DNA of 64,000 nucleotides. It comes from Neodothiora populina. Lineage: Eukaryota. Made by a program: the position numbers and the translations under genes. Below, piece by piece: positions 1-64,000 of the stretch. Each line of letters opens with the position of its first letter. Within the stretch, counting starts at the first letter, position 1. The notes beneath the pieces were generated by a model. The model was not told where the DNA came from. It was given only the letters and a program-made list of their open reading frames with translations, and did not search any database. The stretch covers positions 186,001 to 250,000 of the forward strand of contig NW_027191413.1 of the NCBI RefSeq assembly GCF_041146345.1, written 5' to 3'.

Positions 1-934
1 TCCACCAGCCACAAAGATCGGTGACAAAGGTCAGAGCTCCAGCAGTGACAAGCAGAGTCCCAGCGATCGGTGGGGCCACCGTGGCACCCGCGTGGAAGGC
101 GTTTGCGTTTTGCCAGTATGCTCCAGTGAGGCAGCCGAATGCAAGCACTAGAGTAAAGAAGATGAGTGCGAAGACGATGTTCGTCCTCAGTGAGAGAATA
201 AAGTAAATCAGGCACAGCAGACCCATGAAAAGCAAGAAGAATCCAAAACTGGCGTTGAACGCTCCAGTGCTGAGACCAGCGTATGGATTCGTACCGGGCT
301 CAGGGCTGTACAGTCCATATGCCATGTATATCGGCTGCAGAGTGGCGCCGAATGTGAGCCAGAAAGCCCCAAAGCTGCCGAAGACGACAAAGGGGAACGT
401 GTTGCCGATGAACCATTCGCCGACTGAACCCAAGATCATGAGAAGCCCACCGAAGAAGAAGTAAGCTCCAATGTCAGATGCACCATTGCCGCCTGCTCCC
501 CGCCAGCCCATGAGGATGCATGACAAGGGCGTCAGACTGAGCAGAAACCCTACAAGAGCACTTAACCAGAATCAGCAGAGTCCGCTACGACATCGGAAGT
601 GAACGACTCACAGTGGCGTCGGGTTACCAAATGTCTTTCGCAGCTCACCAGCAACCTTGTTTTGAGGAGAGAGATATATCTTTTCAAACAGTTCAGGCGA
701 GATAGAGATGCTGCCTGCTGTTCGAATCCTCCTTAGTGCAGTGTCTGAGTCTGTCGAGTTATCGAGATGATAGCCTGCTCAGATTACCTTAGCATATCCA
801 AGTGCTGCAAGGCTGAATCACTGCTCACCATTGCTAAAGTCCTTCTCTAGGGGAGCATCGTCTATGCTTTGGGGCCCCGGTGCCGTCAGATTACGATTCG
901 CCTGCGTCGCGTTGTAGTTGCTTTCTGCCGCCAT
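1..934 (-). CDS. Gpr1/Fun34/YaaH (AcpA/Ady2-like) acetate/ammonia transporter, 3' end truncated by the window edge
   Basis: Manual minus-strand translation from ATG 934 across two introns gives ...[33 protein letters not shown]...YFFFGGLLMILGSVGEWFIGNTFPFVVFGSFGAFWLTFG...ILSLRTNIVFALIF. This carries the family NP(A/T)PL and GNTF motifs and multiple TM helices. Confidence 0.9.
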
Positions 935-3900
935 GTTATCGATTTGGATGGTGAGCTTGAATGGATTATTTTTGGACAATAAGAAACTCGAGGAGAACGA
1001 ATATCCGGGTCTAGTTATGGAACAACACCATGTGACAACAATGGACGAGACTCAGGATGAGGAGAAGCACCATAATATACGTCCCTCCAACGGGAGTACG
1101 GCTCCTCCCTCGGACGGAAGTGAACCACAACCCCATGCTGCCAGAAAAGGCTGCAATGGGGGGATCAACCAATCGAGCAAAGTCACGATGGTCTTGCACG
1201 GAGGAGGGGTCTGCCGTTCCCCCATTGTGTTTGTGTACAAGGTGTCGTATGCTTCCAGGCCGTTTTGCTTGAAGAGATCAACGTACGGAACTTGTCAAGC
1301 CTCGCGCTATCCTCTAGAGGGGGGAGCTTGAGGTTATCTCCGCTCCGCTTGAGCGGCTGGCTAGGGAAGTCAGCATTGCATGAGACGTTTTCCTTGGTAT
1401 ATAGCTTCAACAGCTATTGATGTCCTTTTATACCATGAGTAGGTGGGTACTGGAAGCGATACATTGTTTACCTTTTGGTCTGAAGTGTAGACAGATGTAA
1501 GCTACGACGAATTTCTTTCCCTCTGTAACAAGTCATGGATTGTTGCTCTCAGATGCCACACGGACGCTGTGCACGACGAGCTTACCTCCGTTGTACTTTG
1601 TGAAATCCTTTTCGAGTAAGACTATGCTCAAAAAATATCCCTTACAGGTACAAGTAGAAGACGGGCAGGCGGATACAAACCGTAATAGGGACCATAGACA
1701 GGCTAGCGTGTGGGGAAACACCACGCCATGCACGCTGGAGAAAGGCGGGGTGAGATCTTGGGGTACAGTAGCAAGCGATTCAAGACGCAAGATCGTCGCT
1801 AATTCGCTCGTACATCCCAAAGGCTACAACAGTTTTTGAGCGAAATATAGAGCACCACATCCAAAAAGAGCCTCAGCTAGTCTCTCAGGAGATCGCTGCT
1901 GAGGAACTTAAAAACCGTGGTCCTCGTGACTCGGGGTCCCTCGCCCCCATGATCGAGGTGGTTACCCAATGCAAATGCGAATCTTCAACTCTGACTAGAA
2001 TGTGTTCACTTCCGCTTTTTTATTCTTCATGACTCGAATCCGCGTGCCATGGCGATGGTCTGACCAGAATATCGGCATCGGCAGCTTCTATGATCGTGGG
2101 AGCTAGCCTGCAGGTACGGTGATGCGTGATGAGCGTACTCTCACTACTAGCGAGATGTTATGTCTCGATGACTTGCGACTACCTTATTATGTCTTTGCTG
2201 GCGGGCGTTGCTTCGGACTACAAATCAAGGAGCTAAGAAGTCTCGCATAACAACAACGGAAGCATTCTCCTTAGAGACCGAAAGAAACAGTGCCATCGAG
2301 GTCAAGAAGATATCAGTTAGACACGAAGCGTCAACACAGATCGAAGTCACAGCACGCATCGATACTGCTAACAGCGACTGACAACAACAGCAGGTGACTG
2401 CCCAGCAGTGCCACCAGCTTGGCAGTATCATCCATGATATCTCCCACTGATGAAGGTACTATTTGCCCCAGTTTCGTTTCCTCGGCATCCGGAGCAAAAA
2501 TACTTAGCTTTCGTCGCTCTACCTTGCCCCCGCTCCTCCTCGAGCTCGCAGTGCAGAGCTACTGTAGAGATACTACTGTACAACAACTTAAGGTAAGGTA
2601 TGTATTGGCGGACATAAGCTGTGAGACAAACATGTCCGCAGATAGTCAAGGCTACTCGGGACCCCCGACTGCCGTGCATGCATCGATCTACGCGAAGAAC
2701 ATCTAGCAAGTATGGCGCTCTGGCAATAGCATCTCATGCGTAGACAAACTTTGTGTTTACGGTGAGCGTTGACCTGAGTTGCAAAAGTGGACATGTAGAA
2801 TCGCGGATCACTTCATCGCGTCTCTAGCCAGACCTGATCTCCGTTGTTCCGAAATTAGCAGCGTCTGAGTACTTTGTAAGAAGTCCCGTACCCGAGTGCA
2901 AATACTAGAGGTGGAGACGTTGATTCGAACAGTAAGTATCTAGGAAGAGAATCACCATTTCTTGCATATCTCGTTGCCTCATTGAGGATGTGTTTGTTGT
3001 CTACCCGTGGTATTCTCTGCCCTCACAACTCTCCTTCTTCTTCTCCTTGGCTCAATCTGTACACTATGACCGATTCTCACTCTCGGTATTGGTTAGCATG
3101 GTTTCTTGCATTGGTTGTTGGCACAACATATCATACTGACTTGCCTTTCTACCGTTAACTTCTTCTTCATTTTCCCTTGCTCTATACATCTGCCCTGGGA
3201 AGACGGGCAGATTGATCTCTGCGTCCATAAAGGATGGGAATGGCAGCCCAGGAAGAATCCAGCACTACCGCTAACACTACTGCTTTCCGCCACTACTATC
3301 CCAACTACTACAGTAAAGGCCATCAAAAAAGATCAAATTCAGCAGGGCGACGTCACAACAACAGCAACGTGAGAGACAAGACAAGTCACTCGAAACTCAC
3401 CCTCTACTATCTTTCCTTTCCATTTGATACCTGTTGTATCGTCCTATCACATCCTATTCCACCCCTTCCATTCCACCCCTTCTAATCCCCATCTCGATTT
3501 TACCTTTTTAGTGACAGAACTAGTACATCCGCTAATGACACATCAGGCCCAAGAAGAACGAGATCGTCCTCCTCTGAATCACACCAGAAGAGAATGAGTC
3601 TGGTTTTTGTGTTAGTATCCTGTACGATGAACAGACATGAGCCTGCTCTACTCTGCCTTTCCTCCTCGTTAACAACAGAAACGATGATAGGAGAAACAAG
3701 AGAAGGAACAAGGAAAGAACGAGTAAAGAGCAAACGATGAGCTATAAAGAGGTACATACAGTGCCTTTGTCAAAGTGGCCTTCACGGTGTCCACGCTGAT
3801 CTTAGAGGCAAGGTAGTGAGTGATGGATGTATCCGTGACATGTCGATCGTTTGTCATTCATCCAGTTAAGTAAGTAATTCTAACAATGATCGTTGTTCCA

Positions 3901-4073
3901 TCTCTACATAAAGATCACACAATAAACCTCGACTTCGACCTCGACATCAGAGGTGGAAGGAGAGGAAAGTAAAGAAGAGAAAAGAAAAAAGAAAACAAAC
4001 AGTCATTCAAATCCATCAAAACACAGCAAAGTCTCATCTATCTCATTACTTTTGTTTGCAACAAAGAACGTCA

Positions 4074-7000
4074 TTACTTCCCAAAAATCGTTCCGACCTT
4101 ACTCGGCGTGACAGAGCTGACTTTCGAGCCGATCCAAGATCCACCATCCGAGACCCAGTCAGGCATTGCGAGCTTACCCCTCCAACCGCGGCGGCGGATC
4201 TTGGGTCCTGCTCTCTTAGAGCTGCTGCTGGTGCCGCCGTCGCTATTTCCGCTTCCGCCTCTGGATCCGCTGAATTTCATCTTGCCTTCCATTATGTGGT
4301 GGGCGGCGTTGATGACCAGGAAAGTAGAAGAGCCGATGGCACGGAAGAGGGCGAGGATGGCGACACTCCACAGGATGAACTGGAGGTAGCGGTTCTTGCC
4401 AATTCCGTCTGTGCCATAGGCTTCCGAGACGGACATGGCGAGGATGGCGTTGCAGAACAGCCAGACCGTGACCATGTACGTGCGCACACCTCGGTAGTAG
4501 TCTTCTTGCATCTGTTGGGCCGACGGCGGCGAGTCCGGAACCTCGATTCTGTCGCGTAGGTTGCGGAGAGCTGCGTCGTAGCCGCTGTCGATGTCGAGTT
4601 GTTCGCTTGGCATTTCGAGTTCGACGGTGCCGCCCTTGGATGTCTTTGCTGCACCGAGATCTGTGGACACGGTGTTGTCTCCTTTGGTACCCCAGGAGAT
4701 GTCGTGAGCGTTGCAAAAGGCGTAGATCTGGAGAGTGCAGACGTAGGACGGAAGCATAGCAAAGTATTGGCCCGCAGAGGTGAACATGTGCCATGGGTCC
4801 AAGTAGAGAAAACTCATGAGAAAATAAAGACCCATGGTGGAAAGAGTGGAGACAATAAAGTTGGTGAAGAGGTTATTGCCCATGGTCATGTCTCCAGACT
4901 CGAAGTCCTTGACCACGATCCAGACGGAAGCAAATGTCACGTATGCCATGACTATCCCGTAGACGACCATCGATCCAAAGAACATCTTCTTCGCGCCCTG
5001 CGGTCGATTACCCATACTAAGGATGAAGTTCATGGCGATGGTCAAAACAAGACCGTAGCGGAGAATGTAGAAGACGTATTTGCAGAAGTTGACCTTTCCT
5101 GTGGGATCGACCTTGGGGTCTGTGAGGGATCCGGCAATGAAGTAAAAGACGAGATAGAAGTTGGCAAGGGAAAAGTACGTGAACAAGAGCTGGATGAACT
5201 GGTAGACGAACTCGACGTGAAGCAACACCTTCCGGATGGGCGTGTGACTGGTCTGCCAGATCTGCCTGAAATGAAGCAAAGAGTAGACAGCCGCGAAGAA
5301 AGCTCCATTGAGCCAACGACGACGTTGCGAGATGAACTCGGGAACAGCGTCTGAAAACATATCAGTAGGGTTAAATACACAGTGACCTTTCCCTCCACTT
5401 ACCAGGAACATCAGTCTCGCCAGTCGCCGCTTTGACGTACTTCAAGACCCAGGATTCATTACGTTTTGCCACCAGCTCCCAACAAAGAATACGATCCTCG
5501 GCAAGATACATGTTCGCAGTGAAGACATCTGCATCTTGACCATGCAAGGTTTCACCCTTGAAGTATTGACTAAGTGGACCATGGCCACTCTCGTCGTTCT
5601 GGAGTGCGTGGTATCGATATGCACTCAGCGCACCAGGTAAGACGGTGATGTATCCGAAGACTGATTCCAGTGGCTTGTCAAGGATATTAGACATCTTGTA
5701 CTCAAAGTTCTGGGAGGCCACCAATGGGTTGAGCAGACCGAGCCAAGCTTTGCCTTTTCCGGCTTTGATTTCGCCGGCGGCACCAGCTACGTTCGAGTCG
5801 TTGTCAAAAGCCTTCCAGAGGTGGTAGAGCGAGTTGTCGCCTGGTTTCGTGCCAACATCAAGAAGAATGCAGACATTGGGATTCAGTGCGCGTCCGAAAG
5901 CGTTGAAGAACCATCGATGACTGTTCAACTTCTTTGCGTTCTTCTCTTTCATGCAGAAGATCATCTGGCAGGGTACGATACCCTTCTCGGCACCCTTGAA
6001 TTTGAGATCTGGGTCCAGCGAGACCTGAGTGGTGTACTCGTAAACGTGAGCTGTGACTTCACGCTGGTTGACCAAGTTTTTCGCGATACCGTCCTGGTAG
6101 CAACCTAAGGCTGCCAGAGCATCGAGCGTCCTGGGATGAACCTTTTTGCGACCATCCGCAATGACACAAACGACGATCTTCTTCCATCCGTCTTTGCCCC
6201 ATGTCCTCGATTTGGCCCTGCTGCAGAAATGGGCGATGTTGCGCATCACACCATGCATGGTACGAGTAAAGTCCAGCTCATTCTCATTGTACATGGTCAC
6301 GGCAATGAAGAGCTCCGTCTCTCGGGAAGTCATGTTCTGGCGCAGCTTGTAGCCTCTCTCGACATAGTCGTTGGGGTCACATGTCACGGCCGTGTAGCGC
6401 ATATGCGTGAATTCGACAGCATCTTTCCGTGGAAGGAAGGAGTGGAGGATGGTAGGGATCTTGCACTCGAGCACAAGCTCACCGTTTATAAGCTTGACTT
6501 CCTTCTTCGCCATTTGCGCGTTGCGGGCGGCACGTCGCTCCTGTTTGCCTTCAGGAAGCTGTTCGTAATCGCCGTAATCTTTCTCGTCGTACTCGTCGGT
6601 GAAAGTGGACTCAGTCATGAACGAATCCCTCGTTGGCAGATCGGGTCTCGAGTCATGGAATGGGTCGTCCTCCTCAGGTATCGGTATGCTTGTCATAGCG
6701 GGCGTCTCCTCATCGATGCTACCTGAGGATCCCGGTCGAGGTCCCGCAAATAGCGGTGCAGGTGGTAAAGGCCGCTTCGCGCCACCGCCATACTTGCTGG
6801 CTGGCGAGCCCGGTCTTGGAGAGCCATCGATGTCAGCTGGCTCATAAGGTATGGTTGAAGGTGGCCGAGCATAGTCAGCTGATGTTCTTGTCGGCGACCA
6901 TGACCGTGTGGGCGAATGTGAGGCGCGCGAAGAAGGTCGGTAGAGATATGGAGGAGCCTCATTCGAGGGCGGCGGCAGATCCGGAGCAGAGTCGATTATC

Positions 7001-7518
7001 GACCTAGCTCGAGACGGCGGTCGTGAGCCATGTAAAGGCTGATAGGTTCGTTGAAGAGGACTAGGTCTGTTTGAGGCGTCTGGTAAGTCTGCATTCACGG
7101 AGCTTGGTCTGGACGGGAGTTTTATCGTGACTCTCTTGCGCGGTATACGCGGCTTACGCGTGGATTCAGACAGAGATTGCTCGGCCTGCTCCAACAAATC
7201 GACGATATCACCTGATTCAGGTTCGTCAAGCTGAAGCGTTGAGGCAGCAGCGTCGTCGGCGGCGACATCATCATACTCGTGCTCATACTCTGGGGGCAAA
7301 TCGGGATACATGCTTGTTGGTGAAAGGTCTTTTACTACTTCGACCTTTCTGGTGCTGTAGGAGAGGATGGACCTGGGGGGATTATGGTAGACTGACTGTG
7401 TGGTATATGGGCTGTCATCCGTCGACGGCAGTAGTCGCATGGTCGATCCATTGTAAATGCTGCCTGGGGTCCCTTCGCCCTCTTGCGGATAGGCGGGAGG
7501 TCCGTAAGGTGAATCCAT
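4074..7518 (-). CDS. Chitin synthase, division 1, most likely class II; two exons
   Basis: ORFs 5371..7518 and 4074..5411 are joined by intron 5351..5402 (GTAAGT...CTGAT...CAG), which gives [18 protein letters not shown]. Catalytic motifs [25 protein letters not shown] and QRRRW are present, followed by a TM-rich C-terminus with SWGTKG. Confidence 0.96.
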
Positions 7519-8041
7519 GCTTTCAGCGGTGAACGAACGTGTTTGATCCTATGCGGAGGGGAGCGGCCTATATGTGGGCCGATTTAATCTGGGCTGCCTT
7601 CTCAAGCAGTAAACATTGCTTTTGTTATGATATAATCTGAGATGCTCGAGCGATCGATGCGATGCGACAAGGACTCTTTGCGCCGCAATGTGTAAGTCGC
7701 CGAATCAATGGACAGTCGCTATATTCCAACGTGCCACAAAGTCAAGACAGAATCTGTTTGAAGTACAAGATGGCTGTAGAAAGTATTGAATAGGTACAGG
7801 TAGTCAAAACGATGTGCCACCCGCCGTGACATACTTTGCTGGAGCGTTTGTTTATAGGTGCTGTATTGTCGCGGCCGTTGTCAGGGTCCATGACAACAAA
7901 GATGACGTCGGAACATGCGAATCCGAAGCTCCGGGTGGTCATCAAGCGTCGGACTGGGAGATCATTTTTAGATTAGAAACCTTCGGTATTTGTATTGATC
8001 TATGTTGTACTGGCGTCCGGCTCAATGCGCAGCATGTTACC

Positions 8042-8927
8042 TTACTTCTTCTTTTCCAAAACACCCTGAGCTGCTTTCTCGTAATCCCCACCAAACTCAC
8101 TATACCATCTCTCGATAACCTTAAGAGAAGGTCCAGCACCAATAGTGTCCTTGTCTTCCTTCCATTGCCGAATGACATCTTTCATGAATTCATCGACTGT
8201 GATAGCACCACTTCCTTCCTTTTTGTTGTCGTCTGGATCCTCCCGCTCACGATGGAGATCCGTGCCGACGCCCGGAGGTGCCTGTGTATTCGATTAGCTC
8301 TTCGAAACAGCCATTGACCGGTAGCCAGGGATCCATGCTTCTGCATGTCTCTACACGTACAATCTCCACAACTTTGATATTGTCATCGCCTGCGGCCGCG
8401 AGCTGAGTCCTCAAATTCATAGTGTTCATGTGCACAAAGGCCTTGGTGCCGTTATACACAGGATTAATGATGCTGAAGGGGATGAAGCCCAGAACACTGC
8501 TGACGTTCATGATTGTCGCCGCCTTCTTCGTCCTGAAGTGCGGAAGAAGATTGACCGCGAGATGCATAGGGCCTCGAACATTGATATTGATCTCATTATC
8601 AGCCTTCTCGAGGAATTCCTCTGGCGACATCTTCTTATAGTCCAGGGGACGCTGCACGCCAGCGTTGTTGACGATACAGTCCAGCTCGGGGTGCTCAGAC
8701 GTGATATTCTTGACGAAAGGCACAATGCTGGCTACGTCGCCCGTGTCCAGTTGGTAGTAAGCAGTCGCCTTCATCTCTTTGGCTGCCTGCTCGAGTTTCG
8801 ACTCCGTGCGTCCGACGATAATGACTTTCTTGCCTTCTGAGATGAAGAACTCTGCCATTGCACGACCGAGGCCACCAGCCCCGCCGGTGACGAGGGCACA
8901 TTGGAAGTCAAGTGTATGAGGAGCCAT
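8042..8927 (-). CDS. Short-chain dehydrogenase/reductase (DltE-like); two exons
   Basis: TGGAGGLG Rossmann motif, NNAG, and YNGTK catalytic motif. After an intron near 8282-8359, exon 2 reads APPGVGTDLH...VLEKKK* with the stop at 8042-8044. Confidence 0.9.
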
Positions 8928-9727
8928 TGTGCTAGACTAGGTAAGCAGGTAGTCACTGTAGATACACAAAGATGCTGGTGATGAAAGGTAATGCTGGGTC
9001 TTGCAAGTTCGCGTCGCGAGAAACGGGACAAATCTATCTTTCGATAGATGGAAACAATGTCTTGGTCAAGAAGGCCTTTGGGTTCTGATCAATTCTTGAA
9101 TAGAGTCTCAGAGCACCTCGGTAGAGCATCATCGATTCAATATTACACCTTTCCATACACCTTTGCCTCACAAACTCATGATACACTTGTAACGTCATCG
9201 CTTTCGGTTTTTAGTCTTCTTATTCCCGCGACTTTGTATCGATAGACTTCGATTTATAAAGTGATCATGAAAAGCGTCATGGCAACCTTGTTCTACCAAT
9301 GAAATTGAGCATGGCTGCCTTTGGTATAACGCAAGTCGCCGAGGCAAGGTGAAGCAATTAATGCAAGGTACCTTACTAGTCTATCTCAGGCGTCCAGCTT
9401 AAGGTACCAACATACATGTACCGCAGCTCGAAACTTTGTAAGGACACGTGTAACAATGTATAGTTCGAGGGGACTGCTCCTGTTTAGAGAATACTGTCGG
9501 CAGCCGACTCGAAACCTCAATGCTACCAGCAATACGAATGAGTGGCAAATTGTCTTGTTTCCAATTTCCAATGGTCCCGATACTTCCTTGCAATCGGCGT
9601 TACAGAGCAAGCAAAGAACAAACAAACAAACAAACGAGTTGCTCATTTACTATGAGATGCAAAGTGAGTGTCAAAACGGACAGAAGCAAAACATGAATTG
9701 AAGCGACAGGACGAGGGGAATTTCCGC

Positions 9728-10951
9728 TCAAGTATACTCCCAGGCACCCACGGTATGTTCAGCCTCAGTGTTGAGGACAGCGTAAAAGTCCACGCACTCC
9801 GACGCGAACTGTACCTCCTCCAGCCTGGAGAAGACCTGCCACAACCCCCCTTCGCCAGCCGCTGCCGCTCTCTTTTTCCCACTTCTCGTGCTCTGATCCC
9901 GTCTCATTTTTTCGTTCTGGCGGGTCGCCCATGTGCTGCGTCTGAGAGAAGTGGCATTGCCAGAGTTGTCGTCGCCGTCATCGTTGTCCTCGCCATCGTC
10001 ATCCGGCAGTGAAACAGGGCATGCTGTTAAGATCTCGTTGTGAGGTCCGAAGTAGCCACCGCCGGCGTAAGCTATACTAGACCTAAAAGCTAGATCTGGT
10101 TCGTTGCCTGAGTGGGGTATCGTGTAGCGCAGAGCGCCTGTTTTGGTCCAGTACGTTGCTTGGCCACCTAGATTCATACAATCAGCTGAGCATAGGAAGC
10201 ACTCATATCGGCTAAATGGCAAAGGTCGCGAGGCTTAGGGATATAGACGACAATGAAAGATGGAGTGTAAGGCTTGAGACAGTCTATCGACTACCAGAGC
10301 ATTCCTTACCAGGTACTGCAACTGCCTGGAATTTCGTCATGTTAGCTTGTCAGATTCACGGTCCGAAAGTCTGTAAGGGTCGAAGTCAATGTTGCAAAGA
10401 CCCACCAGTCCAATTGTGCCCAAACTGGTGTTTGTGCCTGCATAGTACGCGCAGGCATCATCGGACAGAGGCGGCGATGGGCAGTTAGTGCTTGGACCTG
10501 ACAGGCCGATATAGAAAGCTGTTCCACTGGCTTCAATGATGGAGCCATGGAATGTAGCCGCAGGATTCACTGCTGTAAGTGTAAAAACACTCTCACTTCG
10601 TGGAAGCACAGAAAGAGTGTTATCGGTGCACCTTGGCTCATGTCAGTATCTATCACACCAGTATGACGTTACGTTGAGAAGATGGTGGTAGATATTGTGT
10701 ATCCCTCGCCATACATTAACATACGTATACATGTAGCTGGAGAAGCAGGACGACCCGCAGAGCTTCAAAGCCTCTCCGGCGATGACTGGACAGAGAAGCT
10801 CATCCTCGTAACAAATGTAGCGATCCGTGTTATAGATCGACTCTCCACATGTCTCAAGATCGCGACGCAACTTTCTTGGAATGGCAGCTTCGGATGGGTT
10901 AAGTATCAGTGCAACTGCCAGAGTCGCAAAGGCATATCTCAGCCAGGCCAT
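9728..10951 (-). CDS. Secreted protein: signal peptide + CBM52-like Cys-rich glucan-binding module + IgE-binding/PhiA-like cell-wall domain; four exons
   Basis: Hydrophobic N-terminus, then CGESIYNTDRYICYEDELLCP...LCGSSCFSSYMYTC (CBM52 pattern), then FTLTAVNP...FYIG...AVAVPGGQATYWTKTGALRYTIPHS...ACP...WQVF...AWEYT*. Includes a 16-nt micro-exon at 10310..10325 with canonical splice sites. Confidence 0.8.
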
Positions 10952-12524
10952 AATGCTCGCCCTTCAGTAATCGCAACTTGCGAGGCTCCGAGGCGATCTT
11001 GACTGGGACCATAAGAAATGGAGCTGTGAATGAATGGTCAAGACAGATCTATGATGAGTTCTTTTATATCTTCCGAGTCTGCCAATACTGCCGTATCCTG
11101 TGACTTTACAGTACCACGTTGGCGTAGCGGTTTACGTCAGTGGTCGCTTTCGCTCGACTGGCGTTGGTGCTGTGGCTGATCAACAGTAGTACGCAGTCCA
11201 CAAGATCAACTTTTACATGACCTTGTGCTATTACGCTTCAACAAAACTCATTTGAGCAGCAGGAGGATGGGCCGGTCGGTCTTACCTTCCGAAGTGAACA
11301 ATACTTTGGGCACATGTTGCATCTACAAATTGTTGTTCTGTCAGTGCGTTCATTACAGATCCAACCAGAAAAGGCAGTCGCGTCCTTCATGTTATGGTAG
11401 TCCTCTGCAAGGGATGCTATCGAACAGTAAATTGCGCAACAAACAGCACCTGTCCACAGACACGTCTACGCTGCCCCAGCGAGAAGCTGAACATATCGGA
11501 CTGTGGACATCTCGTTACACATCAAAGGCGAAGGTGAGGTGATGTACCTTAAGATGAAAGCCATCAGTTTCATGTTTGGTGGCATGAAAAGTTTGATGAG
11601 TGATGTACGTAAGCATATATCTGTATATGGAAGGAGCGACAGTCGACCCAGCCGACTGGGAACGTTCCAGAAAATACGACATATCACTTTCTCATAAGTG
11701 GATATAGCAGGCGCCACTTCCAAGAGACTAACCCGATGGAAGCAGATCTAGATTTGATTAACAAGGCATGGATGCGATGCCAGATTGGATACCAGTTAAG
11801 TTGCTAGGTCGAAAACCGATGCAGAGTTGTTAAGAGAAGGGCATTGAGAATGCTGCTTGCAAGGACTCATTCCAGACTTTGTTGCATAACTGAGGTAGAT
11901 CAGGAGTGAGGTTCACATACATAGGGGGCATTTACCGACGCCACACCTTCGACGCGATATGGTGTGTTGGATTGCATACCATTCGACTTCAGTAGCTACC
12001 GCGGAGATTTTCAGGGGTACATGATTAGCGGGCTCGGTCGTCAAAGGAGCTAGAACTGTATGATGTGAGACCAGCGCCAGGTTGCACAATATTAGAGAAG
12101 CTAGAGTCAAAGTCAACTATCACAAGCCGCTTTCTGGACCCCATATACAACATGTGTCGGGCACTAGTACCCTATAGGATTGGTTCATGATTGTCTTGAT
12201 CGAATATTTGGGAGTATTCCGTGAGTTGTCTGAACCGATTGATTTTGGTTCTTGTATATGCTGCAGACGGGAAGTTCGTTGAGTCAGATTACGCTAAGAC
12301 GCTCGCTAATCGCATTTCCTGATTCCGTTCTCATATGTTGAGTCATATATTGTAGGCAGCACGAATGCTCTGATCGATGGGGATATCTGAAAAAAGCAAA
12401 ACATCATGAATAATCACACCATTCAAATATACCAGGATTGAAAAGGTGAGATGGAACGCTTTTGAATATGCCGTTAGGTCATGAAAGTCACGCTCCAACC
12501 TTGGTGACTGTTCGTGTCGTGCCT

Positions 12525-14267
12525 CTAGCCCTGGAAGAGTAGACCAGCGGCATACTCGACATTGCCTCCAGTAGCGTCAAGCGCAGAGATGGCCTCCTGT
12601 CTGGAAAATCCTAACCCCTGCAACTGATCGATTTTCTCTGCCGGATGCGATGCACTTGATTGCGAAGGTGCTGCTGTTCCTGAGGGTTGAGCAGCAGCCG
12701 GTGTGGATTGTACGGTGGGCTGAGGAACTGCACTGCTGCTAGCCGAGCCTCCCAGAGTCTGTCCGGAGCCCTTGAAGTTGCCACTACTCGGGTCAGTAGA
12801 TCCTGCGGATTTGACGGTACCGCTCTGTGCGCCGATCTCGGTGCCGTCGGGACCCTTGATGACAGGTTCATTGTCCTCGGACCACTTGGGGATTTCGTTC
12901 TCTGGAAGAAAATCGACTTCGTTGTTCTCGAAGACAAGCTTATTGCGGCGAAGATCAATGGTGGCCTGGTAGCGCTTGAGCATGTCCAAACCTAGGAGGA
13001 GGTCGACATCCTTGCCTTCCATGACGGTGAAGGAACACGGCATGACCGAATTGCCAATGGAGATATCAGCAGAGTGCACGCGACCGAGAATCTTGGCGGT
13101 TCCGACACCACGAGCCACGCCGGAGTAGCGCTTGTCTATGAGCCGCATGATACCACATGCCTCTGCGCAGGAAGGAGACATGATGGTCGTTTGAGCACCC
13201 GAGTCGACAAAGGCTTTGACGTTGCGTCCGTTGACTTTGGTGTTGATGTAGAGCATGTGCACATGACCGAACACTAATTGCGGAGTCAGCATTTCCTTCT
13301 GTTGCGGTACATGATGTTAGAGTTATGGGAGGTCAAGAGAGCAACGTATATATCCTCGAATGGAAAAAGGAGAAGGGGGGCTAACGAACCTTCCGGATTA
13401 TGCTCATATGCATATTCGAGGTTCTCCATGACGCGGTCTTGTCTGATCATCTCTTCAATCTTGGCTTGAGCCTCGACATTGAATGGATCCTCATTCAGCA
13501 GCTGCATCTGCTCTCGCCTCTCGCGTTCTCTTGTGTTCTCCTCTTGCTGCATGCTGAGGTAGAGTTCTCTGAATCTGACGGGGTCTTGAATGGCGGTGGC
13601 CATTTGAGGATGCTGTTGGCTGACCTGTTGGACAGCAGCATCGCTACCGAGTATGCGTAGGCGCACAGTCTCGATCTGCTCGTCGGTGATGCCGCTAGGG
13701 CGATTTGAGGACTGTTGCCTCACACCCCGTGACTGGGAATGAGGATTCTGCTGAGGGGCTCCTGAAGGTGGCATATCTTCGCGGACTAGCATAGCCAGCA
13801 ATTCACCATCCCTGACTCCAACTGCTTCTAATGTCTGAGTGTCGGTCAGGAGCGGCTGACCGTTGAGGTAGAACTGAAGCTGGGAGATCTCGAAGCCAGT
13901 GCCGGAATTGATCGTCGTCTTGAGGTCCTTGATTGTGGCAGAGGGCGGTAGCTCTATCGGAAGAAGGTCCTGGTCCAAGGCATGGTTCGGAGCGTTTATT
14001 TGTATGGTGAAGGAGACCCTACATATGACAAAGAAGGAGGATTAGTATTCGTCCATCATCCAATCCATCTAGAGACCGTTGTGCCGCCATCAGTGCATGG
14101 TCGCAGTCGCGGTCGCATTCGCATTTGCATTTGCATTCGCTCGTCCATTTGGATTGAATTGCATCCGACTCTGACAGAAGACCGTTGCACTGCAACCATA
14201 CGCAACCGTCGACCGAGGTAGAAGTCACCCAGCCACGGATATTGGAAATAGGACGTGTTACTCACAT
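12525..14267 (-). CDS. DDI1: DNA damage-inducible protein 1 (UBL - HDD - retroviral-like aspartyl protease - UBA)
   Basis: FVDSGAQ protease motif, N-terminal UBL and C-terminal UBA (LQGLGFSRQEAISALDATGGNVEYAAGLLF). Introns at about 13278..13388 and at 14019..14265; the latter splits the ATG. Confidence 0.95.
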
Positions 14268-16062
14268 GACTGCTGGGGGCAAGAGCAAGACAAGCAAATG
14301 TGTGCCTTGCGTACTAGGGATTTAGTTTTATGCAGGTCGCTGAAAGAAGATGGGGGGTTTCGGGGAGATTTGCAACAAGTTGACTCGTTGACACGGATGG
14401 GACGATTGAGGGGCAGAGAGTGACACTGGTGCGCCTGGTCTAGATAATTCGTTTGGATTTTTATGTGTCGCGCTCAATCTGTCGAATCAACACGGCAACA
14501 TGACCTGGGGATTAAAAACTATCGAGAAATGGTTGGCGGACGAGGATTCGAGTGGCGGAAAGGGAGAATGATGAGTTAAGCAGGCAGCAGACAGCAGGCA
14601 GCAGAAGATGATGGAAGCGGGCAGCGCAGCGCGGATGCGGGTGTCGGTGGCTGTTGCTTTGAGAAGCTTATGTTCTGTAGGTGTGGACGAAGACGAATTG
14701 GAATATGCCAGTGGAACGAGAATCCATATACTGTTGGTAATTACTGTACGATGTGATAGAATTGACACGGACAAATCAAACCTCAAACATGGCTCGCTGA
14801 CCAAACAGCAGCAAGAGCGGCGGCTACCTTAAGGTGACGGAGAAGACATTGGACGAAGAACAACGCCGACCTCTGACTTCACCCTTTGACTGTACAGGTA
14901 CAACACCTTTGATGTTCCACGTGCGTGCGCTATACTTCAAGCTACAGTACCTAGCATCTTCTTCACGGAGCTGTCTGACGCCTTGGCCTATGCAGCTCAA
15001 ACACCTGACATGTCTTGTGGAGCAGTGCAGTGGAAGGATTGACTACCAGGACAGGAGAAAAGAAGAAAGAGAGAGGGAAACGGAGAAGCGGTCTGTAGAA
15101 GCATGACTACCTGACGTTTCCCACAGCACTTGACATGCAGCATGGGGTTACGGAGACTGCTTGGCTCGTACAAGTACAGTGAAAGCTGATCTAAAGGCCG
15201 CAACGACCTCGTGTGTCTGATGTGTGTAAGGTAGAGTACCTTATGTAAGGTAAGGTAAGTGTAAGGAATGCAGTCATCCCGCCGTGCAGCTGCACAGCTG
15301 GTGCTACTGCACCTCAGGTTCGAGTCCCCGGCTAATCTCCATGTGATTGACAGCGTTTACTCAGTAATGCATGAGATCGATCTGAGGCTAAGCAAGTCAC
15401 TGTGTTGTTGCTTCGCATATGTGTCTGAGTGCATTCGTACTTTCAAGGTCCCTGTCACCCAGCTTTGTCTCTTCTCCTCACCTACGAGTCACTCATGCTT
15501 GACAGCTTGTCGTATCGAGGTTTGATGCACAGGTCGTATTATTGCATTCATCGAGTGATAGCCCGAGCAAGATGAAACACGACGATTCTGGGCCCAACCC
15601 CGCCAGCGACTTCTGATTGTGCCCCGTGCGCGCGTACCTACCCACATAGTATCATGGCCGCCATACGTCATTCGTGTCGCAGCAGTTGCAGCGTGGACCG
15701 ACGTACAACTTAGGCAGGAAGGCACGCAGGCAGGGCAGGTACGCAGATAGCATTTCGCCTTCACCTGTGCGTATACGTGTGTTGCAGCCTGAGTAACTCG
15801 AACCAACCCCTCTGAACCATTCTTTATCCCTGCAAAACCATTGAGCAGCAGCAGCAGCAGCAGTCCTCTCTGCTAAGCAATTGATCTCTTTCCCTGGTGC
15901 AAGTGTGCGGGGATCCACCTACTACTGTACAGCCACTACCAAGGCCTGTCTGCATCGAACAGGTCCCCCTCCCATCTCTCCTTCCCCTGGTTGACCCGTC
16001 TGAAGGTTGAAGCCGCACATCTCCCCCTCTCCTCGGCCGCTTTTTGTGGCTACACAGTGACG

Positions 16063-17178
16063 ATGCCGCGTGACCTCGCTGCCGAAAGAGATCGTGTTCT
16101 CAACGACCTGCCAATGCTTGAGAAGAGTGAGAAGGTCCCTGTTCTTGCTTCTTCAAAAGTCGACAGCTCAGATCCAGACTCTCGTCCAGTCCAGAGACGA
16201 CCCTCGAAAGATAAGATTGAACGGGACATGGACAAACAAGACGCGTGGGCCGAGATCAAACCTTATACCAAATCCCTTACTCCCTCAGATGTTGACAGCT
16301 CGGTGAAGTTGGAAGATGCCGCATTTCCACCCCACGAGAGGGCGAGCAGAGAAAAGGTTAGCCGCCCCTCGTGATGAAACACACGCTGCGCAGCTTGATC
16401 GCCCTGTAGACAGGATAAGCCTGTCCATGTATTGATCTATCGAGGCCCGATCATGTATCTCCATGCCCACATCCCTGCGCCTTGCACTCCCACTTTCCGG
16501 CACAATGTCTGTGTAGTCACTAATCAGTAGTCACTAATTGACCGCTCGAGCAGTTTCTATATCGTTACACCCGATGCGGCGAGATCTGTCTCGGTCTGTT
16601 CACTTCGGCCCGTACAGACTCTGATGAGCTAGATAGCAGCCTGCCCACTGCATCGGTAGCACAGACTGTGAGCTCCGACGAACCTGAGCGCAAGTCGATA
16701 CTGCTAGCCCATTGTGTTGCGACCAAGACTGCTAATCCCGCCATCCGGGACGATGACATGGAGATCCCACCCAATTGGCAACAATCCTCCAAGTTCAGCA
16801 CCGTGGGTCACAACGACGCCGGCCGCACAGTCTGCATTCACAGCTTGGCCGTCCTGCCGGCCTATCACGGTAAAGGCTTGGGGTCCACCTTGTTGAAGGC
16901 ATACATCCAGCGAATAGAGCAGAGCGGCATAGCTGACCGCATAGCCTTACTTGCTCACGGCAGTCTAGTAAGGTTCTACGAGATTTTTGGATTCGTGAGT
17001 CAGGGCCCGAGTCAGGCACAGTTCGGCGGTGGCGGTTGGTTTGACATGGTCAGTCGAGATGCTCAAGAGCCATTACATGCATATGCAACGCACACATGCA
17101 GAAAAACTAAAACACTGCGGCCTCGTGGCTGACTTTTGCGTATCATAGGTGCTCGAGCTCAACAGCAAGCCTTACTGA
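16063..17178 (+). CDS. GNAT N-acetyltransferase, Paa1/AANAT-like (polyamine/arylalkylamine acetyltransferase); three exons
   Basis: LEDAAFPPHERASREK|FLYRYTRCGEICLGLF...IHSLAVLPAYHGKGLGSTLLKAY...FGGGGWFDM|VLELNSKPY*. The acetyl-CoA-binding motif A is present. Confidence 0.88.
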
Positions 17179-18115
17179 TTCATTTTGGGAGGGCTATTCT
17201 AACGCCTTCATGCACAGATTCCATCGAAGAGCAAGCATATCGCCCAACCCCTGGCGCCGAGACTAGGCCCGTCAGCGACAGCAACAGCGTCACCTCTCCT
17301 GGCGGTCATATACATCCACCGAAGCGTAGCGATCAATCATAGCCATTGCCCCTCCAGTGGGTCCTTTTGGTCATTGGGCATCAATTCTTTTTCCAATGAA
17401 AACCACTCCCTGATCCCGTTTCACGTTCGCACCAGGTGAAGTAGAATGTGCATGACAACAGTTTCCTCCGTCTCGTCCTGCCCATTCTGTCTTTGCACGC
17501 TCCTCATCTCCAACCCAATTTTGCTACTTCATGTCTGTATTTGTGTTTTCGAAGGTCTGACAGCACGTCGTGTGCCATATGGAATGTGTGTAAAATCAAG
17601 TGTATCCGAGTAGATCCTTCTAGAAATCCTGTCTCGAATTTGCAGATCTATCAGAAGGAAGGAGCTTCAACAAGGGCAAGTGCCGATCAAGAATGTCTTT
17701 GTTCGCAATACATACATACATGTACCATATCATATCCATCGCTGCCCTTCATTACCCAGCCCGCCCCCAGTAACCAAAGAAGCCAACAAATCAGTCAGGC
17801 TCAAATCATACCTCGCTGACACTTATCCCTGGTGACGCGAAGAAAAGGGACTAGCACGTGCTCGAGAAACAAGGCGCTCGAAACTTTGAGTATTTAACGT
17901 ATTCCCGCGGTAGTTCCGTTCCGCCCCCCGATAACAAAGAACATTAGACTCCAATTTTTGACCACGAACGAAACAGTGAAGTGGTACCCCACCCCCTAGC
18001 CACGAAAGAAATCATACAACGACATTTCACTCGAAAATCCTCTGTCTCCAGACCAAACCCAATCATAAGAAAGAACAAGAAGAAGAAGACCACAAGAGCC
18101 ACAGAGCAAAATCCA

Positions 18116-20691
18116 CTACAACCCATTCCAAAACCCAAAAATGGAAGGCTCCTGCTCCATGAACAGATACGCGTCATCGGGAAACGAGATCTGTGCATCG
18201 TCGAAGATACTGCTCGGGGGCTGGAAAGTGTCTGGGAAGGAAGTCGCGCCGGCGACGACGCCATTTGCGTAGGCGAGTAGGTCGGACATGCTGCTTGTGT
18301 TGCTGTCGTTTTGCTGTTGTTGTTGGATGTGGAGGGAGGAGAGGGGTTGTTGGGCTCCTGCTGTTGCTGCAGCGTAGGTTGAGCTAGCCGATTGGTTGGC
18401 GATGCCGAATCCTCCTGCTGCTGCTGTTGTGGCTGGAGTTGCGCTGGGTGTCATCGGTTGGTCGTATGTCGGTTCTGTTATCGTCGCTATTGATGTTGAG
18501 CCTTCACTGGTTGCTGGAGTGGGTTGGCCTGATAGTGGAGTCGGGTGTGCTGCTGTCTGCGACAGTGGCGCTGCATTAACAGCCGTAGAAGTCGACATGG
18601 ACGACATCGTCGCGGCCGCTGCGTTTCTGTTGTCGTGATCTAGCAGCTCTAGTGGTCGGCGACTTGCTTCATCGTGGCGAGGCTCGACTAGCAATCGGTG
18701 TTGCGCTTGTAGCTTAATCTCCCTTCGGCGAATGTAAAGATTCGCCGCGTCGTAGAGATATGTGATGATCTGCTCGTAGCGACTCGCGTGCGGGTCGTGG
18801 GGAGCGAAATGGCGGAGAACTTTCAAGGCCTGCTCGAGACCCTCGATTATGTCCGGGTTTCGGTCTTGGTCCGCGAACACCGCTGATCCGAGTACGAGCG
18901 CTATATTACACACCGCATTGATGAGGAGAGGAAGTCGTTTCGGCAAAGTGCGATAGTTCAGTAGACTCGCAACGACGTCGAGTCCTCGGAATGATGCATC
19001 CACGCAGGCATCGGCGAACGCTTTGATAGATGCGTCTTCTGCGCTGTTCACTGCAGGTGTGGATTTCCCACTTTTCTTCCTGGACATGTCTTGGAGTATT
19101 TGAGAGGTCAGGAAGGGCCTCGTCAGTAGTATGATGGCCCAGTAGTATGACGATAGGACATGTGACGCCGCCAGAATTTCCGCAAGTCTTTCTTCGTCAT
19201 AAGCCGGAAAAGACTGTAACTCCAGCGAAGAAGGTAGATTCTGTGTCCATACTTCCAGCTGCCGCGATATCGACTCGGCCAGCCGAGTAGATACAGCTTT
19301 CTTGATATATACCTCTATCACAATACGGTCGTATATAGCTGATAGTGCAAGCACCTTTTCTGAAAACGTACTGATGCCATCTGCACCCAGTGCCTCAATT
19401 TCGACAGGCAGCATTGTTTCTGCAGTGGCAGGAGGTCGACCGAGTGATGCTGCAAAGAAAACGTCAAGCATGCGAACACTTCGCCACGTTACTCGTCTGT
19501 CGTGGGATTCTTTCGCATCGAACAGATTATGCGTGCTAGGTATTTGCATGCCGAGTGCGAACGTCGCTCGGATGGCAATACCAAAGTTCATAAAGGCTCC
19601 GTTCCGTCGACATGCACCAAGCATGTATATCGTGATTAGGGTATATGCCTGGACCGTCATGAGACTGGGAGCTTCAGTAAAATTGTAAAAGGCCATCTGC
19701 CTCCCCCTCGAGAAGTACTGTTCGGGAACTTGTTGTTGGCAGTTGCTGGTTGATACCTGAGCACCAATTGCCATGACGAGGTAGAAGACACAACTTCTCT
19801 GATCCATGTCTCGCCTCGGGTCGTTGACCCAGCTCTCGAGATCCGGCCAGAAAGTCGACAAGTCGAACATGTCTAATAGTCCGGCGGTGGCTAGCAGGTA
19901 TTGCTTAGCAAGATATACTACCTCTGAGTACACCAATGGAAGATGAGAATTGCTCGGCACCATGGGACATGATGGTGCTGTCTCAAGAATCGAGTGCCGT
20001 TTCGGATCCGTGGTGAAGTCGCAATCGCCCACTGCTAATGCGGCGATCCTTCGCACGCTCTGAAGAAAGGAAAGACTTGCAGAATCTCCTATATACATAT
20101 ATTTGCCATCGGGGTCTCGTAGCAATCTAGCGTAACCTGGGACTTCTCCGCCCGTCTCTGCAGACAAGGACCGCTGTGCTTGCACGGCGCTGTTGAAACT
20201 CGGGTCAGCTCTGCCGCAATTCATAACAGATTGACGAATGAAATTATTGGGCCGATGACTTTTCTGCTATTCTTCTGATCATTGTCTCCTGTGGCTAAAA
20301 TTCTTGCGACTTACAGCGATGGACCCAGGCTCCCCTGATTTGTCGTTGGCTCATTAAGCAGTCTGTTGATAGCTATTCCGGAGTCACCGCGGACACTACT
20401 ACCGTTGCCACTCGACTTCTTTCCATCGTCGCTCCTGCCAGCGCCAACACTCCCGGCGGTACTGTCATTCTCATAGCGATCGCCGGGTTTCGGCGGCGTC
20501 GATGCTAACCCATTGCTCGGCCGCAACAGCTTGGCAGGCGTGTCTGAAAAGTAGCATTCGTGCTGTTTCTTGCGCCGCGTGCAGATACTGCACGGGTGCA
20601 CGCCATTACACCGTTCCTTGCGGCGTTTGCAGCTGTCGCAGGCGCGGGCTACTCGTCTTCTTTTCTCCGGCGGCACAGCTGGTCGAGGCAT
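18116..20691 (-). CDS. Zn(II)2Cys6 transcription factor with fungal-specific TF domain; two exons
   Basis: ACDSCKRRKERCNGVHPCSICTRRKKQHECYF binuclear cluster, YIGDSASLSFL linker motif, middle homology region, and an acidic/aromatic C-terminal activation tail. Confidence 0.95.
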
Positions 20692-21224
20692 TTGGTATGG
20701 AAATGGATGGAATGTGCTACTCGCACCGCCGCCAGCTTGCTGCTGCTGCGGGGAAGCGATGACGGGGGAGGAGACACCTTTCGCAGCAACCGGAGCGGAA
20801 AGATTCCTCCCACTTATTGCTGAGCGTCGTGGGCACGTCGCACTTTGATGATGATGACTGAGTAGAGAGACAGGTCTAGATGCTGGCGCGCTACCTCATC
20901 AGCGCAATTATATTATCTCTGGGCAAAGTAGATATTGCGATATAGATTCACAAAGTTCGCACAAGTCATCACGACACTTGTTCGGGCCTCGCTATTATGC
21001 ACTACCTTGAGCTTAAACGATAATAATGACGCCAAGCAATATGTGTATAAACGCACAGGCTTTGCCTCGGCTTTATACGGCAGCACATCATCTGTAAATC
21101 CGAGTTGAAAGTAAACAAAAAGTACTGTAAATATGAGGGGTATGCGAGGACGAAGTATTCATGTGAGAGACGCGCTCCGTATATGACAGTCTTTACAATA
21201 TCAACACGCACATATAATTTGCAT

Positions 21225-22300
21225 TTACATGGACTTCAGCACAACGTCGTAGTGCAGCTCATACTGCGCCAACTTGTCGCCTTTCCTCGGGTCGAATGTC
21301 ACTACAAGTGCATCCTTGACAGCGAAAACCGAGTCATCGTCAAGGAACTTGCTGTCCTTGTCAAAAATCTGAGTGATAATCGGCTTGTGCCCTTCACATT
21401 GTGCCTAGTAGAGTTTTAGACGACGTTCGTTTCTTGATTGACGTTCATGTGGTAACTTACGAGGATGTGAATGTGTGCAGGACGGAAAGGCTGGCGATCC
21501 ATCAGGTTAAGCAATTCGCCTGCAGGACCATCGTCTGGAACGGGGTATGGGGTGGGCTTGAGACAGTAAAGGGAGTACTCTCCGTTCGGACCGGTCTTGA
21601 ATCTGCCTCGAAGGTTGCAGTCCTTTTGCTCAGGGTCCTGCTGTTCGTACAAGCCTGGTAGATATGAGTACAAAGTGCAAAACTCTCGGATCCGCCAACA
21701 ACTCACCATTGGTCGAAGCTTGCCAGATATCAATCTCGACGTTTGCGAGGGGCTTTCCGGTTTTGGCACTGGTCACTTTTCCGAACATGTAGGCTGGCAC
21801 GGCATCGTTCGGAGTGTTGTCTGAGATGTTGGTTCCCATCTCACTCAAGGGCACATCATGACGATAGAAAGGACCCAAGATAGCGGATTGAGTGGCAAGA
21901 TCAGTCGCTTCACCAGCAAGCTTGAAGGTGATTTCATCGACCAGTCTGAAGGCTTGTCAGCAATCGCATACGTGCCAAAGAGTTCCGTGGTTACTGACGT
22001 CTCGAGACCAATCACATCACACAGCAGCTGGCTTTCGTTTCTCTTGTCGTCTGACATCTGTCCGCATCTGTTGATCATGTTCACACCCATCATCCATTCG
22101 TCAACTGTGAGATCGCATTCTCTGGCGAAGTCGTGGACATGGCGAATGAGGCTCGTCATGATTGTTCGCAGACGAGGGTTGGTCTTTGGGCCCATCGCAT
22201 TGATGACCTTGTCTGTGAACTCAGGATCATACCGCTCAAGGTTTCCTCCTCGACCAGCACCATTGAGGGTGTCCTCAGGAACTGCAGTGTGCGTGCTCAT
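21225..22300 (-). CDS. Intradiol ring-cleavage dioxygenase, catechol 1,2-dioxygenase-like; four exons
   Basis: N-terminal dimerisation domain ([30 protein letters not shown]), [31 protein letters not shown] and RPAHIH, which supply the Fe(III) ligands Tyr/Tyr/His/His. Confidence 0.93.
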
Positions 22301-23401
22301 CTTGAAAGTGATGCGCTTGTCGTGAAAGCTCTATACAAATATGCTGTGAATTCCCAACGCGAGACCTTCCAACAGCGCAATTGCAAAAGAAGATATAACG
22401 ATACTCGGACTATGTAATTATGAAGAGAGAATGGAAGAAACAAAACAGAGATATATTTCTCTTAAATGGCCCCTCCGCAAGGAAATAAGGTAGCTCCGAA
22501 ATTCAATCCGCATTGCCTGCAGTGAACGGAACTCCACGTACGCGGGGTCAGCCATCCGAAGGCGGGGCTAGAGTCGGAAGATGCACCGGGATTACTCAAG
22601 TCAGACCTGATTGGTTCAAGCGTGTGGGAAATGACCGCTCTCGGAACGACGCGCGCAGGCGAGGGTGTGCTTTGGAACATATGTCACTAACCACCACGTG
22701 CCCCCCATTTGCCGCGCCGCAACAGTGTTCATTATTGTCAGGCTCGGTTGGATAATATGGCGTCTTTCCGTGTATGGGGGTCTGCAATTATTGGTCTTGT
22801 CAATCGTCACTGCTATTCCACAGTGTCCGAATCACGCGATACTTGTATATCAAATCACATGATGGTGGCAGCGGTATGTCGGAGCGGCAATGTTCCAAGC
22901 TGTGGCTCGGTACGCATTGGGGTGACTGATGTAATGACTTTCGGATAACGACCCGCATTGCAATTATCTGTCGTGTAGAGAATATCGATTGTAAAATACT
23001 CTTTTCGCATGATCACTTGAACTAGTTGTGAAAACATTGCACCTGGGAATACGAGGAGAGAAGGCGGGTTGGGGTGAAGAATGTTGATTTCCTATCTCTT
23101 GAATACATAAAAGGTAGATACAGAGAATGAAGTCGGAAATATCAGATTACATGAATTAAAGGAATGTACAATAGCATTTTATGCCTTGTGATGCTTTTTG
23201 GCCTTGCCGACTTGCAGGATGAGGACGGCAAGACATACACGTCAACGTAAACGTCTCGGATGTCGTTTTCCATTCGGTCAGTTGTAGCGGTCCTACATCA
23301 AACCCATACTGAATGTTGGGATCGATAGACCAGATGTTGTAAGACTCATGCCTTTAGACCATAAGAACAACAACGTTGCTTGGGATCGTTTTGCGATCCG
23401 T

Positions 23402-24799
23402 TTAGCAAGAGGTGATGAAAACACCGATGGGGCTGGGGTTCCAGTCCTCGAAGAACTCAAGGTTGAGACCGCCGGTGGAGGAAACCTCGATGGACTCGGT
23501 GGTACCAGCGGCGCAAGCACCAGTGCTGACAACGTAGGAGTTTCCGGGGGTGACGTTGGAGATCTCGTTGAGCTTGGATTGGACCTTGGGAAGAGAGCTG
23601 TAAGAAACATCGAGACCAGCAGGAGAAGAAAGCTGCTCGAAAGTGAGGCCACCAGAGCCGGAGAGAGTGAAAGAAGAAGTCTCGAGCTGGCTCTGCTTAG
23701 GAAAGAGGAAGATGACGGAGCATTGCTTGCCAGAGTAGTCCTGGGGGATGTCAAAGTTGAAGACAGTGCTGTTACCGCCACCGACGTAAGCGTTGTACTG
23801 AGTGCCGTACTTGGTGTTAGGCTGCTGCTTGTTGACGGGGATGATAGCATGAGGAGTCTGGTAGGCACCAGAGAGGGAGGTCTGGCAAGCGGATCCTGAA
23901 GCAGATGATGCAGGAGCAGAGGAAGCAGGAGCGCTAGATGCAGGAGCAGAGGGAGCAGGGGCGCTGGAGGCAGGAGCAGAAGGTGCAGGGGCGCTGGAGG
24001 CAGGAGCAGAAGGTGTAGGTGCACTGGAGGCAGGAGCACTGGAAGCAGGAGCAGACCACGAAGACACAACAGTGCTGGAGGCTGGGCAGTTGGTGACTTC
24101 AGCGCCGCAAGAAGTAATGGTGGCGTAGTGAGTGCTGTAGACAGTGTGGGTTGCTTGGCTCTCAGCAGGGGCTGAGGGTGCTGGGGCAGATGAGGCAGGA
24201 GCAGATGAAGCAGGTGCCGAAGGTGCCGGAGCGGAGGATACAGGAGCAGAGGAGGCAGGAGCAGAAGAGGCGGGGGCAGAAGAGGCGGGGGCAGAAGAGG
24301 CGGGAGCAGATGAGGCAGGAGCAGAGGAGGCGGGAGCAGATGAGCCTCCGCTGGAGCACTTGCCACCAGTGCTCAATGTGATGCTAACACAAGCTTGCTG
24401 GTTCTCCACAGGCTGGGTGTAAATGTTGTAGCCACCGTTGTCACCAGTTGGGCAAGCGTAGAACTTGGAGTTGCCGTTGTAGGTCAAGCCTCCGTTGGAA
24501 ACGGAGAAACCGCCAGTAGGGCTGGCTCCAACGTCACACTGGAACTGTGTAGTGGGAGGAGTAAGAATACATCCGCGGCCGTTGCCGTCGGTGATCTTGC
24601 CGTCACTCAGGCAGTACTGGCCATTCTGCTTGTCAAGGCCACCACTCTGGGCGATACGGTTTTGACCGTCGCCGAGCTGACCGACACTTCCAGAGACACC
24701 ACCAGCAGCGGTGAGGCTGAAGCAGCACTGATCTCTAGGAACAAGAGCGGCGGCGGAGGCGCCGAGGACGAAGCCCAACGGGGTGAAAGCTGTCTTCAT
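23402..24799 (-). CDS. Secreted cell-wall protein with N-terminal Cys-containing domain, Ser/Ala/Pro repeats and C-terminal But2-like domain
   Basis: Signal peptide and DGNGRGCILTPPTTQFQCDVG N-domain. The C-terminal region (PHAIIPV...STVFNFDIP...CSVIFLFP...LEFFEDWNPSPIGVFITSC) is typical of 'ubiquitin 3 binding protein But2 C-terminal domain' proteins. Intronless 465-aa ORF. Confidence 0.85.
   Translation of the reverse strand: MKTAFTPLGFVLGASAAALVPRDQCCFSLTAAGGVSGSVGQLGDGQNRIAQSGGLDKQNGQYCLSDGKITDGNGRGCILTPPTTQFQCDVGASPTGGFSVSNGGLTYNGNSKFYACPTGDNGGYNIYTQPVENQQACVSITLSTGGKCSSGGSSAPASSAPASSAPASSAPASSAPASSAPASSAPVSSAPAPSAPASSAPASSAPAPSAPAESQATHTVYSTHYATITSCGAEVTNCPASSTVVSSWSAPASSAPASSAPTPSAPASSAPAPSAPASSAPAPSAPASSAPASSAPASSASGSACQTSLSGAYQTPHAIIPVNKQQPNTKYGTQYNAYVGGGNSTVFNFDIPQDYSGKQCSVIFLFPKQSQLETSSFTLSGSGGLTFEQLSSPAGLDVSYSSLPKVQSKLNEISNVTPGNSYVVSTGACAAGTTESIEVSSTGGLNLEFFEDWNPSPIGVFITSC
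23900..24345 (-). repeat. Two coding minisatellite blocks (15-nt unit, APASS/APAPS pentapeptide)
   Basis: Units such as gcaggagcagaggag and gcgggggcagaagag at about 24165-24345 and 23900-24055. The blocks are separated by a TITSCGAEVTNCP motif. Confidence 0.9.
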
Positions 24800-27006
24800 C
24801 TTCTTGATCGACTGAACGAGAGAAGAGTTGATGTAAAGTGAATGTGATAGTGATAGATGAGATAGATGGAGGTTTGTTGATGAGGATGATAGCGATCGAA
24901 CAGCAGTCCAGAGGGATTGTTATATACCTTCGTACACCAGGACTGACAAGTGGATCGGACGATTGCTTGCACTTCAGATCGTGACGACTGGATGATCCAT
25001 GACGGTGACGGTTGGCAGCCCACCTCATGGTCTGAGTTGGGACCAAGTCACCATGTTGCCTACCTGGGAACGGGAAGGCCGATCAGGAAATAAGACAGGA
25101 TTCCATTTTGCGGATCAAGCCAGATGTGAGTGGCCCGCGGTGCGATCACAATAGGATGATCTTCAGGTACTTTCTGGGTTCGAAGGAAGTGGAGCAGCTC
25201 GTAAACAGCTCCGACTCGATCGACAGCACGTTCCTGAATGGTGTTCAGGAACAAGTGACGTCTGGCGAATGAGTGTTGGATGCTATTCTCGGAACGCGGA
25301 GAAGCAAATCTTATGTAGTGAATAACCTGGGGTGGTGAGAATTGTGGACCAGGGTACGTAAAGCTAGAGGATTCTTCGAACTTTTAGACATTGGCCACGG
25401 AACCCAATCGTCGTTCTTTCTAACGCGAAATCTCTCAGGATGGTAGTGTCAGTGATAAAGCAAAAGTGAAAGCTTACACAATACCTTATGTTCTCCGAGA
25501 TTGTGTCGACGACAGTGGTGATATGGCCATGGTGAAATGACTACGGCGATTCATGTGACGAAGAAACGAGCTCGTGCTGGATTTCCCTACCTTAGGTGAC
25601 CTTACCTTAGTCGATGGGTCCGTACCTACTTCAGGAAGTATACGCGGTCAGAGTCTTGCAAATGAGAAATAAAGCATCCAACCCCGCTGTTCGGATGATT
25701 TTGACGTCCATCCGAGCCGTGCGGGCCGTGAAGTCGTGCAGCTTTATTTCGCGCATCAGTGTACGAGTCCACCAAGGTACCTGTAGCATTGCTCCAAATT
25801 CATGGTTCAGTGGTTGGTCGGTTGGTTGGTTGTGCGGGCTGACAGGAATGGCGCGGATAGCAAATGCTCCACTGAAATGGTGCACACAATCACAAGCGTG
25901 GAAACGTGGGGCGATCAGCGAACAATATGTCATAGGGATCCAGTTATTTAGTAATGGAAACTGTGATCCTACTGCTTTCCAAACACTTGTCTATCGTGCC
26001 ATCTACAGCAAAGGGTCATGGGACGAGTGTTCAGGCATGGATCGTAGCATCAAGCGGTGGGCAGCGTTCATTGATGCTTTACAGATGATGAACTCTCCAA
26101 CCTGTGAACTGTCAAGCCATCCTGTATCAAGCACAAGTCGACATGGTAGGCTAGGGATTGCCAATAGTTTACAGCAGGCTTTTCTTCGGTGTTGCTTTCT
26201 GAAAACTTGCAAGTGAGGTTGGTCTGATCGTGAACATGTCTCGGAATGGACGAGCATTGCGTACGACCGCAGGCTGCCGCAAATGGTGCTCGTATGTACC
26301 TCAGCCTATGACATATTTTCCTCCCGTGTATGGCGATGTTCATTTCTGTCGCTCCTCGGGCTCACAAGCAAGGTCGTCGTGGCCTTTCGTTGGACGGTAA
26401 GGCATTACTGTACTCCAACCATCGGACATGTCTCGTCAAGACCAAGGCCACGCTCAACCGTTGTCTGCTGCGTCGTGTTCGTGATACGCCACGGCTCAGT
26501 CCCAAACACCTCGCCGTTGCACTGTAGACTTCTCAGGTAGGAGTTAACGGACAACGGCCGGCGCCGAATATTCCACGGCTGTCTTCTTTTTGTGGATAGC
26601 GCCAATCGAGGCGGTCGCAAGGGCAATTGCGGATGGTAAGTATTCCAAACGCGATATGCTGCTTTGCCGAGTGATGACTCGTGTTCGCGAATGATTGCTA
26701 TGATTACATTTTCTTCCAATTATCTTACACAACATTGAGCCTCAGGCTTCCCATGGCGATCATTCCCAAGCGCATCACATTAGAACCGTCTGTAAGGCTG
26801 CCTGCAATTGACTGCATCTTTGCAAGCTGATGATTTGCAACGGTTCGAAAAGATCATACACTTCAGCGTATGGGATTCATCATATTCCGCCAGAATTAGA
26901 TGTGGGAACGAGATGGTGATTCGCAGATCCAGAGTGATTCCCACGTAAGGATTTTTTCGACCAATCATCACTTCATGATCCTCAGATGATCCCTATGCAG
27001 GGCAGC

Positions 27007-27594
27007 TCATGTGGCAAGCACTTCCTTGACAACCTTGGCGACTTCTGCTTTCTCCACGTTCTTGCCTTCGAATGCTCCATTCGGACCAAGCAAAGACTTC
27101 ATGATCTCGCCCTGGTTGAGTTTCTTGCCTTGCTCCTGAAGCACCTTTATCGCCGAAACAACCACATTCCTGATCTCCTGTACACCCACAGTCTCCACGC
27201 TGCCGCTGTACGCCTCAAGGATACTGATCGCTGCCTCTTCCTTATCCTTCAAGTCGCTCCTGCCAGCGTCCTCGAATTCCTTCGCTGCTTGTGCAGACTG
27301 TGATGACCGCTTGCGTAATAGAGACAACAGCTGCATGTCTGTGTTTACTGGATTCGACGTCTTGGCCGCGTTTGTGATTTCCGCAAAGACTCCGCGCAGC
27401 ACATTGAGGCGTGCGGTGTCCTTGGCTCGCATTGCGGTCTTGAGATCTTCGCGCATCTTCAGCAGAAGTGCTGGTGCTGGTGGAGCTGGTGATGGCGAAG
27501 GTGCCGTCGTTGTCGTTGATGCATAGCGGATGGTGCGGATTGTGTTGAAGTTGGCCTGGCGCAGGCAGGGGCGAGCACGCGTGAAAACCTGCAT
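27007..27594 (-). CDS. AIM41: Mitochondrial YqeY/GatB-domain protein (Aim41-like)
   Basis: Arg-rich presequence ending IRYAS, then LLKMREDLKTAMRAKDTARLNVLR...EFEDAGRSDLKDKEEAAISILEAY, the YqeY signature. Confidence 0.88.
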   Translation of the reverse strand: MQVFTRARPCLRQANFNTIRTIRYASTTTTAPSPSPAPPAPALLLKMREDLKTAMRAKDTARLNVLRGVFAEITNAAKTSNPVNTDMQLLSLLRKRSSQSAQAAKEFEDAGRSDLKDKEEAAISILEAYSGSVETVGVQEIRNVVVSAIKVLQEQGKKLNQGEIMKSLLGPNGAFEGKNVEKAEVAKVVKEVLAT

Positions 27595-28118
27595 TGTAGG
27601 TGCTTGTGGTATGTCAATGGGCAACGGGTTTTGTAATGTGAGAACGAATTTGAAGGTCAAGAGTACAGTTGATTATTGATTTGGTCGATCTTGGTGAAGT
27701 AACTTCGGGCAAGTCGAACCGGGTCCACATCGGTTCGGGAATCCTACTTTTCTCACGTTCCGAGGGCAACCCTGTCCTTGCGATGAACCCAAGCACTGCA
27801 TCGACTTTCCTACTATATCTATTCTTCACACGTATACTTGATACTGGCAGAAGATTCTGAATTACCCTGAAAGAACATAACTGTGACGCACTGTGTCCAA
27901 GGTGACTTGACGTCGAGCATTGCTTGTGAAATGTATTCTATCGTTCACACTATGTGAGTGCTGACTACACAGTAGCCAGCCTAGATAGACTGCACAGAGT
28001 GTACAGACTAAAATACTACAAAAACATTGAAAAGATGATGGTTTCAAAATCAGACACGCTGTATTCATTTGATCGACCGTGAAACTACGTACAAAACATA
28101 CCTATTGCGACACACCCA

Positions 28119-31023
28119 CTATAGCTTTGCCTTGGAGCCTCCCTCGAGCAGTTCGGCACCGGCACCGGCAATGCAAAGCTTGCCAGTCTCCTTGACCTTG
28201 GTCTGGAAGATGACCACATTGCCCTCCTTCCACATCTCGGTCACAAGCGTCTGTCCAGGCAGCACAACACCAGCAAATCTGACCTTGATGTTCTTGAACT
28301 GGCCGAAAGTCTTGAGCACAGCCTTGCCAGCAAAGCCAAAGAAGCAGAGACCGTGAAGGATAGGGGTCTTAAAGCCACCGACCTTGGAGAACTCGGGGTC
28401 GAGATGAAGGGGGTTGCGATCACCCGACAATCGGTATACGATGGCTTGCTCCTCGGTGGTCTGCTCCTCGACAATAGCATCAGGCTTGCGAGATGGTGCC
28501 TTGTAAATGCGAGTTGCTGGGCCGCGATCACTGCCCTTGCTAGGTCCTCCAAAGCCGCCCGAACCCCGAATGAAGACCGTCGACTCGTTGTAGAAGACGT
28601 CTTTGCCAGTTCGCTTGTCCTTTGTGGTTGATCCAGTCACAACGATACCGGCATTGCCCTTGTCCACGACCTCGACCAGCTTGGGATACGAAACCAAAGT
28701 AGCCTCGGTAGGAATAGGATGCTGTCGGATCTCCAGATATTGCTCACCGTGCAGGAGCATGTTTGGAGAGAAGTTGGGCACGACATCGCCGACAGAGAAG
28801 GGTGCGACGGCATTGAAGGTTGGAATAACACCGAAAGTTGGTAAGACCATGAAGTTGTCGTCGTTCTCATAGACAAGAGGAAGGTCTGTCTTCTTCGCAC
28901 CGACACCGATGTCTGGAATCATTTGTTAGTAATGTTCAATATCAGGCATGATGATAAGCTTACTGTAGAGGATGACATCGCGTTCATCGTAGGAAAAGTC
29001 CGTGCCTTCGGCTTGCGCCTTCTTCGCCTTCTCGATCTCAGCAAGAATGGCCTCGTCGACCTTTCCTGCCTTCTTGTCGGCTTTGGCACCAGAGCTCTTG
29101 TTTTGCATGTTGGCCATGATCGACTTGAGTCCATCCTGACCGTCAGACGGGTGATCAGCACGGCCGTCATCGAAGTTAACGATCTTCTTCCATTGCGCAA
29201 GTACATGCTCAGGCGTAAGTTGCACATCGACAGGGAAGCCGTTGCCGCCAGTTCGCTGCCATCTGGTCTGCGCAGCCCAACCAGAGCCTACTTCGTAAAG
29301 ACAGCCAGTTCCCGGCTTGGGGACGAGGTCAGAGCCGAGAGCGACAACAAGAGGAGCAACGTAGTCGGGCTTGAAAGCCTGAACCATCTCCTCGGGCATG
29401 ATGGTCCGGGTCATGGCAGTTCCTGCGTTGGGAGCAATGGTGTTGACAAGGATGTTGTACTTGGCACCTTCCCTAGCGAGAGCTCTTGAGAAACCAAGAA
29501 TACCACACTTGGCAGCGGCATAGTTGGCCTGACCGAAATTCCCGTAAATGCCACTGGTGCTAGTGGTGTTGACAATTCTTCCATACTTTTGCTTAAGCAT
29601 GTACGGCCATGCTGCCTTTGAGATCTTGTAAGTGCCACGCAGGTGGACGTTGAGAACTTGGTTAAACTGGGCATCATCCATGTTTGCGAAGGCCTTGTCA
29701 CGGAGGATACCTGCATTGTTGACGATGATGTCGATACGGCCGTAGGCATCGATAGCAGCCTTGACGACGACATCGCCGTCCTCGGCCGAAGCCTTGACTC
29801 CAACAGCCTCTCCTCCGAGCTTCTGAATCTCCTGGACAACATCATCGGGGTTCATCAGATCATTGACCACGACCTTAGCACCGTACTTGGCGAATTGCAA
29901 GCAGTAGATGCGGCCGAGACCAGCACCGCCACCGGTGATCAAAGCTACCTTGCCCTTGAAGTCAGGGTTCTTTGCAGCAGGGCTAGGGGCAAGCTTCTGA
30001 GCATCTTCGAGCAAGGACATGAAATCGGCAACTCCAGTTGGGTACTCGGGAGAGCTGAAGTCGTTCACATTGTCCCACTTTGCAAGCAAAGCTCCAGGTG
30101 TGTAAGTGTCGTCGGCTCGGAGGAGAGCTCCCTTTGCACGCTCCCACCTGAGCTTTGCGATGTGTCCTCCACCAGCTTCAAAGATTCCGCCCGTCTCCGT
30201 GGTGTTTGATGAATGTGCCAGCACAGCAACCAGAGGGACAATCCAGTCCGGCTTGAGACTTGCCAGGACGTCTGGCGGCATGATTGTCTCGGTCATCCTT
30301 GATGCTGCAATGGGAGCAATGACGTTGCAGAGAATGTTGTATTTGAGGCCCTCCTTTGCGAGTGTTTCCGTGAAGCCGACTTGAGAGAGCTTGGCAGCTT
30401 TTCATCGTCAGTACTAGAATGGATGTAATGCATTCAAGGAATAAAAACATACCCGAGTAGTTGCATTGACCGAAGCTTCCAAACAGACCAGCTGCGGAGG
30501 CTGTGCTAATGACTCTGCCATACTTTTGCTTTCTGAAGTGCGGCCATGCTGCTCTTGCGCATTTGTATGCTCCTCGAACGTGGACTGCCATGATAAGATC
30601 CCAGTCTTCATCCTTCATGTTCTTGAAGCTGACATCTCGAAGGATGCCGGCATTGTTGATGAGAACATCGATTCTGCCAAATGCCTTGATGGCTGTCTCG
30701 ATGATCTTGTCACCGTCTTCTACAGAGTCATAGTTTGCAACAGCCTTGCCACCAGCTGCCTTAATCTCGTTGACCACTACATCTGCCGCCTACGAGTGGG
30801 GTAAAGGTAAGCAGCTGTATCGTCTACCGCTGAAACAAAAAGGCTCAAGAATTACCTTCGAGGACTTGCCCTCTCCTTTGAACGAACCACCGAGATCATT
30901 GACCACGACGTTTGCACCTCGTGAACCGAAAAAGGTTGCATATGCTTTGCCTAGACCACCACCTGCTCCTGTGATCACGACAGTCTGACCATCGAACCGC
31001 AGCTCCTTTCCTGCTGCAGCCAT
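28119..31023 (-). CDS. FOX2: Peroxisomal multifunctional beta-oxidation enzyme (hydratase-dehydrogenase-epimerase); four exons
   Basis: Two SDR domains (TGAGGGLG and [26 protein letters not shown]), hydratase 2 motif [14 protein letters not shown], and C-terminal PTS1 -AKL. Confidence 0.97.
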
Positions 31024-31207
31024 TGTGTAAAGTCTTTGAGTGTGAATAAGATAATCCGGGGTATATAGGGTATCACTGGGGTAGGAGAAGAGAAAGAGGA
31101 ATTCAAGATGGGGTCAGCCAGGAGACGAAGGGTAGGGTATACATAATAACATGTGCTTGGATGTAGAGCTGTTCTCATGAATTGGACCGTCGGCATGGTC
31201 GTTTGGG

Positions 31208-31349
31208 CCGAGGTACACTTTAGCTCGGTACAACCGTACGTCAGTTGCCATTTCCGGCTATGTTTGCACTTTTGTTTGGCGATATCACATGCGGGGATCT
31301 CTCTCGAGGGCCGAACTCGTCGGCAATTGTCCACTTCTTTACTCCGAGG
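31208..31349. promoter_or_regulatory. Two CCGAGG (CCTCGG) elements, candidate FarA/FarB (Ctf1) binding sites
   Basis: Exact CCGAGG at 31208-31213 and 31344-31349 in the 335-bp intergenic region upstream of FOX2. CCTCGG is the established FarA/FarB core in fungal beta-oxidation promoters. Confidence 0.6.
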
Positions 31350-31358
31350 GCAAGCAAC

Positions 31359-32506
31359 ATGACCAACATACTCGATGACAAGTCAGAACATTGTGTGCCT
31401 TTTATTGTTGAGCGCTTCAAGAATCACAGAGAGCACTATCAATCAGTCGGCGAAGATGCACCTCCATTCTTCATTGGCTTGAACGGTGTGCAAGGCGCTG
31501 GCAAGACGACTCTGGTGAGTTGAGTCATCTCTTTTGGTAGCCCAAGCATGAGATAGCACGTTGAAGACTACAATCGAGATGGATTATCCAAGTTTGCAAG
31601 AAAGTGCATCGAAACCGTGATATTATCCGAGCGTATATTGCGTCGATACCACACATGTCCTGACGAATATCTTGAATGGCAGGTTTCAACCCTGTGCAAA
31701 ACACTCTCAAGTGAACCGCTTCATCTGCCACTGGTGGTTCTATCTATCGATGATCTATACCTTCCTCACAGCCAACAAGTAGAACTAGCCGAGGCTCACT
31801 CGGAGAATCCATTGGTGCAGCATCGAGGCCAACCTTCGACCCACGATGTAGCCCTTGGAAAGTCATTGTTTGAGGCACTAAGTAGCAGACAATCGGATAT
31901 CAGAATCCCTAGTTATGACAAAAGCGCGTTCAATGGACAGGGTGATCGCGTTGACGCTTCAGAATGGGAGCTAGTCAACGACAGCGACAAGACAGTGGAA
32001 ATTGTTTTGTTCGAGGGCTGGTGTGTAGGCTTCCGTGCATTGTCAGACAAAGTCCTCGAGCAGAAATGGAATCAAGCCAGAGAAGCTGCTCAGCAACCGG
32101 GCTATCAAGGTCGATTGGGTAAACTCTTTTTCGACAGCGTCAAGTTCATCAATGACGAACTGAAGGAATATGATGCCATGACTGATCGCCTCGATGCATT
32201 CATTCACATGTAAGTCTATTCATTTTCTTTATTACCCTGGCAAAACGCGGACTGACTGCTTCTAGTGATGCCGAAGACACACAATATGTCTATGATTGGC
32301 GACTGCAGCAGGAAGCAGCTCTCCGCGCTTCGAAAGGTAGGGGCATGACCGATGAGCAGGTTGTTGAATTTGTCAATGGCTACTACCCTGCGTATGAGCT
32401 CTACACAGATGTCCTGAGGAACGGCATATACCCTGGTGAAGCTGGGAAGCAGCTTCGACTTGTGGTAGACAAAGCCAGGAAGGTCAAGGAGATTCACAAG
32501 ATTTAG
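31359..32506 (+). CDS. P-loop kinase of the Tda10/glycerate 3-kinase/uridine kinase-like family; three exons
   Basis: Walker A GVQGAGKTT, SIDDLYL, RGQPSTHD, YDKSAFNGQGDR, LFEGWCVGF and WRLQQE. Exons 31359-31514, 31683-32209 and 32266-32506. Confidence 0.9.
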
Positions 32507-32820
32507 CTTGTCCGGAGGGCTCGACGGACCACACATAAAATCTGTGTATATTGCAATCTGAAAGCCAAACTGATATGTCCCGTGTACTTGCTTGACCCAG
32601 GTTATTCGTTCCTTCGCATCTTGATATTTAGTCGTGATTTGCAAGAGATATGCTCCATCGGACTGGATCAAAACACGCGATCCAAGCACCCGAGTAAGTT
32701 CGGCTATAGTTGCCCATCCCGGCCAATATCAACGACCATAACTCTCGAAACCTCCTACCTCTGCTGCCACAACCATCCCCATTCCAGATAATTTCAATCA
32801 AGCCAGACTAGAGGCCAAGA

Positions 32821-34187
32821 ATGCCGATATGCATAGAGTGTCGCTACCCAGTCAGCAGTCTCTACACGACGTATAGCAAAGCCGACGACCGCACGTTAGG
32901 CAAAGGAGTACGGTTGACGCAATGTCCGAGATGCAAGCGATTTGCGGATAAATATGTCGAGCATGATTTTGTCGTGTTGTTTATTGATCTTGTTTTGATA
33001 AAGCCTCAGGTGAGTTTTCTTTCTGCTCAGTTCTTGTGGTCGTTTTGTTGTTTTTGTATTTGGACTTTTTGCGCTGTGTTTTGTGAGTTGGTGTACAATT
33101 CGGAAAAGAGCTATGTTTGTGCGACTGGGGGATCAATGAGGAGGCGAGTCGAGGAGATTGAGGAATTCATACCTGGTTGAGGTTTTTGTATTGCTTTTCC
33201 ATGTCTAAAGGAGAAGAAGTGTGCGTGCATTTTTATACTATCATTGCGCAACGACAACCAAGGGGAATCGTTCTGCGTGACACTATTGAGTCTTTCATAC
33301 TTCTGCGCCTGCGTCGATCACGATGCATACTACGCAGAGGAAGCAGACTAATGGAGACGCAAAAGGTGTATCGACATTTACTGTTCAATCGACTAGGTCG
33401 AGAAGACGGTCGTCTCGATGTAAGTCACACCTCGTCCACTCCTCATTTGATTATCCTACGCTCAAACTGACCCTCCATCCCGCAGCGCTCGATAATCCGT
33501 CTAGGCACGCTCTTGCTGCTGTTCGACGTCTACCTAACCTGGGCACGAATCGAAAAAGCAATCTCGAACCCAGCTCTCTCCTCGTCCCTCCTCAGCACCG
33601 CCAGCCCACCAACCAACTCAACGCAAACCTCCTCATCAACAAACACGACGTCCACCGACGCCTCATCAAGCAGCGCATTCCCCTCTTCCTTCCTCGCAAC
33701 CCAGCCCATCCTAGTCCAATACGTCTTCTTCCTGCTCCTATGCACGACGGAAACCCTCTCGTTCCACCTCCCAATCCACACCATACTCTCGCGGCCCCTA
33801 CCGCGGCCCCTCAGCTTCTTCTTCCCGAAACCCTATCCTCACCCAGCAGTGATCAGCACCGCGCTACTCGTCTCCTCGTTCACCAAGCTCTTTCCCTTGC
33901 TGTTATTGATCTGGCGCTACGACCTCCCCAGCAGCGCGAGCGCCGTCTCCTGGGCCGTCATCATCAATAACGTCGCCGCGCTGGAGATCCTGCTCGAGTG
34001 CGGCGTGTTCAAGGCGGCGGCGTTGGCGGGGGTCGGAGCGGTCGCGCGCGCAGGCGTCGGGTGGTGCATGTTGAGGGCTGCTGGGGTCGCGGGCGGTGCG
34101 GCCGCTGCGGGCATTGTTGAGACGGGGGATTTGATTGTGGTTTGGAGGCGCGTTGGCGCGGCTTATGCTGGGTTATGGGGGGTGTGA
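32821..34187 (+). CDS. ARV1: Arv1 ER membrane protein (sterol/GPI homeostasis); three exons
   Basis: MPICIECRYPV...LTQCPRCKRFADKYVEHDFVVLFIDLVLIKPQ|VYRHLLFN is the Arv1 homology domain. Exons 32821-33009, 33366-33419 and 33486-34187. Confidence 0.95.
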
Positions 34188-34602
34188 GGAGGGTTGAGGG
34201 AGGGATAATGTATGATGTAGATGTATGGAAACATTCGATCTCTATTGCTTTGGCTCGGGGATGACTGGAAAATAGTCTACCGTCTTACTGACGTTATTGC
34301 TCGTATGACTACGATGCGCGTTTTGTTGCTTTTCAATTCCGAATCGGGAGGGGCGGTCCAATGAGAGCGCTACGAGGCTTCTGATCCTTGTTTCTGTCAA
34401 CGCTTCCTTATATGGAGATAGCAGGCCATTTACTCGTAAAGTGATCCTTTCTTTTGTGAGAACAACAAGCGGCGCCCAACAGTCGGGTACAAAACGTCAT
34501 TCTCTTGAGCTAGAAAATACACGCACCACCACCTCCGCGTCTCCCTCCCTCCATCCATTTAGATCTGACCTTCAGTAGACAGAACCCAACCACCCAATCA
34601 AA

Positions 34603-35374
34603 TCAAATGAACCTCGCGCCATCCGAACCACCACTACTTCCACCACCGCCATGTCTCAGTGCATCTTCGGGTCGGAGGTCGGAGCGGATGGGTTGGATCA
34701 GAGGGTGCCATTGGGCGAGGAACGTGATTGCTTTTTTTTTTGGGTGTTAGCTGGTTTTCTTTTTCTTGTCTTTTTCTGTTTCTGTCGTTGTTGTCGAGGT
34801 GTTCGCCGGGGTTGTTGGCTGGACAGCTTCTGACGTTGAAGACGAGGAAGAAAAGAAAAGAAAATAAAGGGAGAAGAGACGTACCCCACATGAGATAGCA
34901 GCTCCAGGCGGAGAGAATGAGAGTCGATCTCCAGAGTCTGTTGTTTCGATGTCAGTAGATGTTCCATATCTCAGCAAGCCTCCCCCTTTCCTCCTCTCCC
35001 ACTCTCAAAAGCGATCAGAGGAGCAAAGAAGCAAAGCAGGAGGATAGAAACAGAAAGAAACATACGTCTGGTTATCACCCTTGGGACTCGCGAACCACGA
35101 GACGGCCGAAAAGGCAACTATGAAGGCCAGGCCTATTATGATGCTCCATCTGTTTGGTCGCCTGTCAGTATTCTTGCTTGGAGCTAGGCTTTGCTTTGCT
35201 TTGCTTTTGCTGGGTCTTGGCTTGTGCGCGTGTGTTGTGCTCATTGCCTTCCGTTTGGCGGTATAGACGTTCTTCTGGCCGTGACTGCTTGGCTGGGCTG
35301 GAGGAGGCGTGAAGAGTACATGGATGGATGGGAGAAGAGGCAAGGATGTATAGCTCGGCTTACCCGTTTGCCAT
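34603..35374 (-). CDS. VMA9: V-ATPase V0 subunit e; four exons
   Basis: The spliced product is MANG|WSIIIGLAFIVAFSAVSWFASPKGDNQT|LWRSTLILSAWSCYLMW|AITFLAQWHPLIQPIRSDLRPE...RFI*, which contains the PKG and CYLMWAITFLAQWHPL signatures. Confidence 0.93.
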
Positions 35375-35665
35375 GATGTGCGCGTTATGAGTCGTGGGTG
35401 AGTGGTAGACAAGAGAGGAAGATTGGTCTGATTGAGTCGATTGTCGTTATGTGAGGCGTGGAGTTGTGACTACTATAGATGAGACGGTGGAACAATACCT
35501 TGCGGTAGCTGCTGCTTGTGCTGCTTCCTACGTAACCACTCGACCAGGCATGATTGAAGTCGCTCGGTCGGTGGAGTGCACGGGCCAAGTCACAACCCAC
35601 TCTACCCAGTCCACTGTTCTTTTGGTCGTTGATATCTTATCGAGGATCGTGCTTAGTCATCCCAA

Positions 35666-35777
35666 GGAGAGATGGCCGAGCGGTCTAAGGCGCTAGCTTA
35701 AGGTTCCTGTGCTATCCATCAGCACATCAACATATCGCTAGTCAGAAATGGCGTGGGTTCGAATCCCGCTCTCTTCA
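35666..35777 (+). tRNA. tRNA-Leu, anticodon AAG, with 32-nt intron (35704-35735)
   Basis: Acceptor stem GGAGAGA/TCTCTTC, D-arm GCC-GAGCGGTCTAA-GGC, anticodon stem CTAGC/GCTAG with TT-AAG-G, variable arm, and T-loop GGTTCGAATCC. Confidence 0.93.
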
Positions 35778-35788
35778 ATATCCTTTCA

Positions 35789-35874
35789 GCACTATTGGGT
35801 TAGTGGTAAACTTGGTCGTTGCCAGCTTTCGCAGCAATCTCGACCAGCCCCGTGTCCGATTCACGGATGGTGCA
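35789..35874 (+). tRNA. tRNA-Gly, anticodon GCC, with 15-nt intron (35825-35839); T-loop variant TCCGATT
   Basis: Acceptor stem GCACTAT/ATGGTGC, D-stem GGTT/AACT, anticodon stem GGTCG/CGACC with TT-GCC-A, T-stem CCGTG/CACGG, and discriminator A. Confidence 0.87.
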
Positions 35875-35878
35875 GTTC

Positions 35879-35886
35879 TTTTTTTT
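35879..35886 (+). terminator. RNA polymerase III terminator (T8) after tRNA-Gly
   Basis: Run of eight T starting 5 nt after the tRNA-Gly discriminator base. No run longer than T3 lies between the two tRNAs. Confidence 0.8.
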
Positions 35887-36455
35887 GTTTCTTTTCCTCT
35901 TAGTGCTTCTGGTTTGCAATATTCGTTCTTACTTTTGATCTTGGTTGGCATGTCATGCACACGCCTGGTAGATGTTCTGTTGTTCTAGGGATTGCTAGAG
36001 CTGATCAAAGGGCTGGATATGCTTGCTAGTGCAGTAGGAGTTGCGTTAGACACTCAGGATAGTATTACAGGTAAATTTACAGAAACACGTGCGTGAAAGC
36101 GACAGTATAAGTGTGAACGATTTGATCGATCTTCACTCTTATACGCTGAGATGCACAGCAGAAGACAATTGCAGCTGCAGCGATTCAAGAGTATATATAC
36201 ACCGTAGCTGCCTCTATACAACAATGACTGACTACTCTCTCCTGTCCCTCTAAGCCTCTCTGAAGAAGCAGGCTGCTGGAAAGATACGAATCCATGAGAG
36301 AAGAGATGTCCTCGAATGCTACCGTTTCCACGCCCCCCTTTCTATACTCTATACCTCTGACCATTGATATCCCACCACAAGCCAAGCCAAGGAGACTTGA
36401 ATCCGATCGACCCATAACAGAGCAGAGAAAAGAACAAGGATACGAAGACAGACAC

Positions 36456-37436
36456 TTATACTCTCTTCTTGCTCCTCGTCTTAGCCTGCTTCTTGCCATT
36501 CGACCCAGCAGAAGCAGCAGCAGTAGTACTACTACCACGCTTACCGTTCGCAGGGGTTAGCCTCGCGCAGAGCCGTCCGAACATGTCTACGCCCATGAAG
36601 ATTGCTTTTTGTCGTATTAGCTACTATGACTATGCGTCTGCTAAAAGCGCCATGGAAGCAGAGAGGAACAGAAAAGAAAAACCACTCACAAAGCATCAAA
36701 TACGGCACATACAACTTCCCGAGCTCCAGCTTCTCAACATCAGAGACCACAGTCCAAGACATGTAGTCTGCGATGCAAGTGATGGTCGTGATGGCTGTTT
36801 GAGTCGCGTAGACCAGAAGGTGGACTGGGACGAGGGGGTCGTCTTTTTTGGTATCGTTAGTATTTCCGCCAGGAGTGTGTGTGGGGAGGGAGGGGGAAAA
36901 AGGACTTACTGCGTAGTAGTGCGCCTAGAGACCATACGCTCAGGGGCACGTGGTAGAGGAGTTCCATGTACATGTAGGTGTTGAACCATGCTCTGAGTAT
37001 ACACAAATTTCAGTCCGACGCTGTCCTTTCATTGTAACATTATAACAAGAAAAAGGGGGAGAGACAGAGTGAAAGGGAGAGCATACGGCGGCGCAACAAA
37101 GAATTGATCCCGATAAGTCTCGACGTAGTACGTCCTCAGATCAGTCAAGAAGGCGGGTTTGAGTTTCGCCGGGTAGAGAGGCGTCAGGTCGACGACTGGA
37201 ACATGTGCATGTATCAGTTCTTGTGGTTCAAAGATAATCCGATACAGTCATCTTCTCTCCGCAGGGCGATGGTAGGCCGGTGGACATATATCCCCGATGT
37301 AAAAACAAGAAAAGGAAAAGAGAAAACACCCACGAAACATAACAACGAGATGAATCCCGAAAAACACAAAATACAGCAGATCCTTCTTACGCGTCCATAT
37401 CGTCGTCTCCGGATCAGACGTTGTCGTTCGCGCCAT
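36456..37436 (-). CDS. EXPERA-domain ER membrane protein (Ema19/TMEM97-like); five exons, not represented as a single ORF in the track
   Basis: The spliced product is ...KKDLLYFVFFGIHLVVMF|LVDLTPLYP...YYVETYRDQFFVAPP|AWFNTYMYMELLYHVPLSVWSLGALLR|NDPLVPVHLLVYATQTAITTITCI...LYVPYLML|SIFMGVDMFGRL...SKKRV*. All phases are consistent, and it ends in a KKxx ER-retrieval signal. Confidence 0.88.
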
Positions 37437-37988
37437 TTGTTGCTTGCTTTCACTCTTCTTCGTTTCCTCTCTCTTTCTTGTTCTCCTGACTTCGATGTTA
37501 GATCTACAAAACCCCAAGATCGCGGTTTGCTGGTATTGTAATCAGGTAGTTAATGCAATGACCAAGTAACGGTATTCTGATAAAATATGCACACTGCTGT
37601 AGTAGTAGTAGTAGTAGTAAGCCAGACTGACGGACAGCGGTGAAGCCGCGCGCCGCACGCACGTACGCCTATGAGATGTAAAACGATGAAGCCTGCACTA
37701 TGCCCCCAGCAATTGCTACCTTACCTTACTCACCTTACCTTCTGCTCGACTTCGTGTCAAAGGTCAATGTCAAGATAAGGTATGGTATGGTAATGGCAAG
37801 TAATTGTAAAGATTTTTCTCATTCATACAGATTATTCGAGGTTTTTTCATTTCGTTACTTTGCTCCTCTTTACCCCCTATCCCCTCCTAACCCCCCAATG
37901 TATGCAAATATGTGGATCGAGGGGCGGCAGCAGCAAGAAGAGAAGAGTTGCATGCAAAAGTGTGACAAGACACAATATCTTGTCATCA

Positions 37989-40900
37989 TCATCTCAAGGC
38001 ACTCGCGATCCTGGCCCGGAGGATATCAACCATCTCTCTGTACCTCTCCTCGACGTCTCCGCTTCTGACCAGCTGTGAGAGTACGTCTTCGACACCCACG
38101 GCGGCGTCTTCACTGCCAAAGGGTGCGGCTTCGCCTCTTCTCTCCGAAGCGAGATACCACTGTTGCGCCAAGTAGACGATCTCACCTGCGATCGATTTGC
38201 GGTTTCGGGGAGCATCAAAGGGCGCCTCGGCGGAATAGTACATTTGTTCCAACACTGGCAGTAATGACTCGGCTGGGGTCTCGAGTTCAAGAAACAAATC
38301 CAAGACCCAGTGGTCGGGGCCGACGCCTCTTTGGTACTCGAGTGCGTAGCGCTCCAGCATTGGCAGAAGAATCGATACGGGAAATGTGGCTTCGGCGCGG
38401 TGCAGGCGCGCACCTAGTGTGCGTGCTTTGAGGGCGACAGCTTCATAAGCAAGAGGACCCGATTCGCCGGCTGCTTCGGTCTGTTCGTGGGTTTGTTGGA
38501 TCAGCGCTTGCCACGTCGAGGCGATATCGGCAGGGTTACGGTGGTCGGCGACGTTGTAGATGAGAATGCAGATGTCGTAGTAGCCGGCTTGATCAGCGTA
38601 CTGGTTGAAAAGCTCGTCGAGAGGCAGGATCTCGCCGTCGAGAGAAGCCAAGACCTGAGGTCGGCGTTCGGCGCTGAGCCTCGGCTCTGCCTTCATGCGC
38701 TGCAGGATATCATCCTGGATGTTTGCGACGTCAAGGAGATCGGTAATCTCACGAAGTAATTGTTGTCGTGACTGCTGTGCGTCCAGCAGAGATGTGGTAC
38801 GTATGGACGCGTTGGTCCTGGCTCGGCTCAGGTGTCCAATGCGCGTCTCCAAATCCAAGGCGAAGCCGCCTTTGGCCAGTAACAATTGCACCGAAGCAGC
38901 TTCGAGATAGTTGTGGTGATGTGCGTAGTATCTCCACAGCAAATTTGCGTGTGCAGGGTCTTTGTCCATGCGTCTGCGTAGGTAGCTGACCACGTACGGT
39001 GAGCTGATCTCGAGAAGTCTCTCGTTCCAGCCTTGGCTCATGTACCAGTCGTAAAGATCCGTCTGGAAGACCTCGTCGTCCGAGTTGTCAATGACGTCGT
39101 AGGCCTCGATTCGTCGTTGTGCGGTGACGGTCAGGTGTCCATCCGTCTGATCAGGGCTTTGATTGCCAGACTCGTCCACGGCCATGATGACATTGTGAAT
39201 GAGTTCGTAGCAACGCTTTCTGCTCTCAAAGGCGGGCTTGCGAGGGTCGTCCTCTGGCGAGTTGTCCCGTATCCAAGACAAAGCTCTGTTAGCACGATCG
39301 GACTCGTGGGCAACGTCGAGCGACAAGAGAACAGCGCCGGCGTAGAAAGCCATCGAGATGTACTGCGTGATGGCCCAATCGAGCTGCTCCATGGACAATG
39401 CGGCGGCGACTTTTCGGAACAGGCGCAAACTCTCGTTGAGCAGCATCCTTCCAGACTCGGTGCTGGGACCGGCTTCGGAGGCTCTCTTGACTTGCTCTTG
39501 CGCCTTGAAGATTACAACATCGTCGGCACTACAGAAGCTGCCGCATCTCCTACGCAGCGCCTCTGCGACCTGATCCACGTTGGAACCGTTTGCGATGTTG
39601 CGGTTGACAATGGCCTTGACGAGCTCCTTGGCCAGGTTTCTGCCATCCGAGGTGCAGAAGAGACCTTGGTAGCTGAGCTGTCTCGCACGTTGTCTCGAGT
39701 TGTCGGGTAGCGACAAGAGAACCTCGTCGACACGCTCGTCGAAAAGAACAAGCACAAAGGCAATGCCCTCGATGATGCTCGAGGTGAGCTGGAGAAGTGA
39801 AGTCATCGCTCGGTGCTCGCCCTGGAGTGCAACCTCTTCCTGCTTCGTGGAAACTCGACCCAGTGACTCGGGTCCCGCCAGGCCCTCGATCGAGCTCTTG
39901 TTTTTCTCCAAAAACTCTTGGAGAGAAGTCAACGCGCGCTGGATCCGGTGGAGTTTTGACAGAGGGATCGTAGATAGTACAGCCAAGCCGCCGGTCGGCG
40001 ACAACGCTTCCGTCACAATGGGCGCCTTCCAGATGGATCGCACAACTCGGGCAATGTACCAAGACATGCCTTCATGGCGAGGGGAGGGTCTCACATTCTC
40101 GATGGCAGGCGTGTTGTTGTCGAGCACCGAGTTCTCGTTGAGCATGGGTTTTCCTCCATGCTCGATGAACGTCGCTCGGGCAAAATCGATGACGTCCGGA
40201 TCGGTGATGTTCGCGACTCTGTTGTCGGTGCCGACTTCTGAACCTTGTCCACACGCGACGGCCAGAGCAGTGGCTGCGGTCTCAGTCCTGCCGTACATGC
40301 GGGCGAACCTCCGGATTTCTCCCTCTCTTCCCTCCTTGTCTCCACCACCTCGGATCGCTGCGGCGAAGACATCGACAAGCCTCCTTCTGCGGACGGTCTG
40401 CACTCCAGTACTAGTGAGAATGGCGATCTCCGTGGGGCTGTGATCAAATTGGACGGCGAGTTCGTTTGCAAAGCCTTGCGGCACAGAAGCAGCGCCAAAC
40501 GGAGGGCTGACTTGGCCGACACCTTGTGAGGGATAACCCAGCTCAATCCACTGGCCGAACTCGGGGAATTTTGTGGTCTGCGTCGTCTCGAGCGGCAGTC
40601 TTATCCTGCCAGAATCGGGAGCGGAAAGAAAGACCCTGTCTCTCGCAGGCTCCACTCTGTTTTCGACGATGCATACAGAGAAGCCCGGGGGGTATCGCGC
40701 GCCGCCCTTGGCAGGGAACAAATAACGGGAATTAGGATCGAGCTGTGGAGCGAGAGCGGGGTAGGCGATGACTTGCGAGGACTGCGCCTGCGGAGCGTGG
40801 TCTGGCGACGAGGGATCCTTGGGAGGAAATCGAATGTGATGGACCTGCATACTCGAAGGAGCGGATGAGGCATTGGAGTTGTAGAAGGTAGCAGTCGTCG

Positions 40901-42038
40901 TGCTCAGGAAGATGCGACAACCAGTGTTGGTCAGAGCTTGGAGACTCAGTCGCGAGGATTCGGTCGAAGGGATGGGGCTGATGGAGACAAGGCGAGATTC
41001 CCTGCCGAACAGGTCTGTATTCCGAGGAACCATGTGCGCAATGGAAGCCTGGAGGTTGGCGTAGGTGCGCGTCAGAGCGGGCGTCAGCACATTGCCTTGC
41101 TTTAGATGGTAGACGCGTATGGTGGAGGTGGAAGAGAGAGCGTATAACAAGTCGCGCGTGTCGTCAATCTCGAGCTGGACCGTGTGCTCCAGGGGCGGTT
41201 GAGCAGAAAAGACAGCAGGCAGAAGAGCGACGACGGCAGAAGCTGTTCCTCTGCTGGTGTGGCAGATTTTCGAGGTGCGCGGAGAGAACCAGCGCTCTTC
41301 CTGCTGATATGTCAATTCGTACACGTCTTCACTCCCCCGTCCGGCAAAGAAGATACGGCCAGTCTTGGGCGAGCCCTCGATGAAATGCACGGCGAGACCC
41401 TTGACGGGCACCGACATGCGTGTCGAGTAGAGGGAAATGGTCGTCGTGCCGCTCGGAGTGCTCTGGGCAGAGACGCCGATGAGAATGACCTCTGCCACCG
41501 TGGCGACAACGAGGACATGTGTGATGGACGGCACGAAGACTCCTGCCCGCGGCTTGACCAGCTTGACGGCTGTGATTGCGTTTCCCTGCTCTTCGTATCC
41601 GATCAACTCTGGCGTCGGCTCCGTGTAGTTCCACAGATACAGCGAGTTGTCGACAATGACGGCGGCGTGCTGGATCTCTGCAAACAGACTCAGCGTCGTC
41701 GACACCTGAGCCAGGTTGGCCTGTTCGATGACGGCCTCGGGGATGTTGTAGTGTTTCCCAACAGCGAACGGCTTCCAAGCTGGTGTCTGTGGGAGCTCAT
41801 ATTCCGAGGAAATGCCCTGTCCGACGTATCCATCCAGCTCTGGGTATCGCAGCTCGTTGATCAGCGCCTCGTTTATGCTCCTCGACGCCAGGTCGATGGA
41901 CGATTGGTTCGATTGACTCGCGCCGGGTGCGTGTGAGGGAAGAGGAGCAGGAGGTTGGGGCTGCTGTGTTCGTGCCACTGGCGCTGGGGTTTGTGGAAAG
42001 GCGCCAATCCCCCGACGAGCTGGTGTTGAGGGCACCAT
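37989..42038 (-). CDS. NUP170: Non-repetitive nucleoporin Nup170/Nup157 (Nup155 family), intronless
   Basis: About 1350-aa ORF with a beta-propeller region (IVDNSLYLWNY, VKLVKPRAGVFV, GRIFFAG, VYELTYQQEERWF) and a helical region (LRRRCGSFCSADDVVIFKAQE, NLLWRYY). The start is placed at the first ATG (MVPSTP). Confidence 0.93.
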   Translation of the reverse strand: MVPSTPARRGIGAFPQTPAPVARTQQPQPPAPLPSHAPGASQSNQSSIDLASRSINEALINELRYPELDGYVGQGISSEYELPQTPAWKPFAVGKHYNIPEAVIEQANLAQVSTTLSLFAEIQHAAVIVDNSLYLWNYTEPTPELIGYEEQGNAITAVKLVKPRAGVFVPSITHVLVVATVAEVILIGVSAQSTPSGTTTISLYSTRMSVPVKGLAVHFIEGSPKTGRIFFAGRGSEDVYELTYQQEERWFSPRTSKICHTSRGTASAVVALLPAVFSAQPPLEHTVQLEIDDTRDLLYALSSTSTIRVYHLKQGNVLTPALTRTYANLQASIAHMVPRNTDLFGRESRLVSISPIPSTESSRLSLQALTNTGCRIFLSTTTATFYNSNASSAPSSMQVHHIRFPPKDPSSPDHAPQAQSSQVIAYPALAPQLDPNSRYLFPAKGGARYPPGFSVCIVENRVEPARDRVFLSAPDSGRIRLPLETTQTTKFPEFGQWIELGYPSQGVGQVSPPFGAASVPQGFANELAVQFDHSPTEIAILTSTGVQTVRRRRLVDVFAAAIRGGGDKEGREGEIRRFARMYGRTETAATALAVACGQGSEVGTDNRVANITDPDVIDFARATFIEHGGKPMLNENSVLDNNTPAIENVRPSPRHEGMSWYIARVVRSIWKAPIVTEALSPTGGLAVLSTIPLSKLHRIQRALTSLQEFLEKNKSSIEGLAGPESLGRVSTKQEEVALQGEHRAMTSLLQLTSSIIEGIAFVLVLFDERVDEVLLSLPDNSRQRARQLSYQGLFCTSDGRNLAKELVKAIVNRNIANGSNVDQVAEALRRRCGSFCSADDVVIFKAQEQVKRASEAGPSTESGRMLLNESLRLFRKVAAALSMEQLDWAITQYISMAFYAGAVLLSLDVAHESDRANRALSWIRDNSPEDDPRKPAFESRKRCYELIHNVIMAVDESGNQSPDQTDGHLTVTAQRRIEAYDVIDNSDDEVFQTDLYDWYMSQGWNERLLEISSPYVVSYLRRRMDKDPAHANLLWRYYAHHHNYLEAASVQLLLAKGGFALDLETRIGHLSRARTNASIRTTSLLDAQQSRQQLLREITDLLDVANIQDDILQRMKAEPRLSAERRPQVLASLDGEILPLDELFNQYADQAGYYDICILIYNVADHRNPADIASTWQALIQQTHEQTEAAGESGPLAYEAVALKARTLGARLHRAEATFPVSILLPMLERYALEYQRGVGPDHWVLDLFLELETPAESLLPVLEQMYYSAEAPFDAPRNRKSIAGEIVYLAQQWYLASERRGEAAPFGSEDAAVGVEDVLSQLVRSGDVEERYREMVDILRARIASALR

Positions 42039-42289
42039 TGTCGTGTCGTCGAAGAGAGGGAGGGATGGTGTGCGGAGAGCAAAGAGAGATGGAAGAGATG
42101 GATTGTCTGGAATCGTTACTTGCAACTGCGAAAGTCGCGACAAAGTCCCGCCAAGCAAAGCGCGTCAATGTTCCTTCCCATTGTTGAATATTATTATTGT
42201 CAAGTTTGGGGGAAGCTTCAAATGCATAAATATGGCCCGAGCTTGAACTGCACTCTTACTGTACTAGACTACCTAAACGTTTGTCTTTA

Positions 42290-43812
42290 TTATATTATTC
42301 TTGTGGCATTCTTCATCTTATCCAGAGTACATCTCCCAAGCACGCTTTGTGTCAAGCTTTCCTGCAATGCGTCTTTGTCCAGGTTACGCCCGATAAGCAC
42401 AATCTTGCTCTCCTTCACCTCTTCACCTTCACTTAGCTCAGAGTCGATGAATTCGAAAATCTCTCTCACTCCCTGCAGCATTTTCACACTGCCGGCTCTT
42501 GTGATCAAGCGGCCTTTGGTCCTGTGGATCTCCGGCCGCAGTGATGGTGTCGAGGCTACTTCTTGGGTGGCGTTGTCTGGGTGGTCAATCCACAGCCGCG
42601 CCCACAACAGCGATCGGAGCCACTCGTCGAGCTTTTCCATTTCCGAGTCAGAGAGTGGAGGAAGACTCAGCGTTGTCGTCGATATGGACTGTCATGTGTT
42701 AGCCGGCTAGACGTGTGAGGTTTCACATGTCAACTCACTGGGTCTAAGTGGCTGTGGCCTTTGCTGGCAAACTCTAGCGCATCCACGTCCACTCGGTCAT
42801 ACGCATGTAAGTCTAACAGAACCCCTTCCAGCGCGGGCACCTTGCTGTGCTCGGTGACGTGAATCTTAGCCAGCATGTTGATGGACCTGATCCGTGCTTT
42901 GACTTGTTCGAGCTCCGTCTCGCTGACCAGATCAGCTTTGTTGATTACGATGACGTCCGCATGTGAAATCTGTAGATGCGCCACGCTCAGATGCGGCCCG
43001 GCATGCTCATGTGTCTGTTCAGACTTTTCGGGTGGCGTAGATCCTTGTCCCGTAGTCGCATCTGAATCAGACAAGCTCCGAATGATATTTCTGGCGTCGA
43101 CGAGTGTCACAATGCCGTCGAGGTAGATGGAGCTTCCAAGTCCCTCATCAATCCAGAACAACGGCGCCAGGTTACCAGGATCTGCCAAGCCGGTCGTCTC
43201 GAGAAGGATGTAGTCAAATGCTCCACTACGCTCCATCAGAGACTCGATGGCCACCACGCCCGTATCTCTGTGGTAAAGTCAGACAAGCATATCATGGTTT
43301 CTCGTGAGACTCACTTTACGGTGCAACAGAGACACCCATTGGCCAGCTCGAGCCATTCTTCTACCTGTTCGCCTTCTTTGCTCACCGTCAAGCTTTTTTC
43401 AATGTCTGCTGAATCGCCGAATTCTGCTCATGGTGATGCTGTTAGGAGAATGTCAATCAGTGACGAGTGGACGCCAAGAAGTGGATTAGTACCCACCGTT
43501 CAGGATGACGGCAATCTTCTTGCCGTGTCTTTCATTGAGGATGTAATTCATCAAAGTCGTCTTGCCAGCACCAAGGTAACCTGGATTCACATGTTAGATC
43601 AAAGTACGATGCAGAGTGGTGCCATCTTATGTGGATCTTTCAATGGCTCATATATGTCCAAGATCTGTGGCGAACAATCACGGCTTACCAGTAATTATCG
43701 TAATGGGAACTTTGGTGAGGCTCACGTCTTTGACATCAGCGCTGAGATTCTCGGGAGCATCGGTCTGCTCGCCGGCCTCGACCAGCATGGGAGGCTCGTC
43801 GTCGATGTCCAT
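42290..43812 (-). CDS. ZNG1: COG0523/CobW-family Zn-regulated GTPase metallochaperone (Zng1-like); five exons
   Basis: [16 protein letters not shown]alker A, NEFG, NGCLCC metal motif, [12 protein letters not shown] and a CobW_C domain (IHRTKG...LQGVREIFE...IVLIGRNL). Confidence 0.92.
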
Positions 43813-44049
43813 TATTTCTTGGAGTTCTTTTGATTCACGGAGACAAGGGTAATATCAATCAAGAAAGCGAAGGGTTAAGTCTAGGAATGCATACCTTAGG
43901 GCGGGAAGTAATTGCCGTCAAGGGTCCGGCTGGAGTTTCCCGAAGTCGGGGTGAAACATATATGACTTGGTATTTACATGACCTACAAGTAAACCACCTT
44001 GTTCTATGATCGCGACTACAACATATCAACGTTCATCATATAACCAAGC

Positions 44050-45837
44050 ATGGCCGAACAAGCGCCGTCCAGCTCGCCCAGGCTGCCGAGTCCTCCTCCG
44101 ATAGCAGAAGATCAAATATCACCAGCGGCGCTGTCAGGAGACGATCATGGGAAACTCGAAGGGCAGCTCAGCCTCCTTAACGACCAGGCAGCCATGCGAC
44201 GCATCCGACCAGGCAGCAGAGCAGAAGACATGCATTCGGGGCCGCCTCTTGTCCAACTGTCAGACATCGACTCTGCATTCCAATTGACTGAACATCTCAG
44301 AGCTTTACACAACTCATACACCCATCCTGACGACGCGCCGGATTCGGAAGTTCCCATAGACAGAGAAACGGCAAGAGCGCTGGCCGCTCCTCCCCCGGGT
44401 GTGGACAAAGGCATCTGGCTCTACGAATTGTGTCGATTCCTCACCCAAAAGGCCAACGCCATGGTCATCGGACTCTTCTCAGACGAGCCGGCGTGTTCGG
44501 CGACGACATGTCCCGAGATGCGCGCATCCGAGTGGCAGTATCTGTGTGCCGCCCACGAACCGCCCAAGAGTTGCTGCGCCATCGACTATTGCTGCCACAC
44601 TCTGGACTGGTGCGCCACTTCGCTGACCTCGACAAAGCTGTTCCCCAGTCGTCTGTCGCTCGGCACGGAGTCGGCTTCGGCGCAGATGCAGGTGCGCAAG
44701 ATGACCGAGGTCTTCAGACGAGTCTACCGCATCTTCGCGCATGCCTGGTTCAGCCACAGAGATGCTTTCTGGCGCGTCGAGACAAAGACCGGTCTGTATC
44801 TGTTCTTCAAGCTCGTCTGCGATGAATACTCTTTGATCCAGGAGGACAACTACACCATTCCCCCCGAAGCCGAGGGAATCGACACGACCCCCGTGGCAGC
44901 GCAAGATCTTACCGAGCTGCCCACTCTGATGCGACGAGACACTGTCCGACCAACGCCCGCCGAAGACACCCCTTCAAACACCACAAAAAGACACAAGCAC
45001 ACCATGAGCGCCATCCCCGATCGATCCGTCTCGCTCTCCACAATCATCCACGAGGAAGTAGAAGAAGACGAAGACGAGCCCGTCATGTCGCCCGAGCACG
45101 AGGCTGACAGGACCGGCACGGTGGAGTTGCTGGTCGACGATGAAGGTCTCGACGCGGCACACGCAGATGACGAATCAGAGCATTCAGACATTACGGAGAT
45201 CCACGACGACATGTCGGAGCTCTTGGGCGAACACCCACCTACATACGACGATTCGGAAGACCCTGCCCGGGACACTACAGAAGGGAGCGCGGAGAAGAGC
45301 GAGCTGGAGTCGGGAGACCTTCCGCATGAGCATACACAAGGTGGATCATCAAGCCAAGAAAAAGCCGACGAGAAGGAAGAAGAGCCGACAACCTCACATG
45401 GCGCGGAAAAGGACAACGAGTCACCAGAAGCGACGACTATCGAGCCTTTGGTGTCAGAAGCAGCGAACTCGCCAGAAGAAGAAGACCCTCCAGAGCCTGA
45501 GCCAGAACCTGTAGAGTCGACAACTGCGAAGACCATCGCTGAATCTGAACCCGAAAGCTCATCTACAACGACAGCACTATCAGAAGAAGCAGAACCGGAA
45601 ATAGAGAAAAGCACAACAACAAGTGCATCATCAGACCAGCAGACAGCGGAAGAAGAGAAGACATTATCAAAAGCAAGTCCAGAAGAGCACGATGAAGCGA
45701 AAGGAACAGAAACGGAAGACTCGAGCAAGGCATCCGAACGCGACCACGACACCAAAGAAGAAGAAGAAACCGCCAAAGTAGCAGACGAAGAAGCAGAAGC
45801 TCCGAAGAAAGACCCCACTTCTACCGTCGCGACATAG
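44050..45837 (+). CDS. MOB3: Mob3/phocein (MOB4-type, STRIPAK subunit) with long acidic C-terminal tail
   Basis: IWLYELCRFL, CSATTCPEMRASEWQYLCAAHEPPKSCCAIDYCCHTLDW, FPSR and FRRVYRIFAHAWFSHR make up the phocein-type Mob domain. Confidence 0.93.
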   Translation: MAEQAPSSSPRLPSPPPIAEDQISPAALSGDDHGKLEGQLSLLNDQAAMRRIRPGSRAEDMHSGPPLVQLSDIDSAFQLTEHLRALHNSYTHPDDAPDSEVPIDRETARALAAPPPGVDKGIWLYELCRFLTQKANAMVIGLFSDEPACSATTCPEMRASEWQYLCAAHEPPKSCCAIDYCCHTLDWCATSLTSTKLFPSRLSLGTESASAQMQVRKMTEVFRRVYRIFAHAWFSHRDAFWRVETKTGLYLFFKLVCDEYSLIQEDNYTIPPEAEGIDTTPVAAQDLTELPTLMRRDTVRPTPAEDTPSNTTKRHKHTMSAIPDRSVSLSTIIHEEVEEDEDEPVMSPEHEADRTGTVELLVDDEGLDAAHADDESEHSDITEIHDDMSELLGEHPPTYDDSEDPARDTTEGSAEKSELESGDLPHEHTQGGSSSQEKADEKEEEPTTSHGAEKDNESPEATTIEPLVSEAANSPEEEDPPEPEPEPVESTTAKTIAESEPESSSTTTALSEEAEPEIEKSTTTSASSDQQTAEEEKTLSKASPEEHDEAKGTETEDSSKASERDHDTKEEEETAKVADEEAEAPKKDPTSTVAT

Positions 45838-46942
45838 CGAGCGTATCCATCATAACAATTCCGTCTCTGCTCTCCTCTTCTCTTCTTATCATATCGAGGC
45901 ATTGCGAACAACATAGTATCGCATACATCTCTCTTTTCTTCCCCCACCCGCTTTCTCAAGACCTCCCTCTACTTCAAGAACCTCCTCTTCAAGAAGCTCC
46001 TCATCCTTCCTGCCCTCGTTTTCCCCACTAGAATCGTAATTCAGATAGTTGTACGAGTATAAAATAGATACCCTCCTTCCACCTTTTACTCTTCATCAAA
46101 TCCCGGACTCTTGCAGTACCCTGGCTTTCCCCACTATATCGAAACCCTCCACATAGAGCAGAGCACGTGTTGATGCTGTGCACCGTACGATCCCACCTCC
46201 TCGCCTAGAAGAGCACCTTTGACGCATCATTCTGCCATGGAACTGAACTCGATAGTATAACAGCCCAGACTGCAGAAACACGAAAAAAGAAAAAGTTGGC
46301 TTTTGGAAGGTAGTAGCTCTGATTAATCTAGCTTTGTCTATGTGTATGAATAGGTACTCGCGGTCCTTGTCTTCTTTCCTCTCCTCTCTTCCATCTTCCT
46401 TCCTTCCTGATGCATGTGCCGAAATGCGAATGCCGAAATGCGAGGCGGAAACACTGATGCAAGCTGGTATATGCTACATGCAAGCAAGCAAGCTGCGCTC
46501 TGATAAGAAACCAAAAAATGCCGAAGAATAACAAGTGAATATCCCCTATCTCTTCTTCTTCTTCTTCCCCCTCTCTCCACCACTTGTAGAGTATAAAAAC
46601 GTAAAAAAAGTAAAAGAAGTTGCATCATGGATGCGCCATTAACACCGTGCTAAATAATAATTTTGGAAAAAAAGGGGGGGGGAAATGCAAGAAATGTGAA
46701 AGGTTTTAAAAAAAACCAAAACCCCCAAGGATGGTGGGACAATCCCGCCTGTCCTCTGGTCCAACACACACCCCCAAGTCTGTTCGCTCATGAATGCATT
46801 AAAGCAATGTAAAAATCCTCGGATGATCTGATAATATTCATCTTTTGTTTTCCGATTGATTCGGGACGACGTGAGAAATTCGTTGATCACAAAGAAAAAA
46901 AAGATTGGTTCAGTCTTTTCTCTTTCTGATATGCGTGTATGG

Positions 46943-47574
46943 CTAGTTCCAGACTTGGTTGGGGGCGCGCTCGCCGTTGTCGATGATGTACGATGGCTTG
47001 TAGTTGGCATCGCGGAAGGGAGTCGGTTTCCACGGCGTGTGCACGGCGACCTGAGGCGGAGTGACGACGGGTGAAGGCGCGTCGGCTGGCACGACGGCCT
47101 TGTTCTTGCTGATGAGCAGGTCGAGTTCCTTTTGGCTCAGACTCTCGATCTTGCTCATGTCGAGTTCGTCTTTCTTGGCGGCCACCTCGGGCTTGTCGCC
47201 ACCCTTCTTCTTCTTGGGCGTTGATGGCCTGGGGCTGCAGAGTCCGGCTTTTGAGAAACAGTCTGCGCCGCAGAAGGCATCCGTTGCTCCACTGACAAGA
47301 TGTGTTAGTCATGTTGTGTATTGAGCAATTGAAAAAGAAAGACTCACCAGAATCCTGAAATGCTGCAGCAGTTGCCAAATGCAGATCCCTCACATGTGTA
47401 CCCTGTGACACCACCACATGAACCATCAGGACTGACGACAGTATAAGTCATGCTGGACGGTGCCTCGACAGCACCACCAGCTACTGCTGCTGCTTGCTGT
47501 GCATTGGCGGGTAGGGCTGCCACAAAGGCGGAGGAGGCTGCAAGGGCAGCTGCGAGAATGGTTTGGGCGAACAT
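46943..47574 (-). CDS. Small secreted protein with a single hevein/CBM18 chitin-binding module; two exons
   Basis: Signal peptide, then SPDGSCGGVTGYTCEGSAFGNCCSISGFC|GATDAFCGADCFSKAGLC (8 Cys, CCS-x-x-G-F-CG). An intron at about 47293-47348 joins ORF 47344..47574 to the frame of ORF 46943..47185. Confidence 0.88.
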
Positions 47575-50500
47575 GGGGTAGCGAGCGTGGATTGACGTGT
47601 TTGAGTTGCTTGTACAGGTACTAAGGCTTTCCTCGACGCGATGGTTGGTTGATTGGTTACAGGGAAAAGACTGTCAGACGCGCGGCTCCTCTCGATATAT
47701 GGATTGGTTTTGTACGCAGTCAGGGAACATGAAATGCTGGATAGGCGGATCCGAAGATAGATTGGGATGCACAGCACTTAATAATAGATCCTTGGACCAA
47801 AAGTCGAATAGGAATGGTACCGGAGGTCAAGTCAGGTAAAGTACGAGCCAGTCCGCTTGGCAAATTCAAATAAAACGGTTGAAGGCGTTGACTTGTTCCA
47901 TGACAACTCTGACTACTAGGCCGACCGCATGGCCGTTGTATGGATCAGCGGGCGTGTAGACGTCTGGAGTAACCCCTAGCTCTCTATAAGTGCCCCGTAA
48001 CGCGAGAGTCCAGCGCTTTCTTGAAATTGAAGAATGTGGAAATGTACGCTCGAAATCAAAACAGTCGAAAGTCTCTCACATACCTCTGCCTACCATTGCA
48101 CGTGGGCGGTGTCTGCTCCCACGCGATCCAGCCTCGCTCCGAGGCTACTGTGCAGCTAACCTCGAAAGGATTTGACGTGGGTCTGGTCGTGGACCCCTCA
48201 AGGCCCCCTCTTATGAGTTTGGCGCAGAGTAGAGATACGAGCACTAATTATAACCGGACCTGTATAGCGTGATGGCATGACTTTGTCATCATTACGAGCA
48301 CGAGGAGCCGCATGGCTTGACATCCGCACTCGGAGTGTTGGTAATGATCACGGATGTATGGCATCGGCATGTCCATCTTCGACCTCAGTGGATCCATAAA
48401 TTCGTCGGTGTTATTCGACCTCCTTCGAAGGCGTTTAAGGGATGAGAGAAGGCGTTACTCGGGGGCAAACAGACAGCCAACGGCGGTTCCGGGTATTTTT
48501 TGGGACTTATCGCTTTAGACTCAGGGCCTCCAGATAGGCGATCCATGATTTCCCATGATTTTCACAAAAGAAAAGCTTCCGAGGCCTGTGGTCATTCTTG
48601 GTGGAAATTGGTCGCAAGCGTTAGAACTCTTTAGCGCAAAGTCTAGCTCACACGATCTAAGACTTGTGCATGTCCAGCTCCACTTGCCGTACCCGTAAAA
48701 AAAGTACGGGGTACTATAATCAAACGAATATATACCAAGGCAAAGTACAGTACACTCGCTCCTACAGCTGCATTGCTGATGTGACCAGGTACTATACCTT
48801 AAACCCTGGAGGAGCAAGTCATGGGCTATTGGCCAGTAATAGCGACGGAGAGCTGCGGATGGTACCGTAGCTCTGATGCGTTCATGGCGTGCTACCTTAC
48901 TCTATAATGTCACTGTTCATCTCTGTATAACCTTTAAGTAGAGTTAAACCAGAAAAACCTTGTACAGATTATGACAGAGCAGTAGCGACAAGTAAAGTTT
49001 CAGGTAGCACAGCATCGTGAGCCTCCACGATCTCTCCGACTCCAACACGTACCAATCGCTTTCCAGGTGACGACAACGAACTTGCATAGTTCGCCAACGG
49101 TATATGCAGCGGACTTGATAGATGGCGATAGGGAGATCGACACTCCCTACACAAGGGGACCGACTCCTGTCACGTTGTGCCATAGTAGAGCCTTCTCCCG
49201 AGAGAAAAACGTTTGACAGCTTGCTGGGACTGTTTAGATAAGGGTGAACAACTGGTGCTGCAGAAGTAGTACAGTATACCGTACAATGTCACGATGGGTC
49301 TCATAGGAGCTCCAAGCATGGGTCAAACTTGCGAAACTCGTACTAAGGGCATGATGGAAAATATCCTGGCCCCCTTACATGTGTCTCCGCCATCATGCTG
49401 CCTAGGGTCAGTCCCAAACTACCTCCTCGTGTATTCAAGAACGCGTTGTGACTTGTCATGCTAAGTTATGCACCAGCTTCGCTAAGGAGGTAAGTACCTG
49501 ACCAGCAGACCCTATGCAAGATCACCTAAATGATGGTACAAGTACTCTTGGAAGTAGTCATGTGATCGTATGCATACATTAGTATAGACAAGATGGAGAA
49601 GTCGTGTAGGTACTTCCAAGCAGCTGAGGCATGTACTTCACATCAAAAATCCTGGGCTATCTTGTCTGCCATCCTGCACTGAGACGGGCTACAATGACAC
49701 GGTCTTGACTTTCCGGACATAACAATTCTCAGCCACACTGCTTTATCAGAGGCATGGCAATCTATAGGTAGACAAAGCAACAACACAGCGTGGTCTGCCA
49801 ATAGGTATGGTAGTCTTCAGTATGTTCTTGACGCGTTGTGCGTGTTGTCAGAACCCGAACCCTTGCATGGGCCGATCAGTTGTTATTACGAAGAATGCCG
49901 AATATCGATGCGGACTGAATAGCGACATTGGACTTGAGAAATACTAGTGAGCCAACGCAGAACGAGTATTGTGAACCACATGTATCTTGAACCCCAATAA
50001 AGCAGAACACTCACTACATGCCATACGATCCACACTATCGATAAGGTACGACCAGTTCTACATCTGGATACTTCCAAGCAAGCTCAGCGACAAGAAGCCA
50101 AAACGTGTAGCTGAAGACGCAACGGCATACACGTGCTAAAATCCCTTTATCGCACGACGTTGGAGCTCCATAGCATTGGGAACACTACTCTCGGTCAGTC
50201 CTGCAAAGTCCTGCAATTTCACGATGGAAGAACAAGCGAGGACGTTACAAAAACGGCTTTTACTTGTGCTTTGAAATGATGGGGGCCTGAATGCTAACGG
50301 CGAGGGTATAGGAGTGCCATCACATTTGTCCCTGAAACACTCCAAATTGCGATGCTTGTGAGGTCTTCAATGGTTGCAGATTTCCATCTGTCTCATCTGC
50401 TAAGGACACAAGGTACAGTGGCGGTGTTGTCAGAACCCGAATAGTATCCGACTTCACCCCTGTCCCATCGTAGAGAGCTTATCGATTCAGCCTGCGAGAC

Positions 50501-51715
50501 ATCCTTCTCCTGGCTTACGTTCAACAAAAAGTAGGTAATCTTCAGAATTGCGACATCAAAACTGCCACTTGTGGCGCAATCTATCTTCTCAATTGGCAAG
50601 ATGCAATTTCACTGTTGCTCAGGACAATTGAAGTATAATGCGCATATTCTGCAATTCATCTTTTACTAGAGACTCGACAACACTTTGATGCTTTGCACGT
50701 CTTTAGTCATTGTCTGTCTGGCGGCAAGAGTGCGTGTTCGGTGTCGGGTCATCTAATGTGATGCCATGTCACATGAATCATCCCTCATCCCAGACCTGAA
50801 TGTCCAGTTTATCTCGAGGATACCGAGTGCATCTTTGCGAGATGGTGCCGCCGTTGCTCTGCTCACTGTACCATAGTTCCTATCATGATGGTGCCTTATT
50901 CATCTTCCAGTGTCAACCGTGCATATGAATTCTGTCATCTCAAACAAGCCACCCATATGATCGGAAGCTCATTCTGGCTCCTTGAGCTGTAGATGACGAT
51001 TCAGTACCCCCTACGCTGCTTGTGTGGAGAACCTTCAAGTATAGACCGCCGTGACCATCAGGTGCAACGTGCAGGTGCCTACTAATGAAATCGTGGAGAG
51101 CTTGATCTACAGGCACTGCGAGTCTGACAAGCTGATATGAGGTGGTCTATTGAGACAGTCCTTCGCGAAACCCATTGTGCGTACGGAGTAAATCAATAAT
51201 CAAAAGGGTGTAAAGTAAGGTAGCAAGGGACCCTACCATCCTCGTGAATTGACGCAAGCTATACGAAAATTCGATCCCTATCAGTGTGGGACGCCCGATC
51301 CGATAGGCCATCGTGGTCGTTCTGGAGAAGCGTTTGTGTAGTACTATGTGAATGCATGATCTTTTGGCACTCCGAAAAAGGCATCGATTACACATGGCTA
51401 GTATCCACAACGACAACATCTCGCTACAATTGCCTCGCCATGTTCAAGGGACTCTGACACAATAAGGTATTCGTCGAGGATATCGTCAGCGGAAGGCGAA
51501 CGGTTCCACGGCAATTCTGAAGGGTCTAGTCCAATGTTGCTCTTGGCGTCGGTCATTTCTGACTGCCGAAGTCGGGATGATGAGACTTCATTCCCACAAT
51601 CTGGGATGACTGCGACAGCTCTCGATCTTCCTTACAACACAATACACTCCAAGCCAAACACCAATTCTCCAAAACGAGGTCTGAAGCCCTCGGTAAAAAA
51701 CTCGTTCGCATCATC

Positions 51716-53023
51716 ATGTCTCTCGAAAAAGCATTCAACAAGCACCTGGACCTTGACGGCCACGAAATGCCACCTTCGCCCGCCTCCAGCTCGCCCAGCA
51801 GTGAGAAGAAATACAGCCTCGCGACCGAGCTCGTCTACACAGACGCTGGGGATCAATACAATGCCAGCTCGATGCCCATATACCAGTCTGCGACCTTCAA
51901 AGGAGAAGGAAACTCGTATGACTACACTCGCAGTGGCAACCCCACCAGAACCCACCTTGAGAGGCACATGGCCAAGATCATGAACGCCCATCGCGCGCTG
52001 GTCGTGTCGAGTGGTATGGCTGCCTTAGACGTCATCACTCGTCTTCTGAAGCCTGGTGACGAGGTTGTCACCGGTGACGATCTCTACGGTGGCAGCAACC
52101 GTCTCTTGAAGTTCCTCGGCACGCACGGAGGCATCATCGTCCACCACGTCGACACAACCACACCCGAGACTGTCGCTGCCGCTCTTTCCGAAAAGACGGC
52201 AATGGTGCTGCTCGAGACCCCTACCAACCCACTGATGAAGATTGTCGACATCCAGACTTTGTCTGCTCTGTCTCACAAGGCCAACCCCAACGCCATCGTG
52301 GTTGTTGACAACACCATGCTGTCGCCCTACCTGCAGAACCCGCTCGATCTTGGAGCAGACGTCGTGTACGAGAGCGGCACCAAGTACCTCTCTGGTCACC
52401 ACGACGTCATGGCTGGAGTCATCGCGACAAACAGCCCGGATCTGGGCGAGAAGCTTTACTTCCCCATCAATGCATCGGGATGCGGCTTGAGCCCCTTCGA
52501 CTCGTGGCTGCTACTCCGTGGAGTCAAGACCTTGGCCATTCGTATGGAGAAGCAACAGCAGAACGCAATGGCGATTGCTTCTTTCCTCGAAGGGCATGGA
52601 TTCAAGGTCCGCTATCCCGGCTTGAAGTCTCACCCGCAATACACTCTGCACTGGTCTCAGGCTCGCGGAGCAGGTGCGGTGCTTTCTTTCGAGACTGGCT
52701 CAATTGCCACGTCGGAGAGGATCGTGCAGGCAGCGAGACTCTTCGGTATCTCGGTCTCCTTTGGCTGCGTCAACAGCTTGATCAGTATGCCCTGCCGCAT
52801 GAGTCACGCCAGCATTGATCCAGCCACCAGGAAGGAGCGAGCGCTTCCAGAGGATATCATTCGCCTCTGCATCGGCATTGAAGACATCGGCGATCTACTC
52901 GATGATCTTCAGCAGGCTCTTGTTAGAGCAGGAGCAGTCACGATCACCCAAGATGGAATCGAGGCGCTCGAAGCTTCTGCGGGAGAGACCAAGCAAACTA
53001 CCAAGCTTACTGATGAACCATGA
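51716..53023 (+). CDS. STR3: Cystathionine beta-lyase (Str3/MetG-like), PLP-dependent
   Basis: PIYQSATF, YDYTRSGNPT, SSGMAA, ETPTNP, DNT, and the PLP lysine in ESGTKYLSGHHD. Confidence 0.93.
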   Translation: MSLEKAFNKHLDLDGHEMPPSPASSSPSSEKKYSLATELVYTDAGDQYNASSMPIYQSATFKGEGNSYDYTRSGNPTRTHLERHMAKIMNAHRALVVSSGMAALDVITRLLKPGDEVVTGDDLYGGSNRLLKFLGTHGGIIVHHVDTTTPETVAAALSEKTAMVLLETPTNPLMKIVDIQTLSALSHKANPNAIVVVDNTMLSPYLQNPLDLGADVVYESGTKYLSGHHDVMAGVIATNSPDLGEKLYFPINASGCGLSPFDSWLLLRGVKTLAIRMEKQQQNAMAIASFLEGHGFKVRYPGLKSHPQYTLHWSQARGAGAVLSFETGSIATSERIVQAARLFGISVSFGCVNSLISMPCRMSHASIDPATRKERALPEDIIRLCIGIEDIGDLLDDLQQALVRAGAVTITQDGIEALEASAGETKQTTKLTDEP

Positions 53024-54215
53024 TTTATAATGTAAAATTCGTGTACATTTCCTAGGGATCACTGGAAACGGGCAGGGTCATGTTAGAGTACATGTATACA
53101 ACACGAGAGATCTCAGTACTGCTGAATGAAAGATTCTCATTTCAATTTCCATTAATTATCCTCCGTACTTTATGAGATTGGAGATGGGGATGATCAATGA
53201 TGCAAATGCCAATGCTTCCTTAATTGCATGTTTCATACAGGCTTCTCCAACTCAATATCAGCTGTTACTAGGTGCACACATGACCGCCGTGGACATCGGC
53301 AGTAAGGCAAGCGCGAAAGCACGGCTATTTGCATGCGAGAAGGTAAGGTAAGGTAAGCGACTGAGTGCGGGCAAGTGAGGGGGCGCTCGGGTGAAATCGC
53401 ACTCCAGGGAACCATGAGGGGCAGCCCACAGCATAGCAGCAGCTTGATAAACTGTGAACTGTATGGGCCTATTTGTTTGCAAAGCTCACCAGATCTATCA
53501 GCTGATGATCAAAGTCAGAAGGATGGCACGGTTCAATCAGCGTGGACCAGAGGCTCCCGTCAGTACCTTATGACTGAGGCAGTGACGGAGGTCGGGAGGT
53601 GCGGCGTGCGGCCTCATCCTCATCCCATATTCCCGGACGTCATTGGATCACTTGGGGCACAAGACATCCCTCACTAAGGTCCCTCATACGGCCTGTGCAC
53701 AGCCGGATGTGGAGTACTGCGGAGCTGCCGAACCTAGACTGGGATTGGTGGCTCTTTCCCCGCACTGGTGTTTGGTCAGATTGTCTCCTTCCTCTGCGAC
53801 CCTCTCTCTCTTCCCCCAACAGCACTTATAACCGCAGGCATCGAGCTGTGAAGGGTTCGAGCAATTGATAAAGTACCGGAATAATACCTTGTATAATTAC
53901 CTCAAAGTAAGTGATCATTTTTCCATATCAATCATTCTCTTTTCTGGCGAGATGCACTTTGTATGATAGCATATCTGTGCAAACGTTCACGTTGGACGGC
54001 TTTCAAGATTCAGCCAAATGAGTGTGGTGATTACTGTGACTATTGGCGGTGTTCACCCCTCACAGTACCTTATCTACTGCCTTTTATCCGGCTCTCCGGC
54101 CCTTTTAGTGGATGCAGCGGGTACTAGGCGTCTGTATTGTGCCCATATTACCTTTCGTTGTCCTCTACGTCCCATCGCATGTGCGAGTCCGCTTACACTA
54201 TTCAGTCAGACAAAC

Positions 54216-57200
54216 ATGCTACAACCTCAGCTCAGGCAGGTCCAGGGCTTGAGGCCTATTCTTCGCTCACCTAGCAAGTGCACACCAGTAGCTGCGGCCT
54301 CGATATCCCCTCAGATCCGCGAGTACTCATGGAGCTGGTGTCACAAGCAAGGTGATTGGCTCAAGCCTGTAGACCCCGAACAAGATCGATTGATGCGACG
54401 GAGGAGCATCAATACCAAGGCGAAACTCACCAAGAAAGCACTCCAGTTTCAAGAGCAGAGAAAACGCTCTAGCAACGTTAGATGGAGTCCATTCTGCGTG
54501 CAAAGTGAGAATTGCAGCGAGACCAAGTCGTCGACTAGAGAAGGCGGAAAGCAGCGACTAGAAAAGCTGCGACGTGTCGTTGACGCAACACAATCCAAAG
54601 AGCCGTACTTGGCCATGTTCGGCAAGCGTATCAGCCCTTTCTGGGATCGCCCTATGCCAGACTATCTCAAGCAAGAAATGGCCTGGCAAACCCCTGTATC
54701 GAATGAGACACCTTCAGAATCAAATGCTCGAACGAGTGCTGGGCGGCAATCACATTCAGCATCTGCATCCTTCCGCATGCAATCATCACAGCGCAATGGT
54801 GCCGGACCCGAAGTAAGCGCTTCATATACATCTTGGGATTCAGCAACGAACCAAACAAGACGGGCTGCGTATGATCCCATCTCCGGTCGAATGGTCGATA
54901 CAACTGTCGAAGCGTCCCCATCATCGAGTGACATTTCGTCTTCAGGATCGTATCAGAAGACATCTATTCTTTCCACGCTTCCCAAAGACGACATTGATTT
55001 CCTTACTGCCTCTGATGTGCGTGCCTCGATGGGTAAGACCATGAAGCCAATCCAGCAAGATCTGGCTACTCGCACACAGCAGCTTGCAACGTTAGAGGAA
55101 GACTACAATCACAAGACACAGAATTTTGATTCTGAACATGAGGAGCTTGTCGCGGCCCGAAAGTCTCTTGAAGCTCTAAGGGCACAGATCCAGATCCTGG
55201 AGCGCAAAGCTCACTCGTCTACACTTATCAAACCAGAGGACGAAGACGACAGCGAAAGACTCGCGTTCTTCGAATCAGGATGGAATGACTCTCCGCAAGG
55301 TCTACAGACCGCCTTCATGACCGAAAAGGAAGCCTCGGAGCACGGCGAGAAGAAGTCACTGGAGCAGGAGATGAATGATCTGAATACTCCAGCTGTGCAG
55401 GACATCGATGATGGTTATGAACCACTACCGACGGGTATGCAGACGCAGTATGAGATGGAGAACTCCAACAAAGGGTCTACTCAAACCCTTGAAGAGGAGC
55501 TTGCTGCACTCGATAGACCATCGAATCCCGTCGTCGATGATGGCTATGGTACAGCACCAATTGGTATGCAGACGCTGTATGAGAAAGAGGCCGATGGCAC
55601 ACTGGAGCGCGAACTCGAGAAGAAAGAAGAGCGCCTCGAAGTAGACGACGGCTACTCCACTACACCGACCGGCATGCAGACCGCCTATGGCGAGGAAGAC
55701 TCCAAGTTTCTTGAGCTGGAACTGGGTGAGAAAGAGCTACGCCAAGAACACGATGATGGATACTCCACTGCTCCTACCGGCATGCAGAACCTCTACGAGA
55801 TGGAAGACGCTGGCACACTGGAACAAGAGCTGAACGAACGTCTCAAGCGTAAAGCACACGATGATGGATACTCCACGAACCCTATTGGTATGCAAACACT
55901 TTATACCCAGGAGATCGAAGGTGCACTTGCCAAAGAACTCGAAGATCGATCAATCGAAGGCGAACACGATGATGGGTACTCGAAAAAGCCTATTGGTCTG
56001 CAGACTGCATTCAGTGAAGAGAAGCAGCAACCAGCGATGACGCAACCGGAGGAGCCGCCCATCGATGGCGGCTATGCCACTATGCCGATCGGCCTACAGG
56101 TCCTTTTCAGACAAGAGCAGATCGAAGCGGAAGCCAACAAACGGAGATCGTTGGAAGATGAGCTCAAACTAGTGCGTACCAATTCGGCTCAAGTCCAACT
56201 CGATACTGAAATACAAACGCAGAAACCACAAATGCAGGCTCATGAAGATGGCGACTCTCGAGCGCGCATGGGTATGCAGAACTCTTTTGAGAAGGAACAG
56301 GAACTGGAAGGCATGCGAGGAGAGGGCGATATCTGCAGCAACGTCGGTAAGTTCTGCAACACCGGACGCTGGTATAAGCAATCGGCCTCGGACAATTTTT
56401 CTGAAGATATCCAAAAGGCACAACAAAGAACGAATGATCGTGCACTGGTTCAGGAGATCAGGGGCATCTACGAGAACCAGTACGGACCTATCACTGTCGA
56501 GCATGAACAATCGCAGCATTTCGCAAGTCTTCAGGATAATGTAGTCAACATCGAAGAGCCAACACATGACCGGACAGAGCCGGCCCGACCTTCAGAGGAC
56601 AACCGTCCCCCACAGGATCTGGAAAGCACGCGGACAATGATCGATGATGGCACTCCTCTCGAGGAGGCATCGACGCGACTGACCAAACCGCCAAGTTCCA
56701 ACATCAAATGGGCCGAGCCAGCGGTGTACAAAGTTGTTGCTTACGACGTACACAAGGAAGCTATATCGATTACAACGACCCCCTCGAACTATGCAAACAG
56801 TGACACGCCAATCTCAATCTCGAGCGCTTTGTCACGCCTGTATCAACCAGCTCGTTTCATTCCTCACTTTGCAGAACTACAGAAGGATGGTTACCAGGTC
56901 ATTAATGCCAGCCGAGACTGGTTGGTATTACGCAAAGTCGACAGAGGTGACCAAGATTCGTCTTCCGAAGCTGAGTCTATCATCAACCCAGTCGACCCAA
57001 ACATCACTAGACGTATTCCTTACGAAGAGCTGCCGACAGGTCGCTTCGCATCGCCTACTGGATTTGTCAATCACGACCCTATCTTCCCACCTGAACCATC
57101 ACAACCTGCACCTGGAGAGACGGTCACGGTTGAGATCCCTGTCCACGGTGGACCCGACGTTGAGCGCTATAGACACAGGCGCATCAGACGTGAGGAGCCA

Positions 57201-57368
57201 GTGTTTTCAGGTTCTAGGCGTTGGAAAGAGAGAAGACGTGAGCAAGGGTATGGGAGGCATGGTAGACGCAGATTCAGAGATCGCATCACCTGGGCACTGA
57301 GCGTCGGTGCGGCGACAGCTGTCTGTATGTACGCCGTTGGCGTTGTCGGCGAGCTCGCTAAGAAGTGA
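54216..57368 (+). CDS. Conserved fungal protein of unknown function; predicted mitochondrial presequence, internal tandem repeats and C-terminal TM anchor
   Basis: Intronless ORF of about 1050 aa. Arg-rich, acid-free N-terminus ending IREYS; YDPISGRM, GEGD, PTGRFASPTGF and IRREEPVFSG blocks; hydrophobic C-terminal helix. Confidence 0.8.
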   Translation: MLQPQLRQVQGLRPILRSPSKCTPVAAASISPQIREYSWSWCHKQGDWLKPVDPEQDRLMRRRSINTKAKLTKKALQFQEQRKRSSNVRWSPFCVQSENCSETKSSTREGGKQRLEKLRRVVDATQSKEPYLAMFGKRISPFWDRPMPDYLKQEMAWQTPVSNETPSESNARTSAGRQSHSASASFRMQSSQRNGAGPEVSASYTSWDSATNQTRRAAYDPISGRMVDTTVEASPSSSDISSSGSYQKTSILSTLPKDDIDFLTASDVRASMGKTMKPIQQDLATRTQQLATLEEDYNHKTQNFDSEHEELVAARKSLEALRAQIQILERKAHSSTLIKPEDEDDSERLAFFESGWNDSPQGLQTAFMTEKEASEHGEKKSLEQEMNDLNTPAVQDIDDGYEPLPTGMQTQYEMENSNKGSTQTLEEELAALDRPSNPVVDDGYGTAPIGMQTLYEKEADGTLERELEKKEERLEVDDGYSTTPTGMQTAYGEEDSKFLELELGEKELRQEHDDGYSTAPTGMQNLYEMEDAGTLEQELNERLKRKAHDDGYSTNPIGMQTLYTQEIEGALAKELEDRSIEGEHDDGYSKKPIGLQTAFSEEKQQPAMTQPEEPPIDGGYATMPIGLQVLFRQEQIEAEANKRRSLEDELKLVRTNSAQVQLDTEIQTQKPQMQAHEDGDSRARMGMQNSFEKEQELEGMRGEGDICSNVGKFCNTGRWYKQSASDNFSEDIQKAQQRTNDRALVQEIRGIYENQYGPITVEHEQSQHFASLQDNVVNIEEPTHDRTEPARPSEDNRPPQDLESTRTMIDDGTPLEEASTRLTKPPSSNIKWAEPAVYKVVAYDVHKEAISITTTPSNYANSDTPISISSALSRLYQPARFIPHFAELQKDGYQVINASRDWLVLRKVDRGDQDSSSEAESIINPVDPNITRRIPYEELPTGRFASPTGFVNHDPIFPPEPSQPAPGETVTVEIPVHGGPDVERYRHRRIRREEPVFSGSRRWKERRREQGYGRHGRRRFRDRITWALSVGAATAVCMYAVGVVGELAKK
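55272..56289 (+). repeat. Nine-copy coding tandem repeat [DE]DGY-x3-PxG[ML]QTx[YF], five copies at an exact 108-nt period
   Basis: Motif starts at 55272, 55407, 55536, 55644, 55752, 55860, 55968, 56064 and 56244. The string acacgatgatggatactccac is identical at 55748 and 55856. Confidence 0.92.
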
Positions 57369-58412
57369 AGAGAGCAAGAGGAGGACTAAATGGCTACCTT
57401 TCTCTGCGAGGCAGGCGTGCTTGTATGAGGAGGAATTGCTCGAGACGACGCTTTTTATGATTTGATGATTCGGTTTTACATTCGGGAGCCGCGAGATGCG
57501 ACTAGCATGAGAAGGCGTATAAGGTTGTCTGGAGGTTCTGACTGGCACTTTTGGGTACTAGTTGGGAAACTCATTCGTCGTCTTCTCCCCTCATTGCACC
57601 CTGTGTTTTGTTCTACCGCTCTATGTTTTATGTATGATTGTCAGGTAAACACGAATACCAAAGTCGGCTCTTCTCCAGATGACAACCACATTGTCAATCC
57701 CATGCCTAGAGCCACGTTACAGAGCACTAGTACTGGTGATTGGTGCATCCAGACTGTCCAAGAACTAAGCACGCAGCAACATAAGGTATTGTGTTGTACA
57801 TCTGGCTCGTCCAGCCCAGCGATGTCGGAGGGCGAAGTCCTTAGCTTATCTATGACCAAAAAGTAAACTGCGAAACGGCCGTGCGTCATTGGGGAAGTCG
57901 AGTCAAGTCGGCCATAGATGATGCAGATAATGTTTCTTACCTCGCCCTTTCTGTCTCCATGTCTTGAACCACTATATGGAGACATAGGAGAGAGTGTTGA
58001 TCGTGCCTGTGACCATCCAGTCGTGTCTTTCGTCTTACTCGTCCATTTCGCTTATATCGATTACCTGATTTGTTCATTGTGTGCAGTTTGACAAGTCAGT
58101 GGGTTGTACTCTGAACATCTTGCTGCTGCTTGTGATCGCAGCAACCAAATGATCGCGACGAGGCCACTCGGAAGTAACGAATACGGGTGCAGGTCAAGAC
58201 GACGTGGTTTAAGAGGCGGTTGTGCTTGAGGATTGGCAGGAAAGATTCGCAGCATATCCTGTGTGAGAATACATCCTTGAATACGACAATCCGGAAACAA
58301 CATATTCTACACTCCCGAGTTATCGAGATCCAAAAAATCAAGCGGAATTGAAACACAATTGGTTGATCCAGATCAACAAAACAACGAACATTGCGACCTC
58401 GCTCTACTGTCA

Positions 58413-59614
58413 ATGACTAGTGAGACCGACAAAATGGTCCAATCGCCCGCTGCCTCGCTGGAAAAGGCAGGCAGTGCTGTCGCCGCACGTGTCGACGACA
58501 TAAAAAACGTGGAGAAAGAGAAGGAAAGTCAATGGAACACGAGGAACCTGGGATCAAGACTCGGTGCTGATGCTGCTGCTGCTGTAACAGCAGGTGTGCT
58601 TGTTGCGCCTGTCATTACTATGATCGATAAGTATGTTCTCTTTCCCTTCCACCTGCTGTCGTCCCTAGTCCTTGTTTGTTTGTTTCTTTCATTCTCTGGT
58701 TCCTCGGGTGTTTCGGCAACTTGTGCAAGAATATGTTCATACAGAGCCCGCGGATGTATACATAAGGAAGCAACGTCGAAGTCAAGGTGGACGCATGTAG
58801 CACGAGCAATACCATTATCCACATTCACCATCAATCTATAACTCCCCAAGCCCCAGTCTTAGCTGTGAACACTTCTCCGAAGAAACAATCACTGACCGCC
58901 CCCTCCCCCAACAGAGCAATCATGGAAAATGCGTCCGGCCGCGCCGCCCTCGTGCCATCCCTGAAGTCATCTCTGAAATCCCTCCTCCTCAGACCCCACA
59001 CCTTCCTCCTCACGCGGCCCTTCTTCCTAGTATTCTCGCTATACACAACAACCTACCTAACAGCCAACACACTGGACACAGCAACGTCCACGATCCGCAA
59101 CACGCCGCCCTCAACAACAACAGCAGGAATGAACAAGTTCATCGCAACCTCGACCGCGAACCTCTCAATCTGTCTGTACAAAGACAGCCAATTCGCCAAA
59201 ATGTTCGGCGCAGCAAGCAGTTCCGCGCGGCCCGTGGGCGTAGCGAGCTACGCCCTCTTCACTATACGAGACTGCCTGACCATTTTCGCATCGTTCAATC
59301 TCCCGCCCATGATCGCGCCGCATCTGCCCGCCTCGCTGGACGGGCCCACGTCATCTCTCTCGCGCCTCGGCGTCGCGCAGTTCCTCGCTCCCGCCGGCCT
59401 GCAGCTCTTCTCGACGCCTCTGCACCTGCTGGGTTTGGACCTGTATAATCGTGCTGAATCGGTCGGCTGGAGAAGTCGCATGCTCAAGGTCGGCAAGGAT
59501 TGGTTGCCGTCTGCTATTGCGCGCATGGGACGGATTATTCCTGCTTTTGGTGTTGGGGGAGTCGTCAATACGGGGGTTAGGAGGGAACTGATGGGGAGGA
59601 TCGAGAGGGTTTGA
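58413..59614 (+). CDS. Conserved multi-pass membrane protein of unknown function; two exons
   Basis: Exon 1 ends GVLVAPVITMID; intron 58631-58914; exon 2 reads KAIMENASGR...TYLTAN...LYKDSQFAKMFG...YALFTIRDCLTIFASFNLP...QLFSTPLHLLGLDLYNR...RIIPAFGVGGVVN. Several hydrophobic helices and coding-like codon bias. Confidence 0.8.
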
Positions 59615-59940
59615 GTTTCGAGAGATGGAAAGAAGGATTACTTGATGATGACGATGTTTGGAAATGCTGCTTTGTTTGTTGGGTACTGTGGGATGGATTT
59701 CGTCCTATGTTGTGAGGACAAGAGTTTTCTTATGGCTAGGACTTCCGAAGGAGATGTTTTCTTATACAACGTGGACTGAGGGGGCAACTCCATTGGATTC
59801 TTGGTAGTTGTACTGTGGTACGTTTCTGGTATATAGCGCGCGTGCTGTGCCGATCGATAATGAACAGGAGTAACAACGTAAAGATCTACAGGTTCGAGAG
59901 CATATCTATATCCAGTGACCAATGATGCCATGCTATCGCT

Positions 59941-61934
59941 TCAGAGTAATCCATGATCCCGCAACCGCCTTTTTAACTCTTGCTCCTCCTGTTCTTCAGC
60001 CGATAGGACCCTACGTTTTGGCTTCGGCACATCGATCTTGCTGAAATAATTCTCCCAAAACCTGACACCATCGACGCCCTGCTCGCGACAGAGCGCACCC
60101 TTCTCTTCCGCCATCTCTAACTCTTCGCTCGCGACGCCGATGCTCCAGCCAAAGTGCTCGGCAACTTGCGCGGGCGTGACGCCTCGGCCGAATAAGCGCC
60201 AGTCCCACGTTACCGCGGGTGCGTTGATGGCGTTGCTTTCGTCCTGATATGCGTCCGGTGGGATCTCGTGCGCCTCTTGCAGCCAGGCCAGGATCGCGGC
60301 GATCGTCTTGTCGTCTGTCCGATCGCGGCCTTGCACGACTAGAAGACCGCTCTTGAATTGGCGGAGACGGATCGGCAAGCGCAGTATATCCCACATCTGT
60401 GCGGCTTTGTGGAAGTCGGTCGGCGAGACCAATTCGATGCCGTTACGCATGCGATTGAAGACTGCCCAAAGGTCAACGAGGGACATGATGCCGCCTTCGC
60501 GGCGGAGGATGCCTCGAGAGTCGTCTGTGAGGAATTCGGCCAGGTTACGGCTGAGCTCGGTCACGTAGAGGGTTTCTGAACCTCCACCTTTGATGAGCAT
60601 GTCTTTGGTTGTGACGAGACCGAGGTCCTGGAGCAGGGCTGAAGCTTCTGCAGAGTTGTCACTGTTGTCTCTGTTTTGAGAAGCAAAGCGCTCGGCCATG
60701 GCGATGACTTCCCGCGCCGAGGTCATCAATGCTTCCAAGTCCTCAAAGGCACTGCCGATGACAAGCTCATTGTTCTTGCGGACTTCCAGCCCGCGCCGTT
60801 CGAGACCAGCTATGCCTACCGTTCTTGGCTTCGGAGCCTGAACGGTGATGCCATCAGCGGTAGTGAAAGACGATGCTGTAGCGGTGTCTTTTTGTGGCGT
60901 TGGAGGCGGTGGTGCCCCTTGTAAGAGCCATTTCCGCTGTACCAATGCACCCTTTAAGCGTTCGTAAAAAACCTTTTCGCCACCAGCTCGGAACGAGAAC
61001 TTGACAAGTTCGATGGAGGCATCTTTGGTAGGCGATCCTGGGAGTGTTGGACCGGGCGATTCAGATCGGGAGAGAGACTCGGCCATTATTTGTGACTGTC
61101 GGTCCCGAGCAAAGGCCAAGGGGGCTCCGCATATTTCACACGTAGTCAGAGAAGGATGATTCTGGAATGTGCAACGAGGACACTCGTTCCTTGCTGATGG
61201 ACTAGCATTCGTGGGTGGTCGAACGTTAGCCGGAGATGGAGGAGCGTTCAGAGGAGGTATGCTTGAGCTTGGTCCACTCGGTCTATTCGACATAGCCGCT
61301 ATTGCTGCCTTGACTACATGTACTAGGGGCGGCTTGATGCCACATGCAAGACAGGGCGGCAAAGGCGTGTTGGCATTCGCGATACTGGGATCAAAGTTCG
61401 AAGGGACCGGATTCGAGAAAGAGCAAATCGGACATATCCAGGTGGCATTGGGATCTCGCGCTGCGGCTGCAGGGGTTGGGGCTGATGGCCTAACTGGTGT
61501 CCCATATCGAGAAGGCGATCCAGACCCCGTTGGGCTACTGGACATGGCATAAGTAGAAGTTGGACTCCGCACAGCCAACGCTCCTGTTCTCGGAAGCTTT
61601 GGATGTAGCGTTATCTTGGGCGATGACTTGAGAAAGCCAGCCTTTGCTTTCAATGATCAGTAAATTGAGCCTAAAACCGAGGGAGTCATGCACGAACGTA
61701 GAATTCTGGTCTGTCTACATCGCGAAGCTCTACCGCCACCGAATTCTTTCTCGGGTCTTCATTGTCCACATAACAGGCTCTATGCGATGTCAAGTAGGCA
61801 TGGCCGTTTTGGTAATTGGGTATCTTGTATTTGCCTTCGTAAAGACCGACAGAATCCTGGACGAACAGCAATGTTTCATCAGGAAGAAGTGACGGACGAA
61901 GAGCAGTCGTCAGGTCAAGATGGCGTAGTGACAT
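59941..61934 (-). CDS. VPS36: ESCRT-II subunit Vps36 (split GLUE domain with two NZF zinc fingers + EAP30 domain); two exons
   Basis: LLFVQDSVGLYEGK...AYLTSHRACY GLUE domain, WICPICSFSN...CLACG and CPRCTFQNHPSLTTCEICG fingers, and AFEDLEALM. Confidence 0.95.
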
Positions 61935-62426
61935 CCAGGCTTCGAGGCCTGGTCTATATCATGTACCTCGAATTCAGCTGTTGAGTATCACGGATCCACT
62001 GTGCTGTTTATCTAGATCAGGGAAGTAGACGCTTGCAGATGCTTGTTCGGGTAGACATGGACAGTATCGAGTGATCTTATAAGATTGACGAGTGATACAT
62101 TCAGATATACGCTGTACAATCATATATTGTGGTTTCAATGAATGGTGAGTGTAGTAGAGGTGCTGATGATAGATGTAACCCAATCACATGACGCTAGTGA
62201 TTGCTTGCCGATGCACGGGCCCGATTTAGTGCAAGTCAGAAAGTGGCAGTCGCATTTTGGGTCTCGCGTTTGTCATCTTGTGTTGGAATCTTTACTCCAC
62301 TTTCTCCTTCTCCCATCATCAATCCTGAACTTAGTGAACTTCTGAGAAATCCAGACATCTGTGATCTGTTGTATTGCCGAGACGCCGAGCTTGTGCAAAG
62401 ACGTAAAGCTTCCCGACAAGGTCATC

Positions 62427-64000
62427 ATGGCGTCTGCAGGATGGCCTCACACGACCGCTCCAGGCGTGACAAAGGGTTCGTACAATGCGATTTATCTTTA
62501 TTCAAGGCACTTATTGACAAAGACTCAGGAGGTCCCTCGTATACTCCTGTCACAGCGCGTCGAACCCTTGCCAGACCCGAACCGCCAGAACCGCCTCCAA
62601 CCACAAAAGCAGTGAAGATAGACTGGCCGCAGCCCGTGCGCGAATACGTAGGAAGGGCCTTTGCAATTGACAAGCCCATCCCTGGAATAGACAGGGCCGA
62701 CATTGCTACTAAACTCAAGAGTATCATCACCAACGCCGCCGAGAACAACCAACTATTCACCATAGACTGGCCAAACCATCCCCTGCCCCAGGACGTAATT
62801 CGACAGGAGAGAGCACTAGCCCAGCAGTTTTCCGCTGCAGCGACCATCGCAAGTGGCAGTCCGATGTCACCGGCTTCCAAAAAGCGCAAGTCCATGGACG
62901 TCGAATCGCAGGATGCCGTTGCTGCTGCCGCTGCTGCAACTGTGCCCCCTTGGAGACAAAAGTCTACCGCAAATCTCGCCGAACGCATGACCTATCCGGA
63001 CAGGACCACGGACAAACGTCAGAAGAAAGCAGACCAATTTCGATCCGGAGCCGCGACAAGTAAGTTGAGCGATTTAGAAAAGCGGAAGCAGCGTTTCGAT
63101 CTTGGCAACTCCGGTGGTACTTCATCTCCTAATAATGCATCATCTCGTGACGACTCTCCTATGCCTGATGCCAGAAATGGTCCTGTTGTGGGTACTTGCC
63201 AGAAGCTGGAGAAGAGCTATCTCCGCCTCACCGCACCACCCAAACCCGAGACTGTTCGCCCTTTGCCCATTCTGAAGCAGACGCTCGGGATGTTGATCAA
63301 GAAGTGGAAGGACGAGCACAATTATGGATACATCTGCGACCAGTTCAAGTCGTTGAGGCAAGATCTCACAGTACAGCATATCAAGACAGAGTTCACTGTT
63401 CGCGTATACGAAGCCCATGCTAGGATAGCTTTAGAAAAGGGTGATGTGGGTGAGTATAATCAGTGCCAGACGCAACTCCGCGCACTTCACAAGCAGAAGC
63501 TGGGAGGATGCCCTGGCGAGTTCACAGCGTACCGCATTCTCTATTTCATATATACATGCAACCGAACAGGCATGAACGATGTCTTGGCAGATCTGACAGC
63601 ACAGGACAAAGAGAACGCCGCGGTAAAGCACGCACTCCAGACCAGAACCGCGCTAGCAACAGGAAACTACCATAAATTTTTTAGGTTATTCAACGAAGCT
63701 CCTAACATGGGAGCTTACCTGATGGACATGTTTGTCGATCGGGAGAGACTCTCGGCGCTAGCAAAGATATGTCGGGCGTAAGTGCTGTTCTCTGCCACAC
63801 ATAACGAATTACTCATGCTGACGCACCATCGCAGGTTCAAGCCAGATGTCCGAGTCGATTACCTCACAGAGGAATTCGCATTTGCAAATGACCAGCAGTG
63901 CGCACAATTCATTTGTGACTACGGCGGTCAGCAACTCCTCGAACAAAAGCCAGATGGTGTACGATTTGCTTGCGGCAAAGCCGGCAATCATTTTGACATA
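62427..64000 (+). CDS. THP3: SAC3/GANP-domain protein, Thp3/LENG8-like; 3' end truncated by the window edge
   Basis: VVGTCQKLEKSYLRLTAPP, YICDQFKSLRQDLTVQ and VYEAHARIALEKGDVGEYNQCQTQL. The start is inferred at ATG 62427 with intron 62476-62528; a second intron lies near 63778-63834. Confidence 0.9.

Follow-up and report, generated by a model that had tools for sequence, protein, structure and literature searches.

The stretch of DNA analysed here, 64,000 nucleotides that we call the window, holds exactly two tRNA genes when both strands are scanned by ARAGORN with introns allowed (ARAGORN -i): a tRNA-Leu(AAG) at 35666-35777 and a tRNA-Gly(GCC) at 35789-35874. Both lie on the + strand, and 11 nt separate them. 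With its default settings, that is without introns, the program returned no tRNA gene in the 64-kb window. In ARAGORN -i both genes carry an intron, each inserted one base 3' of the anticodon, the canonical 37/38 site. These calls agree with an earlier note on this DNA, which had described two complete intron-containing tRNA genes in the same orientation with 11 nt between them. Twenty dinucleotide-shuffled copies of the window gave a total of 3 calls under ARAGORN -i, or about 0.15 per 64 kb, so that a false call placed 11 nt behind a true tRNA gene, and on the same strand, is very unlikely.

The first gene is divided by ARAGORN -i into an exon 1 at 35666-35703, with the anticodon at 35700-35702 and the A box, a 32-nt intron at 35704-35735, and an exon 2 at 35736-35777, whose variable arm is long, whose T-arm/B box is canonical (GGTTCGAATCC) and whose discriminator is A. 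It scores 45.3 bits against the Rfam tRNA model (gathering score 29), the alignment placing an insertion of 37 bases in the anticodon loop. Judged by its Rfam score, long variable arm, T-arm and discriminator, tRNA-Leu is a canonical gene. Its A-box region reads TGGCCGAGCGGTC, and both this and the B box appear intact against what we take to be the consensus motifs. An AT-rich patch is read from the sequence at 35632-35640 (+ strand), 26-34 nt 5' of tRNA-Leu. On general knowledge of Pol III promoters, it is a possible TFIIIB/TATA-like site serving the whole unit.

The letters between the two genes (35778-35788) read ATATCCTTTCA, exactly as the earlier note had given them. A scan of 35600-35900 for runs of at least three T residues found a T4 at 35620-35623, 5' of tRNA-Leu, and, inside the unit, one T3 in the spacer (35784-35786) and another in the tRNA-Gly intron (35827-35829). 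Nowhere across 35666-35878 is a T-run longer than 3. The end of tRNA-Gly is followed by a 4-nt trailer, GTTC, and then by a T8 (35879-35886), the two together occupying 35875-35886; a further T3 and T4 come after the T8. The claim that T-runs between the genes do not exceed 3 and that a single T8 follows tRNA-Gly thus stands. With a longest T-run of 3, the 11-nt spacer is, as read from its letters, free of a Pol III terminator, and the T8 is the only one assigned to the unit.

The second gene consists of an exon 1 at 35789-35824 with the anticodon at 35821-35823 (called by ARAGORN -i and covered by multi-copy contigs from four sequencing runs, described below), a 15-nt intron at 35825-35839, placed by both ARAGORN and a constrained fold, and an exon 2 at 35840-35874 with a 4-nt variable loop, a T-loop reading TCCGATT (35855-35861) and discriminator A. 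All four stems are completely paired in the ARAGORN structure, G-U pairs being limited to one at most in the acceptor stem and one at most in the D stem. The variable loop and the discriminator match what we take to be the identity elements of eukaryotic tRNA-Gly. When the gene is constrained to a cloverleaf, its predicted fold reaches -27.6 kcal/mol, against a minimum of -28.5 kcal/mol. In that constrained fold base pairs form between the intron and the anticodon (UUGC with GCAA), and the 3' splice site sits in a 3-nt bulge. Pairing of anticodon and intron, together with a bulged 3' splice site, is the usual design of eukaryotic pre-tRNAs.

Two features of tRNA-Gly are unusual. A search of 351 bases with the Rfam tRNA model (RF00005) gave no match to it, even at E<=10. 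Furthermore, position 55 (35856), normally a pseudouridine in tRNA, is a C, which breaks the universal U54-U55-C56. The C is also one of three departures of the tRNA-Gly B box from what we presume to be the B-box consensus. The 15-nt intron and C55 have probably lowered the Rfam score between them. PMC7566577 counts U55 as one of the highly conserved residues of tRNA.

To place the locus among other sequences we used assembled contigs of public sequencing runs. In a run search with 37 sampled words, only X1 (organism A, DNA) holds half or more of the words, at a share of 0.65; each of the six RNA runs on record holds about 2 of the 37, and none more than 2. The search turned up no RNA run of organism A. 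X1 is from the same species as the window and may be the window's own sample. Runs X3 (organism B), X7 (organism D) and X8 come from other organisms and have small word shares. Contigs of all four were aligned to 34800-36600 at 80% likeness; in X3, X7 and X8, the parts of this stretch left uncovered reflect divergence, not absence.

Contigs over 35794-35874 stand at about 6 times single-copy depth in X1 and about 11 times in X8. Over the tRNA-Gly intron and exon 2 the depth is 183.9 in X1 against about 30 on the flanks, 2006.8 in X8 against 182.5, and 40.9 in X7 against 6. From these depths the tRNA-Gly family seems to number some 6-11 copies per genome. Within the gene, the contigs of all four runs list differences at two positions only, 35838 and 35839, the last two bases of the intron: here the window reads TC, and the multi-copy contigs of all four runs read GT. 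On this comparison the TC ending, next to the 3' splice site, is a private intron variant of the window copy. At 35856 no difference is recorded among the listed contigs that cover tRNA-Gly, from four runs and four differently coded organisms. It is from this absence of listed differences that C55 seems to be the normal state of the tRNA-Gly(GCC) family in the four organisms.

These contigs bear on the standing of the gene itself. The failure of the Rfam model to match at E<=10, and a C at a position where U is near-universal, would both be expected if tRNA-Gly were a decaying or non-functional tRNA-like relic riding behind a working tRNA-Leu. We consider this very unlikely, as the four stems have kept their full pairing, with no more than one G-U in the acceptor stem and one in the D stem, and the intron still shows the expected anticodon pairing and bulged 3' splice site. 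Moreover, contigs from four runs cover the exons, position 55 included, at roughly 6-11 times single-copy depth with no exon difference listed. Exons free of listed differences at multi-copy depth point to purifying selection on a gene family, not to decay of one copy.

Since tRNA-Leu and tRNA-Gly are both multi-copy, their juxtaposition could in principle be an assembly artefact in which repeated tRNA sequence was collapsed or mis-joined, and among the listed X1 contigs none spans the whole pair and none has the exact spacer of the window. Against this, X1 contigs with no other letters cover both unique flanks, one spanning 34800-35694 and running into tRNA-Leu, the other spanning 35808-36600 and running out of tRNA-Gly; the latter carries the private intron ending of the window copy. 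In addition, separate short contigs in X1, X7 and X8 join the 3' end of tRNA-Leu to the 5' end of tRNA-Gly. An artefact is accordingly the least credible account of the pair, and we regard it as extremely unlikely.

The junction contigs among those listed are record 3 of X1 (72 nt, at single-copy depth), records 14 and 15 of X7, and records 20 and 21 of X8 (74 and 60 nt). They start at 35748-35753, in the 3' part of tRNA-Leu, and run over the spacer to 35815 in tRNA-Gly. Their spacers are up to 8 letters longer or 3 letters shorter than the 11 nt of the window; calculated from the listed insertions and deletions, they measure about 8 nt and about 19-20 nt in X7 and X8, and one X7/X8 junction spacer comes after a tRNA whose acceptor stem differs in its 3' strand. 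These contigs hint that the Leu-Gly tandem recurs both within the species and in two further organisms, with sides (25-30 letters in tRNA-Leu, 27 in tRNA-Gly) that fall under the bridging threshold of 31 letters. Elsewhere the genes are found apart. In X3 the listed tRNA-Leu copy has a T7 about 20 nt downstream and no tRNA-Gly after it, and tRNA-Gly copies with the same exons follow unrelated upstream sequence in record 10 of X3 (35787-35883; 97 letters, 5 differences, 0 gaps) and in record 5 of X1.

Every X1 contig listed over the tRNA-Leu intron (35704-35735) and the spacer (35778-35788) is a variant: one, about three times as deep as single-copy sequence, departs from the window by 9 letters and 7 gaps, and another, of single-copy depth, by 4 letters and 4 gaps. 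Such variants could stem from gene conversion, a paralogous tandem or filtered records.

The neighbourhood of the pair is informative about the host. An ORF on the - strand at 37989-42164 encodes a 1391-aa protein that Pfam matches identify as a Nup170-type nucleoporin. Its best named matches are from Delphinella strobiligena (75% identity) and Aureobasidium melanogenum (63%), with other Dothideomycetes at about 58%. Judging from these matches, the host is a member or a close relative of the Dothideales (Dothideomycetes, Pezizomycotina). An Atlas look-up of the nucleoporin gave its nearest clusters the label Mucoromycota, which we rejected in favour of the protein matches since it is based on 2-5 recorded members. 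On the other side of the pair, the start of a second - strand ORF (35005-35469) faces the tRNA genes at a distance of about 200 nt, which would put the tRNA unit in the likely promoter region of this ORF. Its product has a weak, sub-threshold match to ATP_synt_H, a V-ATPase subunit family (E 7e-4; 20.5 bits, cutoff 25). A contig of X7 aligns to the neighbouring gene at 34878-35155 and, past a joint, picks up again with 27 letters from 35663, a weak sign that a tRNA-Leu gene lies at the orthologous place in organism D.

The features described above allow us to address how the two genes may be expressed. The earlier note had proposed a dimeric Leu-Gly unit of Pol III, and the DNA fits that proposal in its single strand, 11-nt spacer, lone T8 and canonical leader boxes. 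We regard it as probable that the pair is a dimeric nuclear tRNA gene, transcribed by Pol III as one RNA. Co-transcription is the most likely reading of the absent internal terminator, taken together with the yeast precedent. In S. pombe, a tract of 3T served as the control with 100% readthrough, and tracts of 5T-8T terminate (PMC3592421). With no terminator before the T8, tRNA-Gly would be transcribed whenever tRNA-Leu is.

In the pathway that we propose, TFIIIC would bind tRNA-Leu(AAG), the upstream gene, at its canonical A and B boxes and place TFIIIB on the AT-richer DNA 5' of the gene, and Pol III would start a few bases 5' of 35666. The polymerase would meet no oligo-T in tRNA-Leu, the spacer or tRNA-Gly and would terminate only in the T8, giving a primary transcript of about 220-230 nt with both tRNAs and both introns. 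A cut by RNase P at the 5' end of tRNA-Gly would separate the halves. The 3' end of tRNA-Leu would be finished by RNase Z or a Rex1-like 3' exonuclease, and removal of the 32-nt and 15-nt introns would fall to the splicing endonuclease and ligase, with two working tRNAs as the expected outcome. The predicted structure of the RNA is compatible with this scheme. The minimum-energy fold of the 209-nt dimer (-65.2 kcal/mol) has two separate tRNA domains with the spacer unpaired, and the cloverleaf-constrained folds lie 0.7-0.9 kcal/mol from the minimum. Two independent tRNA domains and a single-stranded spacer are what RNase P and RNase Z need.

Alternatively, the two genes may be adjacent and largely autonomous, with tRNA-Gly transcribed from its own internal promoter and TFIIIB assembled over the 3' end of tRNA-Leu. 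RNA read through from tRNA-Leu would then be a by-product and not the main source of the tRNA-Gly made at this locus. The standalone tRNA-Gly copies with the same exons in organism B and in the window's own species speak for such autonomy, suggesting that the A and B boxes of tRNA-Gly suffice for expression elsewhere. We nevertheless think this arrangement unlikely, if the most credible of the alternatives considered here. A polymerase that has initiated at tRNA-Leu has no terminator until the T8, and dimeric RNA would be made when tRNA-Leu is active. The DNA about 40 nt 5' of tRNA-Gly is the GC-rich T-arm of tRNA-Leu, which TFIIIC would also occupy. Assembly of TFIIIB on a GC-rich upstream gene is penalized in vivo, and the trailer of the S. 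pombe Ser-Met pair relies on the promoter of its leader, as stated by Acker et al. 2008 (PMC2566860).

The textbook examples of dimeric tRNA genes are Arg-Asp of S. cerevisiae and Ser-Met of S. pombe. In the S. cerevisiae Arg-Asp gene the spacer is about 10 nt and one precursor is cut into two tRNAs. The dimeric unit favoured here resembles it in that two different tRNA genes share an orientation and the only terminator stands behind the second of them. The putative unit differs in the identity of the tRNAs, Leu(AAG) and Gly(GCC), in the introns of both, and in its host from the Dothideales (Pezizomycotina). In Arg-Asp, Rex1 is the enzyme that matures the leading tRNA at its 3' end (PMC3866640). 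With S. pombe Ser-Met(i) the locus shares an intron-bearing leader tRNA and a second tRNA close behind; here, unlike there, the trailer has an intron as well, so that two splicing events would follow. Mutations in the A or B box of the S. pombe Ser-Met leader drastically cut transcription (Willis et al. 1984, as cited in PMC2566860).

The tandem arrangement as such is not new. In hemiascomycetous yeasts, tandem tRNA genes are described as 'quite common': Debaryomyces hansenii has 17 of them, spacers can be as short as 3 nt, and tandems have also been noted in surveys of filamentous ascomycetes (PMC2566860). The novelty claimed for the locus by the earlier note therefore does not stand, and it is only the particular Leu(AAG)-Gly(GCC) pairing that we did not find in print. 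In the papers that our literature search reached, no Leu(AAG)-Gly(GCC) tandem in filamentous fungi is described, and the available text of Acker et al. 2008 (PMC2566860) names no Leu-Gly pair. Like the hemiascomycete tandems in that text, the present unit has a terminator only after the second gene and a very short spacer. The same text reports that neighbouring yeast genomes have tandem pair types in common, and the Leu-Gly junction contigs in two other organisms fit such sharing. It also describes the dicistronic tRNA-5S rRNA and tRNA-RUF70 genes of Yarrowia lipolytica, in which a leader tRNA drives a closely following gene; the second gene of those units is not a tRNA, whereas both are tRNAs here. 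To the fungal dimeric tRNA genes the locus would add an example from the Pezizomycotina with introns in both halves. Its practical value is small: natural tandem units show that the host can process tRNA-spacer-tRNA transcripts, on which tRNA-based expression of guide RNAs in filamentous fungi depends.

We also looked for similar arrangements in metagenomes, using a pattern scan for a canonical T-arm followed at a short distance by a D-loop and anticodon loop of the Gly(GCC) type. The scan gave 83 loci, and ARAGORN was run on all of them. Most are dense, intron-poor tRNA clusters, some with encoded CCA, and in none of the 83 did ARAGORN find an intron-bearing Leu-Gly pair like that of the window. 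Three loci (L047, L050 and L058) have a Leu(AAG) followed 20 nt on by a Gly(GCC). We rejected the L047 pair as a dimer because its spacer opens with a T5, so that the two genes look separate.

Among the 366 tRNAs called by ARAGORN in the 83 metagenome loci, 8 have a C at position 55, and our literature search found no report of a C55 tRNA-Gly in a fungus. Given the agreement of the contigs at 35856, C55 may be the normal state of tRNA-Gly(GCC) in the Dothideales. Going further, one could imagine that the Dothideales keep a small, conserved family of Leu-Gly dimers with a C55 tRNA-Gly as the trailer, the leader promoter offsetting the weak promoter of the trailer; we offer this as a speculation that is more likely wrong than right by a wide measure. 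If true, piggy-backing on the leader promoter would relax the double, otherwise universal constraint on position 55, that is, TFIIIC binding and the structure of the tRNA elbow. A C at this position cannot be pseudouridylated, and it leaves the tRNA-Gly B box off consensus. C55 in the tRNA-Gly(GCC) of this lineage would be a more unusual point than the tandem itself.

Two further observations were made in the metagenome loci. C55 is also present in phage-like or bacteria-like tRNA clusters with encoded CCA (L013, L001, L009, L016, L039 and L041), in tRNAs of the types Gly(GCC), Gly(TCC), Glu(CTC) and Asp(GTC), three of them within L013 alone. At 646-796 of L047, and also in L050 and L058, all from a marine metagenome, the Gly(GCC) that lies 20 nt behind Leu(AAG) has no intron, and only 5 nt (TTCCT) separate it from a Met(CAT) with a T4 behind it. 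The tRNA cluster around this Gly-Met pair in L047 is dense and eukaryote-like, and one of its members is a Tyr gene interrupted by a 20-nt intron; the pair is a further candidate for a dimeric tRNA unit, this time from an unrelated lineage.
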